From positions 31,744,001-31,808,000 of the forward strand of contig OX597825.1 in assembly GCA_951406725.2 (NCBI GenBank): DNA of 64,000 bases. The letters run 5' to 3'. The notes under the pieces were generated by a model. That model was given only the letters and a program-made list of their open reading frames with translations, was not told the origin of the DNA and did not search any database. The DNA comes from Octopus vulgaris (taxonomy: Eukaryota). The translations under genes were made by a program, and so were the position numbers. This document shows, piece by piece, positions 1-64,000 of the stretch; position 1 is the stretch's first letter, and each line of letters opens with the position of its first letter.

Positions 1-47
<47 letters not shown>

Positions 48-309
48 ATGATGTGTGTGTGTGTGTGTGTTTTCACAGACAGATGACTGCACTGGTATGG
101 GCTTGTGATATGATAGAGATTGAATGCTGGAATGATAAGTTGTGTGTTTTGTTGGGTTGGTGAAGAGTAAAGATGGAAATGGAAGACCAAGGAAGGTGTG
201 AGGATGTGGGATGAAGTGGCTAAGTCAGATCTCTTAATGCTTGGCTTCTCTCATCAGATGATGAAAGATCGAGATAACTGATGCTATGCTGTATTGCAGA
301 CCCATTAAC

Positions 310-696
310 AATCACAATGACGACAATGGTGATGCTGATAGTGATGCTGCTGATGCCAATGATAACAACATCGATGACAGCAATGGCGGCAGTGATGATA
401 ACGACAGTGATCGCGGTGGTGATGGAGGAGGGGGTGTGGAAGGTGGGGTGGGGTGGCAATGGTGACTGTGGTAGAGGTGGTAGCAACAGTGGTAGCAGTG
501 GTGGGGGCAGTGGTTGTGGTGGTATTGGTGGTAGTGGTGGTGGTGGTGGTGGTGAGGGTTGTGGTTGTGTTGGTGGTTGTGGCAGTAGTAGCATTAGTGG
601 TGGTTGTGGTGATGGCTGAGGACATAGTTGTGGTGGTGGCTGTGGTGGTAGTGGTGGCAACAGTAATGATAATGGAGATAACTATTATTATTATTA

Positions 697-762
<66 letters not shown>

Positions 763-807
763 CATTGTTGTTATTATTATTATTATTATTATTTATTATT
801 AATTATG

Positions 808-884
<77 letters not shown>

Positions 885-900
885 AATTATTATTATTATT
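310..900. repeat. Low-complexity (GAT/GGT)n grading into (ATT)n microsatellite
   Basis: Trinucleotide repeats read directly; source of the spurious ORFs 220-758. Confidence 0.95.
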
Positions 901-1448
901 GTAATATTAAATACATATAGTTTTAAATTTCATCAGAATTTTTATTTTTTTATTTTTGCCCATATCTTGGAGACAATTTAGACGGAGACATAAATATTTG
1001 CCTGTCGGTCATCAATCAATGATAAACTATAGCTTGATCTTATTAATCAATATACAAATTCTATATTTTTATCGTGAAATATTTGTAAATAGAACTTCAT
1101 CTTAACATAGTCATATAAAAATATTGATTGGAATCGGCTCAAAGCCAATATTATTTAAAGGAGATGTATTTTCTCTTGATTCCATTTCACACACTCCAGT
1201 ATATTACAGTCAGATCATTGCAGGGTTTATTAACAGAGAAGCAAGCGAGCAGTTGAGTTGGTTATTTGGCATCATGGAAATTATCTGAAGGAACTAATTC
1301 TTGTTAGCCTTTAATGGTCCATCATTAACTACTAATGAGGCCTGTGCTAATTCCTTGCTTCACGAAAGCACATATTTCAATTTCCATCTGTTATTTTTTA
1401 CTTGTTCCAGTTATTAGACTGTGGCCATGCTGGAGTACCACTTTAACT

Positions 1449-1620
1449 AAAAGGCACCCACTACACTCACGGAGTAGTTGGCGTAAGGAAGGGCATCCAG
1501 CAGTAGAAACACTGCCAGATCAGACTGGAGCCTAGTGCAGCCTCCTAGCTTCCCATACCCCGGTCGAACCGTCAAACCCATGCTAGCATGGAAAACGGAC
1601 ATTAAACGATGATGATGATT

Positions 1621-1657
<37 letters not shown>
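1449..1657 (+). mobile_element. RTE LINE 3' tail ending in (GAT)n, inserted inside a SINE
   Basis: aaaaggcacccactacactc...catgctagcatggaaaacggacattaaac(gat)n; same tail follows RTE coding remnants at 49750-50415. Confidence 0.75.
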
Positions 1658-1658
<1 letters not shown>

Positions 1659-1792
1659 ATTGACTCCAGTAATCATGTTTCTTTGTTAAGCTTGGTACTT
1701 ATTGTATCATTTCCTTTCTTACCAACCTGCTAAGTTACAGGAACGTAAACAAACCAACACCAGTTGTCAAACAGGTGTGTGCGTGTGTGTGT

Positions 1793-1840
<48 letters not shown>

Positions 1841-2283
1841 ATACAATGGGCTTCTTTCATTTACCACCTACCAAATCCACTCATAAGCTTTTGATTGGGC
1901 CAGGACTATAGAAGACATTGTCCAAGATGCCATACAGGAGAACTGAACCCAAAACCATGTGGTTGGGAAGCAAACTTCTTGACCACATAGCCACAATCCA
2001 TATTTATGCTTATTGAATGCATAAAACTGCCATTTCTTTCCTTTAATGTGAAATGCTTCCATTGTGTTCTTCAAATTCATTTCACATTCTTTTGTTCTTC
2101 TACTTGTTTCAGTCACAAGAGCACTGCCTTGAAAGTGTTAGTCAGTCAAATTCACACCACAGTAATTAAGCTAAGCCTGCTACTTATGAAATTAGTTCTC
2201 TTTTTTGCAAAACAAAACTTTTAAGTTGCAGGGACAGAGACAAATGAACACATTCAAACAATGAATGACAAGTACAAATATGC

Positions 2284-2314
<31 letters not shown>

Positions 2315-2446
2315 TACACACATGTACATGCATACCTACATACATACATGAATGCATGAATGCATACATACATACATACATAATTACATACATACATACA
2401 TACATTGTTGTTGTTGTTATTATTATTATTGTTGTTGTTATTATTA

Positions 2447-2507
<61 letters not shown>

Positions 2508-2520
2508 CATTATTATTATT

Positions 2521-2750
2521 ATTATTGGGGCCTTGGGATATGTAACACGCTGCCTAAATACCAATCTTGAGAAATTAGGCTTCTCAAAACCAGAAAGGAG
2601 AAAGCTAATTTGAAGGCTACAGATCCAGTCCATCACTGGAACTGTAAAAAATCTGTAAAACTTTCCAGAGTTTGTTATTTAAGTATATATGAGCACATCT
2701 AGATATGCAACTATATGCATAAGAATACATACATAAAACATACAAATCTG
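2521..2750 (+). mobile_element. R4/Dong-type LINE 3' fragment (end of restriction-like endonuclease domain) abutting an (ATT)n tract
   Basis: Translates IIGALGYVTRCLNTNLEKLGF...LQIQSITGTVKICKTF, resembling the IGALG...LGT C-terminus of R4/Dong ORFs; Dong elements are known to target TAA repeats. Confidence 0.6.
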
Positions 2751-2751
2751 C

Positions 2752-2766
2752 ACATACATACATACA

Positions 2767-2800
<34 letters not shown>

Positions 2801-3227
2801 CATACATGTATGCATGCGTGCATACATACATACATACATACATACATGCATGCATGCATGTATGCATGCATGCATACATACATACATGCATGCATGCATG
2901 CATGCATGCATGTATGCATGCATGCATGCATGCATGCATACATACATACATACATACATGCATGCATACATACATACATACATACATACATACATACATG
3001 CATGCATGCATGCATACATACATGCATGCATGCATGTATGCATGCATGCATACATACATACATACATACATACATGCATGCATGCATGCATGCATACATA
3101 CATGCATGCATGCATGCATGCATGCATGCATACATACATACATACATACATACATACATACATAACATACATACATACATACATACATACATACATACAT
3201 ACATACATACATACATACATACATACA

Positions 3228-3256
<29 letters not shown>
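2752..3256. repeat. Mosaic (CATA)n/(CATG)n tetranucleotide microsatellite
   Basis: Read directly; explains the MYVC/HTYI ORFs. Confidence 0.97.
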
Positions 3257-3258
<2 letters not shown>

Positions 3259-3938
3259 CCTCAATTCATACACTATAAATGATCACAATATCTGGGACTA
3301 TGAAAATCTGCAAGACCTTCTTCAGAAGTAAAGTAAAGTATGATGAATGAAACAAGATGCTTTCCTTCACAACCTTTGCTATCAAGAAGGTAGCCAGTCA
3401 ATATTTATTCTAAATTTAAAAAGAGAAAGAAGAAAAGAACAAATATATAAACAATAGGTTTCTTTCAATTTCCCTTGACCAAATTGCCTACGAACATTTT
3501 GGTCAGCCTAGGGCAGCAGTAGAAGAGACTTGCCCATGGTGCCACGCTGTGAGATTGAACCCATGACTACATGGTTGGGAAAAAGCTTCTTGACCACACA
3601 ACCACACTAAACAGAGGAATATTATCGAATTCTTCTGTTGATGGGTTAGTGTTAACTCACTAAATCTTTTATGAAAATATTTCAACAAGGAAGACAATTA
3701 ATGAGTTTCAGTTAATTTCTAAGATATTAAAGAATTCGTTAATCCAAATATTGGTTATTGTCATTGCTGTTGTTGTTCAGGCAGAAATTTTAAGGTCAGA
3801 TGCTAATCCCAACACCAGCCTTTATCCTTTTTCTTTCTTTCTTCGAGTAAGGGATTCTTTTTTTTTTTTATTTCTGTGGAATTCAAAAGTCCAGAGCTAG
3901 CAGACAATTTGTTGGTAGGGAATGTAAACAAACCTTAC

Positions 3939-3986
3939 CATTTCCAACTCAACGACAAACGGTGTCCTCACTATTTTGTAACTGAG
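3939..3986 (-). CDS. Candidate internal host exon (LSYKIVRTPFVVELEM), product unknown
   Basis: tttgcAG acceptor, GTaagg donor, 48 nt open phase 0-0, non-repetitive context. Confidence 0.3.
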
Positions 3987-5047
3987 CTGCAAATGATGAA
4001 GTCACCATCTGTAGCCCTAACTCACCATAATTTTACAAACATTCACACACACACACACACATACACACACACTCGTAACTGATAGTCTTCTTTTAGTTTC
4101 TGTATACCAAATACACTCATAAAGCATTGATTGTTCTGACTCAGTGCTATTACAGAAAACACTTGCTCAAAGTGTCAGGTAGTGTGACTGCACCCAGAAC
4201 CAAATGGTTTGAAAATGAACTTCTTAGTCACATACCCATATACGAATGTGTGAGTGGATGTGTATATACATGCATACTTACATGTGTACATGATGATTGC
4301 CTCATCTTGTCAGATGATAGCCATCTCACATTAATTGGTAGTCAGACATCTGGATTTAAGTGACAAAAGCTGGTACAACAACAGTTTTGCCACTCTCTCC
4401 ATTGCCAAAGTTGGTTCCAGTGACAAGCATTGTAAGATGACTGCTTCTAATTTTGACTGTAAGTTTTATATGAAAAACAGAATTTTTCTCCCAGAAGAAC
4501 TGCCTTCCACACAGCTTTGTCAAAAATAAACAGGAGCCTCCTCCACTCATAGAAAATCAATTTAACTCATTGGTGGGACTCTGACAGGTACTACCATTCC
4601 AGGTCAGAACACACCTGGGAGTAATGGTAATCAAGGAGTAACTCGATGCTCCCCACAAATCCAGAATTCCTGAACTGGAACCTCGACACCACTAGAAGCA
4701 GCTTAATGTGCTGTCCAGGACACACATACATGCATACTTATATACATGTATGTGCGTGTGTGTATGTATGTGTCTGTGTGTGCATGTGTATGTGTGTACA
4801 TGTGTGTGTAGTATAATTACACACACACACATACATACACACACACACATGTGCGGGTACACACATACACGTATGTCACTTGTGTTTTACCATGTATATA
4901 TGTGTGTATGTGTGTTTGCATGTAGATGAAGAGCAAGATTTGACAAATATCCTACAAAATAACATTAACTGATTCTCTTTGGTGACACATCCTGAAAAGG
5001 AGTGGAGTGCCAAATCCTGAATATGGTATTTATGACAGATACAAACC

Positions 5048-5278
5048 TTAATACTTTGGCATTTAAAACGTCCATATCCAGCTCAAAACTTCTTTCTGCT
5101 TTATGTTCAAACCAGCCACATCCGGTCTCTCACACCTATACTACAATGTCATTCTAAAAATAATAAGCAATCACATCACTGAAATCTCAAAGCTACAAGA
5201 TAATACATGATTAATTGAAAACAATATAAGTAAACAAACACTACATTTGATAGAGTTATCTGAATGCTAGATGGTTAA
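5048..5278. mobile_element. piggyBac-type MITE (degenerate)
   Basis: TTAA at both ends, imperfect TIRs (tactttggcatt / aatgctagatgg); homologous copy at 35140-35351. Confidence 0.55.
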
Positions 5279-6098
5279 CTGACTTCACACAGTTCTGAGA
5301 GAAATAGTTGGAACTTATTTAAAAGGAGCTTACTTATATTAAAATATATTTGAATTTAGTTCTACACACCAGTTTGTGAATCTTGTAAAGAATTCAACAA
5401 AAACTGAACATATTGGTTTATTTCTAGTTCTTACTATTCTTTTCTAATCTAGGCACAAGGCCCAAAATTTTGGATAAGGAATTCAGTTGATTAGATCGTC
5501 TCCACAACACAACTGGTATTTAGTTTATCAACCCTGAAAGGATGAAAGGTAAATTTGACCTTGGCAGAATTTGAACTCAGAACGTAAAGACAGATGAAAT
5601 ACCACTAAGCATTTAACTTCAGGTCAAGCTGGAGTTAAGGTAATGAGCTGGCAGAATTGTTAGCATGTAGGACAAAATTGCTTAGTAGCATTTCTTTATG
5701 TTCTGAGTTCAAAGTCTGCTGAGATTGACTCTGCGTTTCATCTTTTTCGGAGTTGACAAAGCAAGTACCAATCAAGAAATGGGGTCGATGTAATTGACTA
5801 GCCTCCACCCACAAAAATTTCAGACCTTATATCAATAGCAGAAAGAGTTATTTGACTCCAGGACAACCCTAATTGGGCAGATTTATGATCAAAGGTGTAC
5901 CACCTCAGATTACTTTACCAATTTTTATTCTGAGTAATCATATATGGAACTATATCCAATATTTCTTTTTTTTTTAAGGCAGTAGTGTGTGATTTGAAGG
6001 GTATTTAGCTGCTATATTTAACAGATCAAGTGACCACATAGAGATTGTCATATTAATTCAGTTAGTTATGTAGTAATAAAATGTACTGTAACTCTCTC

Positions 6099-6150
<52 letters not shown>

Positions 6151-6182
6151 CCTCTCTCTTCTACCATTTCTACAATACTTAC

Positions 6183-6290
6183 CATTTCCATTAAAATCCT
6201 TTCAATATCCTCTCTTATCTCCTTGTGATTCCACACAATATTGGATACATTTCTTAATCCTTTCTCTCTACATTTTTGACAAAAAACTTC
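6183..6290 (-). CDS. Candidate internal host exon (EVFCQKCREKGLRNVSNIVWNHKEIREDIERILMEM), product unknown
   Basis: ttactAG acceptor, consensus GTAAGT donor, 108 nt open phase 0-0, protein-like composition. Confidence 0.5.
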
Positions 6291-7694
6291 CTAGTAATGC
6301 ACTTTTATCCAACAGCATTGTTCTGCAGAAATTTTAGCAGGATCTGCTAAATTTCTCTTTTTGACATATTTTTTAACATATTTCTTATTTTTTGTTAAAT
6401 AGGCACAAAGATATGGTTATGTGGACAGAAGCAGGCATGGCAGTATGGTATGAAGCTTGCTCCCCAACCACATGATTCTGGGTTCAATCCCACTGTGTAA
6501 CACCTTGGTTTATTTAACTAGTGTCTTCTACTATAGCCTCAGACTAACCGAGGATTTTTAAGCAAATTTGGTTGGCAGAAACTGAAAGAAGCCTGCCATG
6601 TGCGTGTGCACGTGTGCTTGCATGTGTGTGCATGCATATACATACATGCATCCATGCATGTGTGTATGTATGTGTGGTGTGTGTATGTGTGGTGTGTGTG
6701 TGTGTGTGTGTGTTTGCACTCTTCCATTGCTTGATATCTTGTGTTGGTTTATTTAAGAGAATGACAAAATAAGGACCTGGCTTAGAAAAAAAAAACAGTT
6801 CTGGGGTCAATTTGTTCAATTAAAACCCTTCAAAGCAGTGCCCAAGCATGGCTGCAGTTCAATGACTAAAACAAGGAAACGGTAAAAAAAAAAAGATATA
6901 TTCAAAGAATAGCAAAGAAAAAAAAGAAAGAAAGAAAAAAGAAAATAACAAAATGCATACTATTGGAACCTTAGATCAAAGCAAAGTGATTTGATTTAAG
7001 ATTAGGTGCATTGACCCAGAAATACAATGTGACACACAGAGAAAAATTGAGCACAGGATCCATGGCAGCCAACAGGCAGTCCAATAAATTATCCAATGAA
7101 AATAAAACTCTAGTTTCACTTTGAAATAAGATCATTAGTTTATAACGCAGAGAGAGAGAGAAGAGAGCTCATAATGAGTGTCTCCTAATTAGTAAGGTTA
7201 AATCAATATCTCTGTACCCAAATCTATTCCATTAACAAGTGAACTATGTTGACCTCACTCTGGCGAATTCAATGAGTAACAAGCATCGGTAAGGTTGATT
7301 TAATTATCAAATGTTGTGTGTGTGTGTGTGTATGGGATTATAAATGATGGCTAAATCTATAGACTCATGAATGGAATTAAGATTTATGCCTAAATCTAAA
7401 GAACTGCGAATTATTGTTTACAAGCACACGTATGCTTGTAGGGAATGTGAGTGACAGGTCAACAGGTTTATAAACAATTAGCTGAGAAATCTGTGATTTA
7501 TGCACTGGCTTTGACATGATGTGTTTTTGTTGTTTTTATTCTGATGTGCAGAACATACAAAAACAAAAGCTCACCCCCACTTGCTCTGACTTCAATCATA
7601 TGATATTACTATGAGTAAATCATTAATAGAAAATACATATTTTGAAAATTAAATACTATGAAACAGCGCTGATATGGATGCCTGCCTTATTGAA

Positions 7695-8152
7695 TTGTTC
7701 TTTGCCTGTTGTACAGCTTGGTAGACTGAGCTTTTTCAAATAGCTGAGTGATGTGTATAGCATTATACCAGTGATACGACACTACCATGGATCTAGTTTG
7801 GAGAGAGACAAGTTCTACTAGGCTGACTTAACCAAAACACAGTTGCTAAAGAATTGTTTCTACCTTGTTGTACCTATATACAGCTAGGCGGACTGGACTA
7901 TTTAAAATAACTGAGTAATGGACCCAGTAACAAGACTCCAGTATGGCTGTAGGTTAGCAAAGCACAAGCTCAGCTAGGCTGACCAATCCAGAAAACTGTT
8001 CCTGGCCTGTTGTACCTATTTACAGCTAGGCAGACTGAGCTGGTTAAAATTGCAGCCATAGTCATGAGCAGAGCATTGTGTCAGTGACAGGATTTCACAA
8101 TGGTTGTTGTTTCGGTTGAGAGACAGGCTCTTCCAGGCTGATTTATCCACGA
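7695..8152. repeat. Three degenerate tandem units of ~145-160 bp
   Basis: Recurring tgttgtac(ctatttac)agctaggcagactg ... aggctgac motifs starting near 7695, 7852 and 7996. Confidence 0.7.
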
Positions 8153-8362
8153 TACTCTATATGACATAAAGATAAAATTTGTAGAGGTGACCCAACATCC
8201 CAAGGGAATTCACCACAAAAAGGTTTCCCAGTAATGTAAATGGTGTACATAACATATTTCTCATCTCAGAAATATAGAATTGTATATCCAACTGGTAGAG
8301 AGTTGACATAAGAAATCAATGGAGGTTTATAAGCCTTAAAAATTCACTCTGATACTGCCTAT

Positions 8363-8570
8363 GGGCATAGTGTAGTGGATAAAAGTGTTGGTTAATGCAG
8401 TGCAGTCAGCTAAAGATTCTGAGTTCAAACCCAGGTAAAGTACTAAGGTGATTCACAAGACACCTGAAGAAGGCTGGAACATACACAGCTGAAACAAGAT
8501 GAGGACACCACTTTGACAAATGTCGACAGTGTATACAATATAAATTCTTCATCTCAGAAATATAAAATTG
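8363..8570 (+). mobile_element. Degenerate copy of the tRNA-headed, hammerhead-tailed SINE-like element
   Basis: A box-like catagtgtagtgg, B box gagttcaaaccc, caagacacCTGAAGAaggctg...cagctGAAAC and tail ttcatctcagaaatata, all collinear with 37649-38016. Confidence 0.7.
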
Positions 8571-10397
8571 CTTCCCAATTTATTTTTTGATTGATTTCTT
8601 TCCTACATAAGCATCAAGCCCCACTGTTTAAGGAAAAGACAAGAATAAAAACAACTTCATTGTCTTTCCCAAAGGTTTTAACAAATAAGTGCATGAATGA
8701 CTTATGAGTACAAGCATAAGAAACTTATTTCTTACACTTGTGGTTAAGAAGCTTACTTCATAACAACACAGTTTTGAGTTCAATTTCACTATACGGCACT
8801 TTGGAAGTACTTCTACAAATAGCCTCGGATCAACCAAAACTTTTGTAACTAAATTTTGGTGGATGGGGTGTAGAAGCCTATTGGAAGGACCTTTCTTGTT
8901 CTTCTGTGGTAGACTCAAACTTACAGGATTGAAAGACAAACTTCTTAATCCTTTGGCGATGTTTGTGCCTGTAGCTTGACCTCGGCTGGATTTGAACTCA
9001 GAGTGAAAAGAGCCAAAATTAATATTGCAAGACAATGCTTTCTACCTGTCAGTTTGCCTCCTCCAAAGAAATAACAGAATAAAAACACACAGACTACAAT
9101 TTTATTGTCCCAGGCATCTTCATCAAGCTGAGTCTTGGAGTAAAAACTTGAAAAGAAGAGAGAGATAAATGAGATGTTGTGGGTATTTTTTTTTTTGAAA
9201 AATTGAAATTTTACAAACAATTTTTTTTCAGAATCAGATTCTCCATAACCGAAAAACATTGGATTCCATAAAAAAAATCAATATATATCCATTTTCCTGA
9301 AAGTTATGAGGGAAAAATCAGATTTTGTGAATTTTCCGAAAGTCCTCTCCCCACCACCTCCAGGTTCGTTTGCGCAATTCTTTTTTCTTTTATATTCATT
9401 TTCTATACAGTTGTTAACACCCAGCGGGCTGAGGTTTTCTTTTTGTCTTCGTTAACGAGTGAGCATCTTTATATTGACCAAAGAAATTTCATCAAATGTT
9501 TGGTAAGTTCACAAGAAGTAACTGATAGTTTTTGTTACCTAGGCAATGTAACTACATACATATTGAGTCTTTCATTCATTATATTCCTGTTTAATCTCTA
9601 TCAACTACTCTTCTTTGCAACCATCTCATCTTTCATCCTCTCTCCTATTCCTTGTACTACATTAAGTAACAAAGAATTGCATCTGATCTATTCACATTCA
9701 GCCTTTTTGCTATCTTCTCCTCTGCCAACATGATGCCTGTGTAACGTGGGATGGTACTTACAAGTCTATATTCAGTATTTCTCTCTATCACTCTTCATCA
9801 TTTCGTGCCATCATGTTCACTTCCTCACATAACTCCATTGACATTGACCACTTTCACTCCTCATCATTGTCCATCTCTATTGCTATCCATCACACGTGTT
9901 GTCTTAATTGTCAATCCCATCAACAGCATAATTATTACTGTCTCATTCCCATTACTCCCTCATCCCATCCTCTCACATCAATGTTTCCTCCTCTTTCTCA
10001 AATTCATATGCTTTTCCTTTCTTCTTGGTCATCACTTTCTCTTCTATCTATCCTCAGTCACATTTAACCTTAAAAATCTGGAGACAAATCCAGAGAAGTT
10101 TTTAGCCTTGATGAAGTAACAGCAACATCTATAGTGTTGGTGGCATAATAAAATGCATTGAGTACTTACTGGAAAGTGATTGACTGGCAAACCAAGGCTG
10201 ATGTCTCTTAAAAATGACTCTTCAGTCTTGATGGGAATAAAGCAACCTCTCTAGTGCTGGTGCCATAAAAAATGTTCCCAGTAACACTTTGTAAAATAGT
10301 TGGCCACAGAAACAATGCCAAAAGTAAAAAGTACAAATGACAGCACATATTATCACCAGTGAGGTGAACTGAGGTGGAGAGGGGAAAGAAGTGAGAG

Positions 10398-10950
10398 TAT
10401 GGTGAAGGAGCATCAGTGGTGCTTTTCCCTGGCATGAAACCAAACTGCATCTCATCCAAGCTGACTCTCTCCCTAATTAGTTGGGCTATGACCCTCTCAG
10501 TGATCTTCATTACCTGATCCAACAGCTTGATACCTCTGTAATTATTTGTATCTAAAGCGTCACCTTTACCTTTGTAGCAGTTGACTATTATGCTGCTACA
10601 CCAGTCATTGGGTATGACTCCTTTGTCTATCACCTATTTCTTTACTACCCACAAGGGGCTAAACACAGAGGGGACAAACAAGGACAGACAAACGGATTAA
10701 GTCAATTATATCGACCTCAGTGCGTAACTGGTACTTAATTTATCGACCCCGAAAGGATGAAAGGCAAAGTCGATCTCGGCGGAATTTGAACTCAGAACAT
10801 AATGGCAGACAAAATACAGCTACGCATTTCGCTCAGCATGCTAACGTTTCTGCCAGCTTGCCTTTGTCTATCACCTGGTTAACTATGCGGGTGACCAGGC
10901 TATAGCCGACACTGCCAGATATTTTGAGCATCTCTGCAGTAATTCTTGAT
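10398..10950 (-). mobile_element. RTE LINE reverse transcriptase fragment split by a SINE
   Basis: IPNDWCSSIIVNCYKGKGD...NYRGIKLLDQVMKITERV...QFGFMPGKSTTDA and upstream SPGPSRITAEMLK are LINE RT domain 0-2 motifs. Confidence 0.9.
10636..10860 (-). mobile_element. tRNA-derived SINE with Meta-domain-like core, 16-bp TSD
   Basis: Core gactttgcctttcatcctttcggggtcgataaattaagtaccag; TSD cctttgtctatcacct at 10620-10635 and 10861-10876. Confidence 0.9.
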
Positions 10951-11252
10951 GGGCCGGGGGATGTGGAGGGGGTAGAAAATGGAAGAGATGATGATAGATG
11001 TGATGGAAGAGAAGTAGTAATGTCAGGAGGAGAGTAATGCAAGGAGTAAAAAGAAAGACAGAAGTTAAAGACTGGGAGAGGTGGGAGAGTGGTTGGTAGT
11101 GAGAGGTAAGAGAGTGTAGAGGAGTGGAAAATGACTGGGCAGCAGGAGAGATTAGGAAGAGTGGCTGTAGGAGTAGTTGAAAGTGGTAAAGTAGGAGGGA
11201 CACTAATAGAGCTACATGCATGCTTACAGAATAGAGGTGATGAGAGAAAGAA

Positions 11253-11288
<36 letters not shown>

Positions 11289-12113
11289 AGAAAGAAAGAG
11301 AGATAGAAAGAGGGAGAGAGAGAGCAGATGGAGAGGGCATTAGATGTTAGAACTATGTCAATCATTGGTATGTAGGCATCAAGATAAGAGAGAGACTATT
11401 TAAGCAAATACCCTTTTGAGAGAGAGAGAGAGAGTGAGAGGGAGACAGACAGACAGACAGAGAGGGGAGAGAGAGATAAACCGACAGACCAACAGACCAA
11501 CCGACAGACAGACAGACAGAGAGGGGAGAGAGAGATAGACCAACAGACCGACAGACAGACAGACAGACAGAGACAGACAAAGAGAGAGACAGTGAGAGAA
11601 AAGCTTATGAGGCAAAAAACATATTCAGGTTTCTGAGGTGTCAAAGAGCACAAGACTTCAACTCCGAACATGATGTTTGTCTATTACGGGGTTAACCATC
11701 AGTTGCTACTGGTACACAGTTTTAGCTAAGTAGACTGAAGCAACATGAAAGGACACAATGGAATTCCTGGCCCAGGAATCAAACCCACAACCGAATGATG
11801 ATGAGCAGAGACAGGCTAACGGCTAAGCCACATGTTTCATAGGAAATAGAAAATGATAACGAAATCTGAAGCTAAAAACCAGAAATTAATTACTACAGTA
11901 CAGTATAGTTATGTATGAAGAGTCATGTGTGATAGTCTCAATAATTTGTGTATGTGTACCAGATTCCATATATTTACACAAGCACACACACACACACACA
12001 CAAACTCATGCACACACACACAAACTCATGCACACACACACACATATATATACTGCTCGTTATTTTTCTGTTGGCATGAGTCATATAATACATTCATATA
12101 CACACATGCTCAA

Positions 12114-12149
<36 letters not shown>

Positions 12150-12152
<3 letters not shown>

Positions 12153-12450
12153 GTTCATCATTTAACGTCCGCTTTCCATGCTAGCATGGGTTGGACGATT
12201 TTTACTGAGGGCTGGCAAACCAGATGGCTGCACCAGGCTCTAATCTTGATCTGGCAGAGTTTCTACAGCTGGATGCCCTTCCTAATGCCAACCACTCCGA
12301 GAGTGGAGTGGGTGCTTTTTACGTGCCACCGGCACGGGGTCCAGTCAGGTGGTACTGGCAATGACCTCGCTCAAATCATTTTACACATGCCACCAGCACA
12401 GGTGCCAGTGAAGCGACATTGGTAACGATCATGCTCGAATGGTGCCCTTT
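12150..12450 (-). mobile_element. RTE LINE 3' UTR/tail with hairpin repeat units
   Basis: Reverse complement of the tail at 59750-60120. Confidence 0.75.
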
Positions 12451-12460
12451 TAGAATGGTG

Positions 12461-12553
<93 letters not shown>

Positions 12554-12724
12554 TCATCATCATTATCATCATTTAATGTCCATCTTCTATGTATGCATGG
12601 GTAGGACGGTTGACAGGAGCCAGCCAGGTAGAAAAACTACCCTAGGCTACAGTGTCTGTTTTGGCAGAGATTTTACAGCTGGATACCCTCATTTTAACAG
12701 ATATACATCTCATTTTAACAGATA

Positions 12725-13384
12725 TATTTACCAAAATTACATAAAAATATCTTGAAATACAAAAAAGTAAATTTTCTGGATAGTCTCCTTGTTTAAGTTG
12801 GTGAATGCTGCTGTAATTCCTGCCTTCAGTTCATCTTTGGTGTTACAAGGAGTCTCTTGCTCAACTGTGCCCCGCACATAATAATCAAGGGGTTTGCAGT
12901 GTGGGGAGTTAAGTGGCCAGATAGGGTTCTTGCTTGTGTGGCATAGTGCAAAATCCTGTTACCAGACATAGGGTGTTCCAGCAGCTGCCTCTTGAGCCAG
13001 GGAAGCACTACCTTCTCCAGATGCTTAATGTATCCCCCCGTATTGAGTGTGAGGCCTTGTGGGGAGATTAATGGAGGTATGATGTTGCCATCACTAGTGA
13101 TCACTCCAAACACCATGATGTTGACTGGATGTTTGATTTTTATCCCTCTTAGTATATGTTTGTAATGAATATGTTCATATTGAAGCTTCTGGTGTGCATG
13201 CTAAGCAGTACAGCATGTTGTTTCCAAATTTCTGGCCGAGTGAATTGCTTCCTGGTGCTGTTCTTCTCACAGACGGTGCCCAACTGACCCTACCATACTG
13301 TGTAGTCAACAAAATCAAAGACAAGCAATGCACATACGCAAAATTATAAATAGGAAATGGCAACAATTCACCCATCACACCCTG
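12725..13384 (-). mobile_element. Tc1/mariner (maT/DD37D-like) transposon remnant
   Basis: TA-CAGGGTG terminus at 13384; frameshifted VMVFGVITSDG...YIKHLEKVVLPWLK transposase motif. Confidence 0.75.
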
Positions 13385-13770
13385 TATGTAAGTGTGTGTG
13401 TGTCTGTGTGCCTGTATGTAAGTATATTTATATATAAATGTATAAATGTACACACACTACATACACATGTAAATATATGAATATATGTACATCATTAATT
13501 TTTCATACATATATGTATGTATATGTATGTATGTATGTATGTATGCATGCATGTATGTATGTATGTATGTATGTATGTATGCATGCATGCATGCATGTAT
13601 GTATGTATGTATATATGTATGTAGTGGCTTCACTAGATGTCTTATATAAATATACTGCTTAATAAAATGTAATGCAACATTGACTTTCCAATTAATGTAG
13701 ACCTTACATTTTATGCATATACATACATATATTTATATATATATATATATATATAAAATGTATAAATGTG

Positions 13771-13802
<32 letters not shown>

Positions 13803-14065
13803 TGTATGTATGTATGTATGTATGTATGTATGTATGTATGCATGCATGTATGTATGTATATACATCACATATCTATATTTTCCCCATATCATTAAGGTAT
13901 GGTACTTCTTGCTCATTAAGTTGCTTAAATGATCCATGCTTTCAATCACAGAATCTTTCCTGTACATTTTTCCTCATTATCCAACGTAGCTATGAATCCA
14001 ACAACCACCTTCTGCAAGTGGACTATTATAGAATTCTCGAGTATCTTCATTTCATATATGTATAC

Positions 14066-14123
<58 letters not shown>

Positions 14124-14384
14124 CTTCTTTTCTTTCTATTTATTTTTTTACTAACAAATCAGAGTTAATGAATAACAACTACCAAAATAACTTATGGCCT
14201 AAGATCATCCTCATCTTCAGCATCATGATTTTCAATATCATCATCATCATCATAATCATAAGCATCATCATTATTATTATTGTTCTATGTTTGACTTTTG
14301 CTTTAACATTTGCACAAGTTGGCTCCAAGTCTCACCCAGAGACCTCAAGAGACAAGTTCGAAGTTCATGTTGGTGTTGTTGTTA

Positions 14385-14865
14385 TTATTATTCTGTCAAG
14401 ATTACATATTTCAGTAATTGACCAGTTAACGACATTGAAACTGTGAGTCACGACTGGTATGGCTAGAGCGTTGATCGCTTCGATCCTGTTTCTCGCATTC
14501 AGCTCTGTCTTAAGTATTGCTCTTACTCTGCGATAACATTCTCTCCTGATCCTTTCCTTCATCACTGAATGCCTTATTCCGTCCCCTTCAATTACCCCTA
14601 GGTACTTGTAGCTCTCCGCTGGGTCTAACTCTTTTATGAGATTCTGCTGGTCAAGGTAAATGTTAGATGTTTCTGTCATTTTTCCTTTGATAAAGGTAGC
14701 TTTTGCACATTTATCGAGACCAAATTGCATTCTGATGTCATCACTGAGTTGTTTAACAATCGTTAGTAAGCCCTTGAGTTGTTGGTAATTTTTTGCAAAG
14801 AGCTTTAAATCATCCATGTAAATGAGATGATTTATATTTTTATCCAACATTTTATATGCATCATT
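14385..14865 (-). mobile_element. R4/Dong LINE RT fragment
   Basis: INHLIYMDDLKLFA...MQFGLDKCA...YKYLG...ILKTELNARNRIEAINALAIPV; near (ATT)n. Confidence 0.92.
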
Positions 14866-14894
14866 GAGCAATTTCGAGAGAGGTATTAAGGCTA

Positions 14895-14962
<68 letters not shown>

Positions 14963-15201
14963 GAGTTGGCAGAATCACTAGTATATCAGACAATATATTT
15001 CCCAGTATTTCTTCCAGCTCTTTTTCATTCTGAGTTCAAATTCTGCCAAAGATGACTTTGCCTTTCATTCTTTCAGGGTTGATGAAACAAGGACCAGTTC
15101 AGAACTGAGGTTGATGTAATCTCTCCACTCAAAAAACTGCTAGCCTTGACCCAACAGTAGGAAGGATTACTATTACCATTATTATTATTATTATTCAGTA
15201 G

Positions 15202-15267
<66 letters not shown>

Positions 15268-15589
15268 GGTGGCAAGTTGGCAGAATAGTTAGCATGCCAG
15301 GCAAAATGGTTAGCAACATTCCATCAGTCTTCACATTCTGAGTTCAAATTGTGCCGAGATTGATTTTGACTTTCATCCTTTCAAGGTTGATTAAGTAAGT
15401 ACCAGTTGAACATTGGTATCTATGAAATTGACTTACCCCTCCCCAACCTAAATTGCTGGCATTGTGTCAAAATTTGAAATTATTAGTAGTAGTAGTAATA
15501 GTAGTACTTCATTGTACAGTACAGATATAGAATATTGAGTCTTGATATTGTGTTTTTTTTTTACTTTCACACATGCTGTCAAACTCTAA

Positions 15590-16260
15590 CAAAAGGCTTA
15601 AGTCAGAAATTACCTTTCTAAGACCATCAAACACTTGCTTGTCTGTATTGATGTCCAGCCACCCAATACAATATCATCATTTCTTTTTTCTTAAATTGGA
15701 CTTAATTGCTCCTATGACAAATTGTATAACTTTTACTTTTGCTGCCAGGCATCACTACAGTCTTGATATTTCTACTCTTAATTCAGCATATTTCAACATT
15801 TTTTCTAGTTTATTGCAGTATTTTTGTTATGAGGAATTATATGTATTAAAGAAATTGGCACAAACTTTCTGTTCATGTTATATGTAATGATATCTAGTCA
15901 GTGATGTTAAATTATGTGATTGTTAAGATCTCACAGAATATTTGGTTTACCAGTTTCAGTTGGAGTCTTTTCTCATACATTATTGTAGCATTTGTCTGAA
16001 GTAGCGTATCCATATTTTTCACAAAGTAACCAACATCAAATGAGACAAACTTTAATCATGGTATCATTTATAGTCATTGGCTGCAATATGACTGATATTT
16101 TCCACTCTCATTCTATAGGTGGCACCTGCTTGCTGAAGCAATGGAATTAATATTCATATTCACTGAATAAGTGTTTTATAACTTGATCTTGAGCACATGT
16201 CAACAAATTCTTTGTTTCTCTCTTTAAATCAAGACTTCAGAGTCACTCCAACAACGAATT
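15590..16260 (-). mobile_element. Decayed R4/Dong LINE endonuclease-domain fragment
   Basis: Broken translation LCEKYGY...EKMLKYAELRVEISRL*...VIQFVIGAI matches the REL C-terminal pattern. Confidence 0.6.
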
Positions 16261-16405
16261 GGGATTTTCCCCAGTTTTGGCATTAGGAAGGGCATCCAAC
16301 CATAGAAACCATGCCAAAATTGCCACTAGAGCTCAACACAATCCTATGCCTTGCTAGACTCTGTCAAACTGTCCAACCCATGCCAGCAAGGAAAATAGAC
16401 ATTAA

Positions 16406-16432
16406 ATGATGATGGTGGTGGTGATGATGATA

Positions 16433-16485
<53 letters not shown>

Positions 16486-16524
16486 GAAGAAGAAGAAGAA
16501 GAAGAAGAAGAAGAAGAAGAAGAA

Positions 16525-16555
<31 letters not shown>

Positions 16556-16575
16556 GAAGGAGGAGGAGGAGGAGG
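16406..16575. repeat. (GAT)n(GAA)n(GAG)n microsatellite extending an RTE tail
   Basis: Read directly. Confidence 0.95.
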
Positions 16576-17276
16576 ATGTCTGTAGAATTACCTAGATAAC
16601 TGCATTTCTTTGAGTACTTTTCCTTAAAAAAATATCCTACTGTGTTATGTATTTTCTCTTCAAGTAAGTTCTGCTTCTCATTCATACATTTCAGGCATGG
16701 CTTGGTTTTTACAGCTGGATGCTCTTCCTGTCACCAACTACTTTGTGCATTTCATTTTTACCATGATTTTAGCACAAGAGAGGTCGTCATGTCTTTGACA
16801 ATGCAGGGCATCTCCTCCACTCCAAATCATTTATACTCAAATGCCAACCACATTGCAAAGTGTACTGAGGGAGGGATTGTCCTGTTCCCCATAAAACTGA
16901 AAAGTCCTCATCACTCCATGGTATGTTCATTCACTGAAGACAATGTGACTGAGAAGGAAGGTGAAAAGAAGTGAGAATGATGAACAGATCCACTCAGGAG
17001 GCTTTGGTTGACCCATGGTTATAGCAGAGGACACTGGTGCAAGATGCCACACAGAAGCTCTGAACCTGAAACTATGTGATTGGGAAGCAAATTTATTAAC
17101 CACCCAGCCACACATAATAGATAATACCCCAACTTGTTTCATTGTCTTACACATTATGATTATGCTGTCAGTTTTCATAGTTTATGTTATTTAAGGTATA
17201 ACACTCAAGTACTGTTACATGCAGAATAATGTTGTAGATGATAATATACATTACAAACATCAATGTGATGTTTATA

Positions 17277-17843
17277 TTGGGTTGTCCAGAAAGTTCGTGC
17301 CGATTTTTAAAGGAAAGAAAAAGGTCAATAAATACTAGTCATTGCATTTTTAATCAACCAAATATGAACCATTTTGTTGCACAATGCGTCTCCATCTTCC
17401 CTTTAACTTTAAAATACCCTCTTCCCAGGATTGAGGTGGCTTCATGGCAAAGAATTCATCAAGGTATCTTTTTATGTCATCCAAAGAATTGAAATTTTTA
17501 CCATTAAGACTATTCTGCAGAGACCTGAATAAGTGGAAATCTGAAGGAGCAATATCAGGGTGAATATGGGGGGTGGGGTAACACATCCCAGCCGACCTGC
17601 AGCAATTTTTGTCTGGTTCCCAAAGCATCAAATGCCGAAAATGAACTTTCTTATCTTCCATTTTAAAGAGATACAGAATTAACACAGGTTATAGGAACAT
17701 AAACCTTTTTCCATGAAAAGATAGATTAAACTTTGCTCTAAATGGAGGTGTAGTCAAATCCTATTTTATGGACTCAACCATGTTCTAAAATAAGTTGAAA
17801 GGTAAGCTACTATAAATCGGCATGAAATTTCCAGACAACCCAG
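17277..17843 (-). mobile_element. Internally deleted mariner element with ~30-bp TIRs
   Basis: TA-ttgggttgtccagaaagttcgtgccgattt / aaatcggcatgaaatttccagacaacccag; ORF joins N-terminal MEDKKVHFRH to C-terminal PDIAPSDFHLFRSLQNSL...GILKLKGRW. Confidence 0.93.
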
Positions 17844-18895
17844 TCATATACAACTAGAACAACTAGAAACAAGACTGCCGATATGACTCAAGATATATAT
17901 TACCACTTGCTTGACAACATTTCATTTATATCCAAAGCCTTAACACTTTTTACAATTACAATCAAACTGACCACTGCCTATTTACTAATTATTGTGCTAA
18001 TTGTCTGTTCTTGTGCTGCCATGATCCACGTCTCTGTTTCTTATTTTAGTCTTCCATCTTTCACTTAATCCCATTGTTCTCTTCCTATTATGTCATCTAT
18101 TTATTTCACACGCTTCCCACATAATGGTTCTTCTTTTCAGTTTCCATTTATTTATTGTCTCTCTTTGTTTTGTTATTTTTGTTCCTCTTCTGTTTCTAAT
18201 CCTTTCCTATTTCAATGTGTATTTATCGTTCCTCATCCTGACATCCTCACTTCACTTATAGCTTCATTTCACTTTTTCAAACAGAAGTCTCTACTTCTAT
18301 AATCAACCAATTGTACCGAATAGGTCTCTACCTACCTTTTTTGCTTAGCAAAATTTTGTCTGTCACTACATTTGGAGTTCAAATTCTGCCGAAGACGACT
18401 TTACCTTTCATCCTTCCATGGTCGATAAATTAAGTACCAGCTGAGTACTGGGGTCAATGTGATCGACTATCCCCCTCTCCACAAAATCCAGGCTTTGTGC
18501 CTATAGTAGAAAGGATTATTCTACCCCATTATTGGGGATTCTGCCTATTTATTCATTATTATTTATTTCTCTGCTTTCTACTATATGTCCTTTGTTATAT
18601 CCTTTAATGTGGTAGTGTCTCTCTTTGATTGATATTAACCCCACATTTTTGTTTTTGTAATCTTTTTGTGCTGTAACTCGTCCTTCGATATTGTCCTCCA
18701 TGCCTTGGGCCCTAGTGGCCAATAAAAGAAATCATCATTATTATTATTCCTTCATAACACAGTGTAGGTAAAAATGCACAGGAGTCTTTAGTCATCCGTC
18801 AGATCACAGCAAGGACCTCAGACAGATAAAACTTTCCTTAAGATGTGCTGCTTTTTGCAAGACATCAATGCTTCAACTATCAATGCTATACCATA

Positions 18896-19094
18896 CAGGG
18901 TGTTTCAGAATTAACTATCTGTTTCAATGAAACTGAGAAAATATTTTTAAAAAAGCTTACAAAATTTTATGATTATTACCAAGATTTATAAATCTTATTG
19001 AAAATTTTCACCAAGTGTCTTCTGCTATAGCCCCAGGCCGACCAATGCCTTGTGAGTGGATTTGGTAGACGGAAACTGAAAGAAGCCTGTCGTA

Positions 19095-19141
<47 letters not shown>

Positions 19142-19723
19142 ATGTGTGTGTTTGTGTGTCTGTGTTTGTCCCCCTAGCATTGCTTGACAACCGATGCTGG
19201 TGTGTTTACGTCCCCGTCACTTAGCGGTTCGGCAAAAGAGACCGATAGAATAAGTACTGGGCTTATAAAGAATAAGTCCCGGGGTCGATTTGATCGACTA
19301 AAGGCGGTGCTCCAGCATGGCCGCAGTCAAATGACTGAAACAAGTAAAAGAGTAAAAGAGTAAAAAGAGAGAGTATGTCTATGTCCCTACATACTTCAAA
19401 TCTCTCCGTAACATTGTGGAACACATTTTAAAGCATATCAGGAGTTAGCTCCTGTACTGCTAACTGAATGTGTTCTTTAAGCTCAACTAAATGATTGCAC
19501 CATCTTGGGGATAAAGGTAAAGAAAATGATTGCTGCCAAATTGAAAAAAAGCTGTCATGGACAAATAAGAGGGGTCCAACAGGAATGAAAATAAAATTAT
19601 AAACAAAATTCAAAAATTATACACTTTTAACACATATTAAACATGATAAGCATAAATAAAAGTGAGTTTTTTAAAAAATGTATCTGATTTCACTCAAATC
19701 ATCATTAATTCTGAGACACTCTA
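18896..19723 (-). mobile_element. Non-autonomous Tc1/mariner-type element containing a nested SINE
   Basis: TIRs cagggtgtttcagaattaa / ttaattctgagacactcta with TA flanks; residual LVELKEHIQLAVQELTPDML transposase C-terminus. Confidence 0.75.
19010..19372 (+). mobile_element. 5'-truncated CORE-like tRNA SINE
   Basis: Nearly identical to the 3' part of 44733-45133; (AAAAGAGT)n tail. Confidence 0.9.
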
Positions 19724-21049
19724 TATTTACTCGTCCATCTAAATGGGGGAGGAAACACAGCAGGGGACCAATTGCAAGTGGAAAGCATAGCTTCTGGAAG
19801 TGGTCATGTGGTCAAATTCGAATGGCAGTTTTTTTGTTTTTTTTTGTATGAACATTTTGCATTATATAGTTCAGACATGGATGACATAGAAAGCAGACAT
19901 CCTGCTGGGCCATGCTGCATTGCGCAGAATTGGAAATGTGAAACATCAACAGGATTGGAAACATGAAACTTCAAACCCATTCATCCATTCTGGAGAATGG
20001 ATATGAATGGGTTTGTTGTGCCTTTACCCAGCTGCACACATGCACATGGACCAGTGGTGCGTAGGATGGTAACATGAAACATCAACAGGGTGCCAACAAA
20101 AATTTTAATGATCTTCTCATTTCCTCTGCCAAATTGGGCAAAAAGGTTTTCATGAAATACTATACACTGCTTATAATTCATGAGTAGAGTCAATATTTTA
20201 TCGTCAGAAAATGGCCTAAAACAAAGATAAAACCCAGTGCAGTATACTCAAATCTGATTAATCTGCATTTGGGTGGAGGCCATAGTCGGAATCAGAATTT
20301 TTTTTTAGTCAACAGCAATTCAAGGAGCCTCATTAATGTCTGTTGCAAATTTGGGGGCAAGCAACTGGATACTCTTCAAGTTAAGGGCCATAATGCTGCA
20401 AAAATGCCTTTAAAATGCATTTTATCCGCCTCTGGGCTTGCATTAGGCAAGAAGTTGAAAATTTTTGGCCCATGACATTCCATGGACCCTATAAAGTTTC
20501 ATTAAAATTGGTTGGATGGATCTCAGGTTTTAACGACATCACAAACACACAGAGAGACATACATCTTGTGTTTTATATATATAAATTTAATAACTCCCTC
20601 TCTGTGACTGGTCCTTTTTTTTATCAACCTCAGAAGGATCATAAGCATAGCTAAACTTATCAGGATTTGAACCAACAAGTGAAGGGCCTCAACTAATTAC
20701 CAACACTGAAATGATTTTATCAATCAATTGTAGATCTCGTTAAGGATTTTCTTATCTTTTCTCTATGACTTGTTTCAAGTCATTAGACCATGGCCATGCT
20801 GTAGCAGCAACTTGAAGAATGTTAGTCAAATGAATCAATCCTAGTACTTTGTTTTTTTTCAAGTCTGGTATTTATTCTATTGGTCACTTATGCTGAACTA
20901 CTAAATTGCAGGGACATAAACACACCAACACCAGTTGTCAAGCAGTGGTTGAGGACAAACACAGAAACAAAGGCACACACATAGATATATATATATATAT
21001 AAATAGATATGCATATATAAATATATATACATATGTGTGTGTGTGTGTG

Positions 21050-21385
21050 AAGGCGCATGGTTCAGTGGTTGGAGCGACGAGCTTATAATCGTGAGGTTGT
21101 GAGCTCAAATCCCATACTGGGCTGTGTGTTGTGTTCTTGAGCAAGACACTTTATTTCACATTGCTCCAGTTCACTCAGCTGTAGAAATGAGTTGCGACGT
21201 CACTGGTGCCAAGCTATATCGGCTGTTGTCTTTCCCTTGGATAACACTGGTGGCATTGAGAGGGGAGGGCGGTGTGCATGAGCGACTGCTGGTCTTCCAT
21301 AAACAACCTTGCCCAGACTTGTGCCTGGGAGGGTAACTTTCTAGGTACAATTCCACGGTCTGTGTCATGACCAAAGGGGGTCTCA
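21050..21385 (+). mobile_element. tRNA-derived SINE (V-domain-like core)
   Basis: ggcgcatggttcagtgg A box, degenerate B box, ttcttgagcaagacact...cagttcactcagctgta core; related copies at 28890-29190 and 52032-52208. Confidence 0.8.
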
Positions 21386-21580
21386 GATATATATATATAT
21401 ATACGTTTAAATATTTGTTGTGCAAGATTTTTTATGTGAAGTCGTGTGTTGAAACAGATATTGTTATATTTCGGAATGGTCATTTTGCCAGTTTAGCCAA
21501 TAAAAACACACGCACTATATATTTGGTGTTACTTTGCTACAGTGTTATTTATTTTTTACATTAATCTTAATCTTATTTCA

Positions 21581-21624
21581 GCCAGAGTTCTTTCGTCACA
21601 CTCCTGTGACCGCATCAGTGGTCC
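21581..21624 (-). ncRNA. Minimal type I hammerhead-like motif in the PLE 3' region (variant core)
   Basis: CCA-CUGAUGCG-GUCAC(AGGAGU)GUGAC-GAAAGAACUC-UGG. Confidence 0.55.
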
Positions 21625-22019
21625 TTTGTTTTCTTCTCACTTATTTGTGTCTCTCCTTACTAACCGTCAGCCATTTTGTATTTCTATTGTATGTCTTCAT
21701 TTGTGCATGCTTATATCTCTATGTGCGTTTATGTTTATTTAGTGTGTGTATGTGGGGGATGCCTGTAATATTTGTATCTTCTGTTTATATATGTTCATGT
21801 AATTTGTAATTTTATATGTTCATGTAATTTGTAATTTTATATGTTCATGTAATTTGTATTTTGTATTTTGTATTTTGTTTTTTGTTTTTGTTTATTCTTA
21901 TTTTGTTCATGTGTTTACATCCACCCATTATTATCATTACATATGCTTGTATGTATGTATGTATGTATGTATGTATGTATAACAACAATACTAGTAATAA
22001 TAATAATAAATTGAATCGA

Positions 22020-22123
<104 letters not shown>

Positions 22124-22197
22124 CACATATATATATATATATATAGTTATTTATTTATTTATCTGTGTATTTATTATGTTTTCAGGATCCTCTATCG

Positions 22198-23256
22198 TCA
22201 TATGTTGTGGTGTGTGTTAGTGCTCCATTCTAGTTTTCTATTCAGGCTAGGTTTATTTTCTATTATGTGTGTAGCTTCTGTAATTTGTCTAATTGTTGCA
22301 TTTGATCTATGTGTGGATAATATTTTAATTTCTATGTTATTGATTGATCCCCCGTGTTCTTGTTCAGCGTGTTGGTACAGAATCGATGAGCTTTTACCTT
22401 CTTTGAGTTGTCTCCAATGCTCATTTACCTGCTCTCCTATGCTTCTTGCCGTTTCCCTTACGTATGTCGTTGTCTTGTTACTGCATCGTCCCTCTATACA
22501 TCTTATACTATAGACTACATTTCTGGCTTTACAGTTTGTTTGTGGGCTAAATCTACATACAGTACAGTACCTATCTGTACAGGGGGTTCTACTAAAAGGA
22601 TAGGTTCTACCAATTATAGATTTGATAGGGTTGCCTGGCTTTTCAACAACCTTAATTCTTAGCTTAAGTTTGTCTAGGGTCCTTCTAAAGCGATACGCCA
22701 GTTCACCTCCAGGGGTGGTGTCAACGAACATGACACTCTGGTATTTATGGCTATCATACCAAGAGTTGGCCTTCCCTATTTTCTTTTTTGTCCTTTCTAT
22801 AGTGTTCCATGACTTGTTCCTATAGAGTGGGCAAATACCATTCTTATCATTACATAATATATTATCAAATTTCTTAATGGTTCCTTTGTATACTCTGATC
22901 CTTTCTTTATGGCTGTAACCTGAGAACTGCATGCGGTGAATGAAATATTGTATGTGTCTCTTTAACTCTGTGGGCTCGCACATGCATGACACATTTCTCA
23001 TTATTCTGACGAGGTCTGCCATCAAAATATTGAATTTGGCATTGTCCGCAATGGCTGAGTTCCAGTGGATCAAGTATTTTGAGGCCATAGGTTTGGCATA
23101 GTATGAATGAAGGATTTGGGTTTTATTATTCACAATTTCTAGCCAGAGTTCAGTGTCTAGTACTGGTAGTCTATGGTTGGGGTGTTTAGTGGGGTAGTCT
23201 ATTGTGACCTTAATACTCTGGTGGATGGAGTTAGCTATTTGCTGGATGCTCTCCAT
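22198..23256 (-). pseudogene. PLE RT thumb + Cys-rich linker + GIY-YIG endonuclease
   Basis: LPVLDTELW, YYAKPMAS, CTDRYCTVC...C, NVVYSIRC...YVRET...EH...HAEQEH; out of frame with the RT ORF by one nucleotide. Confidence 0.92.
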
Positions 23257-23273
23257 AGTATTAGTTTCTATTA

Positions 23274-25256
23274 CTATATCAACATTACTCTCTTGTGGGG
23301 TGCCTTTACCACTATGTTGATATCATCAACATAGCGAGAGTACATGTTTACGAGTATGGAATTCTGTGTTAGGCGTTCTTTAAGCCTTCTGTCCCACCAT
23401 ACCATGAAAAGGTTGGCCACATCACCAGCAATACTAACGCCGATGGCTGCCCCCTCGTCCTGGGCATATATTTTATTATTAAACTTAAACGTGTGGCCTT
23501 TTAGGGTAATTCTTATACTAGCTCCTAGTGCATGTGCGATCATTTTCTTTATCAGATGGACATTTGCGGGGCTCCGTATGGCTCTGGTCCATCCACGCCA
23601 TCTTTCTATATGTGTCTTCCTAGCCATAGAAGTAATTGTGGGCGGTCTACCTCTTAAACATCTACTGGGGCAGAAACTACTAAGATTATGTTTATCTAAG
23701 TATTCAGTATTACATGTCAGTCTAAGTAGGGGGCCCAGTTCTTCTGTGTTGACATTACAGAACTCCACCTGGCTCTCATTGATCATCTCCACGCACTTCT
23801 CCACCGCAAAATCTACGTCGATCGATGGGTATAGGGATACCACATCCATGCTACCCACCATACATCCTGTCAGGTCACAAGTGCTGTTACAGTCATCGAT
23901 CCTGCTGAGGAGATCTTCTGTGCTGTCACAAACATCAGGTGACATCTGGATTATAGGGCGTATGATCATTGAGAGGAAGTAGGAGATTCTGTAATTGCTA
24001 GCGATATTCGCTCCACAGACTGGTCTTGTTATTGGTCCTGCTATAGGGTCAGTAATTATTTTATGGTCCTTGCGAAGTCCATACAGTGCCGGGATATCAT
24101 TGTTCCAGGCTTGGAAATTATTTCCTGTATGTTTCTGGGGTCCCAGAACAATAGTCCACATCATCATGTGGGCATTGAGGACCTTTTCTCTCTCCTCATG
24201 TGCCTGTACAGTTGTTATCTTTGTATTGGCGATATGAGGTTGTATTGCCTGGATGTAGTTCGGTAAGCTGTCTATTGACATCCTGCCAGACTTATCTGTG
24301 GGAAGGCATACCACCTCTCCGTTCCTCGTGCGCTGAATGGGCTTATGTAGGCCACATGCAGGTTTAATCCCGAGTTGTTGTGCCTCTGTCTTATTCTGTC
24401 TCTGTCTCTTAGTGTATAATCCTAAAATCTGTCTAAGTTTGGTCCTAGCTATAGTGAACTGTGCTTCCATGTGGTCATTATTATCTCTAGGGATGTAGAC
24501 TCTTTTGTTGAAGGGTAATGTTGTTGGATAAATCCGGTTCATGCAGTAAGTTTTGTCACATACGTTGAAGAATTGAGTGTCAAAGGGGTGGGTATACATG
24601 TCAATGGTCATTCTAGGGTTATCTTCATTATCGTTACTGTTTCCATCATCAGCCTGCCTATTATTATTACCACCATTACCACTACTACTATTATTACTAT
24701 TACCACCACAACTACCATCATTACTACTTCTACTATTACCACCACCACTACTACTACCACTATTATTGTTATTACCATTATTCCTACCATTGCCATTATT
24801 ACTATCATCGCTAGTGATATTTTCATTGTTCCTGTTTCTGGTGTATGTGTTGTTCATATTAGTGTTGGGTTTTATGTCTGTCTGTTGGTTCCTGTCATTC
24901 CCTCTATTGTGGTTGTTATTTTTGTTCCTACGAGTATTGTTATTATTATCTGTTTCAAGTCTACTGACTCCCTGTCCAAGGATCCTGTTGCATTCAACTA
25001 TATTTTCCATCGTGACCCCCATGACACAACTTTTATTTGTGTCTTTGTGACTATGGTTATCTGTGTGTGTGTTTGTGTGTCGGTTCTCCCTATAATTGTT
25101 GTTGTTGTTGCTGTTGTATATGATTTTTTTCTCTCTGTTTATGTTTTTGTATTTGTATCTATTGTTTGTGTCTATGCATTCATTTTTTCTTTTGTTGTTG
25201 TTGTTGCCGCTGTTAGGGTTCGTGTTGTTTTTGTTGCTACGGTTGTTATTGTTATT
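23274..25256 (-). pseudogene. PLE reverse transcriptase with Asn-rich N-terminal region
   Basis: PTDKSG, PALYGLRKDHK, RPV, GSMDVVSLYPSID, QDEGAAIG, YSRYVDD. Confidence 0.95.
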
Positions 25257-25634
25257 AAAGCCAGAAATGTAGTCTATAGTATAAGATGTATAGAGGGACG
25301 ATGCAGTAACAAGACAACGACATACGTAGGGGAAACGGCAAGAAGCATAGGAGAGCGGGTAAATGAGCATTGGAGACAACTCAAAGAAGGTAAAAGCTCA
25401 TCGATTCTGTACCAACACGCTGAACAAGAACACGGGGGATCAATCAATAACATAGAAATTAAAATATTATCCACACATAGATCAGATGCAACAATTAGAC
25501 AAATTACAGAAGCTACACACATAATAGAAAATAAACCTAGCCTGAATAGAAAACTACAATGGAGCACTAACACACACCACATATGACGATAGAGGATCCT
25601 GAAAACATAATAAATACACAGATAAATAAATAAA

Positions 25635-25673
<39 letters not shown>

Positions 25674-26264
25674 ATATGTATATGTATATATATGTATATA
25701 TATATATATATATTTTTTTTTTCGATTCAATTTATTATTATTATTACTAGTATTGTTGTTATACATACATACATACATACATACATACATACATACATAC
25801 ATACAAGCATATGTAATGATAATAATGGGTGGATGTAAACACATGAACAAAATAAGAATAAACAAAAACAAAAAACAAAATACAAAATACAAAATACAAA
25901 TTACATGAACATATAAAATTACAAATTACATGAACATATATAAACAGAAGATACAAATATTACAGGCATCCCCCACATACACACACTAAATAAACATAAA
26001 CGCACATAGCGATATAAGCATGTGCAAATGAAGACATACAATAGAAATACAAAATGGCTGATGGTTAGTAAGGAGAGACACAAATAAGTGAGAAGAAAAC
26101 AAAGGACCACTGATGCGGTCACAGGAGTGTGACGAAAGAACTCTGGCCGAAATAAGATTAAGATTAATGTAAAAAATAAATAACACTGAAGCAAAGTAAC
26201 ACCAAATATATAGTGCGTGTGTTTTTATTGGCTAAACTGGCAAAATGACCATTCCGAAATATAA

Positions 26265-26270
<6 letters not shown>
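25257..26270 (+). repeat. Inverted pseudo-LTR (copy of endonuclease end + 3' UTR)
   Basis: Near-perfect reverse complement of 21458-22530, with scattered substitutions and microsatellite length differences. Confidence 0.97.
26104..26148 (+). ncRNA. Hammerhead-like motif, second copy in the inverted pseudo-LTR
   Basis: GGACCA-CUGAUGCG-GUCAC/GUGAC-GAAAGAACUC-UGGCC. Confidence 0.55.
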
Positions 26271-26301
<31 letters not shown>

Positions 26302-26991
26302 CATATATGACAGGCATCTTTCAGTTCCCATCTAACAAATCCACACTCACAAGGCTTTGATTGGCCCAAGGCTGTAAAAGAGGATACTTGCCCATGGTGC
26401 CGCCATGCAGTGGGACTGAATCCTGAACCATATGATTTGGAAGCAGACTTCTTACCACACAACCATGCCTGTGCTGCTTTTATTTTTCATTATATTTTAC
26501 TTTATTTTTTCCCCTCTCTCCTTCCCTCTTTGGTTACTAACCGCATTGTTTTGGTCGGATTTAAACAGCTTTATATGAGAAGTTTCAAGGAAGCACCTAC
26601 TTTTCTATGTGACTTCATGGCAGCTCCATAGATTGATTGCTTTCTCCTGGCATTATTGATGTTCTCACATCTGTTTCCAGCATGTCTGTGATGTCCTATT
26701 CTGTGTTTATGTTTTTATCTTCTATTTATTTATTGCTGTTAGTGTTCTATCTTGAAGTTTTATCTTTGGGATGGTGTTTCATTGATCTTATCCAAAGATT
26801 TCCAATTGATTTTTATTTCTGTAACTATTTCTAACTTCAGATTATTGTTAGATTTTCAAGTTCCTGTGCTACAGCTTTCTTTCCTCACATCTTTCGTTAT
26901 TCATTTACATTTCATATTTTCATTTGTCTCGTCGTTCTGTGTTTCAGCTTATGTCTGTTGATATTCTATAGGTATGCAGCTCTGATTTGAA

Positions 26992-27327
26992 TCTGTGTGT
27001 GTGTGTGCGTGTGTGTGTCTGTGTGTGCGTGTGTGTGTCTGTGTGTGAGTGTGTGAGTGTGTGTGTGTGTGTGTGTGTACATGTGTGTGTGTACATGTGT
27101 GTGTGTATGTGTCTGTCTGTCTTTGTATGTGTTTCTGTGTGTGTGTGCTTGTGTGTATGTATCTGTGTGTATGTGGGTGGGTGTGTCTGAGTACGTCTGT
27201 GTGTATGTGAGTCTGTGTGTGTGTCTGTGTGTGTGTGTGTGTGTGTGTGCGTGTGTGTATGTGTGTGTGTGTCTGTGTTTGTGTGCCTGTGTGTGTATGC
27301 TTGTGTGTTTGTGTGCCTGTGTGTGTA

Positions 27328-27388
<61 letters not shown>

Positions 27389-27390
27389 TT
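26992..27390. repeat. Imperfect (TG)n microsatellite
   Basis: Read directly. Confidence 0.97.
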
Positions 27391-27686
27391 TGCTATTTGT
27401 TTTGGTTATTTTGATTGTGATTACACTACATCTATCTTTCTGGCTTATGTTTTTAATGTTTTTCCTTCTTTCATTTCTTGTATTTTTACTGTTTGTTCTT
27501 AGCTCACCATCACCATCAACATCATCATCATCATCATCATCATTGCTGTTGTTGTTATCATCATCATCATCGTCCTCACCACACTTTCTATGCCAGTATG
27601 GGTTGGATGGATCCTCCCCCTGAGGATTTGGACTTGCTGCCCTCCAAGACAGATCAGAGGATCATATCTGACATTTATGTATTTCT

Positions 27687-27903
27687 CTTATTTCTTTATT
27701 GCCCACAAAAGGCTAGACATAGAGGGGACAAACAAGGATAGACAAAGGGATTAAGTCGATTACATCGACTCAGTGCGTAACTGGTATTTATTTAATCGAC
27801 CCCGAAAGGATGAAAGGCAAAGTCGACCTTGGCAGAATTTGAACTCGCAATGTAGTGGCAGACGAAATACCACCAAGTATTTTGCCCGGCATGCTAATGT
27901 TTC
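27687..27903 (-). mobile_element. Meta-domain-like SINE
   Basis: Homologous to 10636-10860. Confidence 0.85.
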
Positions 27904-29441
27904 AGTGGCTGAATGCCCTTTCTAAAAGCAAACACTTCACAGTATACTAGGTGCATTTTATCTTAGCAAAAGCCCAGATAAATATATTTACCAAGGATAC
28001 AGGGAGTCAGGGGTTTACTGTAACTAGAAAATTATTATAAAATATCTTATTTAAGGTTACTAAAATATCTATTAGATAATTATGATTTCTAGTTTAGATA
28101 CAAGGCCAAATCATAAAATGAAAGTAACACCAAGAGCTACAAAACATCATCATTATCATTCTCATCATCATTGTTGTCACTACTAACACCTCTGCTACCA
28201 TCATTGCCATCGCCTCCTCTGCCATCAGCACCACCTCCACCATCATCATCACCATCATCCTCCTCATCATCATCATCATAATTATTTTAATGTTCACTTT
28301 CCCATACTTGCACAGGTCAAATGGAATTCTTGAGGTAGATGTCCTTTGGCTGGATGCTCTACTTGTCACCAACCTTCATCTGTTCCCAAGTAAAAGAAAT
28401 TCATCCTTGGACCAGACATATTTGCACAGAAGATAAGAAATAAAGAACACAGCATGAATAATGGTTTCCACCTATCAAATCCACTCACAAGACTTTGGTC
28501 GGCCCAGGGCTATAACAAAAGGTGCCATGCAATGGGACTGAACCTGAAACCATGTAGTTGGAAAGTAAACTTCTTGATCACACAGCCATGCCTGTTAGTT
28601 AGGATGGAGTTACACGGTTTGGACAGATGAGAGGTGATGTCAAAACGGATTTACAAATTCTAATAACACTGAAAAGCCAGTGAGTCAAACCAGAACCGTG
28701 CCCAGCGAAAGACATCAAGACAAAAAGCAGGAGTGTGGTGATGCAATGGAGGAAAGCTGGTTGTTATATTTGCCAGAGTAAAACACACTTCAGAGCTGGA
28801 TGCCCAGAAAAACTGAGGCAAAAACAAAGGAGATAGATATGATTGTTGTTGTTGTTGTTATCATCGTCGTCGCCATCGTTCTAATATGTGAGAGTGCATG
28901 GCCTAGTGGTTAGGGTGTAGTACTCACAACCACGAGATCGTAGTTTCAATTCTTGGACTGTGTGGTGCATTGTGTTCTTGAGCAAAGCACTTCATCTCAC
29001 TTTGCTTCTCAATCACTTCGACACCTGGCACGTGGTACACTGTGCACCTGTTCAGGTAAAATCAATTTCATGATCAGAGTGAGCTAATGTGCTCTCATAC
29101 TTATGATACATATGATCACAAATTATTTGTACAGGTTGTTTGGCAAAAGCTGAACATTCATGCATTGTCTTCGACAGGTGAGTCCATCGTAATAAGGTAA
29201 TGTGACAGGTGAGTCCATCGTAATAAGGTAATGAGCTGGCAGAATTGTTAGAATGCTGGATAAATTGCTTTGCAGCATTTCATCGATCTTTATGTTTTGA
29301 GTTCAAATTCCACTGACATCAACTTTGCCTTTCATACTTTCGGGGGCGATAAAATAAGTACCAGCTGAAACTGGAGCCAATCTAATCAACTTACCCACTT
29401 CCCTGAAATTGCTGGCCTTGTGCCACAATCTGAAACCATTA

Positions 29442-29509
29442 GTGGTGGTTGTGGTGGTGGCAACAGCAGCAGCAATAGCAGTAGCAGCAGCAGCAGAGGC
29501 AGCAGTGGC

Positions 29510-29559
<50 letters not shown>

Positions 29560-29605
29560 CAATAGCAGCAGCAGCAGCAGTAATAGCAGAGGCAGCAGCA
29601 ACAAC

Positions 29606-29658
<53 letters not shown>
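29442..29658. repeat. (AGT/AGC)n microsatellite
   Basis: Read directly. Confidence 0.95.
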
Positions 29659-30626
29659 CCTTTAAATCTGAATTTTGGGATTTTCCCTGGACCAGATTCC
29701 ACCCAACAGTGCTGAAAAGTTCCTTTCAAGTGCTTCTGTTTTTTTTTAACTGAAGCAGCTGAACCTTAAAGAATAAAAATATGGTTTTATTTTTAATTTA
29801 AATTTCTGCTCAATTTTGAATTTTTACTACCGGAAAATGGAGAAGGATTTACAAGTGTAAGCATATCAACTGTTTTAACCAGCTCAGTATACAGAATGTA
29901 AATGAATTCGAAATTTACCTTAAAGAAATGCAAAAGTTTTTCCATTTTTAGGGTTTAAAATGATTAGCAATTGCTATGAATAAGAAAATGTGTCCATGAA
30001 TAAGAAAAACATTTTGCAATCTCTCACTGCATATTTGTAGCTTCTTAATGCTTGTTGCATAATATATGATTTTATCCAAGTAAGTAACATTTATAATGCA
30101 TGGAGTTTCTTGGAGTTATTTAAATTCCCAATGATTCTTTTTTTCTATGCCAACAAATATACATTTATGTCAATGTATGTAGTGATTCGTTCATTAACAC
30201 TATGGTGGATATGCCAAAGTTACACGATTGTAAATGGCATTCAGTGAAACAAAAAACATGTGCAGAGTTAATCTCATGTACTTAGATATAAGATGGGATA
30301 ATGGCATTAATCACTCCTCAACATCATCATCATAATAATAATTATAATGCTCGCTTTTTCCATACTTGCTTGAATCAGATGGAATTCCTTGCAGCAGCTT
30401 GTTTTACAACTGAATGCCCTTCCTGTCACAAACCTTCACCTGTTTTTGAAGTAAGGTAATATTAGCTCATGGCAGAAAATTTTTACAAAGAAGGCTGGAG
30501 ATGAATGACACTGTTTGTATGATGGTGACACTTGCTAACAGCTGGCACATTATGTCAAGACAAGAAGACTCAAACATACATTCACACATGCATGTACACA
30601 TGCACACACATACTTACACACATGTA

Positions 30627-31727
30627 CAGGATGTTCAAGCTAAATTTGATAGTTTGCATAAAAGGTAAAATATACAATATCCTGTCTAAAAATAAAAATC
30701 CCGTTTAAAAAACAAAAAAATATCCAGCAGATTACAGCTTGGAGATAGATAACAGTTTCCTCAAAGTAGCCACTCTCAGTTTCCACCATGGCCTCAAAAT
30801 AGCTTTATAACCTGGCACATGCATTCCTCACTGTGTCCCTGGGTAGATCTTCAAACACTTCCTTCAACTTAGCCACCAGTTCAGTTTTGTTATTGCAGGT
30901 AGGATGGTTGGTGTTTTTCTCAACCATGCCCCACATGTAGTAATCCATGGGATTACAATCATTATTATTGGGAGGCCAAAAATCAGGCTGGTGAAGTTGT
31001 AGAGATTCTCCAACAGCTATTTCTGACTCTTTCCAGAAGTATGACAAGGATCAAATCCTACTACCACACATATGGTACATCACATGGATTGTATGCAAGC
31101 AACCTGTTGATCTGGGTGTTGTGCAACTGATCCTGGCAGAAGTTATTTTCGTTTGAAAAGAACCATATTATTCTTAGCTCAACAAGATATTTCAGCTTGT
31201 TCAGGGGCTTCTCCCTCGTTAAGGAGTTCTCTTTGGCCTTGGCTGTCAGAATTTGTCCCTTGCACCTTTTGTACAAGTGAGCCAGTTTTATGGTGGTGAC
31301 TCCTACACGCATCTGTTTTTCCAAAGTCCAGATTCCCTTGCTCAGAACTTCCATCACCTTGTCTTGCAGTTGTTGGATAAATTCCAGTGTGTTAATACTG
31401 TCAGAATACTTGCTGTGTCCCTTGCTGCTAGCCATGACTTCATAGTCTTTGTTGCAGATATCCATGTCATGTTTTTACAGTGTTCACAGGACATAGGGCA
31501 TCAGTCATGATGTCAGCATTTTGATTCCTGGTGCAAATCATCATGATACAGGTAACCCTTTCCCAATATTCAGATGGCTTCTAGCCCTTCATGTCACCCA
31601 ACATTTTCTCAACTACAACCTTAATCTTTATTCCTTCCAACACTAATGACAGCTCACTAACACATCAAGCTGTTCCTGATAAAAAGGAGACATCAAAAAT
31701 CCTCAAATTTATGGTCCAAGCACCTTA
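30627..31727 (-). mobile_element. Decayed maT/DD37D-like Tc1/mariner transposon
   Basis: IWFFSNE..F and FWPPNNNDCNPMDYYMWG...VRNAC motifs; degenerate TIRs (caggatgttcaagctaaatttga / tcaaatttatggtccaagcacctt). Confidence 0.85.
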
Positions 31728-33584
31728 TATAATACACAAGCTTTTTTAAAGTTTCCATCTACCAAATCCACTCACAAGGTTTGGCTGACCTGTAGTTAAA
31801 GCAGATGACACTTGCCAAAGGCGCCATACAATGGAACTGAACCCAAAACTATGTGGTTGGGAAGTGAACTTCTTAACCACACATCTGCACTCTGCACCTG
31901 TTGTATGAAGCTACATTTCCTGGTCATCAGGGTATAGGCTTCATGATTATTTAATCAAGTGTCTGGTTCTTGGACTGGGTGGTACATTGCATTCTTCAGC
32001 AATTGACTTCTTTCCATGTTACTCAAGCACACTTAGTTAAAAAACGAGTAGCAGTGGTACCTGAAGGTCAAACCTGCAACAGACTGGTGTCCTGTTCAGA
32101 GGAAGGAGTCGTGTAATCCAGTAAATTGGATTACAAGCTGATTGGCCTCATGAGATTGTAGAATCAAAGTAGACTTTTGACTTTTCAGACTTACTTTATC
32201 CTACCATGATTTCTCAAGATTCCATAGCTTTCTCATTCAAAGAACTTCTGAGAACGTCTGAGTATTCTGTGCCAATGGGCAAAGCCAAGTAATATATTAT
32301 TGATTGCACTGCGTACAGTGTTAAAGTAAAATTTTATTCATTATATTTTTCACAAACAGTCTATGACATAATCGATTATGTGTAGTTAAACAGAATATTT
32401 CTGTGAAGATTGTCTTGAGTTAAAACCAAACTCAACAAGAGTTTGTGAACAGAAACTTGAAATCCCAATAGTCTTCTTCTTGATTATGTATTCTCACTAC
32501 GTTTGGCTTGTAACTAAAACAAACTTCTTTTAAAAGACAAAGTATGTTGACACACACAGAAGAGATTAAATCAAATACCTTCCACCATGTTCTGTAGTAG
32601 AATATATAATTAATTACTGTAATATTTGTCATCTCTATCTTCTGACTATATTACAAATGGTTTTCAGAGCTTGAGGCCTGACTACAAGAACACAAAGCAG
32701 CAAATCAATAAGGTAGCTTATACATTGTTACTCAACCTGCCAAAATGGCAGCTAACTCTTCAAATTTAATTCTGCCATCTTAAAAATATTTAAGGACATA
32801 TTGGATAATATAGCCTTTGATTAAATTATATCTGTAAAATGATAGGATAGTCATGGTTGGAATGCCTTCTTTAATTGGTCAGCTTGAAGAGATCTAAGCT
32901 GAGGTTAAACAAACAACAACAACTATAACAACATAGCTAAGCAGTAGATATAATCCCAAGCCAAAAACATATAGTAGGTACTCGACTAATTCGTTCATAA
33001 TTAATTTTAACTTCATTTTTGTACAATATATTCAATTAGACAGATATATAAATTTTTAGTGCTGGGTATGATTTTTTCCTACAAATTTGCTTTAGGTAAT
33101 AAGTAATTTAATATTCAACTCTTGCAGCCATTATACTTTCATTCCTCAATCTGAAGTATTATGTTTGCCATATAGATATTATTATGGAATCGTTTTCCTT
33201 GCTCATTGCTCACCACACAAAGATTTTCTGGAGACAAAACTTACCAGTTTTCTCAGCTCTATATTTCTGAATCATTTGGAATCCTTTTCTACAAACTCCC
33301 ATTACTCACCAGGCAATCTGAATTAGTCTCGTCTTGCACACATATAGTATGTAGAACTCTAAAATATTTTAAACCTATTCTTTTTTTCTCAGATATGAAA
33401 TTCATTCTCCTATATACTTTCCTATTCCCTCAAGTATGGTGTACAATAAACAACCTACACACCATAACTTCTGCTTCTTCATCCTTCATCATTTATTGAC
33501 AATATTCAGATATATGTATGGTTATGTATACTTGCACATGTATGCAGGTATAGCACTTGAAGTTGCTATATTAATATGATGGTT

Positions 33585-33811
33585 CACTGGCAGAATCATT
33601 AGCACGCTGGGCGAAATATGTAGCCGTGTTTCGTCTGCCGCTATGTTCTGAGTTCAAATTCCGCCAAAGTCGACTTTTGCCTTTCATCCTTTCGGGGTCG
33701 ATTAAATAAGTACCAGTTACGCACTGGGATCAATATAATCGACTTACTCCCTTTATCTGTCCTTGTTTGTCCTCCCTGTGTTTAGCTCCTTATGGGTAGT
33801 AAAGAAATGGG
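33585..33811 (+). mobile_element. Meta-domain-like SINE
   Basis: Homologous to 10636-10860. Confidence 0.85.
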
Positions 33812-33962
33812 ATACTTGATACCACCAGCTTAATATAGTCTGTTGGTTATTAGTTCGACAGAAGTTGTTCTCACATCAGGTTGACTCCATGGTTGTGGGT
33901 TGAAGATGACGATGTCAACGGTGGCTGTTAAACAGTATTGGTGGCAGACAGACGTCACCAAC

Positions 33963-34492
33963 TGTATTCATGTGTTCATTGATATACAATAACAACTCAC
34001 TTTAAGATTATAAAGTTTTATTGTAATAGTGAGTTACACATGAACTACCTTGCATAGAGTTGTGTATAGTGATTGCAGTATTTAATAGAAACATCTCTGA
34101 AGTGTAGTAAATGAATGAATGCGTGAAGACATTAGTTGCACTTCATATGTATAGAAAGATGACTTGATAGAAGTGCTTTCTAGATAGTATAAAGGTAACG
34201 ACATTGAGTTTGGTCTATTTTGCCTGCGCACGTGGAGGAAACGTTCTTGTGTGTGAGCGGCCAGCATTTACATGATAGAACAAAACTGCATGTCGGGAGC
34301 CCTTTAGAAAAGCAAGATCAGGAGCTGAAAGTAACTCGATTGACCAATCGCGGCAGTGACATTATATAATTGACAATGGCATGTAGCAGAGAATGCCTAT
34401 CCAAGGGAGTTAGTTAATTCAGCCAATCACAGACTGAGTAAAGCTGTAAACTGGCAATGTTATTTGAACCTACCCCGAGATCCAAAAATACA
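33963..34492 (-). mobile_element. Putative LTR with adjacent PBS-like sequence
   Basis: TGTATT...AATACA inverted termini, AATAAA on the minus strand ~55 nt before the end, then gtTGGTGACGTC; no partner LTR in the window. Confidence 0.4.
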
Positions 34493-34544
34493 TGTTTTAA
34501 CTAAAGCTTATACAGACATGCTACACATGTATCAATATATGTAT

Positions 34545-34728
34545 GCATACACACACATACACACACACACACCCCAACACTCGCATATACATACACAAAT
34601 ACACACACACACACACTCACACACACACACACACTCACACACACACTCACACACACAAACACATACACATACAGACACACAGATACACATATACACACCA
34701 ACACACACAGCAACAAGCACACATGCAC

Positions 34729-34759
<31 letters not shown>

Positions 34760-34899
34760 GAAATACATACACACCAACACACACACATAAACACACAAAC
34801 ACAGATGCACACCAACACACACACACATACACACCAACACACATACAGAAACTCACATACACACTAACACGCACACATACACACCAACACACACACCGC

Positions 34900-34932
<33 letters not shown>
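34545..34932. repeat. Imperfect (CA)n microsatellite
   Basis: Read directly. Confidence 0.97.
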
Positions 34933-34934
<2 letters not shown>

Positions 34935-35139
34935 GTGTAGCTCTCTACTGAAGGTAGAGTGAAATTTAAAGTAAAACAAATCAATAGGTGAAACTTGAAA
35001 TCCCAATCAAGTTGATTCTGATCTTTTTCATTGATCTTAATGAAAACAAGGTGAATTGAATTTATACATTCAGCAATAAGGTAGATGAAGGACAAAACAT
35101 GTCCTGGCTGGTAAAAATCAACAAAAAAATTAATAATTT

Positions 35140-35351
35140 GGCCCTTTAGCATTTAAACTAACCATAAGTAACCCAAATATTCTACCTGTTCTATGTTCAA
35201 ATTAATCAGATCTGACCTTGCACACCTACCCTATAATTCCATTTTGAGCATTAAAAGTGACGTCATTGACATTTTAAAGTAACAAGATAAAGCATGATTA
35301 ATTCAAAGCAATGTGAACAAATATACATTTAACAGAGTAGTTAAAGGGTTA
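35140..35351. mobile_element. piggyBac-type MITE, second copy
   Basis: ccctttagc...ttaaagggtta termini; internal homology to 5048-5278. Confidence 0.55.
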
Positions 35352-35469
35352 GTAAAGTTTCCATAAGGTTGAACTTATAGGGCTGTAGCCTAAAATTAGA
35401 ACCCATTCTTTACAATTTCCATTACTGCAGAATTCTCTAACCAGAGTTTTCCTAATGCATGGTGTGCCT

Positions 35470-36260
35470 GTATATGGAATATAAATGGTAATCAACATGA
35501 AGCAACAAGAAGCAGAAATAGATTTCATAATTGAAGGAAAACCAATTTAAGAGATAGCAGAGATACATCATACAAGAAATGTCCAATCAGAAAATGGGAA
35601 ACATGCAGCAGAAATCATAAGAAGAATTGAAGTATTTAGAAAGTAATTTTTAAAAAAAATGTTAAACACACTAGCATCAAGAAATATTGATATCAGAACT
35701 TGGAATACAGTATTGAAATGGTATGTATGGGCCATCTTATTAAATGGAGTTGAAATATGGACATGGTCAAATATATTTGTTTCAAATTTTGGCACAAGAC
35801 CAGCAGTTTCAGGGGAGGGAATAAGTTGATTACATCAAGCCAGTGTTCAACTGGTACTTATTTTATTGACTCTGAAAGGATGAAAGATAAAGTAGACCTT
35901 GGTGGAATCTGAATTCAGAATGTAAAGTTGGAAAAAATGTCAGTAAGCATTTTTTTTTTGGTATGGTTAACAATTCTGCCACCTCATCACTCTGGACATT
36001 ATCAAATACATAACAAGCATTTGAAATGTAGATATATAGAAAACTTTTGAGACTATCAAAGATGGAACTCAGAACCAATACTACATATTAAAAATGCCAA
36101 AAGTCAAGAAAAATTTAATCAGATATCAAAGAAAGAAGACTAAAATGGTTTGGAGAACATAATTGCAAAAAATGGTTTCCAAAAAGTGTTAATAGAAAAC
36201 AAAATGAGGAAATGAGGAGAGGAGGAAGAAAAAGTCAAAAATTACTTGGATGATATCATC
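35470..36260 (+). mobile_element. Decayed RTE-type LINE 3' coding fragment split by a SINE (~35780-35990)
   Basis: EIIRRIE...VLKWYVWAILLNGVEIWT then AFEM*IYRKLL. Confidence 0.65.
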
Positions 36261-37135
36261 ATCATCATCATCATCGTTTAACGTCTGCTTTCCATGCTGG
36301 CATGGGTTGGATAAATATTAAGAAATTGGAAGAACTTAAAATACAGAGGAATGGATAATGATTGCACAAGAAAGATTGAGATGGCAAGACATGATTTTCA
36401 TCTGGCTGAAAGTAGATTATATCTGATGGTGGCATCGGCAGTGGTGGTGGTGGTAGTGGTGGAGATGATGATGATGGGAGTGGAAAGAGAGCCAGCTGCT
36501 GTAGTGTCAGCGATGGCAGTGGTGTTGATGGTGGTGGGATGCTGGCTGTAATGATGATGATAGCGATATTGGTGGTGGTGGTGGTGGTGGTAGTGACAGC
36601 AGTGGTTGTAGTAGCAGTGATGATGATGATGATAACAATGATAATGATGATGATGCCGACAATGGTATTGATGCTGACGATGATGACAACAACAACAAAG
36701 AGAATGACGACAACGAGGAGGATTGAGATATAATGGTATATATGTTGCTGTAGCATTCCTGAGAATGTTAGTAGAATGGTCTCCTTTCGTTTTTGTTCTC
36801 TTTTTTGGATTCTTTATTGTTTTTTTTTTAGCTGATGCAGTTGAGAAATGTTACGCATATCAACTGTGCTGTTGCTGGACACATGAGCTGTCATCCAATC
36901 TAATGTAGACCAAAATCCTATAAAGAGTCAACAGCTATTCAGAAGTGAAGTGGCTTGTGACCCTGTAGCCATGGCTAAGCCTTCATGTTTTAGTCTTGAC
37001 TGAGATAGAGATCTGTGATTATTCTGAGTTGATACGGCTTAGTCATGGCTGAGATCTCTTTAGATAAAACCACAATATAACATTTGCATCTATATTTACT
37101 CCAGAACCCACAGTGTCGGCATGGTTATTGGTTAA

Positions 37136-37370
37136 GAAGCGGTGAGTTGGCAGAATTGTTAACATGCCGGGCGAAATGCTTAGCAGTATTTCGTCTGCCG
37201 TTACGTTCTGAGTTCAAATTCAGCTGAGGTCGACTTTGCCTTTCATCCTTTCGGGGTCATTAAATTAAGTACCAGTTATGCACTGGGGTCGATGTAATTG
37301 ACTTAATTCCTTTTTCTGTCCTTGTTTGTCCCCTCTATGTTTAGCCCCTTGTGGGCAATAAAGAAATAAA
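37136..37370 (+). mobile_element. Meta-domain-like SINE
   Basis: Homologous to 10636-10860. Confidence 0.88.
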
Positions 37371-37546
37371 AAGCTAATTTTGTAACCATTTGGCTTTGGG
37401 TTCAGTTCCAAGCCATTTTTGAGGAACTGCTGCTATTAACACATTCACCAGACAACACAGGATCACTGCCCATTTAGCAATCTAAATGGTAGAATCTATA
37501 TAAACTCGCATTTCTAAATCATATTCTTTTGATAAGGGGTTTTTAT

Positions 37547-37726
37547 ACATTATTTATATTATTTACATTATTTACATTTGACGGATATTTGTCCTCATCA
37601 TATTGGTTGTTAACACGTTTCGGCTGATATACCCTCCAGCCTTCATCAGGCATATGGTGTAGTGGTTAAGAGCGCAGGCTACGAACCCTAAGATTCTGAG
37701 TTTGATTCCAGGCAGTGACCTGAATG

Positions 37727-37782
<56 letters not shown>

Positions 37783-38016
37783 AATAATGATAACAACAAC
37801 AACAGCAACAACAACAGCAACAACAACAACAACAATAATAACATCGAAAAATACCTTAGGAATGAGAACCCAGGCTTAAAATTTCCCCAAGACACCGGAT
37901 GAAGGCTGGAGGGTATATCAGCCAAAACGTGTTAACAACAAACAAGATGAGAACAAATATCCATCAAATGTAAATAATGTAAATAATGTACATAATTCCT
38001 CATCTCTTAAATATAG
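37547..38016 (+). mobile_element. tRNA-headed SINE-like element with hammerhead-like 3' module, 5' inverted duplication and 12-bp TSD
   Basis: TSD aggggtttttat (37535-37546 / 38017-38028); 37547-37650 is the reverse complement of ~37895-37990; A/B boxes at 37655-37710. Confidence 0.85.
37611..37650 (-). ncRNA. Hammerhead-like core in the inverted arm
   Basis: CUGAUGA-A-GGCUG(10 nt)CAGCC-GAAAC-GUGUU; helix III apparently missing. Confidence 0.5.
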
Positions 38017-40040
38017 AGGGGTTTTTATGTCTGAAATATATAATGGTTACTTAGGAGGGGCATCCATCTTTCAAAAACCATACCAAACCAAACAGTGGAA
38101 CTTGGTGAAGTCTTCTGGTCTGTTAGCTCCCATCAAACCATCCAATCTATGCCAGCATAGGAAGACAGACATTAAATGATGATGATGATGATCATGATCA
38201 TGATTATGATATGCATTAGAGTGTATGTCTTTGTGTTTGCATTTGTACCCCCCATCACTACAACTTGACAACCAGTGTTGGTTTGTTTACATCCCTATAA
38301 CTTAGCAGTTCAGCAAAAAAGAGGCTGATAGAATAAGTATCAGACATTAAAATATAAGTGCTAGGGTCGATTTGTTTAACCAAACCCTTCAGGGCAGTGC
38401 TCCAACATGACTGTAATTCAAAAACTGAAACAAGTATACAATAAAAGATTGTATATGTTCAATAAAAATACTCTTAAATGCTCACCCCACCCCACTACCA
38501 CCACCACCACCACATTCCACTAATTTGACACTCCCCACTACATGCAGTCTTTGATTACAAGCCAATAAGGAAGCTTCTTATGGTCCTTTGACTTGATTGA
38601 AATAATGGCCATTTCTTCCTCAAACTACACCCTAGTATCTTAGAAAGGGTACAAATTAGAAAAGGTAGCCCAGAGCAAAAGATGAGATGGTCGTGGCTAG
38701 AATGCTTTTGATCATAAGTTTACTCAATCAGAACTAACCAGAGACTAATCAATGGTAACAACTTCTTTGATCATTCCAATCCAATGAGGAGACCAATCAT
38801 AATGGTCTCCCATCTTCACCTCACAATAGTTTGCTTCTTTTCATGTTACTCCAGTTGACTCACCTGCAAATGAGTTTCTCCAATAACTTGGGAGTTAACT
38901 TTGATATAGACCAATGTCTACTCCAAGGAGAGATGATATTGTAATCTCAGTGACAGGAACTGGGTTTCGCTCTAGTCTTATGAATCCTAGGCTCGTTACA
39001 GACCTTGGCTAAGCCTATGTTCCATCTTCATATTTCATCCTCAAAATGTTGCTTTTTCAATTCTGCTAACTATTGCCCAATTCTTCTTACTTCAATCATC
39101 TCAAAGATGAAAGAAACAAACATAAACAACCCCCTATTTTATTCCTTTGAATCTTTTTTGGCTTCTTGGTGACTATCACTATGGTGCTTGAAGTGCCAGA
39201 CCTTCTAAAGATATGTTGTCCTATGTCAGGTGCCAGCAGTGTTTTATCCTCAGGAACTTTGGTGAAAGTCATGTTGCTCCTGACACCAGTAAAGAGTTCA
39301 GTTCTGTCTAAGTTTCCATCATATGAACTTTTTCCAGTTCTAATCCTTCTGAATGGAAGCTTCTAGACCAGGCTACTCCATTGTTAATTACATTGATAGG
39401 GGTTCACCTTCAGTCAACTCTAATGTGCCTCAAAGGTCCAGTTATATCTCCAATGCCCATCCTTCTGCATGTTAGGCCTCTTGAGGCTCTTCACTTTCAT
39501 TTTAAGCAACACATGTTCTCCTGTGCTGATGAAACTTACACTTCACTCCTCAGATTTCAATACACAGGCACCATTCTTATGAAATCTTATATTCCACCAC
39601 TCCTATCCATGGATGGCATGCAACTAAAACCTCCAAAGTAACTAAAATTACTTCACTTCACAATTACAATCACCAAATATTTCCTTATTTGTTTGTGTTG
39701 TTTTTGCTGTTGCCACTGTTCTTGTCATTGATGCCGATGCCAACGCCGATGCAACCACCGTCGCCATCGTCATCATCATCATCGTCATTGTTGTTCAGCA
39801 CCAGACTTCCATGATCATACAAAACTTATATCAAATGCATTCCAGCTTTGGCCATCCTACTTTTCTTGTATCATAGCAATGATTTGAAGAAAATTTGGCA
39901 GATATTTTTAGCAAACCAACAACTGAATAAAGGCTCTCTATTTGTCTATACTGCTGGTATTGTTTAATGTACAAACATGTTCAAAGCCATTCCAGCTCTG
40001 ACCATCCCACTTTATGTATATGATGACTGTGAGAATATTT

Positions 40041-40441
40041 GACTTTTATTTTCTCAAAGCAATCTGGTTCAGTCAGCTTCTCCGGACCATCAGTAAAATG
40101 TCAACAACTTTGCAGAATGTTGCTGTGCATAAGCAGACTCATCAACCAAATCCAAGAATCTCACTCAACCATTCAGTCAGTGATAGCGATGGCCAGTAAG
40201 TACAAAGGGTAGGGATATGCTCAACGTGGGGCCAATGGCCCACACCTATGGGAAATTTCTTGTTTACAGGGTTAATTCCAGGCCCTGATCCCTATCACGG
40301 GAAGTGGCTCAGAGGTTTCCTAACTCTCTTGGACTGGAGAAGATGTGCTTACTGATATCTCCAGGGTAGACATTTAAGGGCATCACAGACCTGTTATTGC
40401 TCAACCTTGTGCAGGTTTCTGCTGCCCATTCCTCTAAGAAG
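40041..40441 (-). pseudogene. Degenerate 18S rRNA fragment (3' region)
   Basis: taagggcatcacagacctgttattgctcaa, gtacaaagggtaggga, tcactcaaccattcagtcagtgatagcga, gacttttattttctc and cctctaagaag match conserved SSU rRNA antisense blocks in the right order. Confidence 0.88.
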
Positions 40442-41012
40442 AGCAAGTCAACTCTTGAATAAAAAACTCATTATTTTTCTGTATAATTTTGTTATTCACC
40501 ACCAGGCCAGCCCTGAATATACAGACCTATGATCAAAAGCATTCCAGTTATGACACTCCCATCTTTTCATAACAGTGATTTGTAGGAAATTTGGCTGCTA
40601 TTTCTGGTAAGTCAAACTAGTCTTCTCTGTCTTTGTTTCTCCTACACATAAATTTCCTAACATCCCAGCCATACAATAACCACATTAGTATCATAAGTCT
40701 TTGATGGGGTGCAGGCTTTCCAGATGTCATCATGACATGGCGCCCGGAGTTTTCCTTCTAACTAAATGTAAATAAATAAAAGAGATTGCAATACATAAAA
40801 AATCCCCAGAGGAAAATATTTGAAAAAATTTAGTCTTTAAGCTTAGTGAAACTTCACAGAAAAATTTGGAAGGGGAAAAGCAACTGGTTCCCTATCAGAT
40901 TGTGATTTAAGATATCATCAATATGTGTTAGTGTAGCATAACAGTGTCAAGCTGTTCTAATGAAACATATAAAAAAAGCTGCCTCATTTATGGGACACCT
41001 GTGTATACCCAT

Positions 41013-41062
<50 letters not shown>

Positions 41063-41151
41063 ACGCGCATGCGTATGCACTTCTGTATATATTCATATAT
41101 ATAACATATATAAATATATATATATCTACACACATATACATATACACAGAA

Positions 41152-41182
<31 letters not shown>

Positions 41183-41651
41183 ATATACATATATATATAT
41201 ATATATATTATATATATACACACATATATATTATGAAAATAAAGTTGATTCTACAATCAGTTTAAAGTCACACCATGAATGAATGCTCTTAAAATTGCTT
41301 ATAACAACATCACTTTATTATGCCTGTGTGCATGCATGTATGTGTATGTGTGTGATGTAAATATGTATGTGTATGTGCCTATGTACACATGTATTTCTAT
41401 ATATATATATATACACATTGATTATCTATCAATCTATCTATCAATATATCTATATACCTTGTGTGTGTGTGTATGGATGTATGTATGTATATGTATTTTA
41501 TATAAAAAATAGGTACATAGATATAGAAACACACAAATATATATACATATATATACACACACATACACACATATCATACATTCATACATACCCACAAACA
41601 CATATACATATATCTGTATATATATATGTGTATATATATGTGTATATAGAT

Positions 41652-41719
<68 letters not shown>

Positions 41720-42592
41720 AATATATATACCTATACACACACACACATATATATATACACTCATGCATATCTGTGTGTGTGCATGTGTTTATCTGCAAAA
41801 TACATCTGGTTAAAGAAAATAAACTCCCTCATCATATTATATCACAAAGAAGTCTGGCTCCATAGCGTGTGTCTCCTCCTGAGACACCAAATTTTTAAGC
41901 AATTTTTCCAAATGAAGTAATCATTATATTTCCCATTATGGTTTCCAACATTGATTATCGTAATTTCATCTTCTGTATGGTATCTTCAAAACAGCACTGG
42001 AAAATACAAGACATTGAAGATCTAAAGCAAAATGGTCATACGGATATTGTTATATGGAGTTTAAAGCAACTAGAAGATCAAATGTCTTTAGTACGAATTC
42101 CTTGCAGGCATTTTGTTGCGTATTTTTAACCAGTACACCTCATTCTATGTACTTCAGTGCATTTATCTGATGTAACATACAGATATCTGATTCTCTGAAA
42201 ATTTCTAAAACCAAGATAAAAAGAGCTTTCCATAATACCAGTAAATGCTTTATTCACTGTTTCATATATATATATATCATCATCATCATCATCATTGTTT
42301 AATGTCTACTTTCCATGCTGGCATGGGTTGGATGGTTTGACTGAAGACTGGCAAGCCAGGAGGATGCACCATACTCCAATCTGATCTGGCAAGGTTTCTG
42401 CAGATGAATGCCCTTCCTCATGTCAATGACTCCAAGAGTATAGTGTGTGCTCTTTATGTTCCACTGGTATGGGAGCAAGCCAGGTGGCACTGGCATCGAC
42501 CACACTTGAATGATGCTTTTTTTATGTGCCACTGGCATGGGAGCCAGTCAGGTAGCACTGGTATTGTCCATGCTTGAATGGTACTTTTGATA

Positions 42593-42639
<47 letters not shown>

Positions 42640-43690
42640 GGCACAAATTTCATTTAAGCAGGTAAGAATCGAGTGCACAACATTGACAAGCTTCAACAAA
42701 GGCAAAATACATTTGTGGTTGTTGTGATTCACTACTGCAGTGATGTTTGCCTCACTTCAAACTGTACTGTGTTTTTAACACAACGTTCTATGAAAAGATT
42801 TTCTCTCAGATAAACACTACAGCATCATGCTTTTCAACAATATATATATATATATGTATTTATTATGACACACAGGTGACTATTTTAATTTAATGATGTT
42901 TCAGTTGTATTCATCAAGTTGAAAACATGCATGTTTTAGATATCTTGACTTCTCTACAGATTGTGAAGACCTTATCCAGTGTTTCTAATGGATTTTGGAG
43001 GTGTTGGTCAGCTTTGAGAAACAAATTGGTTTTTAAACTTTTTTCAAATTGTCCAGCACAATGGCAAGGAAAGAAGAATTATGTGTATGCAAACCCTGTT
43101 TTATCTTCTCATTAGAAAAGTATAAGGGGTGTGGGCAAAATATTTCACAAATATGTTTTGGGGCAAGTTTGGTGTTTGTCAGTGAGAGAATCACTAGTCA
43201 AAGTTGTAGCTTCTTTAGTCTATATCTAAATCTAACATGGAACACAATATATACAAATACATTCTTTTGTAGAACCTTGGGGTTTCATAGAAGATTATGC
43301 TATTAAAATTTATCAGCAATAAATTGCCTATACTTCTGTGATACACAAAATATTTTAACAATTCTTAATATTTAATTATAAAAATACAAAAGGATTTTTT
43401 AAACATCAAATGGCAATAGCGGTCCAGTGGAGTAAGATAGGAATCAAAGGTGTCCATAGGTAAAAGATGAGCCTCCTGTACACATACAAGCATGTATACA
43501 TACACGCGTACATACATACATACATGCATGCATGCTTACATACATACATTCATACATATGTACATACGTACATACATACATAAATGCATACATACATACA
43601 TACATACATACATACATACATACATACATACACCAGGAACCCTCTGAAAAAGCTTTTAAATAAAACGCAAACAGAAACACACAAACATAC

Positions 43691-43739
<49 letters not shown>

Positions 43740-43781
43740 TACGTATACATATACACATACACATACATGTGTGTGTGTGTG

Positions 43782-43833
<52 letters not shown>

Positions 43834-44732
43834 ATGTCCATCTTCCATGCATGCATGGGTAGGATGGATGACAGGAGCCAGCAAAGTAGAAAAAACTACC
43901 CTAGGCTACTGTATCTATTTTGGCAGGGATTTTATGGCTGGATGCCCTTCCTAACACCAACTACTCCACAGAGGTGACCAAATGCTTTTTATGTGACGCT
44001 GGCACAGGTGAGGTTAGTTTTGGCCTGATTTTTACAACTGGATGCCCTTCCAAATAGGCTTTAATTATAGATTACAACATTGGTTTCAGCTCTAACTTGC
44101 TGAGTCTTCATTCTCATACCATTACATAAAATTATTTTATAAGTAATTACATAAATAAATATGATGCAGCAACAGCTGTTAGCTGGCACTTCATCAGGTT
44201 GGTTGCTTTTAAAGCACTGCTGGATCATGTTCAATTTCCACTTTTTATATACCATTGCATAATTAGCATTCTTTCATTACAGAATAGTTCATAAATTCAG
44301 GCCAACATAAGTTAGAAAAACCAAAAAATATATATAGTGGCTGTCAAAATAAAAATTAAAAAAATAAAAATATCAATTTCAAAACAAGTGGACAAATTCA
44401 TTAATGGCAGAGTGAAGAGCAACAAAAAATGTATGAATGTAGATCAAAACTTAACATCCTGTCACTTTATTTTATTATTAGCTAGGCTGTTTTAATTTCT
44501 TTATCTCCAGACATGGTCAAGGAGTATCTTTTATCTTTATTTTATCTGTCTGCTACTGTTTAACTGATCCATTGTTATCATTCCTAGCATTATTTCTACT
44601 CGTTTCTCTGTCCACTCTAGAAACTTAGTTTCATTTATCCTTGTTCCGGGAAGAGTCCTTTTAATAGTCAATAAGATTCTCATCTCACATAGAGATTTAT
44701 TTGCCTTTACCCTTTCATACTTACTGATATCT

Positions 44733-45133
44733 AGGCGCCGGAGTGGCTGTGTGGTAAGTAGCTTGCTTACCAACCTCATGGTTCCGGGTTCATTCCCACT
44801 GCGTGGCACCTTGGGCAAGTGTCTTCTACTATAGCCTCGGGCCGACCAAAGCCTTGTGAGTGGATTTGGTAGACTGAAACTGAAAGAAGCCCGTTGTATA
44901 TATGTATATATATATATATGTATGTGTGTATGTGTTTATGTGTTTGTGTTTGTCCCCCCAACATCGCTTGACAACCAATGCTGGTGTGTTTATGTCCCCA
45001 TTACTTAGCGGTTCAGCAAAAGAGACCGATAGAATAAGTACTAGGCTTACAAAGAATAAGTCCTGGGGTCGCTTTGCTCAACTAAAGCGGTGCTCCAGCA
45101 TGGCCACTGCCAAATGATTAAAACAAGTAAAAG
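44733..45133 (+). mobile_element. Full-length CORE-like tRNA SINE with internal (TA)n(TG)n
   Basis: A box gtggctgtgtgg, B box gggttcattccc, core accttgggcaagtgtctt; other copies at 48341-48742, 55470-55862 and 58440-58822 (all minus). Confidence 0.92.
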
Positions 45134-45758
45134 TGTATCTATTCACTCACTTTATACATACATATGCACACACATTCACAAATACATATATACACTGCAA
45201 TACAGACATATATGCATGTGCATCTATCTATCTATTTATATACATATACATACACACACATAGACACACACACACGTGGCGAGAAGCCTCCAATAGTTTA
45301 GATGCATTTCTTGTCTTCACTGAGCAGAACAATCTGTATAATGTTCCAGAAGTAATAAACATTCATATTTTGATGAAGAATTTATGTCAAAGAATTGTCA
45401 ACAATCAAGAAAACAGATGGATATCAGCAAAATACTCGAGATGGCAGAGGAAAATATGACCCCCCTGTAGTTTCCTACTTCTACTCCAGCAATATGTAAA
45501 CTAGTCACTGATAATGATGATGATGATGGTGGTGATGATGATGGTGGTGACGATGATGATGATGATGATGATGATGATGACGACGACGACAGCGACGATG
45601 ACGACGATGACAACGATGATGATGATGAGGAGGAAGATGAAGACGATGATGATCTGGCCATGACAGTCAATTAAGTGAACTGGACTTCAAATTTGAAACA
45701 CTAGCTTATGTCATCATCACCACCATCATCATTGAGGCAGATATTTATAAATACATGC

Positions 45759-45796
<38 letters not shown>

Positions 45797-45798
<2 letters not shown>

Positions 45799-47686
45799 AT
45801 ATGATGTATGACTTCTCGTTGTCACTGTTATATCTGAACTGTTATAATATTAAACGTTCCTGATGTTCTCTTATTGCTCACCAACAGTGTATCTTCAACA
45901 AGCACTCTATGATATCTCTATTCAATAATTCCTACGACCTGTACACTATGACTGCACATATGACACTCTTCTCAGACTGTTCTACACATGCTCATTTATA
46001 CTAACAAATATAGTTCACTTAACCAATCATGGGGGTATACAGATTCTCCATACAACATCTTCCACCTTTAAGATTGGCTTTCCCTTTATTTATATATTTT
46101 TTATTACTTCCTTGTGGAGAAATTGGCATATTTTTTCGTTTAGAATGAGTCTCTAGCATCTCTGTCCACTTCCTCTTTCTAGTTGATTTGTGCACTGGTT
46201 CAACCCTTTCCTGCAGTGACAGAATATCAAATATATCATAATGTATTTCCATAGGTTTCTTCCTGCCTTTTTCATCCTTCTGTGTATCTCTTTTTTATTT
46301 GATTCACATGTCTCTTATGCCCACATGTCTGCCCTTTCATCATATATATTACTCTACCGAGACATTTGGTTATTCATCCTTGTTCCCAACTTTGTTTTCC
46401 ATATTTGTACATTTTAAATAACACTGCATCACCTATATTGAAATAGTTTGTATTATTAACAGTATTCTTCTGTATTTGTTGTTTCCTTCCTGGTAACAAT
46501 TTATCAAATACTGATCACATCTTTCTGGCAAATATTAATTCAGCGGGTGACATACCCAACTCTGTGTTGGAGTTTGGCATTATTCTATAGATGCATAAAA
46601 ATTTTGTCTGTATTATCCACTACTGATTCATTTCTTGTTTACCTCAATGCTCTTTTAAACGTATCTACGAACCTCTCTGCAAGTTCATTTGACCTCAGAT
46701 GATATGGTGGGGTAGTGACGTGTTCCATTTGATGATCTTGCAAAAGTCTTTGAACTCTTTTGCTGTAAATTGCATGTCATTATCTGACACTATAGTGTCC
46801 GACACACCAAAATGTGCAAATATTCCAGCCGAAAATTCAGTAGTTATTGTCATAGTTGCTTTTCTGCACTTACAAATTTCAGGCCACTTTGTGTAGCTAT
46901 CTACCACTACCAGATAATATACACCATTTAGTGGTCCTGCAAAATCTATGTGTAGTCTAGACCATAGTATATCTGTATTTGACCATAGGTGAATCTTTAC
47001 TGGAGGTGCCTTAACTGCCAGGGCATATCCCCTGCATGCTTTCACCAGTTCTCGATATCTTTATCCATACTAGGCCAGTAAATATAACTCCTCATGATGG
47101 CCTTCATCCTTGCACTTCCAGGATGTCCTGCATGAAATTCTCTTAGCATTCTATTTTGTAGTACAACAGGTATCACAACCCTCTGAGAGTACATCAACAC
47201 ATTGTCACACATCGAATAGTATTTCAAACCTCTGTTATGCTCAGTGACATAATTTTTTTGTATTTGTCTCATTCATTATTATTTTTTTCACTTTGTTAAT
47301 AAATGCGTCTTTTTCTGCTTTACTTTTTATCTCTTCCATTTCGACATTCCTACAAGTGTTCGTAACCTCGTTACCACTGTTATAATGACACCGTTATACT
47401 GTGGGAAGTATCCTCTTCGCCAATGACATGATGTACAACTTCTCGTCATCACTATTATATCTGAACTGTTATAATATTAAACATTCCTAATGTTCTCTTA
47501 TTACTCTCCAACTGTGTGTCTTCGACAAGCACTCAACAATATCTTTATTCAATAATTCCTACGACCTGCACACTATGACTGTACATATGACACTCTTCTC
47601 AGACTGTTCTGTGCATGCTCATTTATACTAATAAGTATAGTTCACTTAGCCAATCACAGGGGGTGTTCAGATTCCCCCATACAACA
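45797..47686 (-). mobile_element. Gypsy (Mag-like) LTR retrotransposon, internally deleted, integrase only
   Basis: LTRs 45797-46057 and 47424-47686 (TG...CA), PBS tggcgaagaggat (tRNA-Ser-like), PPT aaaggtggaaga, tatat flanks; FHAGHPGSARMK...YWP, WSRLHIDFAGP, VVDSYTKWPE, IVSDN. Confidence 0.95.
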
Positions 47687-47784
47687 TATATCATCATTAT
47701 CATTATCATCATCATCCTCATTTAATGTCCACTTTCCATACTGGCATGGGTTGGATGGTTCGACCAGATCTGGCTAGGCAGATC

Positions 47785-49164
47785 AGTAGCCAGCAATACC
47801 ATGTTGTCTTTGGAGAGAAATTCATGAGTGAGGAGAGCTCAGTGACAGGATGCAGTGTCATTGTGAAGAATCCAATTCTTCCTGTTCCACAGATCTGGTC
47901 CCTTTTGCAGGATGTCCTCCTTCAAACACTTCAAATCATCGCAATAAAACTCTTGATTGATGGTCTGGCCCTGGGGGATGAATTCTTGATGATCAATACC
48001 ATGGATGTTGAAAACAAATGATGAGCGGTGGCTCTCTTATACTTTCTTCAATCATGGAGATGACGGCCTCTTCCATTGTAATAATTGCTGCTTTGTCTCA
48101 GGGTCATACCCATAGACCCAATTCTTCTCACCGATAATGATCCTCGACATGAAGGATGGGTTGTCAGTGATAGACTTTGACACAATGTTCTTTCAGCTCA
48201 GTGGTCATCAGGCAGGGGACAAACTTGGCAGAGACACACCACATGCTCAACTCAGACATTAGGATTGCTTCCATGGACACATATGACAGAGCAACATCAG
48301 CAATGTCATTGATCATCCTCCGACAATCCTCATGCAGAAGCTCTCTCTTTACTCTCTTTTACTCTTTTACTTGTTTCAGTCATTTGACTGTGGCCATGCT
48401 GGAGCCCGCCTTTAGTAGAGCAAATTGACCCCAGGACTTATTCTTTGGAAGCCTAGTACATATCTCTTTCATTGAACCGCTAAGTTACGGGGACGTAAAC
48501 ACACCATCATCAGTTGTCAAGCGATGTTGGGGACACAAATACAGACATGCAAACATACACACACACATGCATATATATACATATATACGACGGGCTTCTT
48601 TCAGTTTCCGTTTAACAAATCCACTCTAAAAGCTTTGGTTGGCCTGAGGCTATAGTAGAAGACACTTGCCATGCAGTGGGACTGAACCCAGAACCATGTA
48701 GTTGATAAGCAAGCTACTTACCACACAGCCACTCCTGTGCCTAATGAATTTTCTCCACATTTCTGGGGGTGATGCTCATAGCAGGTCTTCCACATCGCTC
48801 ATTGTCTTCCAGGGATGTTCATCCCCTTTTGAAGCACCCATGCCACTCGAAACATCATGTACAACCCATTGCCACATCACCATAAGCTAGCCAAAACATG
48901 CTCAATGACTTTGTGGCAGACTTCCCAAGTTTAATGCAAAATTTCATATTGGCTCTTTGTTCTTGTCTATGACAAAATCACAGACTACAGCATACATGTG
49001 ATTACAAAAACAAAAATTTCATAACTAGCAAAGTAAACACAGCAATGTCAATTGGCACACTGCCTCATGAAGGTCACTGCTAGCTCTCACAGCACATGCA
49101 ACCATGTGCTGCAATCTGTTGGTGCGCTATAGAACTAGTCCAGAAACTTTTTAATACCACTTTG
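47785..49164 (-). mobile_element. Decayed mariner (irritans-like) with nested SINE at 48341-48742
   Basis: HQEFIPQGQTINQEFYC...PDLWNRKNWILHND transposase remnant; TA-flanked terminus at 49164. Confidence 0.8.
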
Positions 49165-49749
49165 TATGCTCATACATGTGACAGGTTCCTTTCAGTTTAT
49201 GTCTTCCAAATCCACTGACAAGGTTTTGGTTAGTATTGGTGTTATCGCAGCAGATACTTGCCCATTATGCTACAGAGTGGAACTGAACTCAAAATCATGT
49301 TGCTGGAAAGCAAACTTCTAAACCATACAGTTAGACCTACACCTATTTAATAAATTACTTTGTACATTTGAACTACTATTTGAGGTCATTTATTAAAATT
49401 CAATCAATTCTTTCTAAGTTGCATATATTTAGTTTAAGAAGTGAAGTAAAAATGATATTTTCTTTGTATTAATTGTAAGTTTGTTACGGTGGTAAGTGGA
49501 CAGAACCATTAGCACACAAGACAAAATGCTTAGTCTTTACATTCTGAGTTCAAATTCCATTAAAGTTGACTTTGCCTGTAACTTTTCTGGGGTTGATAAA
49601 ATAAGTACCAGTGAAGTACTGGGGTCAATATAATTGACTCTCCTACACATACTACTGCCCCAAACACTGCTTGCCTTGTGCCAAAAATTTGAGTCCATTA
49701 TTTATAAGTTCCTTCTTTTAGATTTAGATGTTTAATATATATACAGTGT

Positions 49750-50415
49750 ACAAGAGAGATGACTAAGCTGTCACGTGATACATATGGATGAAGACAACTG
49801 TGTAAAGAAGTACCAGTCTCTAACTGTGAAGGGAACCTGTGGAAAAGATAAACCCAGGAAGACATGGGATGAGGTAATGAAGCATGATCTTTGAACGTTG
49901 GGCCTCACAGAGACAATAACAAGTGATCAATACCTTTGGTGATATACCATGCGTGAGAAGACTCATCAAGCCAAGTGTTGTGTAACTGGCACTCATGCTG
50001 GTGGTATGTAAAAAGCACCCTTCGGACATTGGGCAATATACTGAGCTTGAGAAGACCCGTCAAGACAAGTGAAATAGTTGGGGCTGGTGCCAATGTCACA
50101 TAACTGGCACCCATGTTGGTGACATGTAAAAAGCACCCTTCAAATGTTGGGTTTCATGGAGGCAGTGATGAGTGACTGAGACCTTTGGCAATATACCATC
50201 ATTGAGAAGGCCTGTTAAGCCAAGTGGGATCATAGTCATAGCCAATGCAGGTGTTTCATAACTGGCACATAAAATGCACCAGTGGCACATAAAATGCGCC
50301 CACTACACTCTTGGAGTGGAGCTATAGAAACCATGCCAAATCAGCTTACCAGTTCTCATTCAAACCATCCAACCCATGCCAGCATGGAAAATGGACATTA
50401 AAAGTTGATGGTGAT
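49750..50415 (+). mobile_element. RTE LINE 3' end (ORF terminus, tandem 3' UTR units, tail)
   Basis: MDEDNCVKK...VKG...KPRKTWDEVMKHDL followed by the common tail. Confidence 0.8.
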
Positions 50416-51090
50416 AAATGTATATTGATGTTTACCAATATTGATTCAAGAATATCTGCTATCACCACCAAGACATTGATAAAGAATACAAAGATAAAAT
50501 CAATTTTATTTTATTCACATTAGCCTAGTCATCAATCATAAATGTATTTTTTTTCTTACTGTGACAAGGTGTGTTTCTTAATCTTTATACTCCTAGATTA
50601 TATCTTTATGATTTCTTTTCCAAATGTGATACCTTTTTTTTTTTATTTTTTTTTCTTTTTAGAATTTATTTGATTTGTCTCAAGGGAAGATGAGCATTTT
50701 ATTTTACTTTTTCACCTAATTTTTTGGGTGTGAAAAAACCAATTTTTTTCCCCCTTTTCGTTGACATTCAACACAAAATGTCAGCCAGAAACGCCCAAAC
50801 AAAAGCTTTCTCAGAAGCACAGAAATCATACAAAAACAAAAGGAAATGGAAGGAAAAGAGACCAAAATATTGCAAAACATTGCATAAACATTTTGAAACA
50901 AAAACAAAATCCTATTTTGTGGTTTTGTTGAGAACACTTTCAATGACTTACTTAACAATAACAATGAGAGCAACAAGAAGATACATCTTTGCAAATCCAG
51001 CATCCAATAACAAAATTCTAGATATGAGCAAGATTAAGTTCGAGAAATAAGTGTGAGACAGATGTGACACATAAGGCAACACCTCCTTAC

Positions 51091-51219
51091 CTGAGGAATT
51101 TGTCCAAGTATGTATACTTGTGAGAAAAAATCTTTTGCTATTTAAGCAACCAGTAAAACATGCCTTTTTCAGTTTGAAAACGGCTACTTGAAGCTTGAAA
51201 CACATATCAGAGTAACTCA
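51091..51219 (-). CDS. Candidate internal host exon (SYSDMCFKLQVAVFKLKKACFTGCLNSKRFFLTSIHTWTNSS)
   Basis: tttacAG acceptor, cag|GTaagg donor, 129 nt symmetric phase 1-1, only one open frame. Confidence 0.35.
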
Positions 51220-51438
51220 CTGTAAACATTATTATTATAATTAAAATAAAAATCCTCTCAAACAAAAACCATTTCTACTCATTGTTTCAGATATATATAT
51301 ATATATAATATAATAATAAGAGTAAATAATTTCTATAATGGTTTTTAAAAAAACCAACAATTATTTACTGGTAGAATTTGGTATGTAAGTATAGCCGATT
51401 AACGGTAGAAACTTCTGTAAAGTTCAGTATATATATTG

Positions 51439-51631
51439 TATATAAATAAATGGGGCAGGCAACAGGTTGCATGGCCGCATACCGAAAAATTAGAAATAGC
51501 AGTCAAGACTGTTTATTTCTATTATCTACAAGTGGGGCTTGTAGATAATAGAAATAAACAGTCTTGACTGCTATTTCTAATTTTTCGGTATGCGGCCAAG
51601 CAACCTGTTGCCTGCCCCATTTATTTATATA
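51439..51631. repeat. Near-perfect hairpin, ~94-bp arms, 5-nt loop
   Basis: Arms 51439-51532 / 51538-51631, one mismatch seen. Confidence 0.97.
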
Positions 51632-51655
51632 TAAAATATATATATATATATATAC

Positions 51656-51914
51656 AATATTAATTAGAGACAAAACCACTATTATGCAAATCAAACAAAG
51701 AAACACTTAATCCAATACATAAAAATTTTTATATAACTTAAATAAAATTGAATAGAAGATCTGAAAACCACCTGATGAATGTCCTTAGAAGAGACACGAA
51801 ACAATTGTAGTGGCTAATTTAATTTTATTTAATTTATATAAAAATTTTTATATATTGGATTAAGTCTTTCTTTGTTTGATTTGCATAATAGTGGTTTTGT
51901 CTCTAATTAATATT
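51656..51914. repeat. Inverted repeat (~100-bp arms) with a hammerhead ribozyme in the 58-nt spacer
   Basis: Arms 51656-51755 / 51814-51914. Confidence 0.95.
51768..51813 (+). ncRNA. Minimal type I hammerhead ribozyme with palindromic helix III
   Basis: CCAC-CUGAUGA-aUGUC(9 nt)GACAc-GAAAC-AAUU-GUA-GUGG. Confidence 0.85.
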
Positions 51915-51993
51915 ATATAATATTTTACTATAAAATTGGATTCAATCCTAAATCTAATTTTTCCCTGTAAATTTGGATATATTCCCTAATATT

Positions 51994-52031
<38 letters not shown>

Positions 52032-52989
52032 GCACCAGTGTTATCCAAGGGAAAGACAAAGGTCGATACAGGGCACGTGACGTGAACTCATTTCACAGCT
52101 GAGTAGCTGGAGCACGTGAAAAGTCTTTGCTCAAGAACAACACGCAGCGGTCGATCGAACTCACAACCTCGTCGTAGCTCGACGCTCTAACCACTGAGCC
52201 ATGCGCCTATATATATATATATATATATATACATACAGGTACTGAACCTCTTATCCGGCAACCTTGGGACCAGAGGTGGTTTGGATTTCTGGATTTTCTT
52301 GATTTCTGGACACAGGCCTTTTAGACATGGTAATACATAAAAATTATAATAAATTAAGACAAATAACTACTTAATTGTAAGAGGAGGGCTTCTACACAGC
52401 AGCAGTCACACAGGAACTGGCATCATGTGATGCATACACCATGGAAACCAAAACAAAGCAGCTGCACAGTGAACTGTGAAATTCAAAACTAACCAGATTT
52501 CTGGTCATTCTGGATTACCAAAGGTCTCAGTCACTAGTCATTACCTCTGTGAGGTTCAAAGTTTGAAGATAATGCTTCACCACCTTGTCCCATGTCTTCC
52601 TACCACAGGTTCCCCCCACAGTTAGAGATCAACACTTCTTTACACAACTGTCCTCATCCATACGCATCACATGAACATACAAGTGCAGTCGTCTCTCTTG
52701 CATACACATATATTAATATTTTGCTTAAACATTGTCATGCTAATAACCTGGTGTTAGAACTCAATAAACTTATGCTTCAAGAAAGCATTAATAGAGTACA
52801 GAGCATAATAAGAGACAATATGATTGACAAAGGAACAAAAAAATTATGTAATATTCTTCTATAGCTTACTGATGTTTCTGCTATGAGATGCAATATACTC
52901 ATAGTTGAGTGCTTGTGTATCACCTTAAAGCTCTGTCAGAGCTTCAGAAACATGTAGGTATGCAATTTATGTATATATAATCATCATTT

Positions 52990-53319
52990 TTCGTTTTGGG
53001 ATTTGGTTTGCAAGATTCTTTATATGAGTTTGTGTGTTGAAGCATATTCTGTTGTGTCTGGGGAGAGTCATTCTCTTTTAGTGCCTTATTATTTAACACA
53101 CTCACAGGTAAAATTTCCACTTATTTCTTATTTTTTTTTTTCTAAAATTTTCGTTGCATCTTGCAACCTTTTCGACTATTGAAAAGGTTGCAAAATGCAA
53201 CGAAAATTTTAGAAAATAAAAAATAAGAAATAAGTGGAAATTTTACCAATGAAAATTTTAGAAAATGTGTTAAATAATAAGGCACTAAAAGAGAATGATT
53301 CTCCCCAGACACAACAGAA
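52990..53319 (-). mobile_element. Miniature PLE-derived fold-back insertion with 12-bp TSD
   Basis: TSD taatcatcattt (52978-52989 / 53320-53331); arms 53046-53173 / 53181-53320; unduplicated tail homologous to the big PLE tail at 21404-21465. Confidence 0.85.
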
Positions 53320-53339
53320 TAATCATCATTTCATATCCA

Positions 53340-53522
53340 TTTTCCCAATTTTGCATAAGTTGAATGGATCCTCTCTAACATAGAGTCCTACCACTTGTTG
53401 AATTCATCATCCAACTTGGTGCAGTTCAGCATCCTAAGAACAACTTTCATTAACTCTGCCCTTATCTTCCTCACTCATCTGCTTCAACTGGTTCTTTCTA
53501 CAAGCCTACACAAATGCAGTCT

Positions 53523-53565
<43 letters not shown>

Positions 53566-54295
53566 CACTACATTTCATTCTTCTTAGATCCAGTTTTCCT
53601 CTCAGCTTACTTATGCCATGTCCCTCGTCTTTACCAACATTTCTCATCCAGTAGAGTATGCTTTCTTCATTACTTTCCAACTTCCATACTTCCTCTGCAT
53701 CCATTACTAACATCTCATTACAATGGGAACACAAGGGTCATACAAGTGTCATCTCTTCATTCAGGGGCTGAATCCCCTCGTTGCCAGCAAAGGTAATAAT
53801 TCTCTGAATTATTTCCATCCTGTTCTTAGTCTAACTACTATGCCTTCAGAATGCTTTACTCCATTGCTTGTTATGTTACCTTGGTAACAGAAGCTGTCTA
53901 TTTCTCTACTGCCTTCTGAATATTGCAATTAACTATTTTACTGATGCTCTGGCTGCTAACTTCTCTTGTGCTTTTACCACAGGCAAAATCCATATTCCTT
54001 GTTGGTCTACCTTTGATCCCACCACACCTCTAGTGTACCAACAGTTTAGATTGAAAACACCATAAGAAATTTCTCCCAAATTAATTTCTGCATATTATAC
54101 ACAGCCATCTCCCTCATGGCATCTGAGTCACGTTTTTTCCCCCTACTTACTAAAGCTTTAGTCTTTGCTAAGTTTACTTTGCTTAGACTTTTTGATTCAG
54201 GTTTTGTTTCCATATCAGGAACTTCTCTAATTTCTCCGCATTCTCTGTGAGAAGGTCAAGGTCATCAGCCTATAGGAGTTTCCTCTTCTCAAGTT
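53340..54295 (-). mobile_element. Highly decayed RTE-type LINE fragment
   Basis: KLL*ADDLDL (RT YADD region) near 54255-54285; the rest is degraded. Confidence 0.45.
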
Positions 54296-54380
54296 CTACT
54301 AATACTGATACAGGAGACTCGTCATGTTTTATATGTACCATTTTTGGCTATTTTCACTTCATTTTAATTTACATTACAGA

Positions 54381-54484
54381 TTCATCATCATCATCATCAC
54401 CACCATCACCATCACCATCACCAACACCACCACTACCATCACCATCACCATTATCATCACCATCATCATCACCATCACCATCAC

Positions 54485-54525
<41 letters not shown>

Positions 54526-54710
54526 CCATCACCACCACCACCGTCACCACCACCACCATCACCATCACCACCACCACCACCGTCACCACCACCACCATCA
54601 CCACCACCACCACCACCATCACCATCATCATCACTATCATCATCACCATCACCATCATCATCACCATCATCATCATCGTCGTCATCATCATCATCATCAT
54701 CATCATCATT
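54381..54710. repeat. (CAT/CAC)n microsatellite
   Basis: Read directly. Confidence 0.97.
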
Positions 54711-54951
54711 ATGGCAACAAGCTGACTGAATCATTAGCACACTGGATAAAATTCCTCACATTTCATCTGTCTTTTATGTCCAGAGTTCAAATCCCACTGA
54801 AATCAAATTTGCCTTTCCTCCTTTCAGGGTTAGCAAAATGAGTACCAGTTGAACACTGGGGTCGATGTAATCGACTTCCCCACCACTCAGATTTACTGGC
54901 CTTGCACCAAAATAAGAAAAGATTATCATTATTTATCATCATCACCATCAC

Positions 54952-54983
<32 letters not shown>

Positions 54984-55310
54984 ATCAATTACTGTTCATT
55001 TTCCATGCTGTCATGGGCTGGATAGCCAAACAGGAGCTGGACAGCTGGAGAGCTGCACCAAGCTCCGATTGTCTGTTTTGGGCATTGTTTCTATGGCTGG
55101 ATGCCCATCCTAACATCAACAACTTTACAGAGTGTGCTGGGTGCTTTTTTTACATGACACCATCCCCAGTGCTTTTTACGAGACACCAGCAACCACACCA
55201 ATGCTTTTTACATGGCACCTTGGTTTAAGATATCAATTCTGTTGTGATGTTTGGGTCTTCTTAAGTATAGTAATGTGCTACATATTTCAGTCTTTGCCAT
55301 GCCCTTCATT

Positions 55311-55387
<77 letters not shown>

Positions 55388-57099
55388 ATATTGATGTATC
55401 ACTGAAAGCAGTGGACTGGTAGAAGCATTAGACCATTAGACAAAATGGTTGCAGTATTTTGTTATGTGTCTTTTACCTGTTTCAGTCATTTGACTGTGAC
55501 CATGCTGGAGCACTGCCTTTAGTCGAGCAAATTGACCCCAGGACTTATTCTTTGTAAGCCTAGTACTTATTCTATCAGTCTCTTTTGCCAAACCGCTAAG
55601 TTACGGGGACGTAAACACACCAGCATCGGTTGTCAAGCGATGTTGTGGGGACAAACACAGACACATAAACACACACATATATATATATACATATACATAT
55701 ATACGATGGGCTTCTTTCAGTTTCCATCTACCAAATCCAGTCACGAGGCTTTGGTTGACCTGAGGCTATAGTATAAGACACTTGCCCAAGGTGCCATGCA
55801 GTGTGACTGAACCCGGAACCATGTGGCTGGTAAGCAAGCTACATACCACACAGCCACTCCTGAGTTTAAATTTTGCCAAGTTCAACTTTGGATTGTATCA
55901 TTCCAGAGTCAATAAAATGAAGCACCAGTTCGTCATTATCATCGCCATTGTCATCATCATCACCATCATTATCATTGTTGTTGTCATCGTCATCATCGTT
56001 GTCGTCGTCATTGTCATTGTCATCCACATCATCATCATCATCATCATCATCATCATAATCATCACCTCATCACCATTGTCACCGTTGTCATCATCATTAT
56101 CGTCAGCATCGTCATTGTCATCAACATCATCATCATCATCTTCATCACTTCACTTCCCCTTTTTGTATTGGCACAGGCTGAATGGTCCAGAAGGACTCCA
56201 CAGTTTAGAGGGACATATCTTGTTCTTGTGCCTCAAGCGTGACATGGTTTCCATTGCTGAATACCCTTCACAACACCAGCCACTTTACAAAATGAGAATA
56301 TTTTCCATGGCACCAGCACTAGTAAGGTTGCCATAGAACCAGCCAAACTCTAGAAAATAGCCTCTTCGACTGAAAGGGAGGGAGATGGCTTTATACTAGC
56401 TTCTGAAAGGGACAGGAAGAAGTTTGTTGTTTATAGAGGAAATATATGGTTACCATGCATTATATAAGGGTGAGTGGGATAGCATTTGCAAGAGGCATGA
56501 AGGGTCTCACATTCCTGGTATTCTACATTCCACTGCCTTGAATTAAAGAAGAGATGATCAACCAAAGAGGGATACTTCTGGTGATGAAAGGTCATAAAAA
56601 TTGGCTATTTTACTCACATGGTATCTCTCAAAATGAAAAGAAATAAGCACAAAAGAAAACAACAACAACAATCATAATAATAATAATAAATAACAACAAC
56701 AACAACAGCAACAACAATAATAATCCATTCTACACTAGGCACAAGGCCTGAAATTTTGGGGGAAGTTGAGGTTGTCAATTACATCAACCCCAATGTGCAA
56801 CTGGTACTCACCTCATCAGCCTTGAAAGAATAAAGAGTAAAGTTGATCATTGTGGAATTTGAGCTTAGAGCTTAAAGTGTCTGAAGAATTGCTGCAAAGC
56901 ATTTTGTCCAGCAGGGTAACGATTCTGCCTGGTCATTGCCTTCATCATAAGAATGGTTTCAAATTTTGGCACAGGGCCACCAGTTTTCAAGAGGAGGAGG
57001 AATTTGATTACAATGACCTCGATACGTAACGGGAACATATTTTAATGACCTCAAAAGAATGAAAGGCAAAGTTTACCTTATCAGAATCGTCTTGATGTT

Positions 57100-57100
57100 A

Positions 57101-57152
<52 letters not shown>

Positions 57153-57314
57153 CGATGATGACGACGACGACGACGACGATGATGATGATGATGATGATGA
57201 TGGTGATGGTGATGATGATGATGGTGGTGGTGGTGGTGGTGATGGTGGTGGTGGGGATGATGATGACAATGACGATGACGATGATGATGATGATGATGGT
57301 GTGGTGGTGGTGGT
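57100..57314. repeat. (GAT/GAC/GGT)n microsatellite
   Basis: Read directly. Confidence 0.97.
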
Positions 57315-59473
57315 TTCAAATTTTTCCACAAGGGCAGCAATTTTGGGGGAGGGGATGTGTCATTTACATGGCCTCCAGTATTCAACAGGTACTTATTTTA
57401 TCAACCCCGAGAAGATGAAAGGTAAAGTCAACTTCGGTGGAATTTGAATATAATAATAATGATGATGATGATGATGACGATGATGATGATGATGAAGAAG
57501 AAAGTAAATCCAGTACTTCTGAATGCTGCTGAGTACCAACAAGAAATCCCCCCCCCCAACTTACACCCACTGCCCTACTAAAAAAGAAAAACCACAAACA
57601 ACAACAAAAAAAAAACAATTGGTAATCTGAGAAAGAGAGTGGTGCTGGTTTGGGTGAGAGGGGAGAAGATTTTTCTCTCCAAACAGCTGCTGTAAGAATA
57701 GATAATATAATACCACAGTCTGTAATTATTGATGGTACTGAAATTAGTAGCATATTTCTTAGACTCACTATTTTTAGTTGATGCATATTCATGCAACTAT
57801 TTGCCCTTCCCATGTTCCAGTAAATATTCTTTTTTCAATTTTTTCTATTTGTTTTTTGTTTGTTTGTTTTTTTCTGCAAGTTCTTGCAGCCACGTGCTTT
57901 CCCAGATACTAGTGCTGCTACTTTATAAAGGGTGTTTCCCCATTAGTCACAATTTCACAACGCATTAGGTACAATAAATAGCTTCGCTATTGCAAGCTGT
58001 GAGTTTACTGAACCAGTGATGTAGCTTCTGCATAGTTGTTCAACCTGTTTAACATAGCAATGGAATTTCCTTCACCAAACACCCTCCTCTTCTATCTTTA
58101 AAGTAAAGAGAGACTGCATGACCTAGTAAGAGAGATTCTCTGTAGTTACTTGACCCTTTTCAATGTGATACCAGAATCTTTGGTTATCAATTCCCTGAGG
58201 TTTTCAAAACAGGAACTCTACAAGCCAATCAAAGAGCTCCAATGTGAATAACTTTATTTGCAAAATGTTTCAGACACCTCATCTCACTTGTATTTACTTT
58301 AAGGACACCAAAAATGATGAAAATCAAAGTTAACTTGAGTCAGATTCAAACCCAGCATGTAAAGTTCATTCATTTGTCACATTTTTAAAGCCATTTAAAA
58401 ATTTTTTTATTATCATGGTGTTATGAATTGGTTGATGCTTACTCTTTTTACTTTTTTACTTGTTACAGTCATTTGACTGCGGCCATGCTGGAGCACCGCC
58501 TTTAGTCGAGCAAATCGACCCCAGGACTTATTCTCTGTAAGCCTAGTACTTATTCTATCGGTCTCTTTTGCCAAACTGCTAAGTTACGGGGATGCAAACA
58601 CACCAGCATCAGTTGTCAAGCGATGTTGGTGGGGACATACATATATATATACATATACACAAAAGGCTTCTTTAATTTTCCTTCTACCAAATCCACTCAC
58701 AAGGCTTTGGTCGGCCCAAGGCTACAGTAGAAGATACATTCCCAAAGTGCCACACAGTGGGACTGAACCCGGAACTATGTGGTAGGTAAGCAAGCTACTT
58801 ACCACACAGCCACTTCTGTGCCTTAATCCTGTTTCTTAATCTTTCTATTGCCATCTTTTATTAAAGAAGGCAGAAAGCAGGCAGAATCATCACCACACAT
58901 GACAAAAAGTCTAGCAACATTTCATCTGGCCTTCAAATTCTGTTTCAAATTCTGCAGAGGTCAGTTTTGCCTTTTATCTTTTCAGAGTCAATAAAATAAA
59001 TACCAGTTAAATACTGGGGCTGATGTAACTAACTTATCCCCTCCCCTTAAATTTCTGGCCTTGTGCCAAAATTTGGAATCATATTTTCATTGAAGTATAT
59101 TGTATGTATGTGTGTGTGTGTGTCTTTGTGTTTGTTTCCCACCCCAACTGCTTGACAACCAGTGTTGAGTTGTTTAAAATATGTTCTTGGGTTGATTCAT
59201 TCAGCTAAAACCTTTCAAGATGGTGCCTCAAAGAAATCGTTGTCATGGCTGATGCCAGTGTTGCCTACTAGCACCCATGCCGGTGGCACGTAAAAAGCAG
59301 CCAATATATGCTCAGAATGGATAGCGTTAGGAAAAGCATCCAGCTGTAGAAACCTTGCCAGATCAGATTGGAGCCTGGTGCAGCCCCTGGCTTGCCAGTC
59401 CTCAGTCAAACTATCCCACCTATGCCAACATGGGAAGCAGACATTTAACAATGATGAAGATGATGATATATAC

Positions 59474-59507
<34 letters not shown>

Positions 59508-59516
<9 letters not shown>

Positions 59517-59644
59517 GGATTAATCAACAAGCTGCTTAACTACATACCGAAAATTTAAAATAGCAGCCAAAGACAGCTTATTGGCTGCTATTTCTAAATT
59601 TTCGGTATGTGATTAAGCAACTTGTTGATTAACCCTTAATTATA
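59508..59644. repeat. Imperfect hairpin (~63-bp arms, 10-nt loop) homologous to 51439-51631
   Basis: cataccgaaaatttaaaatagcagccaa vs cataccgaaaaattagaaatagcagtcaa. Confidence 0.85.
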
Positions 59645-59749
59645 TTTATATATAAAAAGACTTTTTGTAAAAGTTCCTACTGATAATGGTTCTCTTTACA
59701 TAAAGTACTTGGTAAAAATTTATTAATATTAAATTTATAATTATTTACC

Positions 59750-60120
59750 CTTGTGTGCCGGTGGCACGTAAGAGAACCATCCAAACTCGGTCGTTGCCAG
59801 CGCCACCCCGACTGGCCTCCGTGCCAGTGGCACATAAAAAGCACCATCCAATTGTGGCTGTTGCCAGCCTCATCTGGCCTCCGTGCCGGTGGCACGTAAA
59901 AAGCAACATCCGATCGTGGCCGTTTGCCAGCCTTGTCTGGCACATAAAAAGCACCCACTACACTCACGGAGTGGTTGGCGTTAGGAAGGGCATCCAGCTG
60001 TAGAAACACTGCCAGATCAGACTGGGCCTGGTGCAGCCTTCTGGCTTCCCAGACCCCAGTTGAACCGTCCAACCTATGCTAGCATGGAAAGCAGACATTA
60101 AACGATGATGATGATGATGA
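59750..60120 (+). mobile_element. RTE LINE 3' UTR with tandem ~62-65-bp hairpin units and (GAT)n tail
   Basis: Repeated gtgccggtggcacgtaaaaagcac units followed by the common tail. Confidence 0.8.
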
Positions 60121-60150
60121 TATATATATATATATATAAATATATGTATA

Positions 60151-60200
<50 letters not shown>

Positions 60201-62062
60201 CATGTGTGTGTGTAAATGTCAAACGATGGAAATCAGTGCTCAACGTGATATTGACGGATAGAATTTCTTTATTTGTTAATTAAGGCTACCATAGGTTTCA
60301 TGTTAAAAAGAAAAGAAAAGTATCTTAATATCTTAACAATTTTTCAAGTCAATCACATGGAGGAATGGTGTTCATTTCCATTTTGCATACACTTATGTAA
60401 GTATTTGTGTGTGCACATGTGTATACATGTCTGAAACAAACATTATATAAATTCATATCTAGTTCAGCGGCTGTCGGAGTGTTTAACATAAATCATTTAG
60501 CTGTTGAAGGAAATCACATGTTGATGTAATGTCTCTTATTTTTTGATGGTATTCAAACAATAACATTTGTTTTACGCCTAATTCCAGGAAATACACATCA
60601 AATATATTACAAAGAGCTTCATACTATTCCACAATTCTCTCTCTTTAAAAAACAAATACTCATATTCTGACTATACACCTACATACATTCTCTTTTATAC
60701 ACACTCATACACACACACACACGTCCACATAAATTATCATTGTAGTTGATGTCATTGTCATCGTTGTTGTTGTTGTCATCGTTATCATCATCATCATCAT
60801 CATCGTTATCATCATCGTTATCATCATCATCATCATCACCATCATCATCATTATCACCTCTGTCGATGCTATTGTTATCATTGTCATGATAGTCATTATC
60901 ATCCTCATCATCATCCTCACCACAGTCAATGCTGTTATGAACATCACCAGCATCATCATAATCACAATGTTGATGCTGTAGCAATCATCATCATCATCAT
61001 CACCACTGCCGTCGTCATCCTCATCATCATTGTACTGTCATGAGGTCTGCTCGCTGCCTGAGTTGAACTGGTCAACGAAAATATACTTTAGAAGTCTGCA
61101 TCACCATTGCTGAAGAGGATGGCTTTATTAACATTGTGTGATGTACATGAAGACTGAGGGGATCGTTGTTAGTTGTGAGAATATTAACTGGAGCAAACTT
61201 AGAAACATTAAACTTGATATTTATTGCCGGACATAATGATATTTGGTTTTGGCTATTAACAATGAACAATATTCATAATTGCCAAATGGAAGGAGAAAAT
61301 AAATCTGTTCTGAAAATTGAGAAAGCTATTTGCGTGACTGCATGTTGTCAATCCAAAAGAACCCCAAAGTCATCTGTGCAAATCAAACCAGGGATGAGCT
61401 GAATTGCCAGTTTACGGCTATATATAAGAACTATTTGCTGGTATGCCATGGCAATGCATATGTAAGATTCTACAGTAATGCATACATAAAATTAAATATA
61501 GTCATAGACTATTCGGGTATGAGATGTTGATAAGTCACAAAGATGGCAAAATACTGGTATCCATCACACCTGAATTCGATTGGGGGTGTCTATGACTTTC
61601 AGGTGTTTTAGCACCCAGCATAGTAAGGGAGTCATCCCCCAGGCACTAACCACTGCAAATGAAACACATACATTGAGTAAGTGCAGTCAATAATCATCAT
61701 CATTTAACATCCGTTGTCCATGCTGGCATGGGTTGGAAGGTTTGACCAAGGCTGGCAAGTTGGAAGGCTGCACCAGACTCCAGTCTGATTTAGCATGGTT
61801 TCTATGACTGGATGCTCTTTCTAACGTCAACCACTCTGAGAGTGTGGTGGGTTCTATTATGTGCCATCAGCATGGGTGCCATTTGTGCGACACCAGTATC
61901 TGCCATGATATATACACATATATGTCTTATTATTTGATGGTATTCAAACAATAACTCTTGTTTTATGTCTACTTCCAGGGGATAAACATCAAATATATTC
62001 CAAAGAACTTCATCCTATTCCACAATTTTCTATCTTTAAATATATATATATATTTATATATA

Positions 62063-62120
<58 letters not shown>

Positions 62121-62180
62121 TGTGTAGTAGTTATGGCAAATTTAAGTGTTTCTCTATAGATTAAAAAAATTGGCAAACTG

Positions 62181-62223
62181 CTTTAATTAATTTTCAACCC
62201 TTACAGGGGTCTCATCAGGGTTG
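62181..62223 (-). ncRNA. Degenerate hammerhead-like motif
   Basis: CUGAUGA-GACCC(6 nt)GGGUU-GAAA-AUUAAU-UA; helix I 3' strand does not pair. Confidence 0.5.
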
Positions 62224-62433
62224 TCTACATTATTTCACCAACACCAGAGAAATAAGCAGCTAATCCATTTATATACTCAACAAATCCATCAACTTCAGAG
62301 AACTGGTCCAACTGATTTGCATACCATATGCATGTGTGTTTGCGTTTGTGTGTGTGTATATATAAATCAATGTTGATTCACCAGAAGTGATATGTATGTA
62401 TACATATAGATATATGTATAGATTATATCAGTA

Positions 62434-62745
62434 CTAGCTGGCCCCATGCTGTCAAAAATGATGGCTAACTGTAGTATTTTATATATAATTAAGGTACAAA
62501 ACCAAGTTTTTACTTTAGTAATTCTTTCATTACCAAATTTTTTTGTGAAAAATCTATCTGCAACTAACATTCCTTGACTGTTTGTTTCCTTCAAAAGAAT
62601 TTTAAAGTTTTCCTTCCTTCTTGTACGACTTAAGGCCACATAAAGCTGGCCGTGACTAAATACATGAGTTGGCAAGTAAATACCAACTTTTTTCAAATCC
62701 CTATCCTTGCAATTTGTTTATGGCCATGGCAAAAGCTGGTATCAC
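62434..62745 (-). mobile_element. Helitron 3' fragment (PIF1-like helicase C-terminus, CTAG end)
   Basis: PAFAMAINKLQG*...KVGIYLPTHVFSHGQLYVALSR; ends CTAG|T on the minus strand. Confidence 0.85.
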
Positions 62746-62949
62746 AGTTATGTCAATGTTATCTAGTGGTTGTCTTTTGAGATGTGACATTAATCATCAT
62801 TTGTTACTGAAAGAACGTTGGTTCACACATACAAACATTCACATATTTCCCTTGTACACGCACAGACATACATACATATACTCACACAGAGCTGAAACGT
62901 TGTTTGATCTTTCTTTTCAACATTGAATATTCATGATCCCACTTCCATT

Positions 62950-62990
<41 letters not shown>

Positions 62991-63071
62991 CATTTACATG
63001 CCTCTCTTTTACATACACACATATACTCATGCAGAGTTGAAACACTGTTTGATTTCTTTTCCACTGTAGAA

Positions 63072-63298
63072 TTTCTTATTTCTTTATTGCCCACAAGGGG
63101 CTAAAAATAGAGGGACAAACAAAGGGATTAAGTCGATTACATCGACCCCAGTGTGTAACTGGTACTTATTTAATCGACCCCGAAAGGATGAAAGGCAAAG
63201 TCAACCTTGGCAGAATTTGAACTCAGAACATAACGGCAGACGAAATACCGCTAAGCATTTCGCCCGGTATGCTAACAATTCTACCAGGTTGCCGCCTT
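63072..63298 (-). mobile_element. Meta-domain-like SINE
   Basis: Homologous to 10636-10860. Confidence 0.88.
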
Positions 63299-63677
63299 TC
63301 CACTATAGAATTTCCATCATCCCACTACCAGTTTGCCATCACCCCTTCCTTCTTTTTTCATCTATAACCCCTTCCTTTCTCATTCATATGTTGCGACAGA
63401 GAAAACTCAAGAGTATTATTATAGTAGATGTTCATATTTTTATGCCGTTGGTCATTCTGTTTCAGTTTTTATTCAAAGGTAACGCCCCCCACCACTAGAA
63501 TATTGACCTTCCCTGTTTCCCACATACAACTCAGTTCTAGAATAGGTACATAACAACAGTGTATGTTGTAAGAGGTAACTACTAAGCTTGCTGACATCAT
63601 GGGTATCCAGCTGTAAAACATGGCCTCTGGAAACTTATCCAGACTTTGCTGGCATGGAAAAATCAGGCATAAAAACA

Positions 63678-63768
63678 ATGATGATGATGGTAATGACGAT
63701 GATGATGAGGATGGTGGTGGTGGTGGTGGTGATGGTGGTGATTATGATGATGGTGATGATGATGATGG

Positions 63769-63815
<47 letters not shown>
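63678..63815. repeat. (GAT/GGT)n microsatellite extending an RTE tail
   Basis: Read directly. Confidence 0.95.
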
Positions 63816-63817
<2 letters not shown>

Positions 63818-63954
63818 CCATGTTCTTCCTTGATGCTCTTCTGCATTTGTTTCTTTAACCCAGTTTTCTCAGCTGACCTTTCACATAATTAATGAAACTT
63901 CCAAAATTTCTCTCTAATTCTCTTGGAATTATACTATTTAATAAAATATATTGC

Positions 63955-63986
<32 letters not shown>

Positions 63987-64000
63987 CCTCCCTCCCTTTG

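Follow-up and report, generated by a model that had tools for sequence, protein, structure and literature searches.

The hairpins A, B and C, which lie within 2 kb of each other in the Octopus vulgaris genome, are ordinary head-to-head stubs and common debris of Penelope-type elements (PLEs). They were studied in a stretch of 64,000 nucleotides (contig OX597825.1, positions 31,744,001 to 31,808,000), which is referred to as the window and whose own numbering is used below. Each window hairpin is a single insertion belonging to a dispersed family. Probably, a hairpin of this kind consists of two 5'-truncated copies placed head to head in one insertion, formed by priming on two strands, with copying stopped at random, at palindromes or at the likely transcription start, and not at the predicted ribozyme cut.

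The architecture found in the window is already published for PLEs. EN+ PLE units in which an inverted 5'-truncated copy abuts the 5' end and a tail is present have been described (Craig et al. 2021, PMC8557442), as have inverted pLTRs whose junctions are palindromic and whose targets are duplicated (Arkhipova et al. 2013, PMC3846280), and minimal hammerheads occur as pairs on opposite strands 100-700 bp apart, with a U3-A8 core variant (Cervera and de la Pena 2014, PMC4209133). The units described in PMC8557442 and PMC3846280 share with those studied here a tail at one end, a target-site duplication (TSD), a palindromic junction and (TA)n targets, but their tails are described as 30-40 nt, whereas the tails of A, B and C are 60-120 nt.

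Layout of the window hairpins and their families

Self-comparison of the window recovers the inverted repeats of A (51428-51642, 95.5%), B (51656-51753/51817-51914, 95.9%), C (53045-53173/53181-53321, 87%) and D (37580-37650/37895-37965, 90%), as well as the long one at the 4.9-kb element, and a hairpin is also present at 59.5 kb. Each of them has an unduplicated tail on one side only. The first-pass annotation had described three unrelated hairpin elements within 2 kb, and A, B and C are indeed mutually unrelated, separate dispersed families. It had also seen in all hairpins the plan of a 4.9-kb PLE (family E), with arms that are PLE ends; this holds as well, B, C and D being linked to RT/GIY-YIG ORFs. 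The 59.5-kb hairpin turned out to be a diverged relative of A with no family of its own. Exact anchor matches, counted genome-wide in the 2.8-Gb assembly, number 75 for A, 1785 for B, 1006 for C, 2873 for D and 2150 for E, with 0 control matches for each. All five families have a hammerhead motif, with variant cores in B, C and E, and self-cleavage of these motifs is predicted. A strict hammerhead scan recovered the motifs of E and C but not those of B and D, and gave nothing in 20 shuffles; an Rfam scan of the window gave no hammerhead in the best 150 of 255 rows, the matches being microsatellite or hairpin artefacts.

Hairpin A begins with its unduplicated tail of about 120 nt (51310..51432, minus strand). 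The tail-bearing copy (51433..51539, minus strand) is 5'-truncated, has no hammerhead, and has its 5' end at a distance of about 74 nt on the 3' side of the cut predicted for the family. For the 5' end of the tailless copy (51538..51632, plus strand), the corresponding distance is about 81 nt. The two arms overlap by 2 nt at the turn, and the family's motif is located about 75-80 nt upstream of both truncation points. In tandem copies, the A tail continues into the next 557-bp unit. Locus L146 has two A anchors 557 bp apart with a hammerhead in each unit, and the tail-to-head continuation recurs in several further loci. A PLE ORF was sought in the A loci, and none was found. A behaves as a PLE end, but a non-autonomous one, and its sequence suggests a retrozyme-like repeat, a head-to-tail 557-bp noncoding unit with a minimal type I hammerhead. 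Non-LTR retrozymes, as described in PMC7229834 and bioRxiv 10.64898/2026.07.22.740005, likewise consist of head-to-tail units, each of which contains a type I hammerhead, and have no ORF linked to them. Their units are 150-450 bp, shorter than the 557 bp of A, and carry the hammerhead, whereas the A copy in the window is without the motif.

Across the family, stem II of the A hammerhead is highly variable in length via expansion of AT-rich repeats (L143, L150 and L240), the core-to-cut distance ranging from 44 to 115 nt. One A insertion occurs in five near-identical copies on contig C29 (L260-L264) with an identical junction, and these are likely segmental duplicates. The A-like hairpin at 59.5 kb (59510..59745, plus strand) has its tail at the right and is 72-80% identical to A; a hammerhead was sought in its sequence, and none was seen. 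A (TA)n tract common to A and B occupies 51633..51654, through which the two hairpins likely adjoin. Among the matches listed, (TA)6+ is found within 170 nt 3' of 100 of the 106 B copies and 66 of the 92 A copies.

The tailless inverted copy of B (51655..51753, minus strand) has a 5' end that falls in an AT-rich quasi-palindrome, at a distance of 7-13 nt on the 3' side of the predicted cut. It is followed on the plus strand by an exon 1 remnant (51743..51758), which starts about 11 nt past the putative transcription start and is fused directly to exon 2. Exon 2 extends to the inner, tailless 3' end (51759..51918), and the unduplicated tail (51919..51998) then runs into (TA)n. The minimal type I hammerhead of B (51766..51815, plus strand), read by hand, has its core at 51772-51778, a predicted cut after 51809, a palindromic stem III, and A-C in place of G-C at 10.1-11.1. 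Beyond the B tail, a SINE-like repeat is located across the (TA)n tract (52033-52208), and a 77% inverted relative of it adjoins the 4.9-kb PLE (21051-21252). The window also has a fragment of a non-LTR retrotransposon reverse transcriptase ORF (14365-14985, minus strand).

Linkage of B to an ORF is seen in L344 and L347, which join the ORF 3' UTR to the hammerhead exon, and in L342/L345, which contain RT motifs. The ORF has a C-terminal GIY-YIG-type EN, a CxCX5C linker, and CxxC and CxH near a conserved E and N. PLE domains were read from motifs, because Pfam gave only a sub-threshold RVT_1 match for E and none for B. Judged by the linker and EN motifs together with the (TA)n targets, and without a tree, B appears to be a Hydra-clade-like PLE. 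It shares the CxCX5C linker, CxxC, CxH, the hammerhead and (TA)n targeting with the C-terminal EN+ PLEs of that clade as described in PMC8557442; beside them, B has two nested introns whose common acceptor is located 13 nt upstream of the core of the hammerhead. Between thumb and linker, the ORF in L342/L345 also contains a long insert rich in asparagine, resembling the N-rich inserts of rotifer PLEs (PMC3846280).

Hairpin C is flanked by the two copies of a 13-bp TSD (52977..52989 and 53319..53331, plus strand). Its unduplicated tail (52990..53050, minus strand) resembles that of the 4.9-kb PLE. The tail-bearing copy (53051..53173, minus strand) has its 5' end 13 nt past the family's 5'-end hotspot, and the tailless copy (53174..53318, plus strand) starts 6 nt past it. 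The latter contains a hammerhead-like U3-A8 motif on the plus strand, whose stem I has 3 bp, whose core occupies 53179-53185 and which is predicted to be cut after 53209. A type III or permuted hammerhead at the hotspot was rejected by eye, as no UH triplet is there and no second core is intact. The extreme 5' end of C copies has a 3-4 bp hairpin that is seemingly kept despite base changes (e.g. L107, L123, L267 and L272), which could be a promoter or processing signal. At G000:C2:10306441-10308986, an inverted pair is followed by a tandem array of C anchors with about 218-bp spacing.

C is a sister family of E, an ORF upstream of C having 48-76% identity to the E protein. The E element itself (21400..26270, minus strand) has an RT plus a GIY-YIG at the C terminus in two frames, a 1-kb inverted 3' copy and a tail, with hammerhead-like motifs at 21618-21585 (minus strand) and 26110-26143 (plus strand). 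As variants, the motifs of E and C parallel each other: the former has C3-G8 where the latter has U3-A8, stem II is preceded by one additional base in each, and position 9 of the E motif is C. A CX4CxxC linker precedes the C-terminal GIY-YIG of E in the window ORF 22198-23322. By this linker, E, and C via its homology to E, would match Neptune/Nematis, and either clade fits.

D is a Penelope/Poseidon-type end repeat with a tRNA-like head (37535..38028) and a 12-bp TSD; the end of an endonuclease-type ORF lies upstream. In the window, the direct copy of D begins at the tRNA-like head (37650) and the inverted copy stops in the hammerhead core. Three D insertions (the one at 37650, L315 and L319) share a turn at the first hammerhead-core base with a partner arm starting from the tRNA head, a recurrence that a short overlap may explain.

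5'-end peaks and intron loss

We then inspected the 5' ends of copies sampled from each family. For B, all 100 matches listed, out of 1785, gave 63 loci and 105 copies after two duplicate loci were dropped, and for A, all 75 matches gave 60 loci and 84 copies after four duplicates were dropped. C, D and E, among the matches listed, gave 44, 49 and 44 loci with 61, 75 and 55 copies, respectively, three spurious D rows having been dropped. The B-E samples are the matches listed first, on one contig, and the window's own copies are excluded from the copy counts. The 5' ends were placed by alignment to a few sense-only reference copies, and 16 positions were corrected by hand (8 B, 1 C and 7 D).

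Three families have a 5'-end peak among the matches listed. For C, 30 copies extend far enough, and 14 of them terminate no more than 3 nt from a single base located 11 nt upstream of the core (1.7 expected); for D, 15 of 24 end within -8..+7 of the start of the tRNA-like head (2.1 expected); and for B, 12 of 23 spliced copies have their end 0-3 nt from a single base that lies upstream of the core by about 40 nt. The upstream peak of E is weak in the matches listed (4 vs 1.2 expected), and the A copies have no such peak. In the window, both C arms, the D direct arm and the B direct arm start at or within 13 nt of these peaks. The B, C and D peaks are likely transcription starts as read from genomic copies, that of C being read from its peak of ends. 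Five of 11 spliced copies carry a G before the B start base, where T stands in both genomic contexts (matches listed). This extra G is suggestive of cap copying, though two of the five cases can stem from overlap with the partner arm.

Long B copies (L061 and L321) have an exon of 27-28 nt, a GT, an intron of 1.1-1.3 kb, and an AG 13 nt before the hammerhead core. In short B copies, that of the window included, exon 1 and exon 2 are joined exactly, and in most B copies that reach this far the GT-AG intron is precisely absent. Exact exon1-GT and AG-exon2 partners are available in two subfamilies, L061/L095 and L321/window; the window copy is thus without the 1.1-kb intron carried by L321. The positional sample has 24 copies classed as spliced and 9 as unspliced among the matches listed, one spliced copy, 2-3 nt into exon 1, having been corrected. 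By exact genome-wide counts, the window's subfamily has 110 joined forms versus 30 intron-bearing acceptors, and a second subfamily has 67 joined forms versus 7 donors, a ratio inflated because donors need 1.3 kb more copying. Intron-bearing and intron-less forms coexist in five B subfamilies (matches listed), which favours repeated splicing over a single old deletion. One intron-bearing case, L061:489-5300, is a B insertion of 4.7 kb whose inverted arms match perfectly over 1.85 kb and both carry the intron, and which has no ORF; L062 is its near-identical duplicate, flanks included, 373 kb away (99.8%).

A second B donor, about 200 nt past the stop codon in the 3' UTR, splices to the same pre-hammerhead acceptor. 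In 25 ORF-linked B loci, this 3' UTR intron is absent from 4, retained in 9 and not reached in 12. Comparison of L344, L347, L351 and L365 with L345 and L346 reveals that splicing from this donor removes the putative promoter and exon 1. Copies spliced in this way would hence lack the downstream promoter. Contigs of RNA runs have a single low-depth joint near the B intron, which is too weak to serve as evidence. The genomic copies suggest that B elements can copy spliced messenger RNA.

PLEs are described as retaining introns in their genomic copies, and an antisense template has been floated (PMC8557442, PMC3846280). B departs from this rule, the majority of its copies being intron-less at the 5' intron. 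The pLTR of D. virilis Penelope is described as having an internal promoter and a short first exon of 46 nt, compared with 27-28 nt in B, and a 5' intron that ends at the start of hammerhead stem I, as in B (Schostak et al. 2008, PMC2377424; PMC4209133). The Penelope intron is 75 bp and is described as kept in transposition (PMC2377424), whereas that of B is 1.1-1.3 kb and is missing from most short copies. Among the papers listed by literature searches, Arkhipova 2003 and 2006 being outside this scope, no title or abstract opening reports intron-less genomic PLE copies or positions of turns relative to hammerheads.

Insertion ends relative to the hammerhead

The first-pass annotation had proposed that the ribozyme, by cleavage or by its structure, determines where reverse transcription ends and folds back. 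Pooled over the 380 copies of the five families among the matches listed, 14 ends lie at the predicted cut (-3..+4, spanning 3 nt on its 3' side to 4 nt on its 5' side) versus 11.3 expected (P=0.25). Observed and expected numbers in the same sample are 6/3.3 for B, 0/1.5 for A, 4/2.4 for C, 4/2.9 for D and 0/1.2 for E; none of the 84 A copies and none of the 55 E copies (E among the matches listed) ends at the cut. Plotted against the predicted cuts, the inversion points of this sample do not gather there, and the null pooled result does not support, as a rule, the part of the proposal that invokes cleavage. Ends within the motif body are at or below expectation, with depletion in D, where 17.7 are expected and 7 seen, and in E, where 7.2 are expected and none seen, among the matches listed.

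Arm ends do fall in or beside a hammerhead or hammerhead-like motif at 37.6, 51.8 and 53.2 kb, as had been annotated. This three-of-five share is unremarkable, because geometry predicts a similar one: among the matches listed, at least one end falls inside the motif or no more than 10 nt away from it in 52 of 113 pairs, versus about 61 under uniform ends (A 3/21, B 31/42, C 8/16, D 10/25, E 0/9). Nor does every element carry an intact motif; A (51.3-51.6 kb) is without a hammerhead, the 53.2-kb motif is a variant, and, compared with other D copies, 3 nt are missing at the cut from both motifs at 37.6 kb. In the 4.9-kb element, distances of about 0.9 kb and 3.7 kb separate the turn (about 25256) from the two motifs.

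A structural role of the ribozyme finds some support in B, where 34 ends lie 4-20 nt 3' of the cut versus 7.3 expected (matches listed). The excess is weak in A (8 vs 3.3, P=0.02) and absent from C, D and E (matches listed). This zone and the 20 nt beyond it, which are AT-rich, hold the longest self-complementary stretches of four B references. Because the post-cut zone is AT-rich and self-complementary, the placement of B junctions is ambiguous; because it is AT-rich and resembles the (TA)n target, B alignments overshoot to the first G/C. The excess may reflect a palindrome effect, a ribozyme stall at stem I, or a cut followed by trimming.

If the ribozyme set the turn, cleavage would form the RNA 5' end or the folded motif would stall the RT, and the cDNA would be trimmed and rejoined at the nearest palindrome. 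Such a process could account for the B excess, which is near the 3' base of stem I, for the B pairs ending in or beside the motif, and for the slight excess at the cut that B, C and D show without reaching significance. It is at odds with the pooled result, the absence of cut-site ends from A and E and the depleted motif bodies of D and E, and the longest self-complementary stretches of B coincide with the excess zone and the 20 nt beyond. Moreover, at the upstream peak of B half of the copies keep the last 0-3 nt, few keep the first post-cut bases, and at least 23 of the 105 B copies run through the uncut motif into exon 1 (all among the matches listed). We therefore consider it unlikely that the ribozyme sets the turn.

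Formation of the inverted pairs

The 260 loci contain 110 inverted pairs, and 104 of these have the tail on exactly one arm (matches listed). In 42 pairs the arm with the tail is the shorter of the two, in 32 it is the longer, and in 33 the arms are tied; among E pairs it is shorter in 7 of 7 decided cases (all among the matches listed). The position of the tailless 3' end is fixed and is shared with solo copies; copies have two fixed 3' ends, with and without the tail. Many junctions have a 1-12 nt overlap or small fill-ins, and several B turns sit on local palindromes (matches listed). In 7 B pairs with both arms past the exon junction, the two arms have the same splice state (matches listed). 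Insertions of C and D have TSDs of 13 and 12 bp, respectively, and most A, B and E copies have (TA)n target sites. Direct repeats flank many sampled pairs, although some of these are chance or element-internal.

The formation of inverted units and the polarity of their template are stated as open in PMC3846280 and PMC8557442. For rotifer PLEs, a single cDNA has been proposed to fold back at a palindrome and prime itself, which agrees with the junction overlaps, with the B turns on palindromes and with the matching splice states. A tail-primed single cDNA would make the tailed arm always longer, yet it is shorter in 42 of the 74 decided pairs and in all decided E pairs (matches listed), so self-priming is not the rule. 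The fixed tailless 3' end of solo copies also speaks against it, as does the antisense template that it needs according to PMC3846280, which gives no account of precise intron loss. The cDNA fold-back of the first-pass annotation is thus doubtful as a general mechanism, and we consider self-priming quite improbable here; two-strand priming fits the tail-length counts better. Most improbable is that the hairpins are MITE-like units moving as preformed fold-backs, or are retained as dsRNA sources for ADAR or RNAi. Each hairpin transcript is predicted to fold into a long stable hairpin with -85 to -191 kcal/mol, but junctions vary by locus, a few near-identical duplicated loci excepted (matches listed), and solo copies are many. 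Membership in the MITE or fold-back DNA transposons was likewise rejected, as arm lengths and junctions vary from one locus to the next and solo copies are many.

In the two-strand reading, the element's enzyme would prime one cDNA on each of the two nicked target strands and join the cDNA ends by short overlaps or fill-ins. Copying would break off at random or at local palindromes, or else run out at the likely transcription start. Priming would occur at two internal sites 150-300 nt from the RNA 5' end. Because these putative sites are so close to the 5' end, short run-off cDNAs would be common and the hammerhead would merely lie in their path. The B template would often be the spliced and probably capped sense RNA, and A would be mobilised in trans by a PLE enzyme. 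In vitro, Poseidon_Ac is described as cutting and extending both target strands, with two internal start sites that define the tail (Frangieh et al. 2024, PMC11167929); it shares both features with our reading of the window. Its ribozyme mutants still insert, and the same source describes no RNA-seq ends at the cut. That Penelope-type elements mass-produce run-off ('strong-stop'-like) cDNAs, from a spliced, capped sense RNA primed twice close to its 5' end, the products running to the transcription start and being joined head to head, we regard as an evenly balanced proposition.

Taken together, the data speak against a general role of hammerhead cleavage in setting insertion ends, and their value is mechanistic. 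The intron-less B copies beside intron-bearing ones in the same subfamilies point to a spliced sense template, and the counts of tail versus arm length argue for priming on both strands. If the run-off reading is true, intron retention would not be forced by the mechanism and an antisense template would be unneeded, and the genomic stubs would map PLE promoters and splice sites without RNA data.

What the first reader, a model, noticed from the sequence alone, without database searches (positions are those of the whole stretch)
51656..51995. Canonical minimal hammerhead displayed in the loop of a 100-bp stem
Seen: CCAC/GUGG helix I, CUGAUGA, helix II with an A-C mismatch at the 10.1-11.1 position, GAAAC, palindromic ACAAUUGU helix III, GUA site at 51809; the right arm starts immediately after helix I and an ~80-nt tail follows, then (TA)n. 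Established: palindromic helix III allows dimeric cleavage in PLE-associated hammerheads. Best-formed ribozyme candidate in the window.
Basis: partly seen in the sequence, partly recalled or inferred. Interest (0 to 1): 0.7.

Follow-up and report, generated by a model that had tools for sequence, protein, structure and literature searches.

The report
Spliced Penelope retrotransposon stub with hammerhead
This hairpin with a hammerhead-ribozyme motif is one of thousands of short, gene-less copies of a Penelope-type jumping gene, likely made when the front end of the element's spliced message was copied twice, back to back, into one DNA cut, which would help explain how these elements copy themselves and why protein-coding copies keep their intron.

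Summary
The hammerhead and the ~100-bp stem are real, but the reading changes. The element is a dead copy of the 5' UTR (pLTR) of a Penelope-like retrotransposon with Hydra-clade motifs; its ribozyme motif has 3,044 exact matches in the genome. A51779 is not damage: G stands there in 5 of 3,044 copies, never opposite C. The stem is an insertion scar: a second, inverted copy of the same UTR. The window copy carries an exact exon-exon junction where parents have a ~1.1-kb GT-AG intron. Such spliced copies are 58 of 101 sampled hammerheads, 0 of 23 that lead into the ORF, and stop at a sharp 5' limit (57 insertions). In two-armed insertions exactly one arm has the ~80-nt tail (36 of 38; 25 of 26). 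Best model: capped, spliced sense mRNA is reverse-transcribed from two internal start sites into a (TA)n cut. Ribozyme, inverted pLTR and tail are published; spliced short copies as the main class I did not find in print, but this scan noted the same in another genome (e1-9506236). Cleavage and transcription are untested.

The parts
51636..51654 (.). Left (TA)n target tract, shared with the end of a neighbouring unrelated palindromic repeat; no target-site duplication can be read
51651..51749 (-). Inverted second copy of the pLTR, starting at the 'no-tail' end and broken off before the hammerhead; left arm of the stem
   Evidence: same start point in other two-armed copies
51743..51749 (.). 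7-nt microhomology (TAAAATT) shared by the inverted arm and exon 1: junction of the two arms
   Evidence: sequence printed, compared with full two-armed copy L008
51743..51758 (+). 3' part of the 27-nt exon 1 of the parent mRNA (in parents followed by a GT donor)
51758..51759 (+). Exon 1 / exon 2 junction; parents hold a ~1.1-kb GT...AG intron here
51768..51813 (+). Minimal type I hammerhead; predicted cut after A51809; palindromic helix III 51801-51808; non-canonical A51779.C51797 at 10.1/11.1
51814..51919 (+). Rest of the pLTR (5' UTR) up to the first inferred reverse-transcription start ('no-tail' end); right arm of the stem
51920..51995 (+). ~80-nt tail up to the second inferred start; in full-length parents the ATG follows ~55 nt further on
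51989..52030 (.). Right (TA)n target tract

Best explanation
The feature is a gene-less copy of the 5' UTR (pLTR) of a Penelope-like retrotransposon, carrying its hammerhead, an exact splice junction and an inverted partial duplicate, and it was likely made by reverse transcription of the element's spliced, uncut sense mRNA. Shown: the parent has exon 1 (27 nt), a ~1.1-kb GT-AG intron, exon 2 with the hammerhead, a tail, then the ATG of an ~830-aa RT/GIY-YIG ORF; short copies hold exon 1 joined to exon 2, stop at base 1 of exon 1, sit in (TA)n, and in two-armed insertions one arm ends with the tail and the other without. Inferred: the protein nicks both strands of (TA)n; each end primes on the same RNA at one of two internal sites ~80 nt apart in the 5' UTR; both cDNAs run toward the cap and are joined by microhomology, giving a head-to-head repeat. 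Because priming lies upstream of the ATG, the mRNA can yield only such stubs, while ORF-bearing copies come from longer, more-than-unit RNAs in which this intron is usually still present. In the window the second cDNA was joined early, so one hammerhead is left inside the stem. The ribozyme is predicted to be weak as a monomer and to work as a dimer or with the protein's help; most templates were uncut, a small share may have been cut.
For: Family: 1,050 candidates, 40 scored, 96-100% identical; motif 3,044 exact matches, control 0. Parent: RT and GIY-YIG ORF contiguous with a pLTR 96% identical to the window (L046, L049); intact 821-839-aa frames in sister subfamilies, ATG 284 nt after the hammerhead core in L126. 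Splicing: 118 exact spliced-junction matches against 27 for the intron acceptor (patterns not equally wide); 58 spliced, 31 intron-retaining, 12 unclassified of 101 hammerheads in the first 100 Mb of contig C1; each subfamily's stubs carry that subfamily's own exon 1; one subfamily has two donors 4 nt apart and both products occur; a third donor ~195 nt after the stop codon is joined to the same acceptor in 21 matches. 5' limit: 0 of 57 insertions match beyond base 27 of exon 1, 9 end there. ORF-leading hammerheads: 22 intron-retaining, 1 UTR-spliced, 0 exon-1-spliced of 23, Fisher p = 6e-8 against 58 of 101. Tail rule: 36 of 38 (p = 5e-9) and 25 of 26. One template: 21 pairs classed on both arms were 12 spliced/spliced, 9 unspliced/unspliced, 0 mixed (hand count). 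In vitro precedent for extension of both strands, two internal starts matching the tail, and uncut RNA as main substrate: PMC11167929.
Against: No RNA evidence: no holder on record as RNA, contigs only, no splice joint seen in the one lay that ran, which used an already spliced copy. The transcription start is inferred from copy ends and an initiator-like sequence, not mapped; two of the nine full-length ends (L079, L090) could be read a few bases longer against another parent variant; an untemplated cap G is inconclusive (3 of 9). Fold-back copying of one cDNA followed by endonuclease cutting predicts the same one-tail, one-template pattern. No full-length intact parent of the window's own subfamily was recovered. 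No RT tree was built. Cleavage was not tested and helix II lacks G10.1-C11.1. The 21 UTR-spliced matches show that longer RNAs can also be spliced before copying.
Confidence: 0.8

Rival explanations
1. Same spliced sense template, but the inverted arm is made by fold-back: one cDNA starts at the tail end, its 3' end hairpins, copies itself, and the endonuclease resolves it at the AT-rich no-tail site.
For: Predicts one tail per insertion and identical splice state in both arms, as seen. Self-priming was proposed in PMC3846280 and EN-mediated resolution of the tail in PMC8557442. Junctions often show short palindromes.
Against: 10 of 18 single-armed spliced copies end at the no-tail site with no partner; either arm can be the longer one (21 against 15); purified protein of another PLE starts at both sites and extends both strands (PMC11167929).
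Confidence: 0.2
2. A self-standing non-autonomous element (SINE/retrozyme/MITE-like) that arose once from a spliced or deleted copy and spreads as a hairpin RNA presenting the ribozyme.
For: High copy number, near-identical short copies, stable hairpin; animal retrozymes derive from pLTRs (bioRxiv 10.64898/2026.07.22.740005).
Against: Arm length varies continuously (5' ends of 57 second arms spread from -117 to +72 around the cut site); no tandem monomers at the window; stubs lack the upstream promoter region; stubs track each parent subfamily's own exon 1 and alternative donors.
Confidence: 0.05
3. The intron was lost by DNA deletion or the template was an antisense RNA (model of PMC3846280), not the spliced mRNA.
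For: Microhomology deletions are common in PLE copies (PMC3846280); ORF-leading copies do retain the intron (22 of 23), as that model expects.
Against: Three different GT donors are joined to one AG acceptor on the ORF strand at the exact base; the 5' limit coincides with an initiator-like site. An antisense RNA cannot be spliced at these sites. The model could still hold for the long, intron-retaining copies.
Confidence: 0.05
4. The hammerhead of this family is a catalytically dead relic kept only for another role (protein binding, structure).
For: 10.1/11.1 is unpaired in 37 of 101 copies and never G-C; at least 999 of 1,007 arms keep the A at the cut site in a sister subfamily; metazoan PLE hammerheads cleave poorly (PMC4209133).
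Against: N7 and loop II vary while the helix III palindrome is kept through CAAUU / CGAUU / CGAUC (93 of 101 self-complementary); all 8 arms without that A are true 5' ends exactly at the cut site, 7 insertions against 1-3 expected (p 0.0001-0.045 by assumption); a natural U.U at 10.1/11.1 is reported (PMC3088659).
Confidence: 0.3

Closest known systems
Hydra clade of C-terminal EN+ Penelope-like elements (Craig et al. 2021, PMC8557442; section 11 read whole, other passages)
   Same: DKT, (R/K)WK, CxCX5C linker, CxxC and CxH around the C-terminal E/N, GIY-YIG-type motif, hammerhead in the pLTR, (TA)n targets, inverted 5'-truncated copy, tail at one end; clade reported in molluscs.
   Different: Tail ~80 nt rather than 30-40; unit longer than 3 kb because of a long 3' UTR and ~1.1-kb intron; spliced stubs not mentioned in the passages read; membership rests on motifs, no tree.
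Minimal type I hammerheads of metazoan PLEs (Cervera and de la Pena 2014, PMC4209133; parts 1-2 of 4 read)
   Same: 4-bp helix I, palindromic helix III, location in pLTR, mostly dispersed single motifs and close opposite-strand pairs; intron end just 5' of helix I as in Drosophila virilis Penelope.
   Different: That paper stresses a conserved G10.1-C11.1 pair plus an extra base; here an invariant UGUC/GACA stem is flanked by A/U and any base, G-C never seen.
Poseidon element of the green anole, PAc (Frangieh et al. 2024, PMC11167929; parts 1-2 of 4 read)
   Same: Two internal RT starts bounding the tail, both strands extended, AT-rich targets, uncut RNA as template.
   Different: There the starts lie inside the ORF; here they lie upstream of the ATG, and the copies record splicing and a 5' limit.
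Penelope of D. virilis (Schostak et al. 2008, PMC2377424; passages) and Adineta Penelopes (Arkhipova et al. 2013, PMC3846280; passages and Discussion)
   Same: Start site in the pLTR, short first exon, 5' UTR intron, inverted pLTR with tail, solo pLTRs, N-rich stretches in the ORF.
   Different: Known for retaining the intron in genomic copies; here most sampled copies lack it, and only ORF-leading ones keep it as a rule.
Animal non-LTR retrozymes (bioRxiv 10.64898/2026.07.22.740005; part 1 of 5 read)
   Same: Non-coding, type I hammerhead, PLE-derived.
   Different: Defined by tandem monomers each with a ribozyme; this copy is a single head-to-head insertion.

Membership tests
Type I hammerhead ribozyme | Core C3-A9, G12-A15, U16 H17 with three helices | tested here: met
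   3,044 family matches, control 0
Type I hammerhead ribozyme | Paired 10.1-11.1 (canonically G-C) | tested here: not met
   A.C in the window; of 101 copies U-A 46, A-U 16, U-G 2, U.U 16, A.G 8, A.A 7, A.C 6; G at 10.1 in 5 of 3,044. No Rfam match
Type I hammerhead ribozyme | Self-cleavage after H17 | not testable with these tools
   Only indirect: 8 of 1,007 arms of a sister subfamily begin exactly at the cut site
PLE minimal hammerhead | Short helix I and palindromic helix III allowing dimers | tested here: met
   93 of 101 self-complementary with G.U allowed; dimer fold favoured
EN+ Penelope-like element (parent) | Single ORF with RT followed by GIY-YIG endonuclease | tested here: met
   821-839-aa frames with YRDD, PMG and YIGST motifs read by eye and regex; Pfam found no RT or EN family in three fragments
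EN+ Penelope-like element (parent) | pLTR with hammerhead at both ends, inverted truncated copy, one-sided tail | tested here: met
EN+ Penelope-like element (parent) | Spliceosomal intron retained in genomic copies | tested here: inconclusive
   Retained in 22 of 23 ORF-leading pLTRs, absent in 58 of 101 sampled copies and in the window
Hydra clade | DKT, RWK-like, CxCX5C, CxxC/CxH motifs; (TA)n insertion | tested here: met
   DKT at 128, KWK at 43, CxCX5C at 689, CxxC at 795, CxH at 824 of L140 ORF against section 11 of PMC8557442; K instead of R in RWK
Hydra clade | Placement in the RT phylogeny | not tested
   No reference RTs fetched; supplements of PMC8557442 not opened
Non-LTR retrozyme | Tandem monomers each with a hammerhead | tested here: not met
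   One hammerhead in the window, no tandem repeat at the site
MITE / fixed hairpin element | Constant terminal inverted repeats and length | tested here: not met
   Arm absent in 18 of 57, ends spread over ~190 nt

The most novel reading that the evidence does not exclude
Most copies of this Penelope-like family are run-off cDNAs of the spliced mRNA's 5' UTR, both arms written from one sense RNA primed at two internal sites. PLE 'intron retention' is then a result of which RNA can yield an ORF-bearing copy, not of an antisense template; and about 1% of copies start exactly at the hammerhead cut site, a genomic footprint of in vivo cleavage by a hammerhead that never has the G10.1-C11.1 pair.
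Probability: 0.5. Interest if true: 0.7.

Novelty: new variant of a known kind. Interest (0 to 1): 0.5.

Why it matters
The single copy is an inert scar. The family matters as a record: PLEs are the sister group of telomerase RTs and their mechanism is open (template strand, why introns survive, how inverted ends and the tail form, whether the ribozyme cuts in vivo; PMC8557442, PMC3846280, PMC11167929). Here hundreds of young copies carry splice junctions, a sharp 5' limit and a strict one-tail rule, which point to a sense, capped, single RNA template and give base-precise predictions for RACE and in vitro priming. It also warns that such hairpins should not be annotated as MITEs, miRNA precursors or stand-alone ribozyme genes.

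Tried and rejected
Rfam: no match at gathering score, no hammerhead at E<=10. Pfam: no RT/EN hit on three ORF fragments. Sequencing runs: no RNA holder listed; laying four contig runs on an already spliced full-length copy (L126) could not show splicing, starts or strand; laying runs on an intron-bearing copy gave no result, so splicing in RNA stays unshown. 'A51779G repair': rejected. Reading the GT-rich intron as an antisense ORF: rejected, it is low-complexity intron sequence between donor and acceptor. Neptune/Nematis placement (my first guess, recalled): dropped for Hydra after reading. Cap-derived extra G at full-length 5' ends: 3 of 9, confounded by microhomology, inconclusive. Pile-up of second-arm ends at the cut site: 0 of 57 within 1 nt; the genome-wide test found 8 of 1,007 and misses ends preceded by A. 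Covariation in helices I and II could not be measured because my pattern fixed them. Lunse et al. 2017 (RNA Biol) was not held; I know it only through the review PMC6765202, so 10.1/11.1 variants may already be described there. Arkhipova 2003, 2006 and Evgen'ev 2005 were not read. No supplements were opened; those of PMC4209133 and PMC8557442 may hold this family or similar hammerheads. The search of earlier findings by sequence: nothing.

Full report
Observation. The stretch folds far better than shuffles (-131.1 kcal/mol, z -18.7, 0 of 100). It was the only type I hammerhead that my scan found in the window; Rfam does not detect it. The duplicated arm is 51651-51749 against 51821-51919; helix III is not formed in the best monomer fold, while two copies fold into a swapped double hammerhead (-18.4 against -2.0 kcal/mol for a hammerhead-shaped monomer).

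It is a repeat. The right half has 1,050 candidates in the 2.8-Gb own genome, the 40 scored being 96-100% identical. A descriptor of the ribozyme has 3,044 exact matches, control 0. The host is probably an octopus (my inference from genome size and microsatellite load; not established by a tool). Copies sit in (TA)n. Some have no left arm, some a short one, some a full inverted copy with a second hammerhead. The stem is therefore an insertion by-product.

The mismatch is the family state. Among 101 hammerheads from the first 100 Mb of contig C1, positions 10.1/11.1 were U-A 46, A-U 16, U.U 16, A.G 8, A.A 7, A.C 6, U-G 2. G at 10.1 occurs in 5 of 3,044 matches, all opposite U. N7 was A 72, C 17, U 12, loop II varied, and helix III stayed self-complementary in 93 of 101 through the series CAAUU, CGAUU, CGAUC. 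My pattern fixed helices I and II, so their conservation is not tested by this sample. PMC4209133 (parts 1-2 of 4) describes G10.1-C11.1 as highly conserved in PLE hammerheads; PMC3088659 (passages) reports a natural U.U there. So this is a variant, and the proposed repair has no basis.

The parent. Walking upstream from longer copies led to RT and GIY-YIG coding sequence contiguous with a pLTR 96% identical to the window (L046, L049) and to intact 821-839-aa frames in sister subfamilies with pLTRs 83-93% identical. The ATG lies 284 nt after the hammerhead core in L126, about 55 nt after the tail. The L140 protein has KWK, DKT, YRDD, CxCX5C, YIGST, CxxC and CxH, matching the Hydra clade as defined in section 11 of PMC8557442. 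Pfam did not recognise the fragments and no tree was built.

The copy is spliced. Parents carry a 27-nt segment, then GT, about 1.1 kb, then a pyrimidine tract and AG, 9 nt before helix I. The window and most short copies have that segment joined to the base after the AG (51758/51759): 118 exact matches against 27 for the acceptor form, though the first pattern covered two subfamilies and the second one. In the 101-copy sample 58 were exon-1-spliced, 31 intron-retaining, 12 unclassified. Three facts argue for the spliceosome and for repeated origin: each subfamily's stubs carry its own exon 1; one subfamily has two GT donors 4 nt apart and both products occur; and a third donor about 195 nt after the stop codon is joined to the same acceptor in 21 matches. 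In 57 independent spliced insertions (the first 61 loci fetched of 118 matches, 4 dropped as second arms of the same insertion) none matched beyond base 27 and 9 ended there; two of these could be read a few bases longer against another parent variant. I read the limit as the transcription start; this is inferred. Of 23 hammerheads leading into the ORF, 22 keep the intron end, 1 is UTR-spliced, none is exon-1-spliced (Fisher p 6e-8).

The two arms. In spliced two-armed insertions exactly one arm has the tail in 36 of 38 (2 had none, 1 further case was truncated; p 5e-9). Among head-to-head hammerhead pairs of the C1 sample it is 25 of 26 after dropping one apparent segmental duplicate. The 21 pairs classed on both arms were 12 spliced/spliced and 9 unspliced/unspliced, none mixed (hand count), so both arms come from one RNA or one cDNA. 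The window fits: tail on the right, no tail on the left, arms joined at a 7-nt microhomology.

Mechanism. PMC11167929 (parts 1-2 of 4) shows that a purified PLE protein extends both target strands, starts at two internal sites that bound the tail, and uses uncut RNA. Applied here (inference): both nicked ends of (TA)n prime on one spliced mRNA at sites in its 5' UTR, run toward the cap and are joined head to head. The mRNA can then give only stubs, and ORF-bearing copies need longer RNAs, which explains why they keep the intron. Fold-back of one cDNA with endonuclease resolution remains a fair rival for the second arm. The antisense-template model of PMC3846280 (Discussion read) cannot give spliced arms, though it is not excluded for long copies.

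Does the ribozyme cut? Most templates were whole: in a sister subfamily 999 arms have A at the cut position and 8 do not. All 8 are true 5' ends exactly at the cut site rather than point mutants, in one insertion on both arms; 7 insertions against 1.1-3.2 expected gives p 0.0001-0.045 depending on assumptions. Against this, 0 of 57 second arms ended within 1 nt of the site, and neighbouring positions were not counted genome-wide. This is a hint only. No RNA holder was listed and contigs could not show splicing or starts.

What is known. Hammerheads in pLTRs, dimers, inverted pLTRs, a one-sided tail, 5' UTR introns and solo pLTRs are in print (PMC4209133, PMC8557442, PMC2377424, PMC3846280). 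I did not find spliced short copies as a main class in searches (listings, and passages of the papers named), but the older Arkhipova papers and Lunse 2017 were not available or not read, and no supplements were seen. PMC13282606 (passages) lists recently active Penelope families in an octopus and has no mention of hammerheads. This scan reached the same spliced fold-back reading in another genome (e1-9506236), after I had written mine; it is an AI note, not support.

Verdict. Observation confirmed, interpretation partly supported. An inert copy of a known class, whose family gives unusually sharp, testable evidence on PLE mechanism. Interest 0.5; new variant of a known kind.

Noticed in passing
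window 51385-51642: Adjacent near-perfect palindrome (105-bp arms) of another high-copy repeat (1,587 candidates); relatives are two-armed with an extension on one side and longer ones hold a CUGAUGA-like motif on the minus strand (L301, L302): probably a second PLE family's stub, sharing the (TA)n tract with this one.
   Followed up: partly
window 21458-26270: Another PLE-like element with inverted ends (425-nt and 326-nt arms) and minus-strand frames of 707 aa (RT with YVDD) and 374 aa (GIY-YIG-like end); my descriptor found no hammerhead in it.
   Followed up: no
window 53107-53247 and 59480-59702: Further hairpins (53-bp and 38-bp arms); the second is 72-80% similar to the 51428-51642 palindrome.
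   Followed up: no
L124, L126, L142-L162: Copies in which a donor ~195 nt after the stop codon is joined to the hammerhead exon, removing the promoter region; L126 has this form at both ends of a full-length ORF. Some have much longer helix II loops.
   Followed up: partly
L125, L140 ORFs: Long asparagine-rich stretch between RT and the linker, varying in length between copies, like the N-rich inserts of Adineta Penelopes (PMC3846280).
   Followed up: no
L187, L196: Hammerhead exon preceded by foreign, non-repeat sequence close to the acceptor position; could be host exons spliced onto it, as note e1-8670049 proposes.
   Followed up: no
L312/L313 (G000:C6:116842837-116842906): Two-armed insertion in which both arms begin exactly at the hammerhead cut site, 6 nt apart: what a cleaved template would leave.
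   Followed up: partly
window 14365-14985: Minus-strand fragment of a non-LTR RT (YMDD motif), 206 aa.
   Followed up: no

What the first reader, a model, noticed from the sequence alone, without database searches (positions are those of the whole stretch)
52978..53331. TSD-flanked mini-PLE with a U3-A8 compensatory hammerhead variant
Seen: 12-bp TSD; tail tgcaagattctttatatgagtttgtgtgttgaagcatatt aligns with the big PLE tail tgcaagattttttatgtgaagtcgtgtgttgaaacagatatt; at the turn CUA-UUGAAAAG-GUUGCA(aaa)UGCAAC-GAAAAUUU-UAG (53176-53212). Established: hammerhead positions 3 and 8 pair, so C3-G8 to U3-A8 is compensatory. Inference: a related PLE family keeping the same 8-nt-core fold, which supports function of both variants and a conserved tail signal.
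Basis: partly seen in the sequence, partly recalled or inferred. Interest (0 to 1): 0.7.

Follow-up and report, generated by a model that had tools for sequence, protein, structure and literature searches.

The report
Truncated Penelope retrotransposon, known hammerhead variant
This is one of thousands of short, fold-back fragments of an ordinary Penelope-type jumping gene; it carries a predicted self-cutting RNA motif of an already published variant, and its 'tail' matches the start of the element's own protein-coding gene.

Summary
In detail: a 13-bp target duplication flanks two head-to-head arms, and the + strand folds into a minimal hammerhead. It is not a separate mini-element. It is a 5'-truncated insertion of a Penelope-like family (family B; 4,599 exact motif matches) whose long copies encode RT plus GIY-YIG endonuclease about 55-60% identical to the big element's family A. 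Between A and B, five hammerhead pairs change on both sides, none breaks. The U3-A8 core is already published for Schistosoma PLEs (UUGAAAAA; PMC4209133) and is reported active in vitro (PMC3088659). The tail similarity is real (0 of 5,000 shuffles) but the tail is ORF codons 10-27, and its synonymous sites are no more conserved than the ORF body (p=0.81), so it does not show an RNA signal. This copy is likely dead: one arm lacks half the core and the arms pair with each other. One lead remains: family-B 5' ends stop just upstream of the ribozyme (26 of 30), not at the predicted cut. No empty site was obtained. The scan's earlier notes shown for this genome concern other hammerhead families.

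The parts
52977..52989 (.). Target-site duplication, left copy (13 bp)
   Evidence: exact direct repeat; family control
52990..53044 (-). 'Tail' (55 nt): ORF nucleotides +28 to +82, present on this arm only
   Evidence: homologous to codons 10-27 of the intact 1312-aa frame of subfamily A'
52990..53071 (-). First 27 codons of the family-B ORF (MTLPRHNRICFNTQTHIKNLANQIPKR), ATG at 53071
   Evidence: 19 of 27 residues identical to family A
52990..53173 (-). Tail-bearing arm of the pLTR; starts at core G5, so it lacks stem I 5' strand, U3 and U4
53174..53321 (+). Inverted arm of the pLTR, from GACTA to ORF +27 (ATG at 53295); no tail
53176..53212 (+). Minimal type I hammerhead: stem I CUA/UAG, core UUGAAAA + extra G, stem II 53187-53201, GAAA, palindromic AAUU stem III, U17; predicted cut 53209|53210
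   Evidence: consensus and relatives in PMC4209133 supplement
53248..53265 (+). 18-nt segment that replaces 6 nt of the arm and copies the element's own sequence near the hammerhead 3' end
   Evidence: (I5)
53319..53331 (.). Target-site duplication, right copy; first 3 nt shared with the arm end
21400..26270 (-). Comparator: big 5'-truncated family-A PLE with RT and GIY-YIG frames, inverted 3' copy, C3-G8 hammerheads at 21621 (-) and 26107 (+), ATG of its tail at 21483

Best explanation
The 355-bp insert is a short head-to-head fragment of an endonuclease-bearing Penelope-like retrotransposon family, likely made by target-primed reverse transcription from uncut RNA, and it carries a predicted minimal hammerhead of the published U3-A8 kind. 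Shown: two arms, a 13-bp duplication, thousands of relatives, long relatives with RT and GIY-YIG frames, arm ends at ORF +27 and +82, and double-sided changes in the hammerhead between families A and B. Inferred, by analogy with the anole Poseidon element (PMC11167929): the protein nicks both strands of AT-rich DNA 13 nt apart, primes cDNA at two internal RNA sites (+27 and +82, the gap being the tail), both cDNAs stop near the hammerhead's 5' edge and are joined head to head. Inferred: in the master element the hammerhead would cut slowly, as a dimer through the AAUU palindrome or with protein help; this copy would not, because its arms pair with each other.
For: 40 of 40 scored places match at 94-100% (1,122 candidates); 4,599 exact 22-nt motif matches, control 0. 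Long copies run from RT through endonuclease to the same hammerhead and tail (L412, L415, L416; L061, L062); amino-acid identity to A' 53-59% over 682-793 codons, Met/Trp matches excluded. Linker C-x4-C-x2-C precedes the GIY-YIG-like motif in both families, the Neptune/Nematis mark in PMC8557442. In 21 of 26 insertions with an inverted partner one arm ends at +77..86 and the other at +20..28; in the other 5 the partner alignment stopped earlier. A vs B, read: stem I C-G to U-A, C3-G8 to U3-A8, stem II C-G to U-A and A-U to G-C, 15.2-16.2 G-C to A-U; six pairs unchanged, none broken. Published S. mansoni PLE core UUGAAAAA and oyster AUUU stem III with 3-bp stem I. Stem II closing-pair probability is 8e-13 in the whole insert, 0.53 in the right arm alone.
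Against: No cleavage assay and no raw RNA reads. No empty site. No family-B copy was seen in which codon 27 runs on into the ORF; the coding reading for B rests on homology with A'. The covariation is one two-family comparison on a structure drawn to fit both. Pfam gave only a sub-cutoff RVT_1 hit for the window's RT and none for the intact A' protein; the clade was not tested with a tree.
Confidence: 0.85

Rival explanations
1. The short copies come from a separate non-autonomous master (a SINE- or retrozyme-like derivative of the pLTR that starts just upstream of the hammerhead) mobilised in trans by a PLE protein.
For: 26 of 30 motif matches taken in genome order have their 5' end at -10..+7 (G of GACTA = 1), against 1 of 30 in family A; only 4 of 100 inverted arms pass -7. 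Retrozymes are argued to derive from pLTRs (bioRxiv 10.64898/2026.07.22.740005, abstract, introduction and part of methods read).
Against: No tandem arrays of the short unit were seen in the fetched loci; short and long copies share the same variants (TAGG/TAGA, only 4 long copies); arms carry the ORF start and end at the same +27/+82 sites as long copies.
Confidence: 0.1
2. The hammerhead cuts in vivo and the cut RNA is the main template, so genomic 5' ends mark the cut.
For: 2 of 30 copies begin exactly at the predicted cut (position 37); in family A 5 of 7 junctions begin within 4 nt upstream of or at the cut (read by eye).
Against: Of 98 inversion junctions (first 100 of 207 listed, 2 near-duplicates dropped) only 8 can start at 37; 28 of 80 start at 34-37 against a simulated null of 22 +/- 4, P about 0.10. 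19 of 30 copies start upstream of or at the core's G5. PMC11167929 found no reads ending at the cut in anole.
Confidence: 0.08
3. The insert is a MITE or fold-back DNA element, and the hammerhead is a chance reading of the hairpin turn.
For: The arms form a near-perfect hairpin (-195.9 kcal/mol, z -25).
Against: The motif lies in single, non-inverted copies too, is continuous with RT/endonuclease frames and sits at the homologous place in family A; arm ends are asymmetric.
Confidence: 0.02

Closest known systems
Minimal hammerheads of metazoan PLE pLTRs, including the U3-A8 variant of Schistosoma Cercyon elements (Cervera and de la Pena 2014, PMC4209133; parts 1-2 of 4 of the text and parts 1-2 of 3 of supplementary file 2 read; file 1 not searchable)
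   Same: 8-nt 5' core with an extra base between 9 and 10.1, G10.1-C11.1, 3-bp stem I, palindromic 15.1-16.1 without loop, U17, U3-A8 (S. mansoni(4) UUGAAAAA), pairs of motifs on opposite strands from truncated copies
   Different: Extra base is G (published consensus H, though the Nasonia row has G); host lineage and PLE clade are not among the rows read; in family B the motif sits at the 5' wall of most copies
Poseidon element PAc of Anolis carolinensis (Frangieh et al. 2024, PMC11167929; parts 1-2 of 4 and passages read)
   Same: Two internal RT start sites inside the ORF start define the tail; AT-rich targets; uncut RNA as template
   Different: PAc starts lie 111-118 nt into the ORF and its ORF begins inside the hammerhead; here starts are at +27 and +82 and the ATG is 104 nt after the core; linker zinc finger points to Neptune/Nematis
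Adineta vaga Penelope elements (Arkhipova et al. 2013, PMC3846280; passages read)
   Same: Inverted pLTR, tail on one arm, pLTR plus tail covering the first ORF codons, 8-10-bp TSD, palindromes at the inverted junction, N-rich ORF segments
   Different: Tail 55 nt rather than 31; far higher copy number
Metazoan non-LTR retrozymes
   Same: Short, non-coding, hammerhead-bearing, pLTR-related
   Different: Retrozymes are head-to-tail tandems; this is a head-to-head pair with ORF start, tail and ORF-bearing long relatives

Membership tests
EN+ Penelope-like elements | RT followed by C-terminal GIY-YIG endonuclease in one ORF | tested here: met
   Family-B long copies align to A' residues 519-1298 and 48-245 (L412); A' has an intact 1312-aa frame. 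No intact family-B ORF was found.
EN+ Penelope-like elements | pLTR with inverted 5'-truncated copy and a tail at one end | tested here: met
   21 of 26 inverted insertions have one tailed and one tail-less arm
EN+ Penelope-like elements | Target-site duplication | tested here: met
   13 bp here; 12 of 27 vs 5 of 702 control; empty site not seen
Neptune/Nematis clades | Cys zinc-finger linker between RT and EN | tested here: met
   C-x4-C-x2-C in both families; criterion from PMC8557442 passages
Neptune/Nematis clades | Placement on an RT tree with named references | not tested
   No reference sequences were fetched
PLE minimal hammerhead (type I) | Core CUGANGA/GAAA/NUH or covarying U3-A8, extra base before G10.1-C11.1 | tested here: met
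   UUGAAAA-G, G10.1-C11.1, GAAA, U16.1-U17; conserved in 18 copies; covaries with family A
PLE minimal hammerhead (type I) | Palindromic 15/16 region allowing dimer stem III | tested here: met
   AAUU; self-duplex -3.6 kcal/mol; the dimer MFE instead exchanged stem II strands, so the active dimer fold is not predicted to dominate
PLE minimal hammerhead (type I) | Self-cleavage after position 17 | not testable with these tools
   No assay; genomic 5' ends show no pile-up at the cut
Non-LTR retrozymes | Head-to-tail tandem units, each with a hammerhead, no ORF-bearing parent | tested here: not met
   Head-to-head arms and ORF-bearing long copies

The most novel reading that the evidence does not exclude
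Most family-B copies are 'strong-stop'-like products: reverse transcription primed at ORF +27/+82 near the 5' end of the transcript runs off at a transcription start about 7 nt upstream of the hammerhead. The genome would then record thousands of insertions made from RNA whose ribozyme had not cut, mapping the start site and showing that cleavage is dispensable for, or opposes, insertion in vivo.
Probability: 0.35. Interest if true: 0.45.

Novelty: new member of a known kind. Interest (0 to 1): 0.2.

Why it matters
As filed, little: the architecture, the tail and the U3-A8 core are all in print. It adds a pair of sister families in one genome (C3-G8 and U3-A8, about 60% protein identity, subfamily A' with intact ORFs) that could be assayed side by side for the open question of what PLE hammerheads do. 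The sharp 5' wall just upstream of the ribozyme is a cheap, testable hint that uncut RNA is the template.

Tried and rejected
Rfam at E<=5 over the window listed no hammerhead family among the best 150 of 255 rows; at the finding only hairpin miRNA models below cut-off. Tail as RNA-level signal: no excess synonymous conservation; this does not exclude a signal at the two start sites. Cut-site pile-up: not significant. Cap-derived extra G at the wall: 9 of 24 arms stopping at -7 are preceded by G, about 5 of them untemplated by eye, near chance. Empty site: one contig of organism E follows the left flank to 52979 and then runs into unrelated sequence; the three other runs laid nothing; one search was swamped by repeat copies. 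No RNA holder listed; all runs were contigs. Genome-wide covariation by pattern: U3-A8 cores outside family B gave 281 matches vs 323 control, C3-G8 706 vs 116; these patterns fix the pair, so they cannot show covariation, and mismatch combinations were not counted. A tblastn of A' against those loci linked none of the extra families to a PLE ORF. Luense et al. 2017 on small PLE hammerheads is not held; it may list this motif. Search 'hammerhead C3U G8A' found 0 papers; 'hammerhead U3-A8' found only PMC4209133; 'octopus Penelope hammerhead' listed 4 papers, none on this family by title. No protein homologue search or tree was run.

Full report
Observation. The window reads as described. An exact 13-bp repeat lies at 52977-52989 and 53319-53331. 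Between them two arms face head to head and fold into one long hairpin (-195.9 kcal/mol). The tail aligns with the big element's tail at score 51, above all 5,000 dinucleotide shuffles (maximum 36) and above every other tile of the window. A simple hammerhead descriptor found three places in 64 kb: 53176 (+) and the two pLTRs of the big element. The 42 nt around 53176 fold, as MFE, into stem I and stem II.

The family. A search of the own genome (2.8 Gb; the host is probably a cephalopod, an inference from repeat content and earlier scan notes) gave 1,122 candidates, the 40 scored being 94-100% identical. A 22-nt motif has 4,599 exact matches, control 0; an insertion can hold one or two. Walking upstream led through about 570 nt of UTR into endonuclease and RT frames, all broken in the copies seen, 53-59% identical to the big element's family with Met/Trp matches excluded. 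So the 'mini-PLE' is a 5'-truncated copy of an autonomous-type family (B), sister to family A. Both have a C-x4-C-x2-C linker before the GIY-YIG-like motif, which PMC8557442 (passages) gives as the mark of Neptune and Nematis; I ran no tree.

Anatomy of this copy. Aligned with relatives the junction is clean at 53173|53174. The tail-bearing arm (minus strand) begins at core G5 and so has no complete hammerhead. The inverted arm (plus strand) begins at the family's GACTA and holds the full motif. The sixth pair of stem II is a private change (C in 16 of 18 copies). In a read-through transcript the closing pair of stem II has probability 8e-13, against 0.53 for the arm alone, so this copy is likely inert.

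The tail. In three intact copies of subfamily A' the tail lies inside a 1312-codon open frame, at its start. The mini-element's end translates to MTLPRHNRICFNTQTHIKNLANQIPKR against MTIPKYNNICFNTRLHIKNLAQQIFKR in A. Mismatches fall 5/5/13 on codon positions 1/2/3. Among identical residues 10 of 18 codons are identical, against 218 of 418 in the ORF body (p=0.81); amino-acid identity is not higher either (p=0.43). The similarity therefore needs no RNA signal. What is conserved is where insertions end: near ORF +27 and +82, with one of each in 21 of 26 inverted insertions. That matches the two internal RT start sites shown for anole Poseidon (PMC11167929) and the ORF-overlapping pLTR and tail of rotifer elements (PMC3846280).

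The hammerhead. A and B were paired by protein homology and position, not by their cores. A reads CCA CUGAUGCG GUCAC..GUGAC GAAA GAACU C UGG; B reads CUA UUGAAAAG GUUGC..GCAAC GAAA AUU U UAG. Of eleven pairs (three in stem I, 3-8, five in stem II, two in stem III) five change on both sides and none breaks. This is good evidence of selection on the fold, with the caveat of one comparison on a fitted structure. It is not new: Cervera and de la Pena describe U3-A8 in Schistosoma PLEs (about 1,300 hits), the extra base before stem II and opposite-strand pairs; their supplement lists UUGAAAAA and an oyster motif with the same AUUU end. Perreault et al. (PMC3088659, section 8) report natural U3-A8 covariation and cite earlier in vitro activity. 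Other small families with UUGAAAAG cores and their own stems exist in this genome, unlinked to an ORF so far.

Does it cut? Numbering G of GACTA as 1, the cut is predicted at 36|37. In 30 copies chosen by sequence downstream of the motif, 2 start at 37 and 17 at -10..+8. In 98 inversion junctions there is no peak at 37 (8 compatible; 28 of 80 at 34-37 vs null 22 +/- 4, P about 0.10). Instead there is a wall: 11 of 100 inverted arms end at -7 and 4 go beyond (the pattern allowed up to 30 nt), and 26 of 30 motif matches in genome order start at -10..+7 (three pairs are two arms of one insertion, one more may be a longer copy with a small deletion). Family A lacks this wall (1 of 30), with a possible cluster at -53..-63 (7 of 30). 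A transcription start at about -7 would explain it, since priming at +27/+82 near the RNA's 5' end would run off there; a non-autonomous master, or snap-back at the AGTC-AA-GACT palindrome (-5..+4, visible in several junctions), are alternatives. The cap-G test was inconclusive and no raw RNA reads were available.

TSD. Family support is strong (12 of 27 vs 5 of 702), but the empty site was not seen: one related organism has different sequence after 52979.

Verdict. Real, correctly spotted, ordinary: a new member of a known kind. Interest 0.2. The 5' wall is the one lead worth a follow-up.

Noticed in passing
L118, L119, L120 (G000 C1, C22, C17) and the list: A young subfamily (A') of the big element has intact 1312-codon frames and dozens of copies with the same bit score across many contigs, so it is probably active or recently active; the ORF has a long Asn-rich segment like rotifer Penelopes.
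   Followed up: partly
window 21621 (-) and 26107 (+): Family A's hammerhead has C at position 9 (CUGAUGC-G) instead of the canonical A9, a larger departure than U3-A8; 3,320 exact motif matches; position 17 is C in A and U in A'.
   Followed up: partly
L145, L171, L172; L170, L173-L175, L180; L147, L183: Three further small repeat families with a UUGAAAAG core, their own stem I/II and palindromic stem III, ending next to (TA)n in several copies; no ORF link found.
   Followed up: partly
L185-L214: Several C3-G8 hammerhead families elsewhere in the genome (706 pattern matches vs 116 control), two of them large.
   Followed up: no
L176, L178: Family-B variants with a double change in stem II (GCUGC/GCAGC for GUUGC/GCAAC), a within-family compensatory pair.
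   Followed up: no
window 53248-53265: An 18-nt templated segment replaces 6 nt in the right arm, copying sequence from the hammerhead 3' side; likely a template switch in the hairpin.
   Followed up: no
window 52979, run X8 (organism E): A related organism shares the left flank and then carries different sequence from 52980, possibly an independent insertion at the same (TA)-rich spot.
   Followed up: no
L382-L411, about 20 nt upstream of the family-A core: A GTAAGT splice-donor-like word sits just upstream of the hammerhead in A', recalling the 5'-UTR intron of D. virilis Penelope (recalled; not tested).
   Followed up: no
window 23274-23322 and 25256: The big element is 5'-truncated, has a frame break between RT and thumb/endonuclease, and a 1-kb inverted copy of its 3' end; it sits in (TA)n.
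   Followed up: partly
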